The notes beneath the pieces are model-generated. The model saw only the letters and a program-made list of their open reading frames with translations, searched no databases and was not told where the DNA came from. Positions 1-42,132 of a DNA stretch of 42,132 nt are shown in pieces (within the stretch, counting starts at the first letter, position 1; each line of letters starts with the position of its first letter). Made by a program: the position numbers and the translations under genes. Source of the DNA: a virus (lineage: Duplodnaviria; Caudoviricetes); the IMG/VR virus record IMGVR_UViG_3300032076_000020, positions 1-42,132 of that record; one strand, given 5' to 3'.

Positions 1-127
1 ATGACGATCTCAACTTCGGTCGGCTTCCACTTCATGTACTTGAGCAGGGCGCCAAGAGCGTATCCCTCGAGCTGCGCATTCGCCTGGCCATGCTCGTCTT
101 CGATATCGACGGCCACGCCTGCGCCAT
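1..127 (+). repeat. Terminal direct repeat (circular assembly overlap), copy 1
   Basis: 1-127 is identical to 42006-42132. Confidence 0.95.
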
Positions 128-560
128 ACTTGAGGTCACGGCAGACCAGGCGATTCTTCGACGGCAGCCAGATGACAACATCTCCAGTACCGAACAAGTC
201 CTGATGGATCTGGTGCAGATGGAACTTTTCTTCCACCCTGATCTCCGAGCAGGGGTCTTCGTTCAGCATCCGGCGGATAATTTTCAGCACGCCCTGGATG
301 TGGCCGGCCATCTCGGCTTCAACCTTGATGGTCTTCGTCTCGCCATGGTCTTCATATGTGAAATCTTTGCTGACCAGATCGACGGCATTCTTGTCGTGAA
401 GCAGGCAGAACTGCTGCAATGCGTGCGCAGCCGTGCCTTCTTCTGCATACTTGCTCGATGTGCTGGGGATGTTCTCCGACAGTTTCACGCTGCCGGGACA
501 TGCCGCCCAACGTTTACGGGATGAGAAGCCCACCTTACTGTGAGCTGGAAGACTGTTCAC
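1..560 (-). CDS. DUF2800 Cas4-like PD-(D/E)XK nuclease, N-terminal part (continues at 42005 down to 41330; about 411 aa total)
   Basis: Manual translation from GTG at 560: MNSLPAHSKVGFSSRKRWAACPGS...AEEGTAAH...FGTGD...DLKYGAGVAV; in frame with the 41330..42121 ORF across the join. Confidence 0.85.
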   Translation of the reverse strand, partial: MNSLPAHSKVGFSSRKRWAACPGSVKLSENIPSTSSKYAEEGTAAHALQQFCLLHDKNAVDLVSKDFTYEDHGETKTIKVEAEMAGHIQGVLKIIRRMLNEDPCSEIRVEEKFHLHQIHQDLFGTGDVVIWLPSKNRLVCRDLKYGAGVAVDIEDEHGQANAQLEGYALGALLKYMKWKPTEVEIV

Positions 561-720
561 GTGGTCCCTCGCTATCAACTTCCTTCAGCACGCTCGCCAG
601 CGGAACCAAAACACCGTTCGTACAAGACGGACATGACTGGGAAAAATCTGTTACGCATCCGCAGTCCGGGCAAAGGTATGCCCGGCCCAGCGGAAAGTGT
701 TGGATCTGATCGATGGTCAT
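535..720 (-). CDS. Small zinc-ribbon protein
   Basis: CPDC...CPSC motifs; ATGA-type coupling with the upstream gene. Confidence 0.65.
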   Translation of the reverse strand: MTIDQIQHFPLGRAYLCPDCGCVTDFSQSCPSCTNGVLVPLASVLKEVDSEGPREQSSSSQ

Positions 721-1256
721 GCCGCAGCTTCTGCCAGGAATGCCTGCTTTACCGTGTTGTCCTTGGCAGCCAACTCCGAGATGCGCGAGCAGCCGTGCTT
801 CTTCAACAGGTCGATTCCTGCCGGCATTCCTTTTGCGGACGTAAACGTCTGCAGAGCGGAACGCAGGTCATCGATCGATACTGGAGCAGCCGGCTGCTCG
901 GCCGCAGGCAGGGGTTGTGTTGCAGGCGTGTTGGCAGGGGGTGTTGCGGACTCTTCGATCTTGGCTTCGGGCTCGGCAGGCTTCGGCTCGATCTTTTTAC
1001 GTGTGCGCTTTGCCGGCTGCTCGACATTCGCTCCACACTTGGCCGCAATCTCCGCAGCCTGATCCACGCTAACTTCACGCTCAGGTGCGTACTCCGCCAG
1101 CCCGGGACGCGCGGCTTCGACCGCTACCGGCTCGGCTGCGTCCAGCGTCTTAAGCTTTCCCTTGATAACAACCTCTCTCGCCAGGGCATCGACCATCGTC
1201 TTGATAGCGATGATCTCTTCTCCCTGAAGACTGTCAATGTTGATCTGAATTAGCAT
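717..1256 (-). CDS. Hypothetical protein with Pro/Ala-rich linker, of the type that usually precedes DUF2800
   Basis: 179 aa; C-terminal 'SIDDLRSAL...LLKKHGCSRISEL' helical domain; AGGA-type RBS; synteny. Confidence 0.7.
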   Translation of the reverse strand: MLIQINIDSLQGEEIIAIKTMVDALAREVVIKGKLKTLDAAEPVAVEAARPGLAEYAPEREVSVDQAAEIAAKCGANVEQPAKRTRKKIEPKPAEPEAKIEESATPPANTPATQPLPAAEQPAAPVSIDDLRSALQTFTSAKGMPAGIDLLKKHGCSRISELAAKDNTVKQAFLAEAAA

Positions 1257-1288
1257 TCGTTCGTTCCTATCCTTTCCTGCGTGATGTG

Positions 1289-1319
1289 ATATTACTGCTG
1301 TGTTGTGATTTTCGCAATA
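1289..1319 (-). promoter_or_regulatory. Sigma70-like promoter overlapped by a palindromic operator
   Basis: Minus strand TTGCGA-N17-TAATAT; operator TGTTGTGA-TTT-TCGCAATA at 1301-1319. Confidence 0.6.
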
Positions 1320-1335
1320 CTTACGACAAAAAATA

Positions 1336-2724
1336 TTAGAAAATTTTCGTCAGCTCACGTGTCTTTCGTAACAGTGCCTGCTGGATCTGCTCGTCCACGC
1401 TGTCGGCACATGTGAAGAAGCGCACACGCACCGGCCTGGTCTGCCCGATACGGTGGCAGCGCATGGACGCCTGCGCGTTGTTGGCCGGAACCCAGTCTGC
1501 CTCCATGAACGCCACTTCGTGTGCGCTGGTAAGCGTGATGCCTACACCTGCTGCCTGAATATTGCCGATGAGCACCCGGGTGCGTGGGTCGGTCATGAAC
1601 TTGTCCACATTCTCCTGGCGTTTGAGCGGCGGGGTGTTTCCGTAGAGGGTTACGGCGCCGAACCTGCGCAAACGTTCCCGTGTATTCTCGATCACAGATT
1701 TGTGGACGGCAAAGATGACGATCTTCTCGACCATCTCGCTTTCCAGTTCCTCGGCCAGGATGTCGCAGACCTGCGGCAGCTTCATCATTCCGATGTAGCG
1801 CCGAAGCGTAACCATGCTGGGGGCCATGGACTCGAGGATCCGCGCGCTGTCGGAGGCAGGGGTTTCGCAGCTCGACTTGTAGACGTTGTCCAGTGCCTGG
1901 CGCAGCATGGCATCTGACGATTTCATGTCGCTCAGGAATTCAGTGTCCGTCTTGCCGGCAGCCTGAACCTGCTCGTAAAACTCCGGATCCAGTTCGACCG
2001 GGGACTTCTCGACCGTCACTTGCTGAAACACAATCGGGGGCAGCTCTTTCATTACCTCTTCCTTTTTCCTTCGCAGCATGATCTGCGAAAGCAGTTGTTT
2101 TAGCTCCGTGGTGTTCTTATGACCAGTGATCCGGAACCCGTAGTCGCTGTTGAACCCGGTACAAAATCTGAACGTGAAATCCCAGTAGGGCTCGTCTACC
2201 ACGCCCGCGGACTTCAGATGGGTGTAGAGTTCGCTGGCGTCATTCGGGGCCGGCGTGCCGGTCAGGCGCCACACCCTGGAGGCATTCGCAACCAGGCCGG
2301 GGGAACGCTTGCCGTATCCATACACTGCCTTGGTGCGCTGCGCTGAACGCTCTTTGAGATAGTGGGCTTCATCGAGCACCAGCACATCCCAGTGAGTTTT
2401 CTTGAGCGCTGCGAGGATCTTATCGACGCGCAGCAGATCATAACTGCAGATGGCCACACCGGAGCCAGGGATTTGATCCTTTGCGGTCATGATGGCCACG
2501 ATAGGCCGGTCGAATGGCGAGAACCTTCCGAATTCGCGAGTCCAGTTGATACGCAAAGACGCTGGGCAAAGCACAAGGATGTTGCGCGCGTTGACCTGAT
2601 CCGCGGCCGTAATCGCCTGCGCGCTCTTGCCCAGTCCCATGTCATCGGCAAGCAAAGCCTGATCATTTTGGGCCAGGTAGCCGGCGCCTGTGACCTGGTA
2701 CGGAAATAGTGTGGTCAGTTCCAT
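1336..2724 (-). CDS. SNF2-family (SF2) helicase
   Basis: LADDMGLGKS (Walker A), LDEAH, LTGTP, QASMRCHRIGQ motifs. Confidence 0.92.
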   Translation of the reverse strand: MELTTLFPYQVTGAGYLAQNDQALLADDMGLGKSAQAITAADQVNARNILVLCPASLRINWTREFGRFSPFDRPIVAIMTAKDQIPGSGVAICSYDLLRVDKILAALKKTHWDVLVLDEAHYLKERSAQRTKAVYGYGKRSPGLVANASRVWRLTGTPAPNDASELYTHLKSAGVVDEPYWDFTFRFCTGFNSDYGFRITGHKNTTELKQLLSQIMLRRKKEEVMKELPPIVFQQVTVEKSPVELDPEFYEQVQAAGKTDTEFLSDMKSSDAMLRQALDNVYKSSCETPASDSARILESMAPSMVTLRRYIGMMKLPQVCDILAEELESEMVEKIVIFAVHKSVIENTRERLRRFGAVTLYGNTPPLKRQENVDKFMTDPRTRVLIGNIQAAGVGITLTSAHEVAFMEADWVPANNAQASMRCHRIGQTRPVRVRFFTCADSVDEQIQQALLRKTRELTKIF

Positions 2725-3203
2725 TAAACTTTATCTGGTTCCTTTGCCCGTGCTGCGATGAGGGCGTTTATGCCGACTTGGCCTATCTTCTCGCCGACAC
2801 CTAGCTCGTCCATGCTCACCGGCCTCGTCAGCCGCTCAACCTGGGCGCGGAGGCATTTCACGCAAATGCCGCAAGGACCATCCCCATTCGCTTCACAGTC
2901 AACTCCACGAAGAACATCTACTTCTGCTTGCTTTATCTCGAGCTGGTCCTTGAGTGCGGCGTTCTCCTGCTCAAGTTTATCCACATCATCGTGTAAAGCT
3001 GCACAATCATTTTCTTCCGCTTCCAGACCGCGCATAAAAGTATCACGCTGCTCCTCCAGTTCCTTCACACGGGCCTGTAGGGTAGCGATGCACTCAATGA
3101 GTTCTACCGCCCTGTCTGCGGCCCACGGAATCGGTAAGCCTATGTTCTCGACTCCTTTTGCGGCGTCGTACAGTTCACGCAGTTCTTCTGGTATCTCATC
3201 CAT
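2724..3203 (-). CDS. Hypothetical coiled-coil protein
   Basis: 159 aa, heptad-rich, CGICVKC; AAGGAG RBS; stop/start coupled to the helicase. Confidence 0.7.
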   Translation of the reverse strand: MDEIPEELRELYDAAKGVENIGLPIPWAADRAVELIECIATLQARVKELEEQRDTFMRGLEAEENDCAALHDDVDKLEQENAALKDQLEIKQAEVDVLRGVDCEANGDGPCGICVKCLRAQVERLTRPVSMDELGVGEKIGQVGINALIAARAKEPDKV

Positions 3204-3346
3204 TGCCTTGCTCCTTTCTCATGCCTTTCTTGAGTTCGGCCAGTGCAGCTTGTCTCAGAAGCGGTGTCGGGAATGTCATAAATGTGGCGATACGCCATGT
3301 TCTTGCGATATGCTTCTTTGTCTTTGAAATGAAGGATTGGACTCAT
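3140..3346 (-). CDS. Hypothetical protein, possibly a chimeric or truncated remnant
   Basis: ATGA-coupled to the upstream gene; runs through an out-of-frame 37-bp duplicate of the 3744 gene's 3' end and overlaps the next gene. Confidence 0.4.
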   Translation of the reverse strand: MSPILHFKDKEAYRKNMAYRHIYDIPDTASETSCTGRTQERHEKGARQWMRYQKNCVNCTTPQKESRT

Positions 3347-3669
3347 TTAATCTCTCCATTCGTGATGTATCCATGCCAATGTCCGCACGCACTGGCATCG
3401 ATGGAGGGCAGCAAGCTCAAATCTTCGAAGCTTTCTCCTGTTCTCTGCCAAAGATTGCGTTTCTGAATTTCCTTTAGGATATCCCAAGAACTAAACGCCC
3501 ACGCTACTCCATCATCAATGGCATTTGAGAAGAAGACAGCAATCCTTTGATCTATGCAATGGGGACAGTTAAAGCTAATCCCTATATGCCAACGCTTGCC
3601 CTGAAACTCAGGGACAGACTGATAACTACCAAACCCTATCCAACGGGGATCAAGTTCTGTAAGGCGCAT
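3343..3669 (-). CDS. Conserved phage hypothetical protein with Cys/His motifs (DUF6527-like)
   Basis: MRLTELDPRW...FNCPHC...LSLLPSI...CGHWHGYITNG. Confidence 0.7.
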   Translation of the reverse strand: MRLTELDPRWIGFGSYQSVPEFQGKRWHIGISFNCPHCIDQRIAVFFSNAIDDGVAWAFSSWDILKEIQKRNLWQRTGESFEDLSLLPSIDASACGHWHGYITNGEIK

Positions 3670-3743
3670 TCAATATCCCCTCTTTCTCCCAATCGCCTTT
3701 CTATACTGCTCAGTCATGGGCTGCTTTACTTCCTGCTCTGCTG

Positions 3744-4037
3744 TCATTTCATGCCTCGTTTCAGTTCGGCCAGTGCAGCTTGTCTAGCGGCGAGGATGCG
3801 CTCTCTTAATGGCTTCTCTTTCCAATAGGACCATTCAGAATTGAACGCTGCTCCTAACCACAGAATCTCTTCCTCCACCAGCCTGATCTGCTCAAGGCGT
3901 TCGCGGGTATACTCGGCGGCTGCTGCCCATGTATACGAAGTATACGGACCATGAGCCACAAGATCCTGTCCGCTAAGAGTTTGATATTCATAGACTGTTT
4001 CCCACGTCTCCCGCACTAGCTTCTCCTGCTCAGTCAT
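3744..4037 (-). CDS. Hypothetical protein
   Basis: Start MTEQEKLV preceded by AAGGAG; 97 aa. Confidence 0.65.
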   Translation of the reverse strand: MTEQEKLVRETWETVYEYQTLSGQDLVAHGPYTSYTWAAAAEYTRERLEQIRLVEEEILWLGAAFNSEWSYWKEKPLRERILAARQAALAELKRGMK

Positions 4038-4224
4038 GGAGCTGCTCCTTTTTGGCAAACCACCAACGCGAAATCTTCAAAGGAAGGATAATAAACAATA
4101 CGCTGTGAATTAGCGCGTCCGGGTTATACCATTCAGCTGAAGGATGCTGCGAATACCAACCTGTCACAATGCCGAGGTAATAAACAATACACAAGATCCA
4201 TACAAAATAGCTCTCAATGCTCAC
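4030..4224 (-). CDS. Small membrane protein (two hydrophobic segments)
   Basis: YFVWILCIVYYLGIV and LIHSVLFIILPL; GAAGGAG RBS; GTGA coupling. Confidence 0.6.
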   Translation of the reverse strand: MSIESYFVWILCIVYYLGIVTGWYSQHPSAEWYNPDALIHSVLFIILPLKISRWWFAKKEQLHD

Positions 4225-4397
4225 GGCTGCTCCTTCCCTTTCGCCCTGTTAAAGCTGTCAATATGGGCATACATAACTGGACCGCCTACTTTTCCAGCCA
4301 AGCTCATCTGCTTTCCGCAATTCCGGCAGTTTGGCCTGCGCTTTCCAACTATCATGAGTTGAGCACCGCATTTGCAGGAAAACTGATATATGCTCAC
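4221..4397 (-). CDS. 58-aa zinc-ribbon-like protein (below the ORF-track cut-off)
   Basis: Manual translation MSIYQFSCKCGAQLMIVGKRRPNCRNCGKQM...KGKEQP; flanked by identical 22-bp junction repeats; GTGA coupling at both ends. Confidence 0.6.
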   Translation of the reverse strand: MSIYQFSCKCGAQLMIVGKRRPNCRNCGKQMSLAGKVGGPVMYAHIDSFNRAKGKEQP

Positions 4398-4630
4398 GGC
4401 TGCTCCTTCCCCGCGTCGAGGGCGGCACGTGCTCTACGTGCGATGATTTCGCATACGTCACCTTCGCCTACAGCAAAGTTCGCTATTGTACGCAACGCTT
4501 CCCGCAGTCTGTCGCGCTCTGCTTCCGCTGCGCTCAACTGCTCATCTTTCTCTTTCAGCGTGCGGATAAGTTGAGCGCGGCCCATCATTGCGTCGTACGA
4601 TCCATTAGGGTCGTTCATCAGGATGTTCAT
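4394..4630 (-). CDS. Hypothetical protein
   Basis: AEAERDRLREALRTIA...IARRARAAL, a pattern common in phage early proteins; coupled to neighbours. Confidence 0.7.
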   Translation of the reverse strand: MNILMNDPNGSYDAMMGRAQLIRTLKEKDEQLSAAEAERDRLREALRTIANFAVGEGDVCEIIARRARAALDAGKEQP

Positions 4631-4845
4631 ACTGTCTCCTTCCGCTCTGCCCGCTTGATCTCGCGCTCAATGTACCACACCGCTTTCTTGAGGTCTTCCA
4701 CTGCGGCGTTCTGCTTGAGCCCCGCGCGCCAGATGTACTTGATTGCGTTGCCGAGGCAGAACCCCATGTGCTCGGTGACCTGGATGCACTCGATGCCACT
4801 GGGGTGAGAGCGATAGTGATCGGGGTTAATTGGGTCGCTGGGCAT
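4627..4845 (-). CDS. DUF3310 (SaV-like / T7 gp1.7-related) protein
   Basis: INPDHY...IECIQV...GFCLGNAIKYIWRAGLK...EDLKKAVWY. Confidence 0.88.
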   Translation of the reverse strand: MPSDPINPDHYRSHPSGIECIQVTEHMGFCLGNAIKYIWRAGLKQNAAVEDLKKAVWYIEREIKRAERKETV

Positions 4846-5014
4846 TCTCGACCTCGAGATCGTTAAGCAGGCGCCGTTCTGCGATGCCGGCGTTCATGAT
4901 GAGCTGCTGCGCCAGCACACGGGCAGACTCCGGAGAGATCCGGACTGAGCATTCAGCCATGCGCAGCCGAATTTCCTTGTTGCCTTTCGCCATGTAGGTT
5001 TCAATGTCGGTCAT
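4826..5014 (-). CDS. Hypothetical protein
   Basis: Start MTDIETY with AAGGA RBS, ATGA-coupled to the upstream gene. Confidence 0.55.
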   Translation of the reverse strand: MTDIETYMAKGNKEIRLRMAECSVRISPESARVLAQQLIMNAGIAERRLLNDLEVENAQRPN

Positions 5015-5196
5015 GCGAGTTCCTTCATTTTTGCCGAGAGGATTTCCGCTGCGTCCAGGCTGGCCTGGGTGTCGTGTGCGTTCTCGAGCAGCAGGTAGCG
5101 CAATGCGTGGCAGCATTTATACCAGGCCCAATCACGGTCCACCTTCCGGCGATACGGAGGGCAGATCAGATACAGGAGGGTTTTGAAGAGAGTCAT
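5011..5196 (-). CDS. Hypothetical protein
   Basis: 61-aa ORF tiling the operon. Confidence 0.55.
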   Translation of the reverse strand: MTLFKTLLYLICPPYRRKVDRDWAWYKCCHALRYLLLENAHDTQASLDAAEILSAKMKELA

Positions 5197-5197
5197 C

Positions 5198-5554
5198 TCA
5201 GCGCCCTTCCACTTTGGCGACAGCTGCGGCCCACTTGGCTTGTGCTTGACGCTGCTGCGGCCCGTCGAAGATGCCCAGCATTTCGTTTACAACCTCAACG
5301 TCGATTATGCCGCTGTCGGGAACGATGGCGCGAGCAAGAAACTCCTGCGCTTTTACCACGAGCGCATTCAATTCATCGCCGCCTTCATACATCTCCGGCG
5401 CTGCTGAGATGAGGCGGGCGTTAGCTTCGCGTGGCGCATTGTGTCCATAGCCACGCATCTCTGCCACCATGCCATCGTTGGCGAAAATGTAGTCTGGCTC
5501 TACTGGATCGTCGGTCCACCACGGTCCCGGCGTGTGCTTGAATGTGTCCTTCAT
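5198..5554 (-). CDS. Conserved phage hypothetical protein
   Basis: KHTPGPW...ANARLISAAPEM signature. Confidence 0.75.
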   Translation of the reverse strand: MKDTFKHTPGPWWTDDPVEPDYIFANDGMVAEMRGYGHNAPREANARLISAAPEMYEGGDELNALVVKAQEFLARAIVPDSGIIDVEVVNEMLGIFDGPQQRQAQAKWAAAVAKVEGR

Positions 5555-6066
5555 GCGACACCCCCGTTGACTGCCCCTAGCTTTAAGTGCGCTACCTGCA
5601 TCGCTCCGTAGTAAGCCAGAAGCGCGGCTTCAGCCCTGCCATCGAGGCCGGCGCCGCGCGGGCCGTGGAACTGGCGCGCGAAGGTTGGGAAGAGTTCCGT
5701 GGCCAGCAGGACTGACTTCGATTTGTCCTGCCCGCGCAGGTGCATCTGCTGCTTCCACTTCTGGGCGGAAACGTTCAGCATGGGTACTCCCATGCATTCG
5801 AGGATCCCCAGGATGCGGCCGTAGTTTGCGCCGAAGGCGAACTGCCCACCCTGCCGCGGGCGAGACTGAACCATCTCGACTACGGCCAGATCAATCTTGC
5901 TCAAGCCGATCATGTACGTGAGCTGCTTGCCGTCCACATCGAGCGCCGACTTGCCGCGCGAGGCTTTTACGGTCGGCATGTCGCAGACGTTGACGAGTTG
6001 TTTAGAACGAGATGCGAACCAGGCCAATCCCCCACCTACACCGGGGTCAATACCTAAAATGATCAC
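5551..6066 (-). CDS. ruvC: RuvC-like Holliday junction resolvase
   Basis: ILGIDPGVGGG, VVEMV, FAFGANYG, QKWK, DGRAEAALLAYYG. Confidence 0.85.
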   Translation of the reverse strand: MIILGIDPGVGGGLAWFASRSKQLVNVCDMPTVKASRGKSALDVDGKQLTYMIGLSKIDLAVVEMVQSRPRQGGQFAFGANYGRILGILECMGVPMLNVSAQKWKQQMHLRGQDKSKSVLLATELFPTFARQFHGPRGAGLDGRAEAALLAYYGAMQVAHLKLGAVNGGVA

Positions 6067-6080
6067 GATAAATCTCCCCT

Positions 6081-6365
6081 TTAAATTGATTTCGGCGTGC
6101 CGTAGTCTATGCGCTCCGGTAGCCAGTCCTGCGATGTGATGAGCACGCCTTCGCGCCGGGCGACCGCGTGCAGCTTGTCAACTGCGGAGCTGGGAACCAT
6201 GCCGCCGGTCCCGTAGGGCCGGGCATACTGCCAGCGATAGATTGTGATGCGAGAGCAGCCCAGGAACTGGGCCAGTTGATTTTCGCCGCCGAACTTGGCT
6301 ATAACCTTCGCTGCCTGGTTATAGGTCGGGCGTCCGTACTTGCCGCTTCCACGTTCGATCGGCAT
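6081..6365 (-). CDS. Cro-like HTH transcription regulator
   Basis: VIAKFGGENQLAQFLGCSRITIYRW...GGMVP; divergent from the repressor. Confidence 0.8.
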   Translation of the reverse strand: MPIERGSGKYGRPTYNQAAKVIAKFGGENQLAQFLGCSRITIYRWQYARPYGTGGMVPSSAVDKLHAVARREGVLITSQDWLPERIDYGTPKSI

Positions 6366-6385
6366 TCAATTTCCTTTCCACCACA

Positions 6386-6548
6386 TATTACGATAATCAC
6401 AACACAATTGCTACCACAAAACACATAAGAATGTTGAAAATACGCGGTACGGTAGTTACTAACTAAGGTACCGGATGGTAGGGAGGTTTGTACCGAAACG
6501 GGAATGGTGGTAAAAATAAATTTCAAACATGTAACGAAAATCGTTATA
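6386..6548. promoter_or_regulatory. Genetic-switch intergenic region with two operator-like palindromes
   Basis: TATTACGA-TAA-TCACAACA (6386-6404) and TGTAACGA-AAA-TCGTTATA (6530-6548). Confidence 0.6.
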
Positions 6549-6598
6549 CACTCACAATCGAGTATTGGACATCTTAGATCCGATACGGAGGGTGCATC

Positions 6599-7195
6599 AT
6601 GAAAACCGCGATGAATAAAGCGTGGTTTCTCTCGCAGTTTGCCGCCAGGAAGACCAGCCAGCGGCAGCTAGCGTTCAAGATGGGGATGGAGCCCAGCGCT
6701 TTGTCCCTGATCGTAAACGGGAAGAGGAAACTCTCTGCCGTTGAAGCAGGAGATCTGGCCAAGCACCTGGGGACCACGCTCGAGGATGTGATGCGCCACG
6801 CCGGCGCCAGCGTCCCAAACCATACTGGAAGGGATGTGCCGATCGTAGGCACAGCCACAGACAAGCTCGAGGTAAGGATGACACGGCCGCACGGGCCGCA
6901 GAACGTGGCAGCCCCTGCCGGCTGCCAGAACTGCCGCGCCATTCGGGTGCAGGCCGAGGGATTCTTTATGGATGGGTGGCTGTTGTTCTATCGCCCAACT
7001 GATGAAGTATCGCCAGAGGCACTGGGGAATCTCTGCATCGTTCAGCCTGTGGATGACAACAGGTTTTATGTTCGCCACGTCACCAGGGGATATGAGGCAG
7101 GATGGTTTAATCTCAACCCGTTGGGATCCGGACCAACAGAGCACGCCAGGCTGAAGAGTGCCGCGCCCATTTGCTGGTCGAAGCAGCAGAGATAA
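6599..7195 (+). CDS. CI-like repressor (XRE HTH plus S24-like C-terminal domain)
   Basis: SQRQLAFKMGMEPSALSLIVNGKRKL HTH; VPIVG...AIRVQ...DGWLLFY C-terminal domain; GGAGG RBS. Confidence 0.85.
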   Translation: MKTAMNKAWFLSQFAARKTSQRQLAFKMGMEPSALSLIVNGKRKLSAVEAGDLAKHLGTTLEDVMRHAGASVPNHTGRDVPIVGTATDKLEVRMTRPHGPQNVAAPAGCQNCRAIRVQAEGFFMDGWLLFYRPTDEVSPEALGNLCIVQPVDDNRFYVRHVTRGYEAGWFNLNPLGSGPTEHARLKSAAPICWSKQQR

Positions 7196-7305
7196 ACTAA
7201 GTTCGGCAAATCCAACGCGAGGGTGCGGCCTTCAGGTCTCAGCCGAGGAAACACCCCCGCGTGCCGCCAGTTTGGTGTAATTCCAAAAATCTGACGAGAA
7301 AAGAG

Positions 7306-7336
7306 AAATCCCCCAGTTGAACCTGGGGGATTTTTT
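7306..7336 (+). terminator. Intrinsic terminator, probably bidirectional
   Basis: AAATCCCCCAG-TTGAAC-CTGGGGGATTT followed by a T-run; lies between convergent genes. Confidence 0.8.
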
Positions 7337-7355
7337 GTCAGGCGACGATTTTCGG

Positions 7356-8078
7356 TTAATCGAAGATTGAGAAAGTATCGCCAGGGTTTGGGATTGAGAA
7401 CTCAGGTTGCCTGGCGATCTGGGAATTGGTTTTCGGAGCGGGGGCAACTATAGGAACGCGCTCAAGCAGCCGGCCGTCTTTTCTGAGGATGTTGTGGGCG
7501 GGAACGGTATCGAAGGCCAGGCCACGGGCATACTTGGTTTGAGGCTTACGAACGAAATCAGGGATGTGGATCCGCATAGACTCAAGTCGGATAACCCAAT
7601 GCATGTGGACCTTGAACACTACGCCGGCTGCTTTGAGCCTGCGAAGCTTTTTGCCGACTAGAGCCTGGGTCCATCCTGGCTGCCTGTCTACCAATGCAGC
7701 GTATATGTCGGAGGTATGCACGCCAGTGTTCGGGTGGGGCTTCAACATTTCGATGAGAGCACGGAGCAGCTCATCCCCATGCGCCAGGGAGTCGGCTTTA
7801 CCGACTCGAGCGAATGACATGGAATAGACTCCGCGCGAGAGTCTTTTAACGAGCCCCCGCTCGAGCATGACCCCGAGAGCCTGGGCCACCATGGGAACGG
7901 ACGTTTTCCGCCGTTTGCGTTTAGGGAGAGCCGCGGCAATTTCGGATGGAGTCCCCATGCCGTATTGCTTGCAATAGTCGCGAATGTGTTGGTGGTAGTT
8001 GATAGCGTAGGACACTTTCCCTCCTGCGTAGAACACTTGTTCTAGGGTGTGTTCTATGTGGCTTGGGCCAGCAAACAC
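7356..8078 (-). CDS. Putative tandem winged-helix DNA-binding protein (start uncertain)
   Basis: TPSEIAAAL...VAQALGVMLERGLVKRLSRGVY and TSDIYAAL...VGKKLRRLKAAGVV resemble wHTH units. Confidence 0.6.
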   Translation of the reverse strand: MFAGPSHIEHTLEQVFYAGGKVSYAINYHQHIRDYCKQYGMGTPSEIAAALPKRKRRKTSVPMVAQALGVMLERGLVKRLSRGVYSMSFARVGKADSLAHGDELLRALIEMLKPHPNTGVHTSDIYAALVDRQPGWTQALVGKKLRRLKAAGVVFKVHMHWVIRLESMRIHIPDFVRKPQTKYARGLAFDTVPAHNILRKDGRLLERVPIVAPAPKTNSQIARQPEFSIPNPGDTFSIFD

Positions 8079-8374
8079 CCCTGTGTTGTGATAATTATAC
8101 TATGATGCTGGAAAAACACCTAGAACATTGTAAGTTTATTTGAATCAACAAAATACTTTTGTTCTACTAGGTACTAGGAAAAAGTGCTCTCCAGTTGCTG
8201 TGAAAACGTGGAGGGGGAGCACAGCCAGCGGGACGGATACAGAACGTATTACTATTAATTTATATTTATATTTATATAGAACAATATAGAACAATAGGTA
8301 AGTATAAGAAAAGAAAAGGGAAAATTTTAGGTGTTTTGTTCTACGAGGGAAAGTGAACCTAGAACACTAGAACA
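8029..8374. repeat. Candidate replication origin: 10 TAGAACA heptamers in both orientations around an AT-rich core
   Basis: Forward copies at 8029, 8121, 8277, 8287, 8360, 8368; reverse copies at 8038, 8050, 8160, 8337; near-pure A/T tract at about 8247-8300. Confidence 0.65.
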
Positions 8375-8401
8375 AAAGAAAAAACCCGACCGGCGCCGGG
8401 C
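8374..8401 (-). terminator. Intrinsic terminator of the small early-gene operon
   Basis: Minus strand CCCGGC-GCCG-GTCGGG followed by TTTTTTCTTTT. Confidence 0.7.
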
Positions 8402-8423
8402 TCTCCTGGTTATGGTGGGAAGG

Positions 8424-8594
8424 CTAGTATATCCAAAAGACTTTGTCGGAAACGTTGAAAGTGTAACGTTCGTCCGAGTCATCGCAATAAGCGCGCGTCT
8501 TACCTGTTTTCTGCATAGTCCAACCAAGATAGATGAAGTAATGGTGGACGGGTACTCGATCGAACCTGATCAACTCACCTCTGGGCTCAGACAT
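8424..8594 (-). CDS. 56-aa hypothetical protein (not in ORF track)
   Basis: MSEPRGELIRFDRVPVHHYFIYLGWTMQKTGKTRAYC...KVFWIY; AGGAG RBS. Confidence 0.6.
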   Translation of the reverse strand: MSEPRGELIRFDRVPVHHYFIYLGWTMQKTGKTRAYCDDSDERYTFNVSDKVFWIY

Positions 8595-8627
8595 TTTCTC
8601 TCCTGGTTGCTTGGTTGTGGTGGGACG

Positions 8628-8834
8628 CTAGCAGAGCTGATCGATTATCGACCGCGCGTGATCCCAGGATTTATTGCTCGGGATCCTGTGAATTAAAGTG
8701 TTGTCTTTTTCAATCCACATATCCCCTGAGAATGAACTTCTTTTCACCCAGTAACCGCGGTACAGCAATTCATTGAAGTTAAGCTTTTGAATTGCTTTCA
8801 AAGCTTCCTGGCTGCGGGCATTTCGGTTTTTCAT
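8628..8834 (-). CDS. Hypothetical protein
   Basis: 68 aa, GGAG RBS, ends ARSIIDQLC. Confidence 0.6.
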   Translation of the reverse strand: MKNRNARSQEALKAIQKLNFNELLYRGYWVKRSSFSGDMWIEKDNTLIHRIPSNKSWDHARSIIDQLC

Positions 8835-8894
8835 TTTCGTCTCCGGGTGAATGTGGCGCGCGTCTCAGCGATCGCGCGCCAGGTTAGGCGTTAG

Positions 8895-9524
8895 TTAAAC
8901 GTAAAGATAGGGGTGCAATTCGACGGTTTTTTCGTCCTGGTAGATGGTGACAAAGCAGCGCTTTTCTTCGGACCATTCGATATTGCGGTCCCCATCTTTC
9001 AGGTGCTTTGTCATCTCGTGGAACGGGTGACTGGCATAACCGATGCTGAAACGGTCGTTTTCAGGTACTTCGGTTTTATCGTCGTAATTGACGGTCCAAC
9101 CAAGGCACCAATCAAAAAAGTTTGAATCCGCCAGGTCATCTACTTTGTAGAGGCGGACGCGGCCGTAATTGCCGCGTACATCGCCACCGCGGTGTACTTC
9201 GATGGCAACGTAAACATCGCCGGCATACATCCAATCACTTGCACTCTTCGGGTAAAAGACCTGCCACTGAAAAACGGAGCTGAAGTCGTTTTCGTTGTTG
9301 TAGACGTTATCCACGTTAGTGCATGAATAATCTGTGCCTTCGGCGTTTTCGATGGCTTCCAGGATGACGTATTTGGCTTCCATAAGCCATTTGCCGTCCA
9401 TCTTGGATTCGGTTTCTTCGGTGAGTACTTCGGGTCCGAGCACGGCCGTTAACCAAGCTTCGGTATCAATGTTGGTGCACTCAGGGTATTTCTCATCAAT
9501 GTTGATCAGGTCTTTCATTGTCAT
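8895..9524 (-). CDS. Acidic hypothetical protein
   Basis: 209 aa; NVYNNENDFSSVFQW...VHRGGDVRGNY; GAGGAG RBS. Confidence 0.75.
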   Translation of the reverse strand: MTMKDLINIDEKYPECTNIDTEAWLTAVLGPEVLTEETESKMDGKWLMEAKYVILEAIENAEGTDYSCTNVDNVYNNENDFSSVFQWQVFYPKSASDWMYAGDVYVAIEVHRGGDVRGNYGRVRLYKVDDLADSNFFDWCLGWTVNYDDKTEVPENDRFSIGYASHPFHEMTKHLKDGDRNIEWSEEKRCFVTIYQDEKTVELHPYLYV

Positions 9525-9697
9525 CTCCTCTGAAACTGAATTCGTTTTGGTTTACTTCCAGGCCTGGCGAGCGTGAAGGCCTACGACTGCGATAAAGAAA
9601 ATTCCCATTATTGCGAGAGTCATTGTTTTTCCTTTCCGCCCGTCTCATCAGTAGTGGAAGGCGAAACCCACTAGACAGCGCTTGCGCGCTGTTTCGA

Positions 9698-9859
9698 CTA
9701 GAGAATTCCTTTCTTCTGGAGGCGAATCTTGAATCCGTATGCGTGATTCGGATTGAGCCCTTTCTTTTCAACAAACATTTCGAAAAGTCTTTCTGCGGGG
9801 ATAAAGACCTTTCCGAATTTGGTGGTTTCGTCGACGAAGTTTAAGAATTCCTGTGTCAT
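9698..9859 (-). CDS. Small hypothetical protein, first gene after the leftward promoter
   Basis: MTQEFLNFVDE..., 53 aa, AGGA RBS. Confidence 0.5.
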   Translation of the reverse strand: MTQEFLNFVDETTKFGKVFIPAERLFEMFVEKKGLNPNHAYGFKIRLQKKGIL

Positions 9860-9872
9860 TGTCCTAATCTCC

Positions 9873-9928
9873 CTGTGTTGTGATTTTCTCAACACAGTTA
9901 GAATCGGACAACTGCCAGAAAATGTCAA
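9873..9928 (-). promoter_or_regulatory. Leftward early promoter with a near-perfect palindromic operator
   Basis: TTGACA at 9923-9928 (minus strand), N17, GATTCT; operator CTGTGTTGTGA-TTT-TCTCAACACAG at 9873-9897. Confidence 0.65.
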
Positions 9929-10032
9929 GCATTTAAATAAAAATCGTTAAATCGCTAGTGTTTATGCGGGGATTACGAATAAGGGTAAAAAGATTTGCAC
10001 AGAGATTTCCACAACGTGAGATAATTTTCGCC

Positions 10033-10518
10033 ATGGCTGTGAGTGTTTCGGATGGTTTGATAAACGAGATATTGGACGAGCTACTTCAAGGCATCACAAT
10101 AAGGAAGGCGTGCGCAAAATTCGGCGTTAGTTCGAGCACTTTCCTATATCGGGTCACAACAGGTGGCAATGAACTGTCAGGACGTTACGCTCGAGTTATG
10201 GAAGCAAGAGCTGATGTGCTGGCGGATGAGACTATTGATATTGCAGATGACGAAAGCAAGGATCCGAACAGGGCTCGCAACCAAATACAAGCCCGTCAAT
10301 GGGTTACAAGCAAGACAGCACCCAAAAAATTTGGTGATCGCATTGATCTGAACGTGACGCAATCGCTCGATATTCGGGCTATTTTGGCGGATGCGCGCGG
10401 ACGTTTGCGACCAATAAGCGACCAGCAGAATATCTTAGATGTAGAAGTGATTGATATCAAACAACTTGATGTGCCTCAATCCACTCATAACGAATCAGAT
10501 ATCGACATATTTAGCTAG
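10033..10518 (+). CDS. terS: Terminase small subunit (Sf6 gp1-like)
   Basis: HTH followed by YARVMEARADVLADETIDIAD...RARNQIQARQW...PKKFGDR; upstream of TerL. Confidence 0.85.
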   Translation: MAVSVSDGLINEILDELLQGITIRKACAKFGVSSSTFLYRVTTGGNELSGRYARVMEARADVLADETIDIADDESKDPNRARNQIQARQWVTSKTAPKKFGDRIDLNVTQSLDIRAILADARGRLRPISDQQNILDVEVIDIKQLDVPQSTHNESDIDIFS

Positions 10519-10731
10519 CTAGTCGCAGCTCTCGAGCCCTGCAGATTCGCAGGCCGGGCATGTTCCGCAATTTGTGCCGGCGCCCTGGCGCAAAGACCGG
10601 GGCGCCGGTGCCGGTAGGGTCCGGATTTTGTGGCAAACAGCCAGTTTTGCGGTCCCTACGCTGACGCGATTTTTATTTTTGAAAATTTTTAAAATATTTT
10701 TGAAAGCAAAATGTGTTACGATTCCCGCATC

Positions 10732-10827
10732 ATGTGGGAAGAGTACCCCATAATCGATGAAAGGCTCATCACTCTCAGCCCCTACGACCGCATGTTTCTC
10801 TGGGCCTTCGGTATTTCCTGGGATTGA
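10732..10827 (+). CDS. 31-aa peptide
   Basis: MWEEYPIIDERLITLSPYDRMFLWAFGISWD, downstream of an extended -10-like TGtTACGAT. Confidence 0.4.
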   Translation: MWEEYPIIDERLITLSPYDRMFLWAFGISWD

Positions 10828-10836
10828 GGCTTTCCG

Positions 10837-10968
10837 GTGGGTGTGAAGAAAAATATTAAACGCCAGCATCGGCGACGAGCCAAGGCCCAGATGAAGAACG
10901 CAAAGGCGGTGCGTAGTCACAAGCGCCCCCGCCCCGGAGGACGTAAGATCCGGGTGAAGCACTGGTAA
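10837..10968 (+). CDS. 43-aa extremely basic peptide
   Basis: MGVKKNIKRQHRRRAKAQMKNAKAVRSHKRPRPGGRKIRVKHW; GAGG 7 nt upstream of the GTG start. Confidence 0.4.
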   Translation: MGVKKNIKRQHRRRAKAQMKNAKAVRSHKRPRPGGRKIRVKHW

Positions 10969-11074
10969 GGAGACTCCCGTGCTACAATCTTTCTAATCTC
11001 CTCGCCTAATCTCCTTGGCGCATCTAACCGGATGCGCCTTTTTATTTTTTCCACAACACGTTACAATTTTCGCG

Positions 11075-12625
11075 ATGCCTGCGTCTCAACCCATCTACGA
11101 CATCCGCGGCGAACAGCAGTTGATGACCGAACTCTGGGATCCCAGGCTGGCGAACAATCTCAACGATTTTGTCAGGTTCGCTTATCCCTGGGGCAAACCC
11201 GGCACGCCGCTCGAGCACCTGACCATCCGCAACTGGCAGGATGAACTTCTCAAAGAGATCTCCGCGTATATCCAGAAAGCGAAGACTCACCAGCAGATCT
11301 TTGAAAAAGTTCCGGAGATGTTCAAGAAGGCGATCGCATCCGGCCGCGGCATTGGCAAGTCGGCGCTGTTTGCCTGGCTGGCGCACTGGCTCACAACGAC
11401 GCGCATCGGATCATCGGTCTGGGTTACGGCCAACGGCGAGCCCCAGCTCAAGACCAAGACATTCCCCGAGATTTCAAAGTGGGTGACGTTGTCAATCAAC
11501 TCCCACTGGTTCGACGTGGCGGCCACCAAGATCGAGCCGGCGGAATGGGTCCGGACTGCCGTCTCGAGAGATCTAAAGATCGACCCGAAGTACTGGTACA
11601 TTGCCGCGCAACTGTGGAGTGAAGAGAACCCGGATGCGTTTGCCGGGGCGCACAACGTCTACGGGGAGATGTACCTGTTTGATGAAGCTTCCGGAATACC
11701 CGGGCCGATCTGGACCGTGGCGCAGGGTGTGTTTACTGAGCAGATCGTGGACAGGTACTGGCTGGCATTCTCGAATCCCCGCCGTAACAAGGGCGCATTT
11801 TTTGAGTGCTTCAACAAGAACAGGGACTTATGGCGCCCACTGCAGATCGACGCCCGCACGGTGGATATCGCGCCCGATGTGTGGCAGTCGATCATTGCAA
11901 CCCATGGCGAGGATTCGGACGAGGCCAGGGTCGAAGTCTACGGGCAGTTCCCCAACTCTAGCGCCAACCAGTTCATTTCGAAGCTGGCTGTCTCTGGTGC
12001 GATGGATCGTTTTTGCGTCTTTGACCCCGGAGCTCCACTTCTGCTTGGCGTCGATGTAGCGCGATTCGGCGAAGACACCTCGGTGCTGGCGTTCCGCAAA
12101 GGCAGGGATGCGGCGTGCATCCCGTGGCAGACGTACAAGGGGCTGGACACCGTGCAGTTGGCTACCAATGTCGCGGATGCGGTTCAGAAGCACAAAGTGG
12201 ATGCGGTCTTCGTGGACGGGAACGGTGTGGGTGGAGGCGTGGTTGACCAGCTTAAGGCGTGGGGGTATCGCGTCATCGAGGTGCAGGCCAGCGGCACTCC
12301 GAACGATCCGGACAAGTTCCTGAACAAGCGGGTTGAGATGTGGGCACTTATGCGGGAATGGCTGGTGATCGGGACGCTGCCCAAGGACAACACCCTGCAT
12401 TCGGACCTGACCACTCCGGACTACAGCTACCACCCGGTGAACAACAAGCTGATGCTTGAGTCGAAAGAGAAGATGAAAGACCGCGGCCTGGCGAGTCCTG
12501 ACCGGGCGGAAGCTTTGGCCATGACCTTTGCCCAACCGGTGGCGCGGAATGACGCACGGACCAGCCGGGGGCATTCCCGGTCGAGGATGTCCTCGAATGT
12601 CGATTACGATATTTTCGGGTCTTGA
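11075..12625 (+). CDS. terL: Terminase large subunit
   Basis: ASGRGIGKS (Walker A), FDEASGI (Walker B), FSNP, GVDVARFGED nuclease motif, SPDRAEA. Confidence 0.95.
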   Translation: MPASQPIYDIRGEQQLMTELWDPRLANNLNDFVRFAYPWGKPGTPLEHLTIRNWQDELLKEISAYIQKAKTHQQIFEKVPEMFKKAIASGRGIGKSALFAWLAHWLTTTRIGSSVWVTANGEPQLKTKTFPEISKWVTLSINSHWFDVAATKIEPAEWVRTAVSRDLKIDPKYWYIAAQLWSEENPDAFAGAHNVYGEMYLFDEASGIPGPIWTVAQGVFTEQIVDRYWLAFSNPRRNKGAFFECFNKNRDLWRPLQIDARTVDIAPDVWQSIIATHGEDSDEARVEVYGQFPNSSANQFISKLAVSGAMDRFCVFDPGAPLLLGVDVARFGEDTSVLAFRKGRDAACIPWQTYKGLDTVQLATNVADAVQKHKVDAVFVDGNGVGGGVVDQLKAWGYRVIEVQASGTPNDPDKFLNKRVEMWALMREWLVIGTLPKDNTLHSDLTTPDYSYHPVNNKLMLESKEKMKDRGLASPDRAEALAMTFAQPVARNDARTSRGHSRSRMSSNVDYDIFGS

Positions 12626-12627
12626 TT

Positions 12628-12657
12628 GTTGTGATAAGCTAAACGCGATGCGAATTT
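12628..12657 (+). promoter_or_regulatory. Candidate late promoter of the head operon
   Basis: TTGTGA-N17-GAATTT with TG extension; 21/26 identical to 27265-27290. Confidence 0.55.
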
Positions 12658-12676
12658 CGCACCAGAGGGTCGCGCC

Positions 12677-12886
12677 ATGAGTGGACTGTTTTCTAAGCCG
12701 ACTGCCCCTGCGCCACCACCGACTCCCCCTCCCCCGCCGACCGTGGCGAGTACGGAAGGTGTTTCGGATGTCGCGGTGCAGCAACAGCAGGAGAAGTTGC
12801 AGCGCGGGCGCACGTCCACGATCCTGACCGGAGGCTCGGGCCTGTCCAGCACAGGTACTACTTCCAAGACTTTGCTGGGGGCGTAA
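12677..12886 (+). CDS. Small virion protein preceding the portal (T7 gp7.3-like)
   Basis: MSGLFSKP, Pro-rich stretch, RGRTSTILT...KTLLG; synteny. Confidence 0.75.
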   Translation: MSGLFSKPTAPAPPPTPPPPPTVASTEGVSDVAVQQQQEKLQRGRTSTILTGGSGLSSTGTTSKTLLGA

Positions 12887-14557
12887 GTGGCTAACGAGCA
12901 GATTGCCGCGGATGTGATGCGTGAGTTCAACCAGCTCGCCTCTAAGCGCGGGATCTGGGAGAAACACTGGGAAGACGTTGCGCGCAAGGTTCTGCCTTAC
13001 TACTCGTCCAGTTTTTATGCGCAGGGCAACACGACCCCCGGTGTGGAGCGCAGCCAGGATCAGTACGACGTAACGGCTAATCTCGCTCTCTGGAAGTTTG
13101 CAGCAGCCATGGAGTCGATGCTGACTCCAGCTACCGGACGCTGGCACAGGCTGCGTCCGAGCGACCCTTCGCTACTTCGTGACCGGGCCACAGCGGTCTG
13201 GTTCGACCAGGTCAACGACCTTCTTTTTCACTACAGGTATGCGCCTCGCAGCGGTTACCAGGCGCAGCAGCACGATGCCTATGTCTCGATTGGCGCCTTT
13301 GGAACGTCATGCCTATTTGCCGATGCTTTTAACGATCCTTCTTATCCCGACACTCGCGGGCTTCGTTATCGGCATGTGCATCTTGGCGAGTGTTTCTTTG
13401 CTACCAACCACCAGGGAATAGTGGACAAGTGCTATCGCCGCTTCAAGATGACCTTGAGGCAGATGGCCCAGAAGTGGGGAGAAGACGTTCTCAGGGATAA
13501 GTACGGCGACAAGCTGAAGACCGCTCCTGAAGACGAGGTCTTCGTCATTCACGCTGTAACCCCGAACATTGATTTCGAGCCGCGCCGGCTGGATAAAAAG
13601 GGCAAGCGGTTCCATTCCCGTTACATCGTGAAGGACACGCAACTGCTGCTCGAGGATGGCGGATACCGCACGTTCCCGTATTCAGTGGCGCGGTATCTTA
13701 CGGCCCCTGGTGAGTTGTACGGCCGCAGTCCTGCGATGAACGTTCTGCCCAGCATTCGCGTGCTGGACGAGGAAAAGAAGACCGTCATCAAGGCTGGCCA
13801 CCGTGCGGTCGATCCGGTCCTGCTGGCGCACGATGATGGTGTTCTGGAGGGTTTCAACCTGAAGCCGGGCGCTGTGAACTACGGTGGCGTCAACTCGCAG
13901 GGACAGCGGTTGGTGCAGGCACTCGAGCAGGGGAACCTGCAGATCGGCAAAGAACTGATGGACGATGAGCGCGCGGCTATCAACGATGCGTTCCTCGTCA
14001 GTCTCTTTCAGATTCTGGTCGAAACTCCGCAGATGACTGCGACAGAAGTTCTGGAGCGGGCGCGCGAAAAAGGTGCGCTGCTTTCCCCGACAATGGGTCG
14101 CTACCAGAGTGAGGGCATTGGCCCCATGATCGAGAGGGAGTTCGATCTCCTGATGTATCAGGGGCTATTGCCACCTCCACCGCAGCGGTTGATCCAGGCC
14201 GGCGCGGAATACCGGGTCGAGTACGATGCCCCGCTTAACCGGGCGATGAAAGCCGAGCAGGCCAGTGGCGCCATGCGTACATTCCAGTGGGCAACGGAGA
14301 TGGCCGCGCAGATGCAGGATCCGTCGCTGCTCGATGTCTTCGATGGTGACGCAATGATCACCGATATCGCGGACATCAACGGTGTTCCATTCAAGTACCT
14401 TCGCGACCCGGATACTATCGCGCAGATACGCCAGGACAGGCAGCAGCAACAGGCAGTTCAGCAGATCACCCAGGCACTGCCGGGTATGGCCGCCATGGCC
14501 AAGGCATCGAGCCCAAAGGGAACGAGTCCTGTCGGCGGGCAGCCTGAAGGAGCTTAG
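12887..14557 (+). CDS. Portal (head-to-tail connector), T7/BPP-1 type
   Basis: 556 aa; FPYSVARY...GELYGRSPA, MTATEVLER motifs. Confidence 0.95.
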   Translation: MANEQIAADVMREFNQLASKRGIWEKHWEDVARKVLPYYSSSFYAQGNTTPGVERSQDQYDVTANLALWKFAAAMESMLTPATGRWHRLRPSDPSLLRDRATAVWFDQVNDLLFHYRYAPRSGYQAQQHDAYVSIGAFGTSCLFADAFNDPSYPDTRGLRYRHVHLGECFFATNHQGIVDKCYRRFKMTLRQMAQKWGEDVLRDKYGDKLKTAPEDEVFVIHAVTPNIDFEPRRLDKKGKRFHSRYIVKDTQLLLEDGGYRTFPYSVARYLTAPGELYGRSPAMNVLPSIRVLDEEKKTVIKAGHRAVDPVLLAHDDGVLEGFNLKPGAVNYGGVNSQGQRLVQALEQGNLQIGKELMDDERAAINDAFLVSLFQILVETPQMTATEVLERAREKGALLSPTMGRYQSEGIGPMIEREFDLLMYQGLLPPPPQRLIQAGAEYRVEYDAPLNRAMKAEQASGAMRTFQWATEMAAQMQDPSLLDVFDGDAMITDIADINGVPFKYLRDPDTIAQIRQDRQQQQAVQQITQALPGMAAMAKASSPKGTSPVGGQPEGA

Positions 14558-14838
14558 TGAGCAGTCTGATCGAGCAAGCACGTGATTTTCTTTTCCGCAG
14601 GCGCACCGCTTACGTCAAGACGTTTCTCAATCCCTTCGGGGACGAAGTGCTGCGCGACCTGGCGAAGTTCTGTCGCGCGCACGCAACTACTTTTCACGCT
14701 GATCCGCGACTGCACGCAGCGGCTGAAGGCAGGAGGGAAGTTTTCCTGCGGATAGCCCATCACCTCAACCTTTCCGAAGACGAACTCTGGCGACTCTACG
14801 GAAACAACTCCGCACCAGTAAGGAACCCAAATGAGTGA
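14557..14838 (+). CDS. Conserved small protein following the portal (Bbp19-like)
   Basis: Y..TF...GDEVLRDLAKFC...EGRREVFLRI. Confidence 0.8.
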   Translation: MSSLIEQARDFLFRRRTAYVKTFLNPFGDEVLRDLAKFCRAHATTFHADPRLHAAAEGRREVFLRIAHHLNLSEDELWRLYGNNSAPVRNPNE

Positions 14839-15730
14839 ATCGACCTCCGCGACTCTCGTAAGCGGGCAAGGTGATGGCACGACCGCTGCCGCAACCACCG
14901 CGACTGCAACCACCGCGACTGCAACAACCACTACAACCGCAGCGGCGACAACCACGACTGCGCCGACATTCGCCTGGATGCCGAATGCCGATGAGACAAC
15001 CGTTGGCTACATCCAGAACAAGGGATGGAAGGATCCTGCACAGGTTCTCGACGGATACAGGAACCTTGAGAAGCTGTTGGGCGCCGATCGCGCCGGCAAC
15101 ACTGTGATCATCCCCAAGCACGATGCCGCACCGGAAGAGATGGGCAAGTTCTTTGACCGGCTCGGGAGGCCCGCGGATGCGAGTGGTTACAAGATTCAGA
15201 TGCCTGAAGGTGGAGATGCCGAGTTCGCCAAGACCGCTGGTGCATGGTTTCACGATCTCGGCTTATCTGAAAAACAAGGTAATGCTCTTGCACAAAAGTG
15301 GAACGATTACGCCGCTTCTGCAAAGACTACGGCGGATCAACAGGCTCAGGCGCGTTTTCAGACGGAAGACGCCTCGCTGAAGGCCGATTGGGGCCAGGCT
15401 TACACCCAGAATGTCGCACAGGCGCAGGCGGCCACTCGCGGGCTCGGTGTCACCAAGGAGCAGATCGACAACATGTCTGCCTCGATGGGCCACAAAGCCA
15501 CGATGGAGTTCTTCCAGAAAATCGGCGCACGCATGGGTGAGGGCTCGTTCGTGACCGGCGACAAGACGCAGCAGTTCTCGAACGTCATGACGCCAGGCCA
15601 GGCGAAGGCTGAGATCCAGACCCTGCGCTCCGACAGGGCATTCACTGCCAAGCTTCTTTCCAAGGATGCCGAAGCCAGCCAGCGCTGGACCCAGCTCCAC
15701 CAGTGGGCATTTCCGGAGGACAGCAAGTGA
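14831..15730 (+). CDS. Capsid scaffolding/assembly protein
   Basis: Low-complexity N-terminus, YRNLEKLLG...LGRP..ASGY, helical; lies between portal and capsid. Confidence 0.8.
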   Translation: MSESTSATLVSGQGDGTTAAATTATATTATATTTTTAAATTTTAPTFAWMPNADETTVGYIQNKGWKDPAQVLDGYRNLEKLLGADRAGNTVIIPKHDAAPEEMGKFFDRLGRPADASGYKIQMPEGGDAEFAKTAGAWFHDLGLSEKQGNALAQKWNDYAASAKTTADQQAQARFQTEDASLKADWGQAYTQNVAQAQAATRGLGVTKEQIDNMSASMGHKATMEFFQKIGARMGEGSFVTGDKTQQFSNVMTPGQAKAEIQTLRSDRAFTAKLLSKDAEASQRWTQLHQWAFPEDSK

Positions 15731-15960
15731 CCGACCCGGAGATCAGGCTGAAGTGCATTGAGCTTGCCATGGAGCAGGCTAAACGTGAGCAAAAGCATGG
15801 GAATAGGCAGGCTATTGCGGAAATCACATCGTATTTGTATAATCTCACGCAGGGAAACGGGAACTCTGCCGTTGGTGAACAACCTACGGTCGGCAAAACC
15901 AACGGGGTAGTCAACGGCAGGGTAAAAAAGCCAGGAGCGGACAAGTCAGTCTTCGACTGA
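15727..15960 (+). CDS. Hypothetical protein
   Basis: GTGA-coupled; EIRLKCIELA motif. Confidence 0.6.
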   Translation: MTDPEIRLKCIELAMEQAKREQKHGNRQAIAEITSYLYNLTQGNGNSAVGEQPTVGKTNGVVNGRVKKPGADKSVFD

Positions 15961-16079
15961 CCCTGCAATTCTGGTCCGGAACCGAACAATTCGGCCCTCC
16001 AGTGATGGAGACAAGCCAGGTGATGTGGCGCCTGAAGCCACAAAGCTAACTGGTTTGAATTCACCTGGAGGGCAAGAAC

Positions 16080-17036
16080 ATGTCGGTTAACGTAAACGTT
16101 GCATTTGTCCAGCAGTACGCGACAAATATTGCCATGCTGCTCCAGCAGCAGGGCTCGCGTCTGAGGGGTGCGGTGCAGGAGCAGTCCTTCGTAGGCAAGG
16201 CTGCTTCGATGGTTGAGCAGTTCGGCGCCGTGTCGCCGGTTCGCAACCAGTCTCGCCACTCGGATACTCCACTCATCTCCACGCCGCAGGACAAGCGCTG
16301 GGTTTACCCCAACGACTATGACTGGGCGGATCTCATCGATCAACAGGACCGTCTCCGTATGCTGATCGACCCCAGCGGTCCCTACACCCAGGCCGGCGTT
16401 ATGGCCATGGGCCGCGCGATCGACGACGAAATCATCTCTGGCTTGCTGAACGCCAACAACACTGGCGACAACGGAACGACTGCGACGACTACGTTGTATG
16501 CGTACAACTCGAATTCACAAAGCGTTGCCGACAGCACCGGTGGCTCTAGCGCGTGCGGATTGAATATCGCCAAGCTTCGTGCTGCGAAGAAAATCCTCAT
16601 GACGGCCGATCTGGATGTGGACAACGACCAGTTGTTCATGGCGATTACGGCCAACCAGCATGACCAGCTCCTGAACGAAGCGCAAGCGGTTTCTCTCGAC
16701 TACAATGATCGTCCGATCCTGGTCGAAGGCCGCATCCGCGCCTTCATGGGCTTCAACTTCATCCACTCAGAACGCATCCCCGGTGGCGCGAACTTCAACA
16801 CCGCCATCAATCCGGCGATTGCATCGGGCGGCTCGAACGGCCAGTACACCACCGGCTCTCGCTACCTGGTTCCGTTCTGGGCGAAGTCCGGATTGGCACT
16901 GGGCATGTGGAACGACATTCAGGCGTCAGTCGATCGTCGCCCTGACAAGCGCAACTCCTGGCAGGTTTACGTCACCGGCACGTTCGGTGGCACACGGCTG
17001 GAAGAGAAGCGCTGCGGCGTCATCAACTGCGTATAG
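16080..17036 (+). CDS. Major capsid protein
   Basis: 318 aa; FVQQY...LLQQQGSRLR, AMGRAIDDEII, FMGFNFI, GGTRLEE; GGAGG RBS. Confidence 0.92.
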   Translation: MSVNVNVAFVQQYATNIAMLLQQQGSRLRGAVQEQSFVGKAASMVEQFGAVSPVRNQSRHSDTPLISTPQDKRWVYPNDYDWADLIDQQDRLRMLIDPSGPYTQAGVMAMGRAIDDEIISGLLNANNTGDNGTTATTTLYAYNSNSQSVADSTGGSSACGLNIAKLRAAKKILMTADLDVDNDQLFMAITANQHDQLLNEAQAVSLDYNDRPILVEGRIRAFMGFNFIHSERIPGGANFNTAINPAIASGGSNGQYTTGSRYLVPFWAKSGLALGMWNDIQASVDRRPDKRNSWQVYVTGTFGGTRLEEKRCGVINCV

Positions 17037-17041
17037 CTAAC

Positions 17042-17065
17042 CTGCCCGGTCTAATCGCCGGGCAG
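17042..17065 (+). other. Stem-loop after the capsid gene (mRNA stabiliser or weak terminator)
   Basis: CTGCCCGG-N8-CCGGGCAG with no U-tract. Confidence 0.5.
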
Positions 17066-17097
17066 CGCTTCAAAAATTCTGAGAACGGAGACGGCCC

Positions 17098-17544
17098 ATG
17101 GCTGCTTATCTTTCAACTGAACTCGGCGGTTCCGCAAACCAGACTTCGGCCCCGGTCGGCTACAAGCCGCGGGCAACGGTCTATGGCGCCCGCTTGAAGA
17201 GACTGCGCGCGAGTTTCGTTTACAACTCGCAGGCCACCACAGACACCTTGGTCGTAGGCAATCTGCCGGCTGGCGCGACGTTCGCGTTCGGCGTTCTTAC
17301 GGCTGATACCTCGTCCGGAACAACTACCCTGGCCATCGGCACTGCGGCTTCAAACGCCAAGTACAAGGCTGCGGCTGCTTTCACGACTACCGACACGCCG
17401 ACCATATTCGGCAAGACGGCAGTGGTGGGAGCTGCGGACCCCGGCCTTACGGCTGAAGAGCAGGTTATCGTGACGCTGGCTGCGGCTGGAGCGCCGGCTT
17501 CCGGCAACCTGGTGGTTGATCTCTACTACAGTATGCCCAACTAG
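17098..17544 (+). CDS. Putative capsid decoration/cement protein
   Basis: 148 aa beta-rich Ala/Thr/Gly protein (LPAGA motif) directly after the capsid gene. Confidence 0.65.
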   Translation: MAAYLSTELGGSANQTSAPVGYKPRATVYGARLKRLRASFVYNSQATTDTLVVGNLPAGATFAFGVLTADTSSGTTTLAIGTAASNAKYKAAAAFTTTDTPTIFGKTAVVGAADPGLTAEEQVIVTLAAAGAPASGNLVVDLYYSMPN

Positions 17545-17605
17545 TTTGGGGAATCGGGAAGGGACCGGGGAGACTCGGTCCTGACCTCGAAAGGGAGGGT
17601 GTGCC

Positions 17606-17794
17606 GTGGCGAACAACTACTACGGTGTCAATGTATCAGACAACGAATATCAAGCGGCTTCCTCCACTTCCTCAAGCACCAGCAAGGATGTGGAGATCGT
17701 CGTCAACAACACAAACGTTACGAGCCGTGAGGCTGCACTTCTCTGCATTGAGAAGCTGTGGAACTTCATCCTCCGCTCGAATTGGCCTCTGTAG
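17606..17794 (+). CDS. Small virion-module protein
   Basis: 62 aa, GGAGG RBS. Confidence 0.65.
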   Translation: MANNYYGVNVSDNEYQAASSTSSSTSKDVEIVVNNTNVTSREAALLCIEKLWNFILRSNWPL

Positions 17795-17833
17795 CAGTGC
17801 GAAAGCTGGGCCTCCTGAGAAGGGGTGAATAGG

Positions 17834-18151
17834 ATGTCAGTGCGCCGAGCGGATGATAACAGCTACACCCTCGCTACCAATGCCTCGGCAACGGGAAGCG
17901 GCGTCAACATTCGGGGTGGCGAGTACATGTTCTGCGTTGACGGAACGGTAGGCGGAGCCACCGTGAGCTTGCAGTTTCTGCTCCCTTCGGGGCAGTGGAG
18001 TGTTGTGAGCGTCTTCAACAGTTCAGCGGTCCAATCAACCACCTTGCCTTATGCGCAGACAGCAATCGATCTTCCGGCCGGCCAGGTTCGCCTGGGTGTC
18101 GCCAGCGGAACACCGTCTGGTCTGAATGCGTCTCTTGTAGGACTCGGTTAA
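17834..18151 (+). CDS. Small beta-rich virion-module protein
   Basis: GTVGGATVSLQ motif; about 105 aa. Confidence 0.65.
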   Translation: MSVRRADDNSYTLATNASATGSGVNIRGGEYMFCVDGTVGGATVSLQFLLPSGQWSVVSVFNSSAVQSTTLPYAQTAIDLPAGQVRLGVASGTPSGLNASLVGLG

Positions 18152-18167
18152 AGAACGGGAGTGGCCC

Positions 18168-18782
18168 ATGGCGCAATCGCAAACGGACATTTGCAATAGC
18201 GCCCTACTCCGCGTAGGCGCGGCAACGATCATGGACATCAGCGACAACTCGCGCGAGGCGCGGGCTTGCGCAGTGAACTTCGATTCCAATCGTCGCGCCG
18301 AACTCCGCAAACGTGCGTGGAATTTTTCGATCAAGCGTGTTGTTCTTGCTCCCAGCTCAGTCACTCCCAACTTTGAATACCAGTACGCATTCCCGCTGCC
18401 CGCGGACTGTATCCGCGTAGTTCTTCCAAAGAATGACCCGTTCCTGGATTGGTCCGTAGAGGGAAGGCAGATCCTAACCAACCTCATGCAGTCTCCGTAC
18501 CTCGGTTGTGGCGCGCAGCCCGCCGTTACGGGACCGGCGCTCTTTCTTCGCTACGTCTCCGACATTGTTGATTGTACGCAGTTCGATCCGCTGTTTTACG
18601 ATCTGCTCTGCATTGCACTGGCGTGCGATCTTTGCGAGCCGCTGACTCAGTCGAATCAGAAAAAGCAGCTCCTGAACGCTGAGTATAGGGATGCGCTCGA
18701 CGCGGCAGCGAAGGCGAAAGCGTTTGAGATGCTTCCGCAGACTCCTGTTGAAGATGACTGGGTGCTCGCGAGGGTGCGGTAA
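18168..18782 (+). CDS. Tail tubular protein A / adaptor (T7 gp11-like)
   Basis: DICNSALLRVG...WNFS...YAFPLPADC...FDPLF. Confidence 0.88.
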   Translation: MAQSQTDICNSALLRVGAATIMDISDNSREARACAVNFDSNRRAELRKRAWNFSIKRVVLAPSSVTPNFEYQYAFPLPADCIRVVLPKNDPFLDWSVEGRQILTNLMQSPYLGCGAQPAVTGPALFLRYVSDIVDCTQFDPLFYDLLCIALACDLCEPLTQSNQKKQLLNAEYRDALDAAAKAKAFEMLPQTPVEDDWVLARVR

Positions 18783-21076
18783 TGCCGCGCGCATCGTGGG
18801 TCCAAACCTCGTTTAACGGTGGCGAATGGTCGCCGCTGGCGCAGGGTCGCGTCGATATTGCCAAGTACAAGAACGGCCTGGCACTCTGCCAGAACTACGT
18901 TCCGTTGGTGCAGGGTGCTTTGACCAGGCGGCCGGGAACACGGTTCGTCGCCGAAGTCAAAGACTCCAGCAAGCCTGTGCGCATGGTGCGTTTCGAGTTC
19001 TCGATCTCCCAGGCTTACCTGCTCGAGTTCGGCCAGGGATACATCCGGTTCTTTACCAATGGTGGACAACTGTTAAGTGGCGGAGTTCCCTACGAGGTCA
19101 CGACTCCTTACGCTGTTTCGGATCCGGACGAACTCTGGGACTTGTCGTTCGCGCAATCTGCCGATGTGCTCTACATTGCGCATCCGAATTATCCCCCTGC
19201 AAAGTTGCAGAGACTCGGCGCTACCAGTTGGACTCTGGCTGGCATTGTTTTTCAGGACGGGCCGTTTCTCCCGTTCAACACGACAGCCACAACACTGACT
19301 CCATCCAGCACCACAGGGACGGTTACGGTTGTGGCTTCCGGAACCACGGGCATCAATAAAGGTTCGGGATTCCAGGCTTCCGATGTTGGCCGGATGCTAC
19401 GCATCAAAACTGGTGGCGTGTGGTTGTGGGGAACGATCGCGAGCGTGGTAAGCACGACACAGATCACGTGGGCTATTGCACCGCCGATTGGAGCGCAACT
19501 TCCGGCGACAGCGCAGGCGATCGCCAACGTTTCTGCCGGCAGCGTGTTCGGTGTGACCGTTACTGATGGTGGATCCGGTTACGGCGCGAGCCCGCCTGCA
19601 GTTACGATTTCCGGTTCTGGCAGCGGTGCGATCGCTTTCGCTTCGGTCACCAACGGCGTTGTAACATCCGTGACCATGTCTGTGACCGGAACGGGGTACG
19701 GTTCGGCGCCTACGGTCATCATCGACGCTCCTACACCGATCGTTCCGAGCACGACTACGTTCTGGCGTTTAGGACTCTGGGGACCGGGTAATTACCCTGC
19801 GTGCGTCTCGTTCAACCAGGACAGACTGGTGTGGGCTGGTTCCTCGGTAGACCCTAGCCGGGTCGATGGGTCGAACGTCTCCGACTACGAGAACATGGCG
19901 CCGACCCAGATCGATGGTACGGTGGTTGATTCGAACGCCATCGGCTTCAGTCTGAATGCCAGCACGATGAACACGATCCGCTGGATGGTGTCGGATGAGT
20001 GGGGGCTGCTCTGCGGCACTGCCGGTGGAGAATGGGTTGTGGCGCCGAGCAATTTGCAGCAGGCGATTACACCCACGAATATCAACGCGAAGCAGACAAC
20101 GAGTTACGGTGTAGCCCCAGTGGCCGCCATTCGCGTGGGCAAGAGCACCCTGTTTGTCCAGCGCACTGGGCGCAAGTTGCGCGAGATGACGTACCAGTAT
20201 GTCATCAACACCTTCCAGGCTCCGGATATCTCGCTTGTATCCGAGCACCTGACCGAGACGGGGATCAAGCAGATTGCCGTGGCGTTGGCCCCGCACCAGC
20301 AGCTTTGGCTTATCCGCAATGACGGAATGCTGGTCGGTATTGCGTATGACAAGGATCAGGAGTGCGTCGGCTGGCATCGGCACACTATCGGCGGTTCGGC
20401 TGTAGTAGAAAGCATTGCCGCAATTCCGTCATCCGATGCGACGCGAGATGAACTCTGGCTGGTGGCAAAGCGCACGATCGATGGCGTGACGAGGCGCTAC
20501 GTCGAGGTAATGACGAAGTACTGGGAAGACGGGGACCAGGTTAAGTACGGAGTGTTCCTTGACTCAAGTGCTCAATATGACGGTCCACTCACCACAACTG
20601 TTACAGGTTTGACGTGGCTCAAGAACACGGTGGTCGGAGTTCTTGCCGATGGGGCGACTCATCCAGACTGCACCGTGGATGGTACAGGTCAAATTACTTT
20701 GACCCGGCAGGCCAGTGTGGTGCAGGTAGGTCTGAAGTATTCAAGCAATGGGAAGACGCTGCGCATCGAAGCCGGTGGCGCAGATGGGCCGGCGCAGGGT
20801 AAGTACAAGCGCATTCATCGTGTCATCTTCCGGTTCTTCCAGACGGTTGGACATACGTTGACCACGATGGTAAACGGAGTTCCTGCTATCCCTGAGCCAT
20901 TCAGAGATTCATCAATGGCCATGGATCAGTCGGTTGGGTTATTCAGCGGTGACAAGCGCTGGAGTTACGAAGGCTCTTACGACTTGGAAGGTCAGGTTTC
21001 ATGGCAGCAGGATGATCCACTCCCCAGCAACATAACGCTGCTGGCAGCACAGCTCGAGACACAGGACGGTGGATGA
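18782..21076 (+). CDS. Tail tubular protein B / nozzle (T7 gp12-like)
   Basis: SFNGGEWSP...GRVD, LEFGQGYIRF, QSADV, YPACVSF..DRL, GWHRH, FLDS. Confidence 0.9.
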   Translation: MPRASWVQTSFNGGEWSPLAQGRVDIAKYKNGLALCQNYVPLVQGALTRRPGTRFVAEVKDSSKPVRMVRFEFSISQAYLLEFGQGYIRFFTNGGQLLSGGVPYEVTTPYAVSDPDELWDLSFAQSADVLYIAHPNYPPAKLQRLGATSWTLAGIVFQDGPFLPFNTTATTLTPSSTTGTVTVVASGTTGINKGSGFQASDVGRMLRIKTGGVWLWGTIASVVSTTQITWAIAPPIGAQLPATAQAIANVSAGSVFGVTVTDGGSGYGASPPAVTISGSGSGAIAFASVTNGVVTSVTMSVTGTGYGSAPTVIIDAPTPIVPSTTTFWRLGLWGPGNYPACVSFNQDRLVWAGSSVDPSRVDGSNVSDYENMAPTQIDGTVVDSNAIGFSLNASTMNTIRWMVSDEWGLLCGTAGGEWVVAPSNLQQAITPTNINAKQTTSYGVAPVAAIRVGKSTLFVQRTGRKLREMTYQYVINTFQAPDISLVSEHLTETGIKQIAVALAPHQQLWLIRNDGMLVGIAYDKDQECVGWHRHTIGGSAVVESIAAIPSSDATRDELWLVAKRTIDGVTRRYVEVMTKYWEDGDQVKYGVFLDSSAQYDGPLTTTVTGLTWLKNTVVGVLADGATHPDCTVDGTGQITLTRQASVVQVGLKYSSNGKTLRIEAGGADGPAQGKYKRIHRVIFRFFQTVGHTLTTMVNGVPAIPEPFRDSSMAMDQSVGLFSGDKRWSYEGSYDLEGQVSWQQDDPLPSNITLLAAQLETQDGG

Positions 21077-21495
21077 ACGTAGTGCCTTACAAAGCGGAAC
21101 ATCTCCTGGCCATGCAATTGCAGCCTGGGCAGGCGCATTACTCTTCGTGGGTCACGGAGGAGTACGCGAAATCGCTTGAAAGCCAATATGCCTTCACTGC
21201 CCTGGTCGAGGATTACCCGATGCTGGTCGGTGGCGTGGTCGAGTTATGGGAGAACCGGGCGCTGCTCTGGTCGTTCATCGATCGCCAGGCGGGCAAACAT
21301 TTCGTCGGCATCCATCGTGGCGTACTTCAGTTTCTTGATATGCTCCCATACCGCCGCATTGAAGCCGAATGCGATTGTGATTTTGCACAGGGTCATCGGT
21401 GGTTGAAGAAGTTGGGATTTGAACTTGAAGCCAAGCGGATGCGCGCATTCCGTGTGGATGGTGGAGACAGCGCACTTTACTCGAGGGTGAAATAG
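21073..21495 (+). CDS. GNAT-like protein at the T7 gp13 position
   Basis: RRIEAEC...HRWLKKLGFELE...DGGD; synteny. Confidence 0.75.
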   Translation: MNVVPYKAEHLLAMQLQPGQAHYSSWVTEEYAKSLESQYAFTALVEDYPMLVGGVVELWENRALLWSFIDRQAGKHFVGIHRGVLQFLDMLPYRRIEAECDCDFAQGHRWLKKLGFELEAKRMRAFRVDGGDSALYSRVK

Positions 21496-21496
21496 C

Positions 21497-22000
21497 ATGG
21501 CGCCGATTCTTGTGGCATTGCCGCTGATCATGACCGCAGCCTCATCTGCGACCGCTGCTATCGGCGCAGTGCGGTCTGCGCAGGCGCAGCAGGCGAGCGC
21601 TAACTACAACGCTGAGATTGCGAAGCAGAATGCCGATGCGGCTCGGGCTCAAGGTGAGGCTGCCGTGCAGGCGCAGCAGCGTGATGCCCAACGGAAACAA
21701 GGTTCGGCTATAGCTACTTTCGGTGCGGCGGGAGTCGATGCGTCAACCGGATCTCCGTCAGATGTTCTAGCGGACAGCACGCGCGAAGCCACGCTGGATT
21801 CCATGACCACTCGTTACAACTATCAGCTTCGGTCCCTTGGATACAGCGACCAGAGTCAGCTCGATACCGCGCAAGGTAAGAACGCGATGTCTGCCGGCTG
21901 GGTGAACGCGACATCGGACATTCTTGCCGGGGCTACCAAGTTCTACGAGTACGGGCAGGACACATACGGTTGGGGAAAGAAGCCAAATGCCTCGAATTGA
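21497..22000 (+). CDS. Internal virion / ejection protein (gp14-like)
   Basis: Ala/Gln-rich; GAAGVDASTGSP motif. Confidence 0.8.
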   Translation: MAPILVALPLIMTAASSATAAIGAVRSAQAQQASANYNAEIAKQNADAARAQGEAAVQAQQRDAQRKQGSAIATFGAAGVDASTGSPSDVLADSTREATLDSMTTRYNYQLRSLGYSDQSQLDTAQGKNAMSAGWVNATSDILAGATKFYEYGQDTYGWGKKPNASN

Positions 22001-23975
22001 CACATATACCGACCAGGCACTGCCGCAGGGTGGCGTTAACGCGCAGTCCAACCCTGCTGACTTCGGCGCGCAGATGGGGCAAGCCTGGCAGAACATGGCT
22101 GATGCCGTTCAAGGTGTCGGTGAGCAAGTCCAGCGCTTCAACGATACCGAAGATGTGACCAACGTCCACGTCAACATGGCGAAAGCCCGGGCCGAGTGGA
22201 CGAAAACGATGCAAGATCGCGCCAACCAGGCGCAGCCCGGGGATGACACTTTCGCGCCAACGCTCATGAAGGATATGGGCGACTACTTCCAGAAGTTCGG
22301 TGATTCTGTAAAGACGCGAGCTGGCCGGAAGGCATTCGACGTTTTATCCGCGAACATGGTTTCGGAGTTCGGTGTTCGCGCTATCGACATACAGGGTGAC
22401 CTGGCCGCCAGGGATGCGGTCAACAAAGCTGATCTGCTCGAGAAGTCTGTTGGGTCTACGGTGTTTCAGGATCCTTCGCAGCTTACTACCGCGATAGCGC
22501 AGGGCAAAGCGGCAATCGATGACCCGAACGGGATGTTCGCGAGAGTCCCGCAGACTACGCGCGACCAGTTCAAAATAAAACTTGAGCAGCAGGCTAACTG
22601 GGCTGCGGCTAAGGGATACGTGCAGAACCATCCGGAGCAGGTTCTCGCGTCGATGGATCCGACCGTGCTTGCAGAGTTTCAGCCGGCGTGGAAAATCATT
22701 GATGCGGGCAAAGCCCCCGGTGGCGTGGTTACGGTCAGTGATGCAACAAAAGCTATCGCTCCGCAGGCAGTGACTGCCGCTGCCCAGAAAGGCGTAAACC
22801 CGAACATCCTTCTGGCGCAACTGGACACGTCGAGCGCTCCGAATCCAACACAGCAAGCGGCTTCCCTGTCTGCCCTGTTATCGAAGTATGCCGGCGATTA
22901 CACGAAAGCGGTGGCTGCCTCGAGCATCGGTGCTCCTGCTCTTGATCAGATTCTCTCCCGTTGGGGAGACGGATGGCAGGCTCATTTGCCAACGGATGCT
23001 TCCGACTACGTTCAGCGAGTCATGAAGAGTTCGGGCATGGTCGCTGACCCTAATGCGCAGCCGGTGGCCGTGCAACCCGTTCAGCCTGTAAGCAGAGCAT
23101 CGGTTGATTCTTCCCTGCCCTTTCTTAAGAACCTGTCTTTTGAGCAGCAGGATCAGATCGTCGGTGACGCAGTTCAGCTACAGAACATGCGGATGTCCAT
23201 GGCGCATCGGGCGCAAGAGGACGCTGATTACCAACTCAACAAGAAGCGCGATCTTGTTACCGATGGGTTCATGCAGCGCATTATCGATCCCAAAACTCAC
23301 GGTGGTACGCCGACAGACCGAGAGATCGTGGACGATCCAACGCTTTCATGGCAGGAGAAGCAGCACCTGGTCGATTACAAGATGCAGCGCTCGCGTGAGT
23401 TGAACGACGCTGCGAACAGATCGCATCCCGGTGAAGTACGGCGCCTGCTGTTGCAGATTCACGCTGCCGATACCGATCCGACAAAGACTTACAACATGGA
23501 CCCGGTGATGGACAGCCTTCGCCGTGGTGGAATCTCCGGTAGTGAGTACGCCTTTCTGCGCCAGGAAGTCGAGCAGATGCGGGACGGAACCGGCAGCAAT
23601 TTTGGGAAGCTGATACAAAGCGCGCGAGAGAAAGCCTACGGCACGTTCGTGCGCTCCTTTGAAGCTACCCTGCCCGGTGGCGCAACCCAGGCGAACGATG
23701 CTTACTATCGGTTCACGGTTGATCTGAACAACGCGATCGACGCGAAGCGCCGGGAAAATAAAGACCCAAGTGTTCTTCTAACTCCGGGTTCCAGCGAATA
23801 CCAGCTTTCTCCGGAGAACCTGCAACGCTATTGGCCGAACGCCGCATCGCTCATGGCGCAGCAAGCCCACAAAACAGTTAACACCACGAACCTTCCAACC
23901 ATGGCGCAGTACGCCAACTTGAAGAAAGGGGACTCGTACCTGGACGACCGAGGGAACGTACGAGTGAAACAGTGA
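21987..23975 (+). CDS. Internal virion / ejection protein (gp15-like) with a degenerate SLT-like domain
   Basis: Start MPRIDTY; helical; central AAAQKGVNPNILLAQ...KYAGDYTKAVAA...LPTDASDYVQRV. Confidence 0.8.
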   Translation: MPRIDTYTDQALPQGGVNAQSNPADFGAQMGQAWQNMADAVQGVGEQVQRFNDTEDVTNVHVNMAKARAEWTKTMQDRANQAQPGDDTFAPTLMKDMGDYFQKFGDSVKTRAGRKAFDVLSANMVSEFGVRAIDIQGDLAARDAVNKADLLEKSVGSTVFQDPSQLTTAIAQGKAAIDDPNGMFARVPQTTRDQFKIKLEQQANWAAAKGYVQNHPEQVLASMDPTVLAEFQPAWKIIDAGKAPGGVVTVSDATKAIAPQAVTAAAQKGVNPNILLAQLDTSSAPNPTQQAASLSALLSKYAGDYTKAVAASSIGAPALDQILSRWGDGWQAHLPTDASDYVQRVMKSSGMVADPNAQPVAVQPVQPVSRASVDSSLPFLKNLSFEQQDQIVGDAVQLQNMRMSMAHRAQEDADYQLNKKRDLVTDGFMQRIIDPKTHGGTPTDREIVDDPTLSWQEKQHLVDYKMQRSRELNDAANRSHPGEVRRLLLQIHAADTDPTKTYNMDPVMDSLRRGGISGSEYAFLRQEVEQMRDGTGSNFGKLIQSAREKAYGTFVRSFEATLPGGATQANDAYYRFTVDLNNAIDAKRRENKDPSVLLTPGSSEYQLSPENLQRYWPNAASLMAQQAHKTVNTTNLPTMAQYANLKKGDSYLDDRGNVRVKQ

Positions 23976-23976
23976 T

Positions 23977-26900
23977 ATGGGTTGGCAGGATGATCCGATC
24001 GTAACGCCGGCAACCGGAAGTTCACCGCATCCGTGGGATAACGACCCCATCGTCTACTCTCCATCCGATTCCGGCTATCACCCGAAAGCAGCCAGCAGTC
24101 TGCTCGATTACGCGCAAGCTGGGTGGCAAGGATCAGCCACAGGCTTGTGGATCAGGGGCAAGTTGCCTGACGTGGTGCTCGATCCGCAGCACAGCAAGTG
24201 GTACGAGAAACTGGCCGCCAGCGCAACGCAGATGGCATCCGAGCTTCCGGAGATGATTACCGGCGGGCTGGCTGGTGCGGCTGCCGGTGGGGCTGCTGGC
24301 TCAGAAGTTCCAGTGGTCGGTAACGTGGTCGGCGCAGCGGTAGGTGGCGGGGCTGGAGCATTCGCAGTTCCGACCGCGATCCGCACAGCGTTGGCCCAGG
24401 CTTACGAGTCAAAGCAGGCAGTGAACTCCGCAGACTTTCTCTCGCGCGCCAAGATCGTTCTGAAGGCGACGGGAAAGGATGCGCTGATCGGCGCACTCAC
24501 AGGTGGAGTTGGAAAGGCTGCCAAGTTAGCCACCCCGCTCATCGGTGAGACGGGTGTGAAGGTAGCAACCCCCCTCGCAGAACTCGGCACGATCACGGTT
24601 GCGCCGGCAGCGCTCGAGGGTCGCTTACCTGAACCTGAAGACTTCATGAATGCCGCCATTCTGATGGTTGGGTTCAAGAGTGCAGAACTGGCAGCCGGTC
24701 GCCTGCGCAACGTGTACGCGAAAACAGGAATTCGGCCAGAGCAGGTATTGTCCGATGCGCAGAAGAATCCGGAGATCGCACAGGATCTGACCGCTGCGCC
24801 TGAGAAGTTGATGGACGCGCTGGATGCCGCACCGGAAGCTACACCGGAAGAAAAGGCTGCGGGAATGGTCGGCGAAATTCCCCGTGCCTACGACGATGCC
24901 GCACGCGAAACCAATGCGGAGGATGCCGTCTCCGGTGAGAAGCTTAAATCAGTCGTAGAGCAACCCTTCGGCCCGGTGACTCAGGTTGCCGGGGAACCCG
25001 CACGCCCAACCGAAGTCAATTACAACTACATCAACACGCCGGATGACGCGAATGCTGCGATGTCCCGGTTGTCCACAGTTTACGAATCAGAAATCCAGAC
25101 TCAACGCCGCGGGACGGTGACGTGGGAGCAGACGCAGCATGAAGCCGGGGCATGGATTGCTGACCAGCTCGGCTCGACTGAACCCTTCCAGCCACGCGAA
25201 CCCGGCACTCCTGCAGGCGCAGCGGAGCTTTTGGCGCGCAAACAGATGCTGCAAGGTGCTGCCGAAGACATGGCCACCAAGGCGCGCGCCTTTCTGGAGA
25301 CGCCTGAAACTGAGCGGACTCCGGAGCAGACAGCCGAGTTCCTGGCCAGCATTGATCGTGCAGCCATGATCCAGGCTGAATTCCTCGGCGCGAGAGCTGA
25401 AGCCGGTCGCGCGCTCAACATCCTTAAGGAAACGAGAGTTGCCGCAGAACGCGCGCAGCAGATCCGCGATCTGATCTCCCGGTTCGGTAAAAAGCCCGAA
25501 CAACTGGCGGCCATGCTGGCTGAGATCGATAACCCTGCCGGCGCTCTCAGGTTTGCCAAGGATGCGGTAAAGGCGACCACGTGGGACAAGATGATCGAAG
25601 TGTGGAAGGCCGGATTGGTATCCGGTCCTGTGACGCACGTCGCCAATGTTTTGAGCAACGTTTCGTTTGCGGCTATGCGCCCGGTGGTCGATGCCGTGGC
25701 TGCGGGCTTCAACGTGGTAGGGCGTTCTGCTGAAGGCGCCCATTACATGGAGCCATTCGCGCGCATTGTCGGCAATCTGCAGGGAGTGATGGACGGTCTG
25801 CGGGGCGCGCGGGACGCTTTTATGACGGATGTCAACGTCCCCGGTAAAGCAGAATCGGGTGGCGCAATCCCCGGCAGACTGGGCTACGTCATCCGGACTC
25901 CTTTCCGCGCACTGCAGGCGATGGACGTTGTATCGCGCTCGATGGCTGAAAGCGGCGAAGCCTATACGATCGCTACTCGCCAGGCTGCGAAGGAAGGGCT
26001 CAATCCTCTTTCAAGAGAATTCCGCGAGCGTACAGCCGAACTAGCAATGAACGGTCTTTCCGCCGCGCAGGCTGAATTCGCTGAGAAGGAAGCTGCGCGC
26101 CTGGTCTTCCAGGCTCCGTTGGGCGAACCGGGCCGAGCGGTCCAGAACTTCGTCAAGCAGTGGCATCTCGAGTGGGCTGTGCCCTTCATCCGCACTCCGC
26201 TCAACATCTTCAAAGAAATGGCTCGCCTGTCGCCGGCAGCCCCGGTGGTCGGTGAGTGGCGCGAAGCTGTGGGAAAAGGTGGATCAGAAGCGCAAAGGGC
26301 GTTCGCTGAAATGGCCGTAGGCACTGCGATCTCTGCCATGGCGTCGAGCTGGGCAATGTCCGGAAACATCTCGGGCGCCGGTGATCCGGATCCAAGCAAA
26401 CGCCGCGCCATGCAGGCATCAGGCTGGCAGCCGTATTCGATCAAGATCAACGACAAGTGGTATTCGTACCAGCGTCTTCAACCCGTGGGCTCGCTGATCG
26501 GGATGTCTGCCGATATGTCCGAAGCCTGGGAGTACATGAGCGAAGGCGAGCGTGACAAGTTGCCGAAGATCCTTGCCACCGCTTTCTCGAATGCCGTGAC
26601 CAGCCAAACCTTCCTGTCAGGCATGACAACGCTGGTTCAGGTGATGGCTGATCCCACACGCTACGGTCCTACCTTCCTGAATCAGCTCGCCGGCTCCGTT
26701 GTTCCTGCCCTGGTCGGACAGACAGCGCAGCTTACAGATCCATACGTTCGGGAAATCAACAGCGTCAGGGAAGCGATTCAGAACCGGATCCCCGGCCTGC
26801 GTGAGAAGCTGATGCCCAGTCGGGATATCTTTGGCGAGCCTGTTGCCAATCCGGATCGGGTTGGGGGCATATCTCCCATCACGGAGAAAACCATCTCCAA

Positions 26901-27264
26901 CGATCCGGTGCGGCAGGAAGCAGCACGGCTCGGGGTGGGTAACCCGGAGGCGCCGAAGTCGGTACATCTGCCGTCCAAGGGTGACAACAAGATCGGCCAG
27001 GTCCAATTGACTCCGGAGCAGCGGGACGTATTCGGCACGGAATCCGGCCAAATGGCGCACGAACTGCTCGGAACCATCATGTCATCTTCCGGTTACGCCG
27101 AGATGCCTGACTACTTCAAGACCCAGGTTTTCAAGCAGGTATTCGAGAAGGCGAATTCGTGGGGAAAGTACAAGGCTCTTCCCGAAGCCGAGTTGCAGTC
27201 GGAATCGGAGCGGATCATCACGGCGATTCAGCAGAAAATGGGTGAGGCTCCGCACGTCCAGTAG
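23977..27264 (+). CDS. Large internal virion / ejection protein (gp16-like)
   Basis: 1095 aa; Gly/Ala-rich hydrophobic stretch; PFIRTPLNI, GWQPYSIKI...SYQRLQP, RDIFGEP. Confidence 0.82.
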   Translation: MGWQDDPIVTPATGSSPHPWDNDPIVYSPSDSGYHPKAASSLLDYAQAGWQGSATGLWIRGKLPDVVLDPQHSKWYEKLAASATQMASELPEMITGGLAGAAAGGAAGSEVPVVGNVVGAAVGGGAGAFAVPTAIRTALAQAYESKQAVNSADFLSRAKIVLKATGKDALIGALTGGVGKAAKLATPLIGETGVKVATPLAELGTITVAPAALEGRLPEPEDFMNAAILMVGFKSAELAAGRLRNVYAKTGIRPEQVLSDAQKNPEIAQDLTAAPEKLMDALDAAPEATPEEKAAGMVGEIPRAYDDAARETNAEDAVSGEKLKSVVEQPFGPVTQVAGEPARPTEVNYNYINTPDDANAAMSRLSTVYESEIQTQRRGTVTWEQTQHEAGAWIADQLGSTEPFQPREPGTPAGAAELLARKQMLQGAAEDMATKARAFLETPETERTPEQTAEFLASIDRAAMIQAEFLGARAEAGRALNILKETRVAAERAQQIRDLISRFGKKPEQLAAMLAEIDNPAGALRFAKDAVKATTWDKMIEVWKAGLVSGPVTHVANVLSNVSFAAMRPVVDAVAAGFNVVGRSAEGAHYMEPFARIVGNLQGVMDGLRGARDAFMTDVNVPGKAESGGAIPGRLGYVIRTPFRALQAMDVVSRSMAESGEAYTIATRQAAKEGLNPLSREFRERTAELAMNGLSAAQAEFAEKEAARLVFQAPLGEPGRAVQNFVKQWHLEWAVPFIRTPLNIFKEMARLSPAAPVVGEWREAVGKGGSEAQRAFAEMAVGTAISAMASSWAMSGNISGAGDPDPSKRRAMQASGWQPYSIKINDKWYSYQRLQPVGSLIGMSADMSEAWEYMSEGERDKLPKILATAFSNAVTSQTFLSGMTTLVQVMADPTRYGPTFLNQLAGSVVPALVGQTAQLTDPYVREINSVREAIQNRIPGLREKLMPSRDIFGEPVANPDRVGGISPITEKTISNDPVRQEAARLGVGNPEAPKSVHLPSKGDNKIGQVQLTPEQRDVFGTESGQMAHELLGTIMSSSGYAEMPDYFKTQVFKQVFEKANSWGKYKALPEAELQSESERIITAIQQKMGEAPHVQ

Positions 27265-27294
27265 GTTGTGGAAATCTAAACGTGTTGCGATAAT
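27265..27294 (+). promoter_or_regulatory. Candidate late promoter of the tail-fibre operon
   Basis: TTGTGG-N17-GATAAT with TG extension; paralogous to 12628-12657. Confidence 0.6.
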
Positions 27295-27318
27295 GTAAGC
27301 GCACGGGAATGAGGTAAG

Positions 27319-28074
27319 ATGACTGTCCAAAGTGAAGTATCTCGCGCAGACTACACCGGAAACGGGGCTACGACCTCTTTCCCTGTGCCGTTCTACTTCC
27401 TCCTCGATACCGACATCTCGGTCTTTTTGCAGGACAACAGCGTATACCCACCCAATATCCGCCCGCTGCTCCTTTCGGATGAATACGCGGTAATCGGGGC
27501 CGGCAGCGGGACTGGCGGTTCGATAACGCTGATACCGTCGCTCACGTTTCCCATTCCGAGCGCGCAGCAAAAGCTTACCATCACGCGCAGCGTTTCTTTT
27601 ACCCAGCTTCGCGAGTACGTTCCTAACGATCCGTTTCCAGCCGCAAGCCATGAACAGGCACTCGACAAGCTGACGATGGGTGTCCAGCAGCTCAGGGAGC
27701 AGGTTGACCGGGCAATCAAGATTCCCGTCACGGACTCATCGACCGAAACGCAATTGGCGGATGCGGCGACCCGCGCCGGGAAAATGTTGGTGTTTGATGC
27801 AAACGGAAACCTGTCGCTGATGGCACCGGCTCCAGGCCGCGGCGTTCCTGGTCCGCAGGTAGCGGCTGGAGTAGTGGACGGCAGCAATAACGTCTTCACC
27901 TTCCTGGCCTCGTCCGGATCTCCTCCAGTTCCGATGGTATTTGCCGGGGGTGTTTTCCAGACACCGTCTGTCGATTATTTAATCCCGGTGGTAAATGTCG
28001 GCGGCAGCGTATGGCAGATCACCTTTATTAGCGCTCCCATCAATGGACCGATCACCGTAGCGTTGTTTGCGTAG
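27319..28074 (+). CDS. Short tail fibre / adaptor with T7 gp17-like N-terminal anchor domain
   Basis: YTGNGATTSFPVPF...TITR...FPAASHEQALDKLTM..QQL; C-terminal DGSNNVFT...Q.PSVDY...ITFISAP domain. Confidence 0.85.
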   Translation: MTVQSEVSRADYTGNGATTSFPVPFYFLLDTDISVFLQDNSVYPPNIRPLLLSDEYAVIGAGSGTGGSITLIPSLTFPIPSAQQKLTITRSVSFTQLREYVPNDPFPAASHEQALDKLTMGVQQLREQVDRAIKIPVTDSSTETQLADAATRAGKMLVFDANGNLSLMAPAPGRGVPGPQVAAGVVDGSNNVFTFLASSGSPPVPMVFAGGVFQTPSVDYLIPVVNVGGSVWQITFISAPINGPITVALFA

Positions 28075-28082
28075 GGAGGATC

Positions 28083-29876
28083 ATGAAAAAGTCAGGACTC
28101 ATTTTTGTACTCGTTACTGCGGTAATGGCAACAGCGCAGACACCGCAATACTTGCCTAAATCTGGCGGATTATTGAACGGTCCACTTACCTCCGCGTCTT
28201 ACGCGCTCGGCGCGAATGAATCAAACACACCCTGGTCGGGCGTATTTCAGTCGGCGGCATCTGCTCCGGTAACGCTGCTCGTGCTGGGAGACTCCATCAG
28301 CCAAGGCTCAGGAGCGACTCCATCCAATGAAAGCGGATGGGCGAACCAGTTGCAGTTATATGGCGACTTGCAGCGCGCATTCCCCGGTGTGACGCCCAAC
28401 TATTACAGCAACAAGGGCGGCATGTGCATGATGATGAACGGCGGAAATTCCAGCTGCAGTCCGAGCACAACGGGAACCTGGACTGGAGTCCCCGGAGCGA
28501 TCTATCAAGCCTCACCGACGCTAATCTATAGCATCGGCAAAGCGACCGCGTCAGCGACGGCCTGTCTGCCTACATACACGACTACTTGGGTCGATACGGT
28601 GACGCTTTATTACTACACCTATACGAACAGCGCTGCCTGGACGGTTACTGTAGACGGCAGCACAGTGGGAACCTACGGCGGTAGTACGACCGGGTCGCTT
28701 ACGCCCGCCGCTGCGGTAACCGTAACGCTGACGCCGAACGGAACGGGGCATACTGTTTGCGCTGTCGCGCCTGCTTCCGGCTATCTCTATTTGTTTGGAT
28801 TCAACATAACGGCGGGAACAACGGGCGTCAGGTTGTGGAACGCCTCGATTGCTGGAGCCGCTACTTCCGCATATAGCTATGACACGAGTTGGATGACCTG
28901 GTTACCGGCGAAGGTTTCCTCACTGATCGCGCTTGGACAAAACGATGGGTGGTCCAGCACTTCCGCGATCACGGCTAACCTCAACACAATCGTGACTGCG
29001 TTAATGGCGAAGAATATCCCTGTGGGCGGTATCATCTCCGAACCGCCAAGTGGACAGACGACAGCGATGGACTCAGTGGTCAACGGGGTGACTCAGTGGT
29101 ATCAGTCCAAGGGCATTCCCGTCGTTAGTGTCTGGAATAAATGGGGAACCTACACAGCCGGAAACACTCAGGGCCTCTATTTGGACACGATTCACCCGAC
29201 AACACTTGGGCACACAGATATAAAGACGCAGGTAGAGGGAGCATTACTACCGGGGTTGGGCGCTGCGATCGCCACAAATTCGACGCCGACGCTCATCAAT
29301 ATGACTCCGTCCACAACGATGATCTGGCAGGGACTAATTCCGATATGGAAATGGTCATGGCCGGGCGTGGGATCATTGCAGCTCCAGATTCTTGGAAACG
29401 GTTCGAGTAACTTGACCGCTTCGGCTGGCCTTCAGATCAACACCGATGGTTTTAGTCTTTACAGGGCTGATGGGACCACGCAAAGACTCTATCAAGATGC
29501 AAACGGAAATTTGACGTTGTACGGAACCGGTCCCGCACCGAACCTTACGCTTAATAGCTCTTACGGAACCTTCACTCAGCAGATTCTCGGAAACGGCATG
29601 ACGCAGCTAACCAGCGGCGGCAATGGAATCGCTTTTGTTTACAGCGATGGCCAGAAAATGTCGTTTACAGCGGGGAATCTGTGGGTCGGAACAGGCGGAT
29701 CGTACAACACCCCGGCCTACCTGCTGACCGTTGGTACCGGCAACTCCTACGGCATCGATAACAGCGGCAACGTACACATGACCGGCTACTACTCGGGAGC
29801 CACGGCGGGCGTGACCTGCACCGGAACCCCGACTGCTAGCTTTGCTTCCATTCTCGGAATCGTCACACATTGCTAA
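28083..29876 (+). CDS. SGNH/GDSL hydrolase-containing tailspike-like protein with N-terminal signal peptide
   Basis: GDSI (block I), NASIAG (II), GQND (III), DTIHP (V); YLPKSGGLLNGPL fibre motif; MKK-hydrophobic-ATA|Q N-terminus. Confidence 0.8.
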   Translation: MKKSGLIFVLVTAVMATAQTPQYLPKSGGLLNGPLTSASYALGANESNTPWSGVFQSAASAPVTLLVLGDSISQGSGATPSNESGWANQLQLYGDLQRAFPGVTPNYYSNKGGMCMMMNGGNSSCSPSTTGTWTGVPGAIYQASPTLIYSIGKATASATACLPTYTTTWVDTVTLYYYTYTNSAAWTVTVDGSTVGTYGGSTTGSLTPAAAVTVTLTPNGTGHTVCAVAPASGYLYLFGFNITAGTTGVRLWNASIAGAATSAYSYDTSWMTWLPAKVSSLIALGQNDGWSSTSAITANLNTIVTALMAKNIPVGGIISEPPSGQTTAMDSVVNGVTQWYQSKGIPVVSVWNKWGTYTAGNTQGLYLDTIHPTTLGHTDIKTQVEGALLPGLGAAIATNSTPTLINMTPSTTMIWQGLIPIWKWSWPGVGSLQLQILGNGSSNLTASAGLQINTDGFSLYRADGTTQRLYQDANGNLTLYGTGPAPNLTLNSSYGTFTQQILGNGMTQLTSGGNGIAFVYSDGQKMSFTAGNLWVGTGGSYNTPAYLLTVGTGNSYGIDNSGNVHMTGYYSGATAGVTCTGTPTASFASILGIVTHC

Positions 29877-29888
29877 AGGAGCATCATT

Positions 29889-30170
29889 TTGAAACTCGCA
29901 ATCGCATTGCTTGTGATGGCATCGACTGCTTTAGCCCAGGACAACGCGCCGAAGCCGCCTCAAATCACAGACGCGCAGAGAGCGCAATATTGGCGGGCGC
30001 AGGCCGAGGTGCTGGCTGCGCAGACAGCAGCCCAACGTGCAGCTCAAGCGTTCGAGGTTACGCTCAAGGGGCTTCAGGAATATTGCGGCCCAACGCAGGA
30101 ACTGCAATCAGTCAACGGCGAGCCATTTTGCAAGCTGAAGAAAACCGAAGCCAGCAGTGCCGCTCGCTGA
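29889..30170 (+). CDS. Small secreted helical protein with two Cys
   Basis: MKLAIALLVMASTALA|QD signal peptide; AAGGAG RBS with TTG start. Confidence 0.7.
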   Translation: MKLAIALLVMASTALAQDNAPKPPQITDAQRAQYWRAQAEVLAAQTAAQRAAQAFEVTLKGLQEYCGPTQELQSVNGEPFCKLKKTEASSAAR

Positions 30171-30187
30171 TTCGAGGATGGCGTGAG

Positions 30188-31330
30188 TCACGCCAACAGC
30201 TTCGGCTCGATATGACTGGCCACCAGGTTAATAGCCTCGGTGGCCGAGTCTTCCATCAGCCAGGCGTAAACCTTCGTGGTCTGAGCGTTGGTGTGGCCCA
30301 GCATCTGCATCACCTGTTCCAGCGACACCATTCCTGTTGAGAGCGCCACGCTGGCGAACGTCCTGCGCAGATCGTGCAGATGGAGATCGGGGAGATTCTC
30401 CTCTCGGCAGATCGTGTGCCAGAGCGTCTTCGGTGTCTGGATGCCGGTGATGGTTCCGTTGGTTCGCGGAAGATAGGTGTGGATCAGTTCGAGTGCCGGT
30501 GGCGGCAGGTAGATGATCCTGGCATAGCCACCGTCATCGGTCTTGTGCTCATCGAGCAGGATCCGATTGCCGTGAATGTTGTCCCAGCGTGTATGCGCGA
30601 TCTCGCTCTTGCGAGCCCCGGTAAACAGCAGCAGCAGAATGAATGCAGCTCCAGCGGTGTGCTGCCCGTCCAGATCCTTCCGCAGCCGCGTCACCATGCG
30701 CGCCAGTTCCTCACGGCTGGCCTTGCGCCTGCGCTTCGTCTCCTTGTTACGGCGAACTCCCTTGCACGGGTTGCTGCCTTCAAACCATTGCAGTGGCCGA
30801 TGCGCAAAGTTGAACATTACGGACAATTCGGCAAGCACCTGGTTGGCTTCGATCGGGCCGTGGTCTTTGGTTACGGCTTCGTGGAAGTTGCACACGTGGG
30901 GAAACTGGACCGACGATATCTTCTCCCTGCCGAACTCAGGTTCGATCAGATTCGCCCAACGGCGCCGGTACTCTGGCGCGGACTTGTTCCTGCTGGCATG
31001 ACGCTTCCAGAACTCAACCCACAGATCTGCCATGGTGGGCTCGTCCCTCTTGCCTTCCAGAACGGCCACCGGATCGCCGCCGAGAGCGACATCAGCCAGC
31101 ATCTTTTTGGCAGTAGCACGTGCCTGGGTGAGAGTGATTATTCCGTAATCTCCAAGCTTCGGCCGGCGTTCTTTTCGACTCTTGGTGCGAAAATAAAGGT
31201 AGAAGGATTTCCGCTTTGTGAAGACATGCAGACTTAGCCCGGGGACGGTTTCGTCGCGCAGAATGTCGCCTGGTTTTGCGTCTTTGACGCGAGCCTCTGA
31301 TAAAAATTTAGTGGACTTCGCTAGTCGCAT
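30188..31330 (-). CDS. int: Tyrosine integrase with N-terminal arm-binding domain
   Basis: RDETVPGL...LGDYGIITLTQAR arm domain; TGARKSE, HDLRRT, LGH, VY catalytic residues. Confidence 0.95.
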   Translation of the reverse strand: MRLAKSTKFLSEARVKDAKPGDILRDETVPGLSLHVFTKRKSFYLYFRTKSRKERRPKLGDYGIITLTQARATAKKMLADVALGGDPVAVLEGKRDEPTMADLWVEFWKRHASRNKSAPEYRRRWANLIEPEFGREKISSVQFPHVCNFHEAVTKDHGPIEANQVLAELSVMFNFAHRPLQWFEGSNPCKGVRRNKETKRRRKASREELARMVTRLRKDLDGQHTAGAAFILLLLFTGARKSEIAHTRWDNIHGNRILLDEHKTDDGGYARIIYLPPPALELIHTYLPRTNGTITGIQTPKTLWHTICREENLPDLHLHDLRRTFASVALSTGMVSLEQVMQMLGHTNAQTTKVYAWLMEDSATEAINLVASHIEPKLLA

Positions 31331-31557
31331 ATTGGTCGCACTCGGGCTCGCTAGTCGCAAATCTGTCGCTGTCGAGGATGAATTCACGTGATCCTCCTAG
31401 TTGCTAAGTGATTGAAATTATTACGAACGTGATTATGCGTGAAGGGGCGTGAACATGTCAAGTATGAAACTGAATGAGATGCAAACTTTAGTTTAACTCT
31501 TTTGTTTTAAGATATTTAGAGTATTTCGATTTTCACACTGGTCGCACATTGGTCGCA
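31321..31557. other. attP region
   Basis: Five YTRGTCGCA arm-type repeats (31321, 31332, 31351, 31538, 31549) flanking an AT-rich spacer next to int. Confidence 0.75.
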
Positions 31558-31562
31558 GCGGA

Positions 31563-32579
31563 TTACCTCAAATGTGCTACAGCTTCACCAATCGACCAGA
31601 ACGGGACCATCTTGTGCTCGTCCGGATAGAGAACGATGCACGGGTACGCCGGGATGGTGAGCAGGCTGAAGTGGCGCTGGCCGTAGCCCGAGTGCGTATG
31701 CAGGCTGCCGGTGGTAATGGCAACGTGCATCTTGCCGCCTTCGTGGTACATGTCCAACTCTGGCGTATGCAGATCGCCCTGCAGAACGATATCCCTGTCC
31801 GGTGCTTCCATCCGGATGTAGCGCTTCGGGCCATGGACGCGCGAGTACATCGAGTTGCCGGCGAACTTGTGGTTCGACGCTACCTTGTATTCCTGCTTCC
31901 CTACTTTCAGCCGAACGTGTGCCAGGCCGTTGAAGTAGGTGGCGTGGCGACTGATCAGGTTCTTCAGAACGCTCGAGCCCGCAAGCTTTTCCTGGCGTTC
32001 AATACCGTGGTTGCTCCAGCCAGCCCACGCGATCTTGTGGTCAACTTCGCGGATCCACGCTTCGATGAATCGCTCTTGAATTTCAGGAGTGAAGATCTGT
32101 GATGTAACCTCGAGCACGCTGCGCAGCCTGATGGCGTGTTCTGTCTCGTCACCGAGCATCACCATGTAGAGGTTCGGTGTGTTGACGATCTCGTCGGTTA
32201 TCTTGCAGAACAGACTGTAGTCGCAGCCCCATGCGCCAATGTGCTGGTCAGAAAACGTAGCCAGGATGATGGGCTTGCCGTCGCCGAGTTCGAATACCGC
32301 TTCTTCGTTCTGAGTGCGCGAGCCTTTTGCTTTAAGCTTCTGACCGTGCTGCGCCCATTCTGCCCATTCACGCCAGTCGAACTCTGCCTGCTTATGATTG
32401 ACTGGAGTTACTATCGGGCGATCAAGTGGTCTGAATGCGCCTATCTTCGCGTACCTGTCAACGGTGGAAGGGTGAAGGCCGAGCACTGCGGCTATCGAAC
32501 GGTGGCTGCGCCCTTGAGCCAACATGGAACGCACGTTTTCCTGAAGGTCGGTAGAAATTCTATGCCCTTGATCGGCCAA
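31563..32579 (-). CDS. HTH fused to a calcineurin-like metallophosphoesterase
   Basis: N-terminal SHRSIAAVLGLHPSTVDRY; SDQH, GD, SNH, NH, GDLH metal motifs; GGAGG RBS. Confidence 0.8.
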   Translation of the reverse strand: MADQGHRISTDLQENVRSMLAQGRSHRSIAAVLGLHPSTVDRYAKIGAFRPLDRPIVTPVNHKQAEFDWREWAEWAQHGQKLKAKGSRTQNEEAVFELGDGKPIILATFSDQHIGAWGCDYSLFCKITDEIVNTPNLYMVMLGDETEHAIRLRSVLEVTSQIFTPEIQERFIEAWIREVDHKIAWAGWSNHGIERQEKLAGSSVLKNLISRHATYFNGLAHVRLKVGKQEYKVASNHKFAGNSMYSRVHGPKRYIRMEAPDRDIVLQGDLHTPELDMYHEGGKMHVAITTGSLHTHSGYGQRHFSLLTIPAYPCIVLYPDEHKMVPFWSIGEAVAHLR

Positions 32580-32591
32580 TGTTCCTCCGGT

Positions 32592-32744
32592 CTACAGCTT
32601 TTCGATGAACTTCTCCGCTCCTGTTTTGATCGCTTCCTTCTCGGAGGCAACCTTGGCGTTAACACTGTCCGAGTACTTAACGCCGCAGTAAAACACCACT
32701 GCGTACGAGATCAGGAGCAAGCAGGCGATGCCGATGATATTCAT
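32592..32744 (-). CDS. 50-aa single-TM protein in the lysis cassette (not in ORF track)
   Basis: MNIIGIACLLLISYAVVFYCGVKYSDSVNAKVASEKEAIKTGAEKFIEKL; AAGGAGG RBS. Confidence 0.7.
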   Translation of the reverse strand: MNIIGIACLLLISYAVVFYCGVKYSDSVNAKVASEKEAIKTGAEKFIEKL

Positions 32745-32753
32745 GGTTCCTCC

Positions 32754-33269
32754 TTACGATTTGGCTGTCATTGCGTCGTGGGCCGCCGAAGATCCGAAGT
32801 AGTAGCTCACCACCTGAATCCATGCGGTCCCAAGAGAACCGACCATGATGTCGATGATCTTTTCCGAAGATGTGGGCATGACGTGGAAGATCATCAACGC
32901 TAGCAATCCAAAGAAACCGAGCGTGATGCTTATAGAGAGGATGGCAGGAAGACGGTCGCGCAGGGTCGTCTCCCTCTGGCGCGCATTGGCACGATCTTCG
33001 GCTGCGATCTTTTCTACGTCTTCCGCATATTGGAAGCCCATGGCCCGCATCTTTTCAGCGAAGTCATTATCCGCTTGCTTGAGCGCGAGGATCTGGTCCG
33101 GAGTTGCGCCAGCCACTGCTTCGGCAATCGCATCTGAGGTGGACGCTACGGGCTTGCCTACTGCCTTCGACACAGCATCGGAAGCCAGGGAGACAAGGGC
33201 CGGCACGTTGCCGGATGCCGCGGCGCCGATCCACGGGAGAATGGTTTTAACGAATCCGCCTACGTTCAT
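32754..33269 (-). CDS. Holin-like membrane protein
   Basis: DRANARQRE followed by two TM segments ending VVSYYFGSS; downstream of the endolysin. Confidence 0.7.
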   Translation of the reverse strand: MNVGGFVKTILPWIGAAASGNVPALVSLASDAVSKAVGKPVASTSDAIAEAVAGATPDQILALKQADNDFAEKMRAMGFQYAEDVEKIAAEDRANARQRETTLRDRLPAILSISITLGFFGLLALMIFHVMPTSSEKIIDIMVGSLGTAWIQVVSYYFGSSAAHDAMTAKS

Positions 33270-33280
33270 GATCCCTCTCC

Positions 33281-33391
33281 TTACTGGTTCCAACCCTTCT
33301 TTTCGATCTGGCGCAGAAACAACCCGATAAGAATCCCGACTGCGACCAGTATCCCAACGAATACGATTCCGATGATCTTGAGGACTGCCAT
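33281..33391 (-). CDS. 36-aa single-TM peptide in the lysis cassette (not in ORF track)
   Basis: MAVLKIIGIVFVGILVAVGILIGLFLRQIEKKGWNQ; AAGGA RBS. Confidence 0.65.
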   Translation of the reverse strand: MAVLKIIGIVFVGILVAVGILIGLFLRQIEKKGWNQ

Positions 33392-33403
33392 GGGATCCTT
33401 CCT

Positions 33404-33880
33404 TTACGCTTCAATCAGCGTTGAGTGATGATCGAGCAATGCCTTCATGGTCTTGCCGCCCTGGCCGTAGTTGTTGCCTGGCAGCGATGCCCAGACGTTG
33501 GAGCACGCGCGGATCGCCTGGTCAGTCTGACTGTTGGCGATAAGTGGCAGGGCTCCACGCTCTTTGATCTGCTGGAGTGCAACAGCATCCTGCGATGCCG
33601 GCGAGAAGTCGATGAGCCCAAGTTGCTCCCGGTAGATTTTCCAGTAGCGCAGCAGAAGCTGGTATCGGCCGGCGGCAGTCGAGGTCAGCAGCGGATTCCT
33701 GCGAATGACCTGCGGTTCCCTGCCTGCGGCAAACGGGTGATTGGCGAAGCTCGAGAAGACTTCCTGCCCGCGCACTCCGGTAACGATCACATCGTAGCCA
33801 TTCCACTTCGTCAGCGGATGCGTGCTGGTCCCTTCCGACCAGGCGATGAGATCGAGGAATGCTTTCTGTTTAGGGTCCAC
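33404..33880 (-). CDS. Endolysin, lambda R-like transglycosylase (GH104)
   Basis: KAFLDLIAWSEGT, STAAGRYQ, DFSPASQD, WASLPG..YGQ. Confidence 0.92.
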   Translation of the reverse strand: MDPKQKAFLDLIAWSEGTSTHPLTKWNGYDVIVTGVRGQEVFSSFANHPFAAGREPQVIRRNPLLTSTAAGRYQLLLRYWKIYREQLGLIDFSPASQDAVALQQIKERGALPLIANSQTDQAIRACSNVWASLPGNNYGQGGKTMKALLDHHSTLIEA

Positions 33881-33881
33881 A

Positions 33882-34091
33882 CTATTTCCGATCGATACCG
33901 AGCCTTCCCTCGACGTGGGAGATTCGGCCTTCATGGTCGGTATGGCCGCCCTGCAGTTCCTTCACATCCGACTGCACGGCTTTGACCCATCCGACCAGGT
34001 CGCTCAACTGCTGTTTCATCATTGCCAGGATGGCTACACCAATGATTGCCTCGACAGCGATACTTAACCAAAACTGTCCGGAAAGGTCCAC
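33882..34091 (-). CDS. Small TM plus coiled-coil protein upstream of the endolysin (holin-like)
   Basis: FWLSIAVEAIIGVAILAMM TM segment; HEGRISHVEG tail. Confidence 0.65.
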   Translation of the reverse strand: MDLSGQFWLSIAVEAIIGVAILAMMKQQLSDLVGWVKAVQSDVKELQGGHTDHEGRISHVEGRLGIDRK

Positions 34092-34156
34092 CGTCGATCC
34101 CCCATCCTATGGCGAATTCAGCAACGTGTTGGCATATCAACACTATTGTCCCGTGA

Positions 34157-34387
34157 TTAAACCTTAGAGTCAACAGTGCTTTCCGCGGTACTCGAGTATG
34201 TGAAGCGCTGCTCGAATGCGGCCAGTTCCGTTTCGGGGTAAAGCACGCGACGGCCGAACTTGATGTAACGCGGGCCGCCACCGGCTGTACGCCAGTTGGC
34301 CAGCGTCCCCTTGGATACTCTGAGCCTCTTGGCTGCTTCTTCCGCTAACAGATTCACTGTTGTGTTTGCTCCTTCACGTTGGTTCAC
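34157..34387 (-). CDS. xis: Excisionase-like HTH_17 protein
   Basis: LLAEEAAKRLRVSKGTLANWRTAGGGPRYIKFGRRVLY. Confidence 0.8.
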   Translation of the reverse strand: MNQREGANTTVNLLAEEAAKRLRVSKGTLANWRTAGGGPRYIKFGRRVLYPETELAAFEQRFTYSSTAESTVDSKV

Positions 34388-35529
34388 TGCATCAGTCCTT
34401 TCAGGGCTACTGCTTCCTGGTAAGCGAGGATGAATTCTTTAGCCGCTTCAACGTTGATGGCGTTGCCGTAGGCGCGCAGGCGTCCCACTCTGGAGGCAGC
34501 CCCATGAGCCAGCGGGAATGTGCCGGGTTCAACTGGCCGCCACTTTCCATCCCTGCAGAAGAGCCAGTCAGCAGCTCGCCAGATACCGTTAACCGGGCCG
34601 GCTGCGATGTCAGGCACAGGTCTACACACTTCCTGCTGCTGTCTGTGTTGCCCGCTTCGTTGTAGCCGTTCTGTGCCGGCGTCCCGGCCATCGGTGTTGG
34701 CCACCCCGCCAGATGTGTAATCCTGCCCAGCGTATCGTTGCGCAACTTGCCATCCTTGCGCACCGAACTGTTGTCCAGGTTCCCCGTATCCTTCCAATCC
34801 CTTGTTGTTGTTGTTGGCCAACCACTCAACGCTGCTGCTGCTGGTAGTCTGTCCGTCCCCTGCGATGGGCCGCCGTGGGGTCCGTCCTGACTGCATGGTG
34901 TCGGCCATGACGCGAGTTGCACTGCGGTCCCCAGCTTCATCAGGCCAGGAATCTTGCGGCCCTCGTCCTTGTGCCGCTGCTTCCGTGCCAGCACCGTCTC
35001 CAAGCTTTCGCCAGTCTCGACTGCATTCGGAGTCGGCCAGCCAGTATGCTCTGTCTCGGATGTGCGGAGCACCGATGCCCGCAGACGGGAACGGGAGACA
35101 CCCGAAGGAGTAACCCAGCGCTTCCACGTCAGCTTGTACAAGGTCGATCCAAGTGTTCGCGTCCTTGCTCGCAACCTGCTCTCCAAGCACGACTGCAGGC
35201 TGGTGATAGGAAATGAGGTGGTTGAAGGACGGCCATAAGTGCCGCTCGTCAGAAGTCCCCGCTCTTTTGCCAGCCGCGGAGAAAGGTTGACAGGGACAAG
35301 AACCTGTCCACACGGGCTTATCATCCGGCCATCCTGCTCTGCGTAATGCAAGGGACCAGACTCCGACTCCTGCAAAGAAGTGACACTGGCTGTATCCATC
35401 AAGTTCTCCTGGCGTAATGTCTTCAATCGAACGCGAGTCAACAACACCGGGCGCAATGTGACCGGCATCTATCAGGTTGCGCAGCCACTGCGCTGCATAT
35501 GGATCTAACTCGTTATAGAAAGCCGTCAT
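34384..35529 (-). CDS. C5 cytosine DNA methyltransferase, alpha-type chain (motifs I-VIII and X)
   Basis: FFAGVG (I), GSCPCQPFS (IV), GEQV (VI), PHIRDR (VIII), LRAYGNAI (X); no motif IX seen in this frame. Confidence 0.9.
34407..35399 (-). CDS. Nested alternative-frame methyltransferase beta-type chain (four WPTP modules plus motif IX)
   Basis: 330-codon open frame inside the MTase gene; ATG at 35399 preceded by AGGAG; ends with [15 protein letters not shown]. Confidence 0.8.
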
Positions 35530-37682
35530 TCCTCGCCCCACTGTTCGGTGTGTCCCACAAACGCATCCCAGTCCTCGCGCACCTTGTCGAGCGACGGGAA
35601 CTCGTAGCCGTAATTCAGGTGGCCGTCTACCCTGATCTTTTTGTGCAGGATCGACGGGGCCATGGACTTCAGCTTCTTGCCGAATTCCACATCGGATTTG
35701 AGACGGCTCTTTATGTTGTGGCGCCGGGCCCAGGCTTCGAATGCGGTGCGTAGCCTATGGGTCGGCACAACGGTTGGCCATGCCCCACCGAAATCTCCGG
35801 AGGCAACCGAGCCTTCGGACAGGCAGTCGTGCCACCAGTTCGGCATCGGCTCCATGGTGGCTATCTTCTGGTCGAGCAGTGCCTGGGTCTGCGGTGCGCA
35901 GTTCACATCCACGGTTGAGAGATCGAAGTTGAGCAGGTAGCGCAGCAGATGACTATTGCCCCCACCGTCCAGGCCAACGCGCAGCTCCTCGAAATACTTC
36001 CGGTTCTGCATCTTGCCTTCGCCCATCTGGAAGACGGCGAAGCGGCGTTCATCGACTGAGGCCGGCACAAGCCAGTCTTCGTTGCCGATGATCACAACCC
36101 GGGTGAGATTGGCGACCTTGTATGTTTCTTTGCCTTTGTGCTCGATGACGTGGTGGTCGCCTGTGATCAGATCCTTCAGGATTCCTTCCGACTCTTTGTC
36201 CCCCGACCAGAACGCTTCGTCGAGGACCAGGCACAGGCAAGACTCAAAATGGCCGTTAAAATTAGAGACAAGATAACGGCGCTTAGAAGTGAGCAGAAAA
36301 TGCGAATCAACAAGCTTGCCGATTCGTTCGATAAGCGCGTTTTTTCCCGTCCCCTTTCTGCCTTTGAAGACCAGTGCGACCAGTGGCTTTTCCCATGGGC
36401 GCTGAACCATGTGCGCGAAGTACCCGATCAACCATTGAGTCAGCTTCGGATCTCCGTCACAGACGTTCTCGCGGCAGTGCTCGATGAACCTTGTAACCAT
36501 CGGGTGCTCTGGCGAGTCTGCAGGCTCAACCGAGAATCCACGCCACAGGTTGTACCAGCGTGGTCCCGCATCCTGCTCCGGTTTGAAAACGAAACCGTCG
36601 TAGGACCGGCGCCCGCTCCAGGCCAGCCACAGTTTGGTGAGCGGAGTATTCTTGTTGCCGACCTGCAGTGTGCGCGATGCGTGCTTGATGTGGAACGTGT
36701 TCAGATCCATGTGCTGGAGAGCAGCCTGGCCTTCAGGTCCGGTAGTCTCCCAGATCACATGGCCGCCGCCGGCAGTCGTGAATGCGTAGTTCTGGTTGAA
36801 CCCTGCATACGGTGGCTGGCTTTCTTCCTCTGCTGGTTCCGGAGCTGCCGCGAATACCGCTTCCGGTGCGGCCGCGCCCGGTTGTTCCTGTCCGTACTTG
36901 TAAGCGTTGGCGACCTTCGCAACTAGTTCTTCGCAGCTCCAGGGGGGAGTGCAATCCTCGTTCCAGTGGAATAGCAGCAACTGCTCTGCCTGCTCCTGGC
37001 TGCATCCGAAGTCCTTCAGCCTGGCCGCCACCTTGTAAGTGGCCTCGTCTCCACCCTCTCCCTGAACTGCGCGCGGGGCTACCTTGAGAAAATCAAGTGC
37101 CCGATTCCGCGCGCGATCAGAGTCCACGTCCCTAGGCAGAACATCAGCATTCCGATCCACACTGACAGCCTTACCCAGTCGATCGACCAGCCACTGTGGT
37201 GCTTCTTCGGGAGACGTGTGGCCGTCGATCTGCTGGTAGGCGCGGCCATCGATCTCGCTGCCCGGGCCAACGATGTATCCACCCTTCGACCGGATATCGA
37301 CGCCCGGGCCCAGAACGTTAACGCCCTGCTTGAGGGCATGGGTTGCGGAATATATGATGTGGCGACCGCTGCTTGGAGTCGCCTGCTCAAGACTGATCGG
37401 TAATACCATGCCCTGCATTTCGAGATCAAAGACCGATGCATCACCATTTTTCTCCCCCTTCACGTCCACATCGACAACTACCAGAGCGTTGTTGTTTCCG
37501 AATCGCGATGTGGAAATCCCAACATTGTAGTCACGCGAATGCCACCATGAGCGGATCTGGTCCGCATCCCGGGTAGCCTGGTTCGGCCAATCCGTAACGG
37601 CCGGTTTCTTCCCGTTCTCAACACACGGGAAAATCCAGAATCCACGTTCTGCCAGTTCAAGTGCTGATTCGAGCCTGTCCAC
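35526..37682 (-). CDS. Bifunctional primase-polymerase fused to an SF3/DUF5906-type helicase
   Basis: IFPC..NGKKP, VVDVD, TPSSGRHIIY, DIRSKGGYIVGPGS; GRKGTGKN (Walker A), LDEA. Confidence 0.9.
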   Translation of the reverse strand: MDRLESALELAERGFWIFPCVENGKKPAVTDWPNQATRDADQIRSWWHSRDYNVGISTSRFGNNNALVVVDVDVKGEKNGDASVFDLEMQGMVLPISLEQATPSSGRHIIYSATHALKQGVNVLGPGVDIRSKGGYIVGPGSEIDGRAYQQIDGHTSPEEAPQWLVDRLGKAVSVDRNADVLPRDVDSDRARNRALDFLKVAPRAVQGEGGDEATYKVAARLKDFGCSQEQAEQLLLFHWNEDCTPPWSCEELVAKVANAYKYGQEQPGAAAPEAVFAAAPEPAEEESQPPYAGFNQNYAFTTAGGGHVIWETTGPEGQAALQHMDLNTFHIKHASRTLQVGNKNTPLTKLWLAWSGRRSYDGFVFKPEQDAGPRWYNLWRGFSVEPADSPEHPMVTRFIEHCRENVCDGDPKLTQWLIGYFAHMVQRPWEKPLVALVFKGRKGTGKNALIERIGKLVDSHFLLTSKRRYLVSNFNGHFESCLCLVLDEAFWSGDKESEGILKDLITGDHHVIEHKGKETYKVANLTRVVIIGNEDWLVPASVDERRFAVFQMGEGKMQNRKYFEELRVGLDGGGNSHLLRYLLNFDLSTVDVNCAPQTQALLDQKIATMEPMPNWWHDCLSEGSVASGDFGGAWPTVVPTHRLRTAFEAWARRHNIKSRLKSDVEFGKKLKSMAPSILHKKIRVDGHLNYGYEFPSLDKVREDWDAFVGHTEQWGEE

Positions 37683-37684
37683 TA

Positions 37685-39694
37685 TCAGCCTTTCCGATAT
37701 CTCTGTGCGCGCCAGCCTTTAGCTTTGGTCGGCAGGCCGGCTGCCCAGGCGGGCGCCTCGGCCGTTAACGTTTCGATACGACGAAGTGTATCACAATCGC
37801 ATGATGTTGTTATTTCAACTACAGCTTCATCATGAACGTGAATTACTACCTTGAAACCGTTCGCCTCGAGTGTCTGCAAGCTGAACGCCAGCAGATCGCG
37901 AGCCACTGCCTGCGTGACGTTCTCAGCGAGGGATCCGCCGTAGGTGCTGATGCGCTGCCACGCACCGTTCGCGTTGGGATCATCCAGTACCTTGGTGGAC
38001 TTGCGCTGAGTCGAGTCCAGTTCGGTCATGTACGTGAGCGCTTCCTTCTCATCCCCCCACGGTGTAGTGACTACACGGATCTCGGGGTACGGGTAGCAAA
38101 GCACCCTGCCCGATGGCAGCCTGCACCACAGGAACGATCCGTTCTTCAGGTAAGTGACTTGCCTGCCCGGCGCGCCGGCGCTATGCTTGCCGCCCTGGGT
38201 GAGCGCGCGCATGGCTGCGTTCTCGAGATCGTACCAGTACTGAACGATGCGCGGATGAGCTGCGCGCCAGGCTACCTTGATCTCGTCGGCTTCAACATCC
38301 GGAACCTTGACGTTGTAATTGCGGGCCATCGACTGGAAGGCGCCGATCCCACCACCGTATCCGAGAGCGAGAACGGAAACCTTACCTACCTGTCGTTGCG
38401 CCTCCGATACATCATCCAGACGCACATGATAAATGCCAGCAGCAGCGTGTTCGTAAATTCGTCCATGGGTACGAAAGATCTCCAGAACTTCTTCCTGGCC
38501 GGCGAGCCACGCCAGCACGCGCGCTTCGATTGCGCTGAAGTCAGCGGCAGCCAGATCGTGACCTGGGGAAGCCATCAACATGCCGCGGATCGAATCAGCC
38601 AGCGCATCCATCACCGGGCCGTACATCGCGTCGAGGTAATCCCGCTGGTCGAGGTGCGCGATTACGTCGGCAACATCTTCGGGGTGCATGTCCGGACGTG
38701 TGCGCGGCAGGTTCTGCACCTGTATGCCGCGGCCAGCCCAGCGTCCGGTAGCCGCGCCGTGATATTGATGCAGGTTCCTAACCCTGCCGTCAGCACTGGC
38801 GCGATCGCGCATGGCCATTAGCTTGGCGGTAGAACTCTTGGCTGCTTCCTTGCGCAGATGCAAGGCTGCGGCTACGTTGGCCGGCAGGTTCTCATCCTGC
38901 AGTGCGTCGAGGATGTCTGCCTTGGCGACACCGTTCATCTCTACGCCTTGCAATTTGATCCACTTCACCAGCAGTTGCACTTCAGAGCATTTGCCGACCA
39001 CGCCACCCGTGGCTACCAGCATCTCGGCGTTCAGGCGTTTCTGCTCCTGTTCAACAAGAGAAATAGCTTTCTCGATCGCGTTCAGATCAACCGTAATGCC
39101 CCGCTGGTTGATCCGGTAGTCGAGTTGCCAGATGGCTTGTTCCTCCGGAGACAGTTCCATGATCCGATCGAGAACTGCCATCTCTGTACGAACGTCCTGC
39201 TGGTTGTAGCGATAGAGTTGCTGGAACTTTTCCGGATCATCCCATGGGCGCCAAAATGTTCCGTCCTGCCTGGGCTGCGCGAGTTGCAGCATCACACGCT
39301 TGCCGGCGATATCCTTACGCTGCTCGAGCCCCAACGCTGGAGCCACGTTCTCGAGTGCGCCCGGCAGACCCATGGCGTATGCGGCAGCCATCGAGCAGCG
39401 CACCTGTTCTACAGGGAGTCTCGGCCAGCCGTATCGACGGACTGCGCATTCGTTCCAGAGAGCGATTTCAAAGGCTGCATTCCAAGCAGTAAATATGCCC
39501 CCCGTAACGATGTGGTCGCGAACCACATCAGGAAATCGCTCGCCTTCAGCCCAAGTATGGATAGGACCGTCAGCAAGATTGCCAAAGGAGAAGCAATGAA
39601 TACCCGTACTTTTGTCGGTTGCATAGTTGTGCAAACCTCTCGCTTTCAGATCGACTGCGCTGTATGTTTCGAAATCCCCGCTTAGACGTTTCAT
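37685..39694 (-). CDS. polA: Family A DNA polymerase with 3'-5' exonuclease (APSE/SPO2 type)
   Basis: DFET, WNAAFE, TGRW, DFSAIEARV (motif A), RQVGKVSVLALGY (B), HVHDE (C). Confidence 0.95.
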   Translation of the reverse strand: MKRLSGDFETYSAVDLKARGLHNYATDKSTGIHCFSFGNLADGPIHTWAEGERFPDVVRDHIVTGGIFTAWNAAFEIALWNECAVRRYGWPRLPVEQVRCSMAAAYAMGLPGALENVAPALGLEQRKDIAGKRVMLQLAQPRQDGTFWRPWDDPEKFQQLYRYNQQDVRTEMAVLDRIMELSPEEQAIWQLDYRINQRGITVDLNAIEKAISLVEQEQKRLNAEMLVATGGVVGKCSEVQLLVKWIKLQGVEMNGVAKADILDALQDENLPANVAAALHLRKEAAKSSTAKLMAMRDRASADGRVRNLHQYHGAATGRWAGRGIQVQNLPRTRPDMHPEDVADVIAHLDQRDYLDAMYGPVMDALADSIRGMLMASPGHDLAAADFSAIEARVLAWLAGQEEVLEIFRTHGRIYEHAAAGIYHVRLDDVSEAQRQVGKVSVLALGYGGGIGAFQSMARNYNVKVPDVEADEIKVAWRAAHPRIVQYWYDLENAAMRALTQGGKHSAGAPGRQVTYLKNGSFLWCRLPSGRVLCYPYPEIRVVTTPWGDEKEALTYMTELDSTQRKSTKVLDDPNANGAWQRISTYGGSLAENVTQAVARDLLAFSLQTLEANGFKVVIHVHDEAVVEITTSCDCDTLRRIETLTAEAPAWAAGLPTKAKGWRAQRYRKG

Positions 39695-40026
39695 GGAAAA
39701 GTCACATCCTGATCGAAATATTCTTCCCAGTTCTTCTTCATCTTGATGTCGTTCTCTTTAAAGAACCATCTCTGGTGGTTCGATACCGCGCCATGCTCCG
39801 ACTTGCCCAGCACCTGTAAGTTAGCGAAATCGTTGTTCAGCTTGTTCCCGTCCCGGTGGTGGACTTCTTCCTCTGGCTTCAACTTGCGGCCCAGCATGGC
39901 CTCGGCCACCAGCGTGTGTACTCGACGATCACGCTGGGGGCCGGCCTTTATGACCAGGTAACCCTTGTTGTCGATATTGGCGCCGTGCTTGAGTTTGGGC
40001 ATATTGTCTTCTTGCAAACGGCTCAC
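39691..40026 (-). CDS. HNH endonuclease
   Basis: VHTLVAEAMLGRKL...VHHRDGNKLNNDFANL....EH. Confidence 0.88.
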   Translation of the reverse strand: MSRLQEDNMPKLKHGANIDNKGYLVIKAGPQRDRRVHTLVAEAMLGRKLKPEEEVHHRDGNKLNNDFANLQVLGKSEHGAVSNHQRWFFKENDIKMKKNWEEYFDQDVTFP

Positions 40027-40724
40027 TCCGGCACCTTCACGAGCGCACGATTCACTAACCAGTCGGAATCACGCCAATTATTAACTCTGTCGCGCCGAAC
40101 CACCATTTTGTCGTAAGGAGGTAATCTTTTGACGAAAAGGTCTATTTCATCCGCCATTGCGGCCAAAACATTCCTCTCACGCAAAAGCATTCCTATCGCG
40201 TCTTCATGTGAAAGGCTCGTTATTCTGCAGTAAGTAGAGGGGTAATTACTTTGACCAGGAATAGAAAACATGCGATATAAAGCCCGTATTGCAATGCTGT
40301 ACCTTTTGCATTGTTGACTGTCGTTGTGTCGAAGTCCTTCCAGTTCTTCCTTGCAACGGTCAATCTCTTCGCTCAAATCAAAATTTTGTCTCTTCAGTTC
40401 GACTAACCTACTACCAAAGTTGCGGGCAAAGTTATCGCTGGAATTGCTCACCTCTTTAGCGTTGCGCGCCCGCTTCCACGTCTTTATAAGGTCGATGACT
40501 TCACCTTCCCAACGAAACCACTCCCCGGATTCTCTGTACTTGTGTAAATAGCGGTGCATCTGTTTTTCCTCAGACACGCCTTCACATTCCCTTACGGAGT
40601 AAACATACAATCCGAACGGGCATCCGGTTTGTAACTCTTTAACCCTTTTGTCAACATTCGCAGCCGTACCTATCTTCACGAAAGGCGCATCTATCGTCCT
40701 GATGGCGTACAAGTTGGTGCCCAC
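40023..40724 (-). CDS. GIY-YIG-like (T5orf172/MUG113) domain protein with coiled-coil tail
   Basis: LYAI...VKIG..NVDKRVKELQTGCP...EKQMH...GEWF; more AT-rich than neighbours. Confidence 0.8.
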   Translation of the reverse strand: MGTNLYAIRTIDAPFVKIGTAANVDKRVKELQTGCPFGLYVYSVRECEGVSEEKQMHRYLHKYRESGEWFRWEGEVIDLIKTWKRARNAKEVSNSSDNFARNFGSRLVELKRQNFDLSEEIDRCKEELEGLRHNDSQQCKRYSIAIRALYRMFSIPGQSNYPSTYCRITSLSHEDAIGMLLRERNVLAAMADEIDLFVKRLPPYDKMVVRRDRVNNWRDSDWLVNRALVKVPE

Positions 40725-40746
40725 AAATAACCTCAAAAGTGACGCA

Positions 40747-40764
40747 GGGCCGCCGAAGCGGCCC
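40747..40764 (-). terminator. UUCG-tetraloop hairpin after the SSB gene (stabiliser or weak terminator)
   Basis: Minus strand GGGCCGC-TTCG-GCGGCCC; no immediate U-tract. Confidence 0.55.
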
Positions 40765-40771
40765 GTGGAGA

Positions 40772-41320
40772 TTAGTCGAACAATCCGGAAGCGGATGTAG
40801 CGCTGCCTTCCACTGAAGTGAATGCCTTGCTGGCGGGCATACGGCCGCCGAGCGGTTCACCTTCGCGCAGCTTCTGCAGGTTCTGAAGACCGAAAGCCAC
40901 GCCCTTGTTGCCAGCGGTTTCGTAGGCGAAGGCGCGAACCTGGGCGCGATAGTATGCGCCTGAGTAGCACTCGGCTTCATCGATGATGCCCTGAAGCTTC
41001 GCGTCCACGATACCCGGGCGACGGTCCTCGTTGGCTGAGAAGGTCGCGACGATCGCGTCATCCGGAACGCCAGCCACCTGGTTGTCCAGTTCCTCGTTCT
41101 TGCGGAACGGATTGCGGAGAGTCTTGGGCATGTTCGAGCCCCACTTCTCTGCGGCTGCTTCCTGCGCTGCTTTCTTGAGGGCAGACAGATCCGTGCCGGG
41201 CAGGAAGACCGCGCGCACGGAGAACTTCGGTTTCGCATCCGCCTGACCCTTCATTGCGGTTGCCTTGAAGACGCTTACGAAAGCGCCACGGAACTCAGGA
41301 GTGATTAAATTTTCGGCCAT
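40772..41320 (-). CDS. DUF2815 single-stranded DNA-binding protein (T7 gp2.5-like)
   Basis: PKFSV, RPGIVD, YSGAY.RA, GNKGVAFGLQNLQKLREGEPLGG. Confidence 0.9.
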   Translation of the reverse strand: MAENLITPEFRGAFVSVFKATAMKGQADAKPKFSVRAVFLPGTDLSALKKAAQEAAAEKWGSNMPKTLRNPFRKNEELDNQVAGVPDDAIVATFSANEDRRPGIVDAKLQGIIDEAECYSGAYYRAQVRAFAYETAGNKGVAFGLQNLQKLREGEPLGGRMPASKAFTSVEGSATSASGLFD

Positions 41321-41329
41321 CTTAGTCCT

Positions 41330-42132
41330 CTACTGGTTGGCGAACGCAGAAGCTGCGTCCAGTTTTACTGCTGCGCGCTTGTCGCTTTCGTGTACCAGCG
41401 CATGACCGGAGCTTTCACGAATTGTGAACTCCTTGATGAATTCGGCCCGTTCTTTGTCGTTCTTACCGGGCGCCATCTTCTTGATCTCGGTGATGCCGCG
41501 GAGTGCCGCGGGCTCGAGCAGCTCATTCGTGTCGATCCCCAGCTTGTCGGCGAGATCGAAAGCGATACCTTCGCGCCACTTCGCGCGGCCTTCCTTCTCG
41601 ACCAGCTTGTAGCTGGGTGGAGTCCGACCCTGCTCTGCTTCGGCGTAGGCGAACTCCCGCACGTTCTTGATCCAGGCTTCCAGAATTGGCAGCCAGTCCA
41701 GAGTCTCTGACAGTTCGTGCGGCTTGTACGGGGCTTCAGGAGCGAAGACTTTCTTCGCCAGTTCCTGCGCCTTGTTCTTCAGCTTCGGGCAGAGCGGAGC
41801 AGCGGGACACCAACGGCAGTGATCGCCTTGCTTGAGGTAGCTGATTTCCCACGGGAACGGCAGCATACGCCCGAACTGCGCCGATGCTTCCTCCGTCAGC
41901 TTGACTTCATCAACGATGTCGGCAGCCATGTCCACGAAGTAGGAGACAGGCAGGATCTTCGATCTCGACGTTTCACCGCTCGAGTGAAACGCCCGCGGCT
42001 GATCAATGACGATCTCAACTTCGGTCGGCTTCCACTTCATGTACTTGAGCAGGGCGCCAAGAGCGTATCCCTCGAGCTGCGCATTCGCCTGGCCATGCTC
42101 GTCTTCGATATCGACGGCCACGCCTGCGCCAT
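41330..42132 (-). CDS. DUF2800 Cas4-like nuclease, C-terminal part
   Basis: NAQL..YALGAL, IDQPR, GDHCRWCPAAPLCP, YKLVE; joins 1-560 through the terminal overlap. Confidence 0.88.
   Translation of the reverse strand, partial: GAGVAVDIEDEHGQANAQLEGYALGALLKYMKWKPTEVEIVIDQPRAFHSSGETSRSKILPVSYFVDMAADIVDEVKLTEEASAQFGRMLPFPWEISYLKQGDHCRWCPAAPLCPKLKNKAQELAKKVFAPEAPYKPHELSETLDWLPILEAWIKNVREFAYAEAEQGRTPPSYKLVEKEGRAKWREGIAFDLADKLGIDTNELLEPAALRGITEIKKMAPGKNDKERAEFIKEFTIRESSGHALVHESDKRAAVKLDAASAFANQ
42006..42132 (+). repeat. Terminal direct repeat (circular assembly overlap), copy 2
   Basis: Identical to 1-127. Confidence 0.95.

What the first reader, a model, noticed from the sequence alone, without database searches (positions are those of the whole stretch)
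34384..35529. C5 methyltransferase split over two fully nested reading frames
Seen: two long same-strand ORFs overlap for about 1 kb. Frame A has motifs I, IV, VI, VIII and X but low-information filler between VIII and X. Frame B (34407-35399) has its own AGGAG-N6-ATG, the variable-region modules and motif IX ([13 protein letters not shown]). Established: M.EcoHK31I is a two-chain C5-MTase whose motif IX chain is encoded in an alternative frame of the same gene. Inference: this phage encodes such a heterodimer, with an unusually long nested chain that standard gene callers would miss. No clearly cognate restriction enzyme is adjacent.
Basis: partly seen in the sequence, partly recalled or inferred. 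Interest (0 to 1): 0.8.

Follow-up and report, generated by a model that had tools for sequence, protein, structure and literature searches.

The report
Two-frame phage methylase with swapped motifs
One kilobase of this phage's DNA holds two long overlapping reading frames, both kept open in nearly all related phage genes examined, that likely encode the catalytic half and the DNA-reading half of one cytosine methylase, which likely protects the phage from restriction enzymes and whose cofactor-binding segments appear to be in a swapped order.

Summary
Confirmed. Frame A (34384-35529, minus, 381 aa) is a C5-methyltransferase lacking motif IX. Frame B (34407-35399, 330 aa, +1) lies wholly inside it behind AGGAG-N6-ATG. 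B spans the gene in 154 of 160 relatives, is under purifying selection of its own (omega about 0.4, against 1.0 upstream), and co-folds with A (0.90, best control 0.00). One database protein fuses both in one frame. An E. coli gene matching a published M.EcoHK31I primer has the same +1 nesting and motif IX split, so the layout is known in kind. Three things differ. B (330 against 176 aa) carries four ~36-aa WPTP modules that vary in number and order among relatives: likely target-recognition units. A has motifs in the order II-III-I-IV, not the circular permutation reported for natural enzymes. No restriction partner was found. The layout is not peculiar to this phage: it is in N15, epsilon15 and rV5-like phages, and B has 8,171 clusters. 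Expression, activity and target are untested. The scan found this two-frame gene, and the swap, before on other DNA. New variant of a known kind; interest 0.7.

The parts
34384..35529 (-). Chain A, 381 aa catalytic chain of a C5-cytosine methyltransferase; motif order II-III-I-IV-V-VI-VII-VIII-(filler)-X; ATG overlaps the primase stop (ATGA)
   Evidence: PF00145 1e-11; phrog_363 2e-81; HhaI 2e-15 by profile; model matches HhaI at Z 11.3, rmsd 3.4, 168 aligned; start context
35401..35529 (-). A residues 1-43: motif II (YNE, invariant E7) and motif III-like segment placed before motif I
   Evidence: Model residue 1 aligns to HhaI 34, HaeIII 23, mouse DNMT1 1165; strand-helix-strand-helix at pLDDT 90-96; best profile match on the motif II Glu in 3 canonical-order groups, each weak (P 0.01, 0.06, 0.017)
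35362..35376 (-). Motif I (FAGVG, A 52-56), only 27 residues before the catalytic Pro-Cys
   Evidence: Aligns to HhaI 4-32; spacing; 36-residue gap against the EcoHK31I-like alpha chain
35050..35301 (-). Catalytic motifs IV (P79-C80), VI (E117) and VIII (R158, R160) of A
   Evidence: Invariant in 40 aligned sequences; aligned to HhaI 72-176
34615..35022 (-). A residues 170-305: unconserved filler read over B's modules
   Evidence: Low column conservation; pLDDT about 33 over 187-320; omega A 0.65 and 1.26 at the two module heads tested
34456..34485 (-). Motif X ([10 protein letters not shown]) of A
   Evidence: R350, Y354, G355, N356, A357 invariant; profile hits the GN(A/G)V motif of 5 canonical-order relatives
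34407..35399 (-). Chain B, 330 aa, nested in +1 phase; likely small (DNA-recognition) domain with motif IX
   Evidence: no Pfam family common to 115 members; phrog_31772 and phrog_1008 'DNA methyltransferase'
35406..35410 (-). Shine-Dalgarno AGGAG of B, 6 nt before its ATG; replaces the family's usual starts at offsets 109/121, which are not ATG here
   Evidence: SD+ATG in the open +1 frame in 89 of 107 relatives against 12 of 107 in the +2 frame; offset 130 used by 1 of 107
35031..35294 (-). B residues 36-123: conserved helix and hairpin read over A's motifs IV-VIII
   Evidence: omega B 0.42 [0.36-0.48] with omega A 0.23 over A 77-166; helix 65-81, strands 88-96 and 102-110; contacts with A 141-159 region listed in the interface
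34602..35039 (-). Four tandem WPT(P/T) modules of B (121-164, 165-193, 194-232, 233-266); candidate target-recognition units
   Evidence: module heads under selection in B only or mainly; near-identical relative P0003 diverges after residue 257 and has a fifth module
34494..34532 (-). Motif IX candidate [13 protein letters not shown] (B 290-302)
   Evidence: Profile hits the segment just before motif X in single-frame actinobacterial relatives (E 0.0014, 0.0004); aligns with the C-terminal motif of the EcoHK31I-like beta chain directly at P 0.21 and via the Kiel007-group B profile at P 1.5e-4; predicted to pack on A 333-359 and 154
35526..37682 (-). Primase-polymerase/helicase gene directly upstream (context)
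   Evidence: Prim-Pol and DUF5906; phrog_1156
34157..34387 (-). HTH/excisionase-like gene directly downstream, start overlapping A's stop (context)
   Evidence: HTH_17; phrog_66

Best explanation
The gene holds two overlapping open frames, A and B, which are likely both translated and likely assemble into one two-chain DNA cytosine-5 methyltransferase, with A likely doing the chemistry and B likely choosing the DNA targets. Shown from sequence: A has the SAM-binding and catalytic motifs and motif X but no motif IX; B has its own ribosome-binding site, a motif IX-like end and four tandem modules; each frame is under purifying selection. Inferred: ribosomes coupled from the primase gene make A, and a second start 130 nt in makes B from the same mRNA (about 0.9). 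B's hairpin and motif IX dock on A's motifs VIII and X and rebuild the two-domain enzyme (about 0.85). A's residues 170-305 are a passive loop whose length follows B's module count. A's SAM-binding half is built in the order II-III-I (about 0.9). Each WPTP module reads one target, as in multispecific Bacillus phage enzymes, so the phage methylates several sites during replication and escapes host restriction; modules are exchanged by recombination at their conserved heads (about 0.55).
For: Open +1 frame in 80 of 80 viral loci and spanning the gene in 154 of 160 loci. On 60 disjoint pairs omega B is 1.02 upstream of B and 0.93 over its first 35 residues, but 0.42 over B36-123, 0.34 and 0.48 at module heads, 0.55 around motif IX; third-position entropy of conserved four-fold A codons falls from 1.73 bits (10 codons) upstream to 0.70 (20 codons) under B. 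SD+ATG in 89 of 107 against 12 of 107. Co-fold score 0.90, best of 3 controls 0.00; mark reached by 116 of 157 solved complexes and 2 of 215 mismatched pairs; runs agree in at least 70% of contacts, partner pLDDT at least 54; likeness to solved single-chain C5-MTases may help this pass. P0154 (722 aa) has A then B with 9 modules and motif IX in one frame. The EcoHK31I-like gene has the same phase and split, and papers show both of its chains are needed. Motif I-to-PC spacing is 35 or less in 158 of 158 family loci where motif I was found and 50 or more in 130 of 130 canonical-order relatives. Modules: 1 to 5 per chain in 87 of 107 parsed, median 36 aa, same types at different positions.
Against: No expression or activity data: the best RNA runs hold only 0.04 of the words. 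B alone folds poorly (pLDDT 62, pTM 0.27) and matches no solved structure by sequence or fold, so the modules' identity as recognition domains rests on position, variability and analogy. A module-head profile did not pick out the recognition motif of 4 canonical enzymes or the EcoHK31I-like chains; the best of 20 module-enzyme alignments (p 0.008) does not survive correction. Direct B-to-EcoHK31I-beta similarity is not significant (P 0.21). Sequence support for motifs II-III at A's start is weak: 0 of 30 fragments hit PF00145. 3 of 10 odd loci inspected (L132, L154, L159) have a frameshift in the module region. P0154 is a single-member, single-contig cluster. Related phage C5-MTases of another type have relaxed rather than multiple specificity.
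Confidence: 0.8

Rival explanations
1. Same two-chain enzyme, but the modules do not each read a distinct target: they act together as a general DNA-binding array and give one relaxed specificity (such as CC), or only one module is used.
For: Other phage C5-MTases near replication genes methylate a relaxed CC motif (PMC5537653, PMC6536676 passages). Only B190-202 and 228-233 of the module region appear in the predicted interface. No homology of modules to known recognition domains was shown.
Against: Module bodies fall into distinct, conserved types reused at different positions; a relative identical for 257 residues gains a fifth module. That pattern fits selection for repertoires.
Confidence: 0.3
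2. One polypeptide is made by programmed frameshifting from A into B and back, so that B's own start is incidental.
For: Two loci (L154, L159) have A's frame running into motif IX; actinobacterial relatives carry modules and motif IX in frame A.
Against: The same bases are under selection in both frames over A77-166/B36-123 and A307-355/B264-312, which one chain cannot use twice; B has a conserved SD+ATG; in L154 and L159 motif X falls into a third frame, as expected of a break.
Confidence: 0.04
3. B is a real protein but a regulator or inhibitor of A, or has an unrelated job; A borrows its small domain from elsewhere or is inactive.
For: B has no Pfam or PDB match; B-like segments occur in long proteins with other domains such as PF01555 and PF00476, though those may be read-through calls.
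Against: B supplies the one motif A lacks; A's catalytic residues are invariant; the genome has a single PF00145 match; fusion P0154.
Confidence: 0.07
4. Frame B is a shadow of A's codon use, or an assembly artefact.
For: For the window alone the open frame has a chance of up to 0.6% under recoding.
Against: 104 of 106 relatives have no +1 stop in a fixed core where 7.2 are expected and 0 of 106 in the +2 frame (this set was pre-filtered for B ending near A's end, the unfiltered count is 154 of 160); omega B far below 1; contigs of other runs agree.
Confidence: 0.01

Closest known systems
M.EcoHK31I (E. coli, YGGCCR), two-chain C5-methyltransferase; seen through PMC2836561 (passages, supplement) and PMC3404938 (passages), and through an E. 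coli AR_0017 gene that matches a published primer at 31 of 31 gene-derived bases (L329)
   Same: Second chain wholly nested in the first, same +1 phase; motifs I-VIII and X on the outer chain, IX at the end of the inner chain, which stops near motif X; dispensable or neutral N-terminal leader on the inner chain (omega B 0.93 over B1-35).
   Different: Inner chain 330 against 176 aa; four WPTP modules against none; recognition domain reported on alpha there, most likely on B here; alpha has canonical I-II-III order, A has II-III-I; EcoHK31I-like gene sits next to a NotI-family endonuclease, this one is an orphan in a phage replication operon; direct B-beta similarity not significant (P 0.21).
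M.AquI (CYCGRG), two-polypeptide C5-methyltransferase (PMC3404938 passage)
   Same: Two chains, split within the variable region.
   Different: Its small subunit has motifs IX and X; here X stays on A.
Multispecific C5-methyltransferases of Bacillus temperate phages (PMC12707154 passage; names M.SPR, M.phi3TI, M.rho11s and their 40-50 aa domain size are recalled, from no call)
   Same: Orphan phage enzyme with a tandem array of short variable units in the recognition region; anti-restriction role.
   Different: They are single polypeptides with proven specificities; no homology of the WPTP modules to their domains was tested.
Natural circularly permuted C5-methyltransferases (M.BssHII, M.Alw26I, M2.Eco31I, M.Esp3I, M2.BsaI; PMC5944983 passages and Discussion)
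   Same: Non-canonical motif order.
   Different: All 27 found in that REBASE survey are cut in the variable region (IX-X before I). Here two blocks inside the SAM-binding half are exchanged (II-III before I, X still last), which is not a circular permutation and would not meet that survey's criterion.
Annotated phage genes N15 gene 58, epsilon15 p22, CarlMeissner bas48_0207, RcDora gp22 (PHROG 363)
   Same: Same family: short I-to-PC spacing, YNE/YND start, nested +1 frame with WPTP-type modules and motif IX.
   Different: Those four records annotate only frame A; PhiXhv-28 and fTaEco01 annotate both frames.

Membership tests
C5-cytosine DNA methyltransferases (PF00145) | Motifs I, IV (PC), VI (E), VIII (RxR) and X present and conserved | tested here: met
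C5-cytosine DNA methyltransferases (PF00145) | Motif IX present in the enzyme | tested here: met
   Absent from A, present at B 290-302 by profile match to single-frame relatives and predicted packing on motif X
C5-cytosine DNA methyltransferases (PF00145) | Canonical motif order I to X | tested here: not met
   II-III precede I
C5-cytosine DNA methyltransferases (PF00145) | Forms 5-methylcytosine in DNA from SAM | not testable with these tools
   Needs an assay
M.EcoHK31I-type two-chain enzymes | Second chain encoded wholly within the first in another frame, with its own start | tested here: met
   same +1 phase as L329
M.EcoHK31I-type two-chain enzymes | Motif IX on the inner chain, I-VIII and X on the outer chain | tested here: met
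M.EcoHK31I-type two-chain enzymes | Target-recognition domain on the outer (alpha) chain, as the papers state | tested here: not met
   A 170-305 is unconserved and predicted disordered while B is constrained there; this is inference from conservation, not a binding test
M.EcoHK31I-type two-chain enzymes | Inner chain homologous to EcoHK31I beta | tested here: inconclusive
   Direct P 0.21; via Kiel007-group B profile motif IX at P 1.5e-4; hairpin region P 0.05-0.09 via two other groups
M.EcoHK31I-type two-chain enzymes | Both chains required for activity | not testable with these tools
   Co-fold supports binding only
Type II restriction-modification system (as EcoHK31I) | Cognate restriction endonuclease next to the methyltransferase | tested here: not met
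   Neighbours are primase and an HTH gene; no endonuclease family of R-M type among 53 ORFs (PHROGs) or 28 ORFs (PADLOC); HNH and T5orf172 genes 4 kb away score as homing-type
M.AquI-type | Motifs IX and X together on the small subunit | tested here: not met
   Motif X is on A
Multispecific Bacillus-phage methyltransferases | Tandem, exchangeable short modules in the recognition region | tested here: met
Multispecific Bacillus-phage methyltransferases | Each module confers one target sequence | not testable with these tools
   Needs methylome of module variants; homology test to canonical recognition motifs gave nothing significant
Multispecific Bacillus-phage methyltransferases | Single polypeptide | tested here: not met
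   Two frames in the window; one-frame form only in P0154
Natural circularly permuted C5-methyltransferases | Motif X precedes motif I | tested here: not met
   X at A 349-358, I at 52-56; criterion from PMC5944983

The most novel reading that the evidence does not exclude
A very large, unnamed phage family (N15, epsilon15, rV5-like, Kagunavirus, thousands of metagenomic clusters) encodes a programmable multispecific cytosine methylase in one dual-coded kilobase: a hidden chain of swappable 36-residue recognition cassettes, cushioned by a sacrificial loop in the outer frame, docks on a catalytic chain whose SAM-binding Rossmann half has been rewired non-circularly (II-III-I-IV), possibly with a rare left-handed crossover.
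Probability: 0.45. Interest if true: 0.85.

Novelty: new variant of a known kind. Interest (0 to 1): 0.7.

Why it matters
If right, a layout treated in the papers I read as an exception (M.EcoHK31I) is a common way for phages to encode cytosine methylases, and cloning only an annotated, recoded or truncated frame would give an inactive enzyme. It offers a long, natural, same-strand overlap with hundreds of divergent copies for measuring how two proteins share one sequence: A is free where B's modules vary and both are constrained where they are predicted to touch. The modules make a testable code from short peptide to methylated sequence, of use for anti-restriction biology and for targeted methylation, where split C5-enzymes are already used (PMC2836561). 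The II-III-I order would be a non-circular rearrangement of the SAM-binding fold that a REBASE survey for permutants (PMC5944983) was not built to find. Laboratory phages such as N15 make all of this testable at once.

Tried and rejected
Pfam scan of 30 N-terminal fragments of A and relatives: no PF00145 hit, only chance-level families; HMM of A1-45 against 10 canonical sequences: no positive score; so the swap rests on spacing, the model and weak profile-profile matches. B against Pfam (115 members), NCBIfam, PADLOC, PDB sequences, Foldseek and VIA-align: nothing meaningful; ESM Atlas gave only unnamed viral clusters, with a low recognition value. Module-to-recognition-domain homology: not significant; module 2 aligned on the PTVV segment of an NgoMIV-system methylase (p 0.008 of 20 tests), a lead only. 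Target guess from word depletion: GTCGAC, CAGCTG, GACGTC, ACCGGT, GCATGC and ACGCGT are depleted, which fits ordinary restriction-site avoidance and cannot name the target. The primer search found nothing in plasmids. The first motif survey missed many A frames through a strict pattern and was redone with a profile. The tree is the quick version (careful search unfinished): 22 swapped-order rows form one group at SH-aLRT 97, but they were chosen by likeness to A, 109 columns are few and long branches meet, so I draw no order of events from it. 'Mte8-like', the label of B in fTaEco01, led to one passage with no functional data. The P. larvae phage paper lists two cytosine methyltransferase genes in a table and its shown passages do not discuss their nesting. 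The two BASEL papers gave nothing on this gene. Literature searches that found no description of the phage family's nested frame or of the II-III-I order; the library lacks most subscription papers, the 1990 and 1995 primary papers were not seen, and REBASE was not searchable.

Full report
Setting. The window is a complete 42,132-nt virus record with direct terminal repeats and one PF00145 match. PHROG hits describe a temperate, short-tailed-type phage: integrase, repressor, terminase, head-tail adaptor, tail tubular and internal virion proteins. The gene lies in the minus-strand replication block, after DNA polymerase A and primase and before an HTH gene and the lysis genes; its ATG overlaps the primase stop and its stop overlaps the next start. 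Ten of 24 listed runs hold half or more of the stretch's words; all ten are soil metagenomes.

The observation. Frame A (35529-34384, 381 aa) and frame B (35399-34407, 330 aa, phase +1) are as described, with AGGAG six bases before B's ATG. For the window alone the open B span arose in 129, 12 and 1 of 20,000 trials under three null models. Contigs of runs X2 and X4 cover 34656-35700 and 34501-35700 with no difference or gap.

B is a real gene. Loci were collected with A as query only. In 80 of 80 viral loci B's match is in phase +1 on one ORF of 249-337 aa, and the third frame has 8-23 stops. With 80 more loci from bacterial genomes, 154 of 160 have a +1 ORF from before the catalytic Pro-Cys to within 200 nt of A's stop; five of the six others have a longer A and one is frameshifted. 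Of ten odd loci inspected, three (L132, L154, L159) have a frameshift in the module region. In a fixed core of 106 non-redundant relatives, 104 have no +1 stop against 7.2 expected from synonymous shuffles, and 0 are open in +2; this set was pre-filtered for an intact B end (151 loci kept), so it overstates the share. An overlap-aware comparison of 60 disjoint close pairs (uncorrected distances, bootstrap over pairs) gave omega B 1.02 upstream of B, 0.93 over B1-35, 0.42 over B36-123, 0.34 and 0.48 at the first and last module heads and 0.55 over B264-312; omega A was 0.11, 0.15, 0.23, 0.65, 1.26 and 0.54 in the same blocks. So A alone is constrained at the start, B mainly or alone in the module region, and both over motifs IV-VIII and over motif IX. 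An ATG with a Shine-Dalgarno match sits in the open +1 frame in 89 of 107 relatives against 12 of 107 in +2; the family uses offsets 109 and 121, which are not ATG in the window, and the window has its SD+ATG at 130 instead.

What B is. It has no common Pfam family (115 members), no PDB relative and, folded alone, no clear structural match. Its C-terminal profile lands on the segment just before motif X in two actinobacterial relatives that carry that segment in frame A (E 0.0014 and 0.0004) and, weakly, on the LQGFP segment of a canonical enzyme; I take it as motif IX (motif names are recalled). Co-folding A with B scored 0.90 against a best control of 0.00; the mark was reached by 116 of 157 solved complexes and 2 of 215 mismatched pairs; runs agree in at least 70% of contacts and partner pLDDT is at least 54. 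The tightest pairs join B 291-299 to A 333-359 and 154, B 305-309 to A 15-19, and B 268-271 to A 321-324. Likeness to solved one-chain enzymes may help such a pass. Among 36 longer relatives of B, two have PF00145: P0154 has A through motif X, then B's hairpin, nine modules and motif IX in one frame, and P0155 has seven modules between A's core and motif X; each is a single-member cluster.

The modules. Between hairpin and motif IX, B has four units beginning WPT(P/T). In 87 of 107 relatives parsed there are 1 (3 loci), 2 (22), 3 (42), 4 (17) or 5 (3) units, median 36 aa; the simple pattern also makes some false cuts. Distinct unit types recur at different positions, and window units 2, 3 and 4 have 84, 61 and 81% identical partners elsewhere. 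P0003 is identical to B for 257 residues and then has a fifth unit and another end, which fits recombination at a unit head. A's residues opposite the units are unconserved and predicted disordered. A review passage says Bacillus temperate phages protect themselves against many restriction systems by arraying several target-recognition domains in one polypeptide (PMC12707154). That the units here are such domains is inference: homology tests were not significant.

The swapped order in A. A's profile aligns residues 38-66 to HhaI 4-32 (motif I) and 71-171 to HhaI 72-176, leaving HhaI 33-71 unmatched; against the EcoHK31I-like alpha chain A shows a 36-residue gap at the same place. Motif I lies 27 residues before the Pro-Cys; the spacing is 35 or less in all 158 family loci where motif I was found (of 160) and 50 or more in all 130 canonical-order relatives where it was found (of 139 with a core). 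The AlphaFold model has strand 3-6, helix 10-21, strand 28-31 and helix 40-43 at pLDDT 90-96 before the motif I strand. The 17 best structural matches are all cytosine-5 methyltransferases, and each alignment begins with model residue 1 or 2: at HhaI 34, HaeIII 23, mouse DNMT1 1165. If ungapped, invariant E7 equals HhaI E40, the ribose-binding acid of motif II (residue role recalled). Profile-profile matches put E7 on the motif II Glu in three canonical groups, each weakly, and Pfam did not detect the fragments. The order II-III-I-IV...X is not a circular permutation. PMC5944983 (passages and Discussion) reports that all natural permutants it found are cut in the variable region and searched for X before I. 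If the motif I helix keeps its face of the sheet, its link to the motif IV strand would be a left-handed crossover; I could not see coordinates to check.

Breadth. A matches 416 phage records and B 233; 139 and 127 cover 80% or more of the query. The nested frame and short spacing are in N15, epsilon15, CarlMeissner, NINP13076, RcDora, fTaEco01 and PhiXhv-28. B's profile finds 8,171 clusters (50% identity) at E up to 1e-30. The nested frame also occurs with the canonical order: +1 overlaps of 150 codons or more in 73 of 79 Kiel007-like and 28 of 28 Sphingomonas-like loci, with B profiles homologous to ours (E 4e-25, 1e-17); in Estave1-like loci it is 18 of 32, and in the two examples read the inner frame holds mainly B's N-terminal part while motif IX lies in A. 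The simplest reading, not shown by the tree, is that nesting is older than the swap. Of the 40 rows listed, 2 show two methyltransferase annotations under the match; fTaEco01 and Kiel007 also annotate both frames.

Comparison with M.EcoHK31I. [quoted passage not shown] A published primer found a matching gene in 81 of 5,426 E. coli genomes. In one, alpha is 309 aa with canonical order, a 176-aa +1 frame runs over alpha codons 104-279, and a NotI-family endonuclease lies next door. The window's gene works like this enzyme by architecture but fails three of its features: partner nuclease, motif order and place of the recognition region. Supplementary Figure S1 of PMC2836561, with the beta sequence, is a picture and gave no text.

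Mechanism, graded. Shown: two conserved frames, complementary motifs, own start signal for B, variable module array, short I-to-IV spacing. Predicted: A-B binding, N-terminal motifs II-III in the SAM site. Inferred: co-translation from the replication operon, 5mC formation, one target per module, protection from restriction. No restriction endonuclease was found.

Prior notice. Ten paper searches found no account of this phage family's nested frame or of the II-III-I order, within a library that lacks most subscription journals. Earlier agents of this scan reported the two-frame gene, the modules and the swap on other genomes; I looked only after reaching that reading (note), and those notes are not counted as evidence.

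Verdict. Real, conserved and a new variant of a known kind. Interest 0.7: the two-chain principle dates from 1995, but its spread through model phages, the modular inner chain and the rewired SAM-binding half would surprise a specialist and can be tested directly.

Noticed in passing
window 41330-42121 and 3-578 (-): Two pieces of one phrog_69 exonuclease (profile 236-474 and 85-260) at the two ends of the window: the gene runs across the join of the circular record.
   Followed up: partly
window 39691-40026 and 40023-40736 (-): An HNH endonuclease and a T5orf172/MUG113 protein sit between the ssDNA-binding gene and DNA polymerase; they score as homing-type, not restriction enzymes.
   Followed up: partly
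window 31563-32579 (-): 338-aa protein with an N-terminal HTH and a domain matching phrog_7339 'DNA repair exonuclease', between the lysis genes and the integrase.
   Followed up: no
whole window: Several six-base palindromes are strongly depleted (GTCGAC 2 vs 25.5 expected, GACGTC 0 vs 15.4, GCATGC 0 vs 14.4, ACGCGT 0 vs 11.4, both strands), pointing to restriction pressure from the host.
   Followed up: no
L182:1609-2712 (Estave1 gene 75) and L186:1615-2586: Actinobacterial relatives keep motif IX in frame A next to motif X, yet still have a nested +1 frame homologous to B's N-terminal part: the point at which function crosses between frames differs among lineages.
   Followed up: partly
L113, L129, L138, L147 (about 140 extra codons before motif X): Frame A carries a long insertion between B's end and motif X in these loci; its content was not examined.
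   Followed up: no
L184:1661-2752 (Sphingomonas plasmid): The record annotates only the B frame, as a hypothetical protein, and not the catalytic frame that surrounds it.
   Followed up: yes
window 34821-34907 (module 2) and L187 protein residue 216 onward: Module 2 aligns on the PTVV...HGGP segment of an NgoMIV-system methylase, and module 3's tail aligns on motif IX of another canonical enzyme (p 0.008 and 0.012 of 20 tests): a hint that a module is a recognition-start-to-motif-IX-like unit.
   Followed up: partly
P0123 (612 aa): A B-like protein with two motif IX-like ends and a cysteine- and histidine-rich, HNH-looking segment between them, perhaps a homing insertion (the HNH label is by eye).
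   Followed up: no
L054:3001-3552: A short duplicate of A's first 40 residues lies about 500 nt upstream of the intact gene.
   Followed up: no
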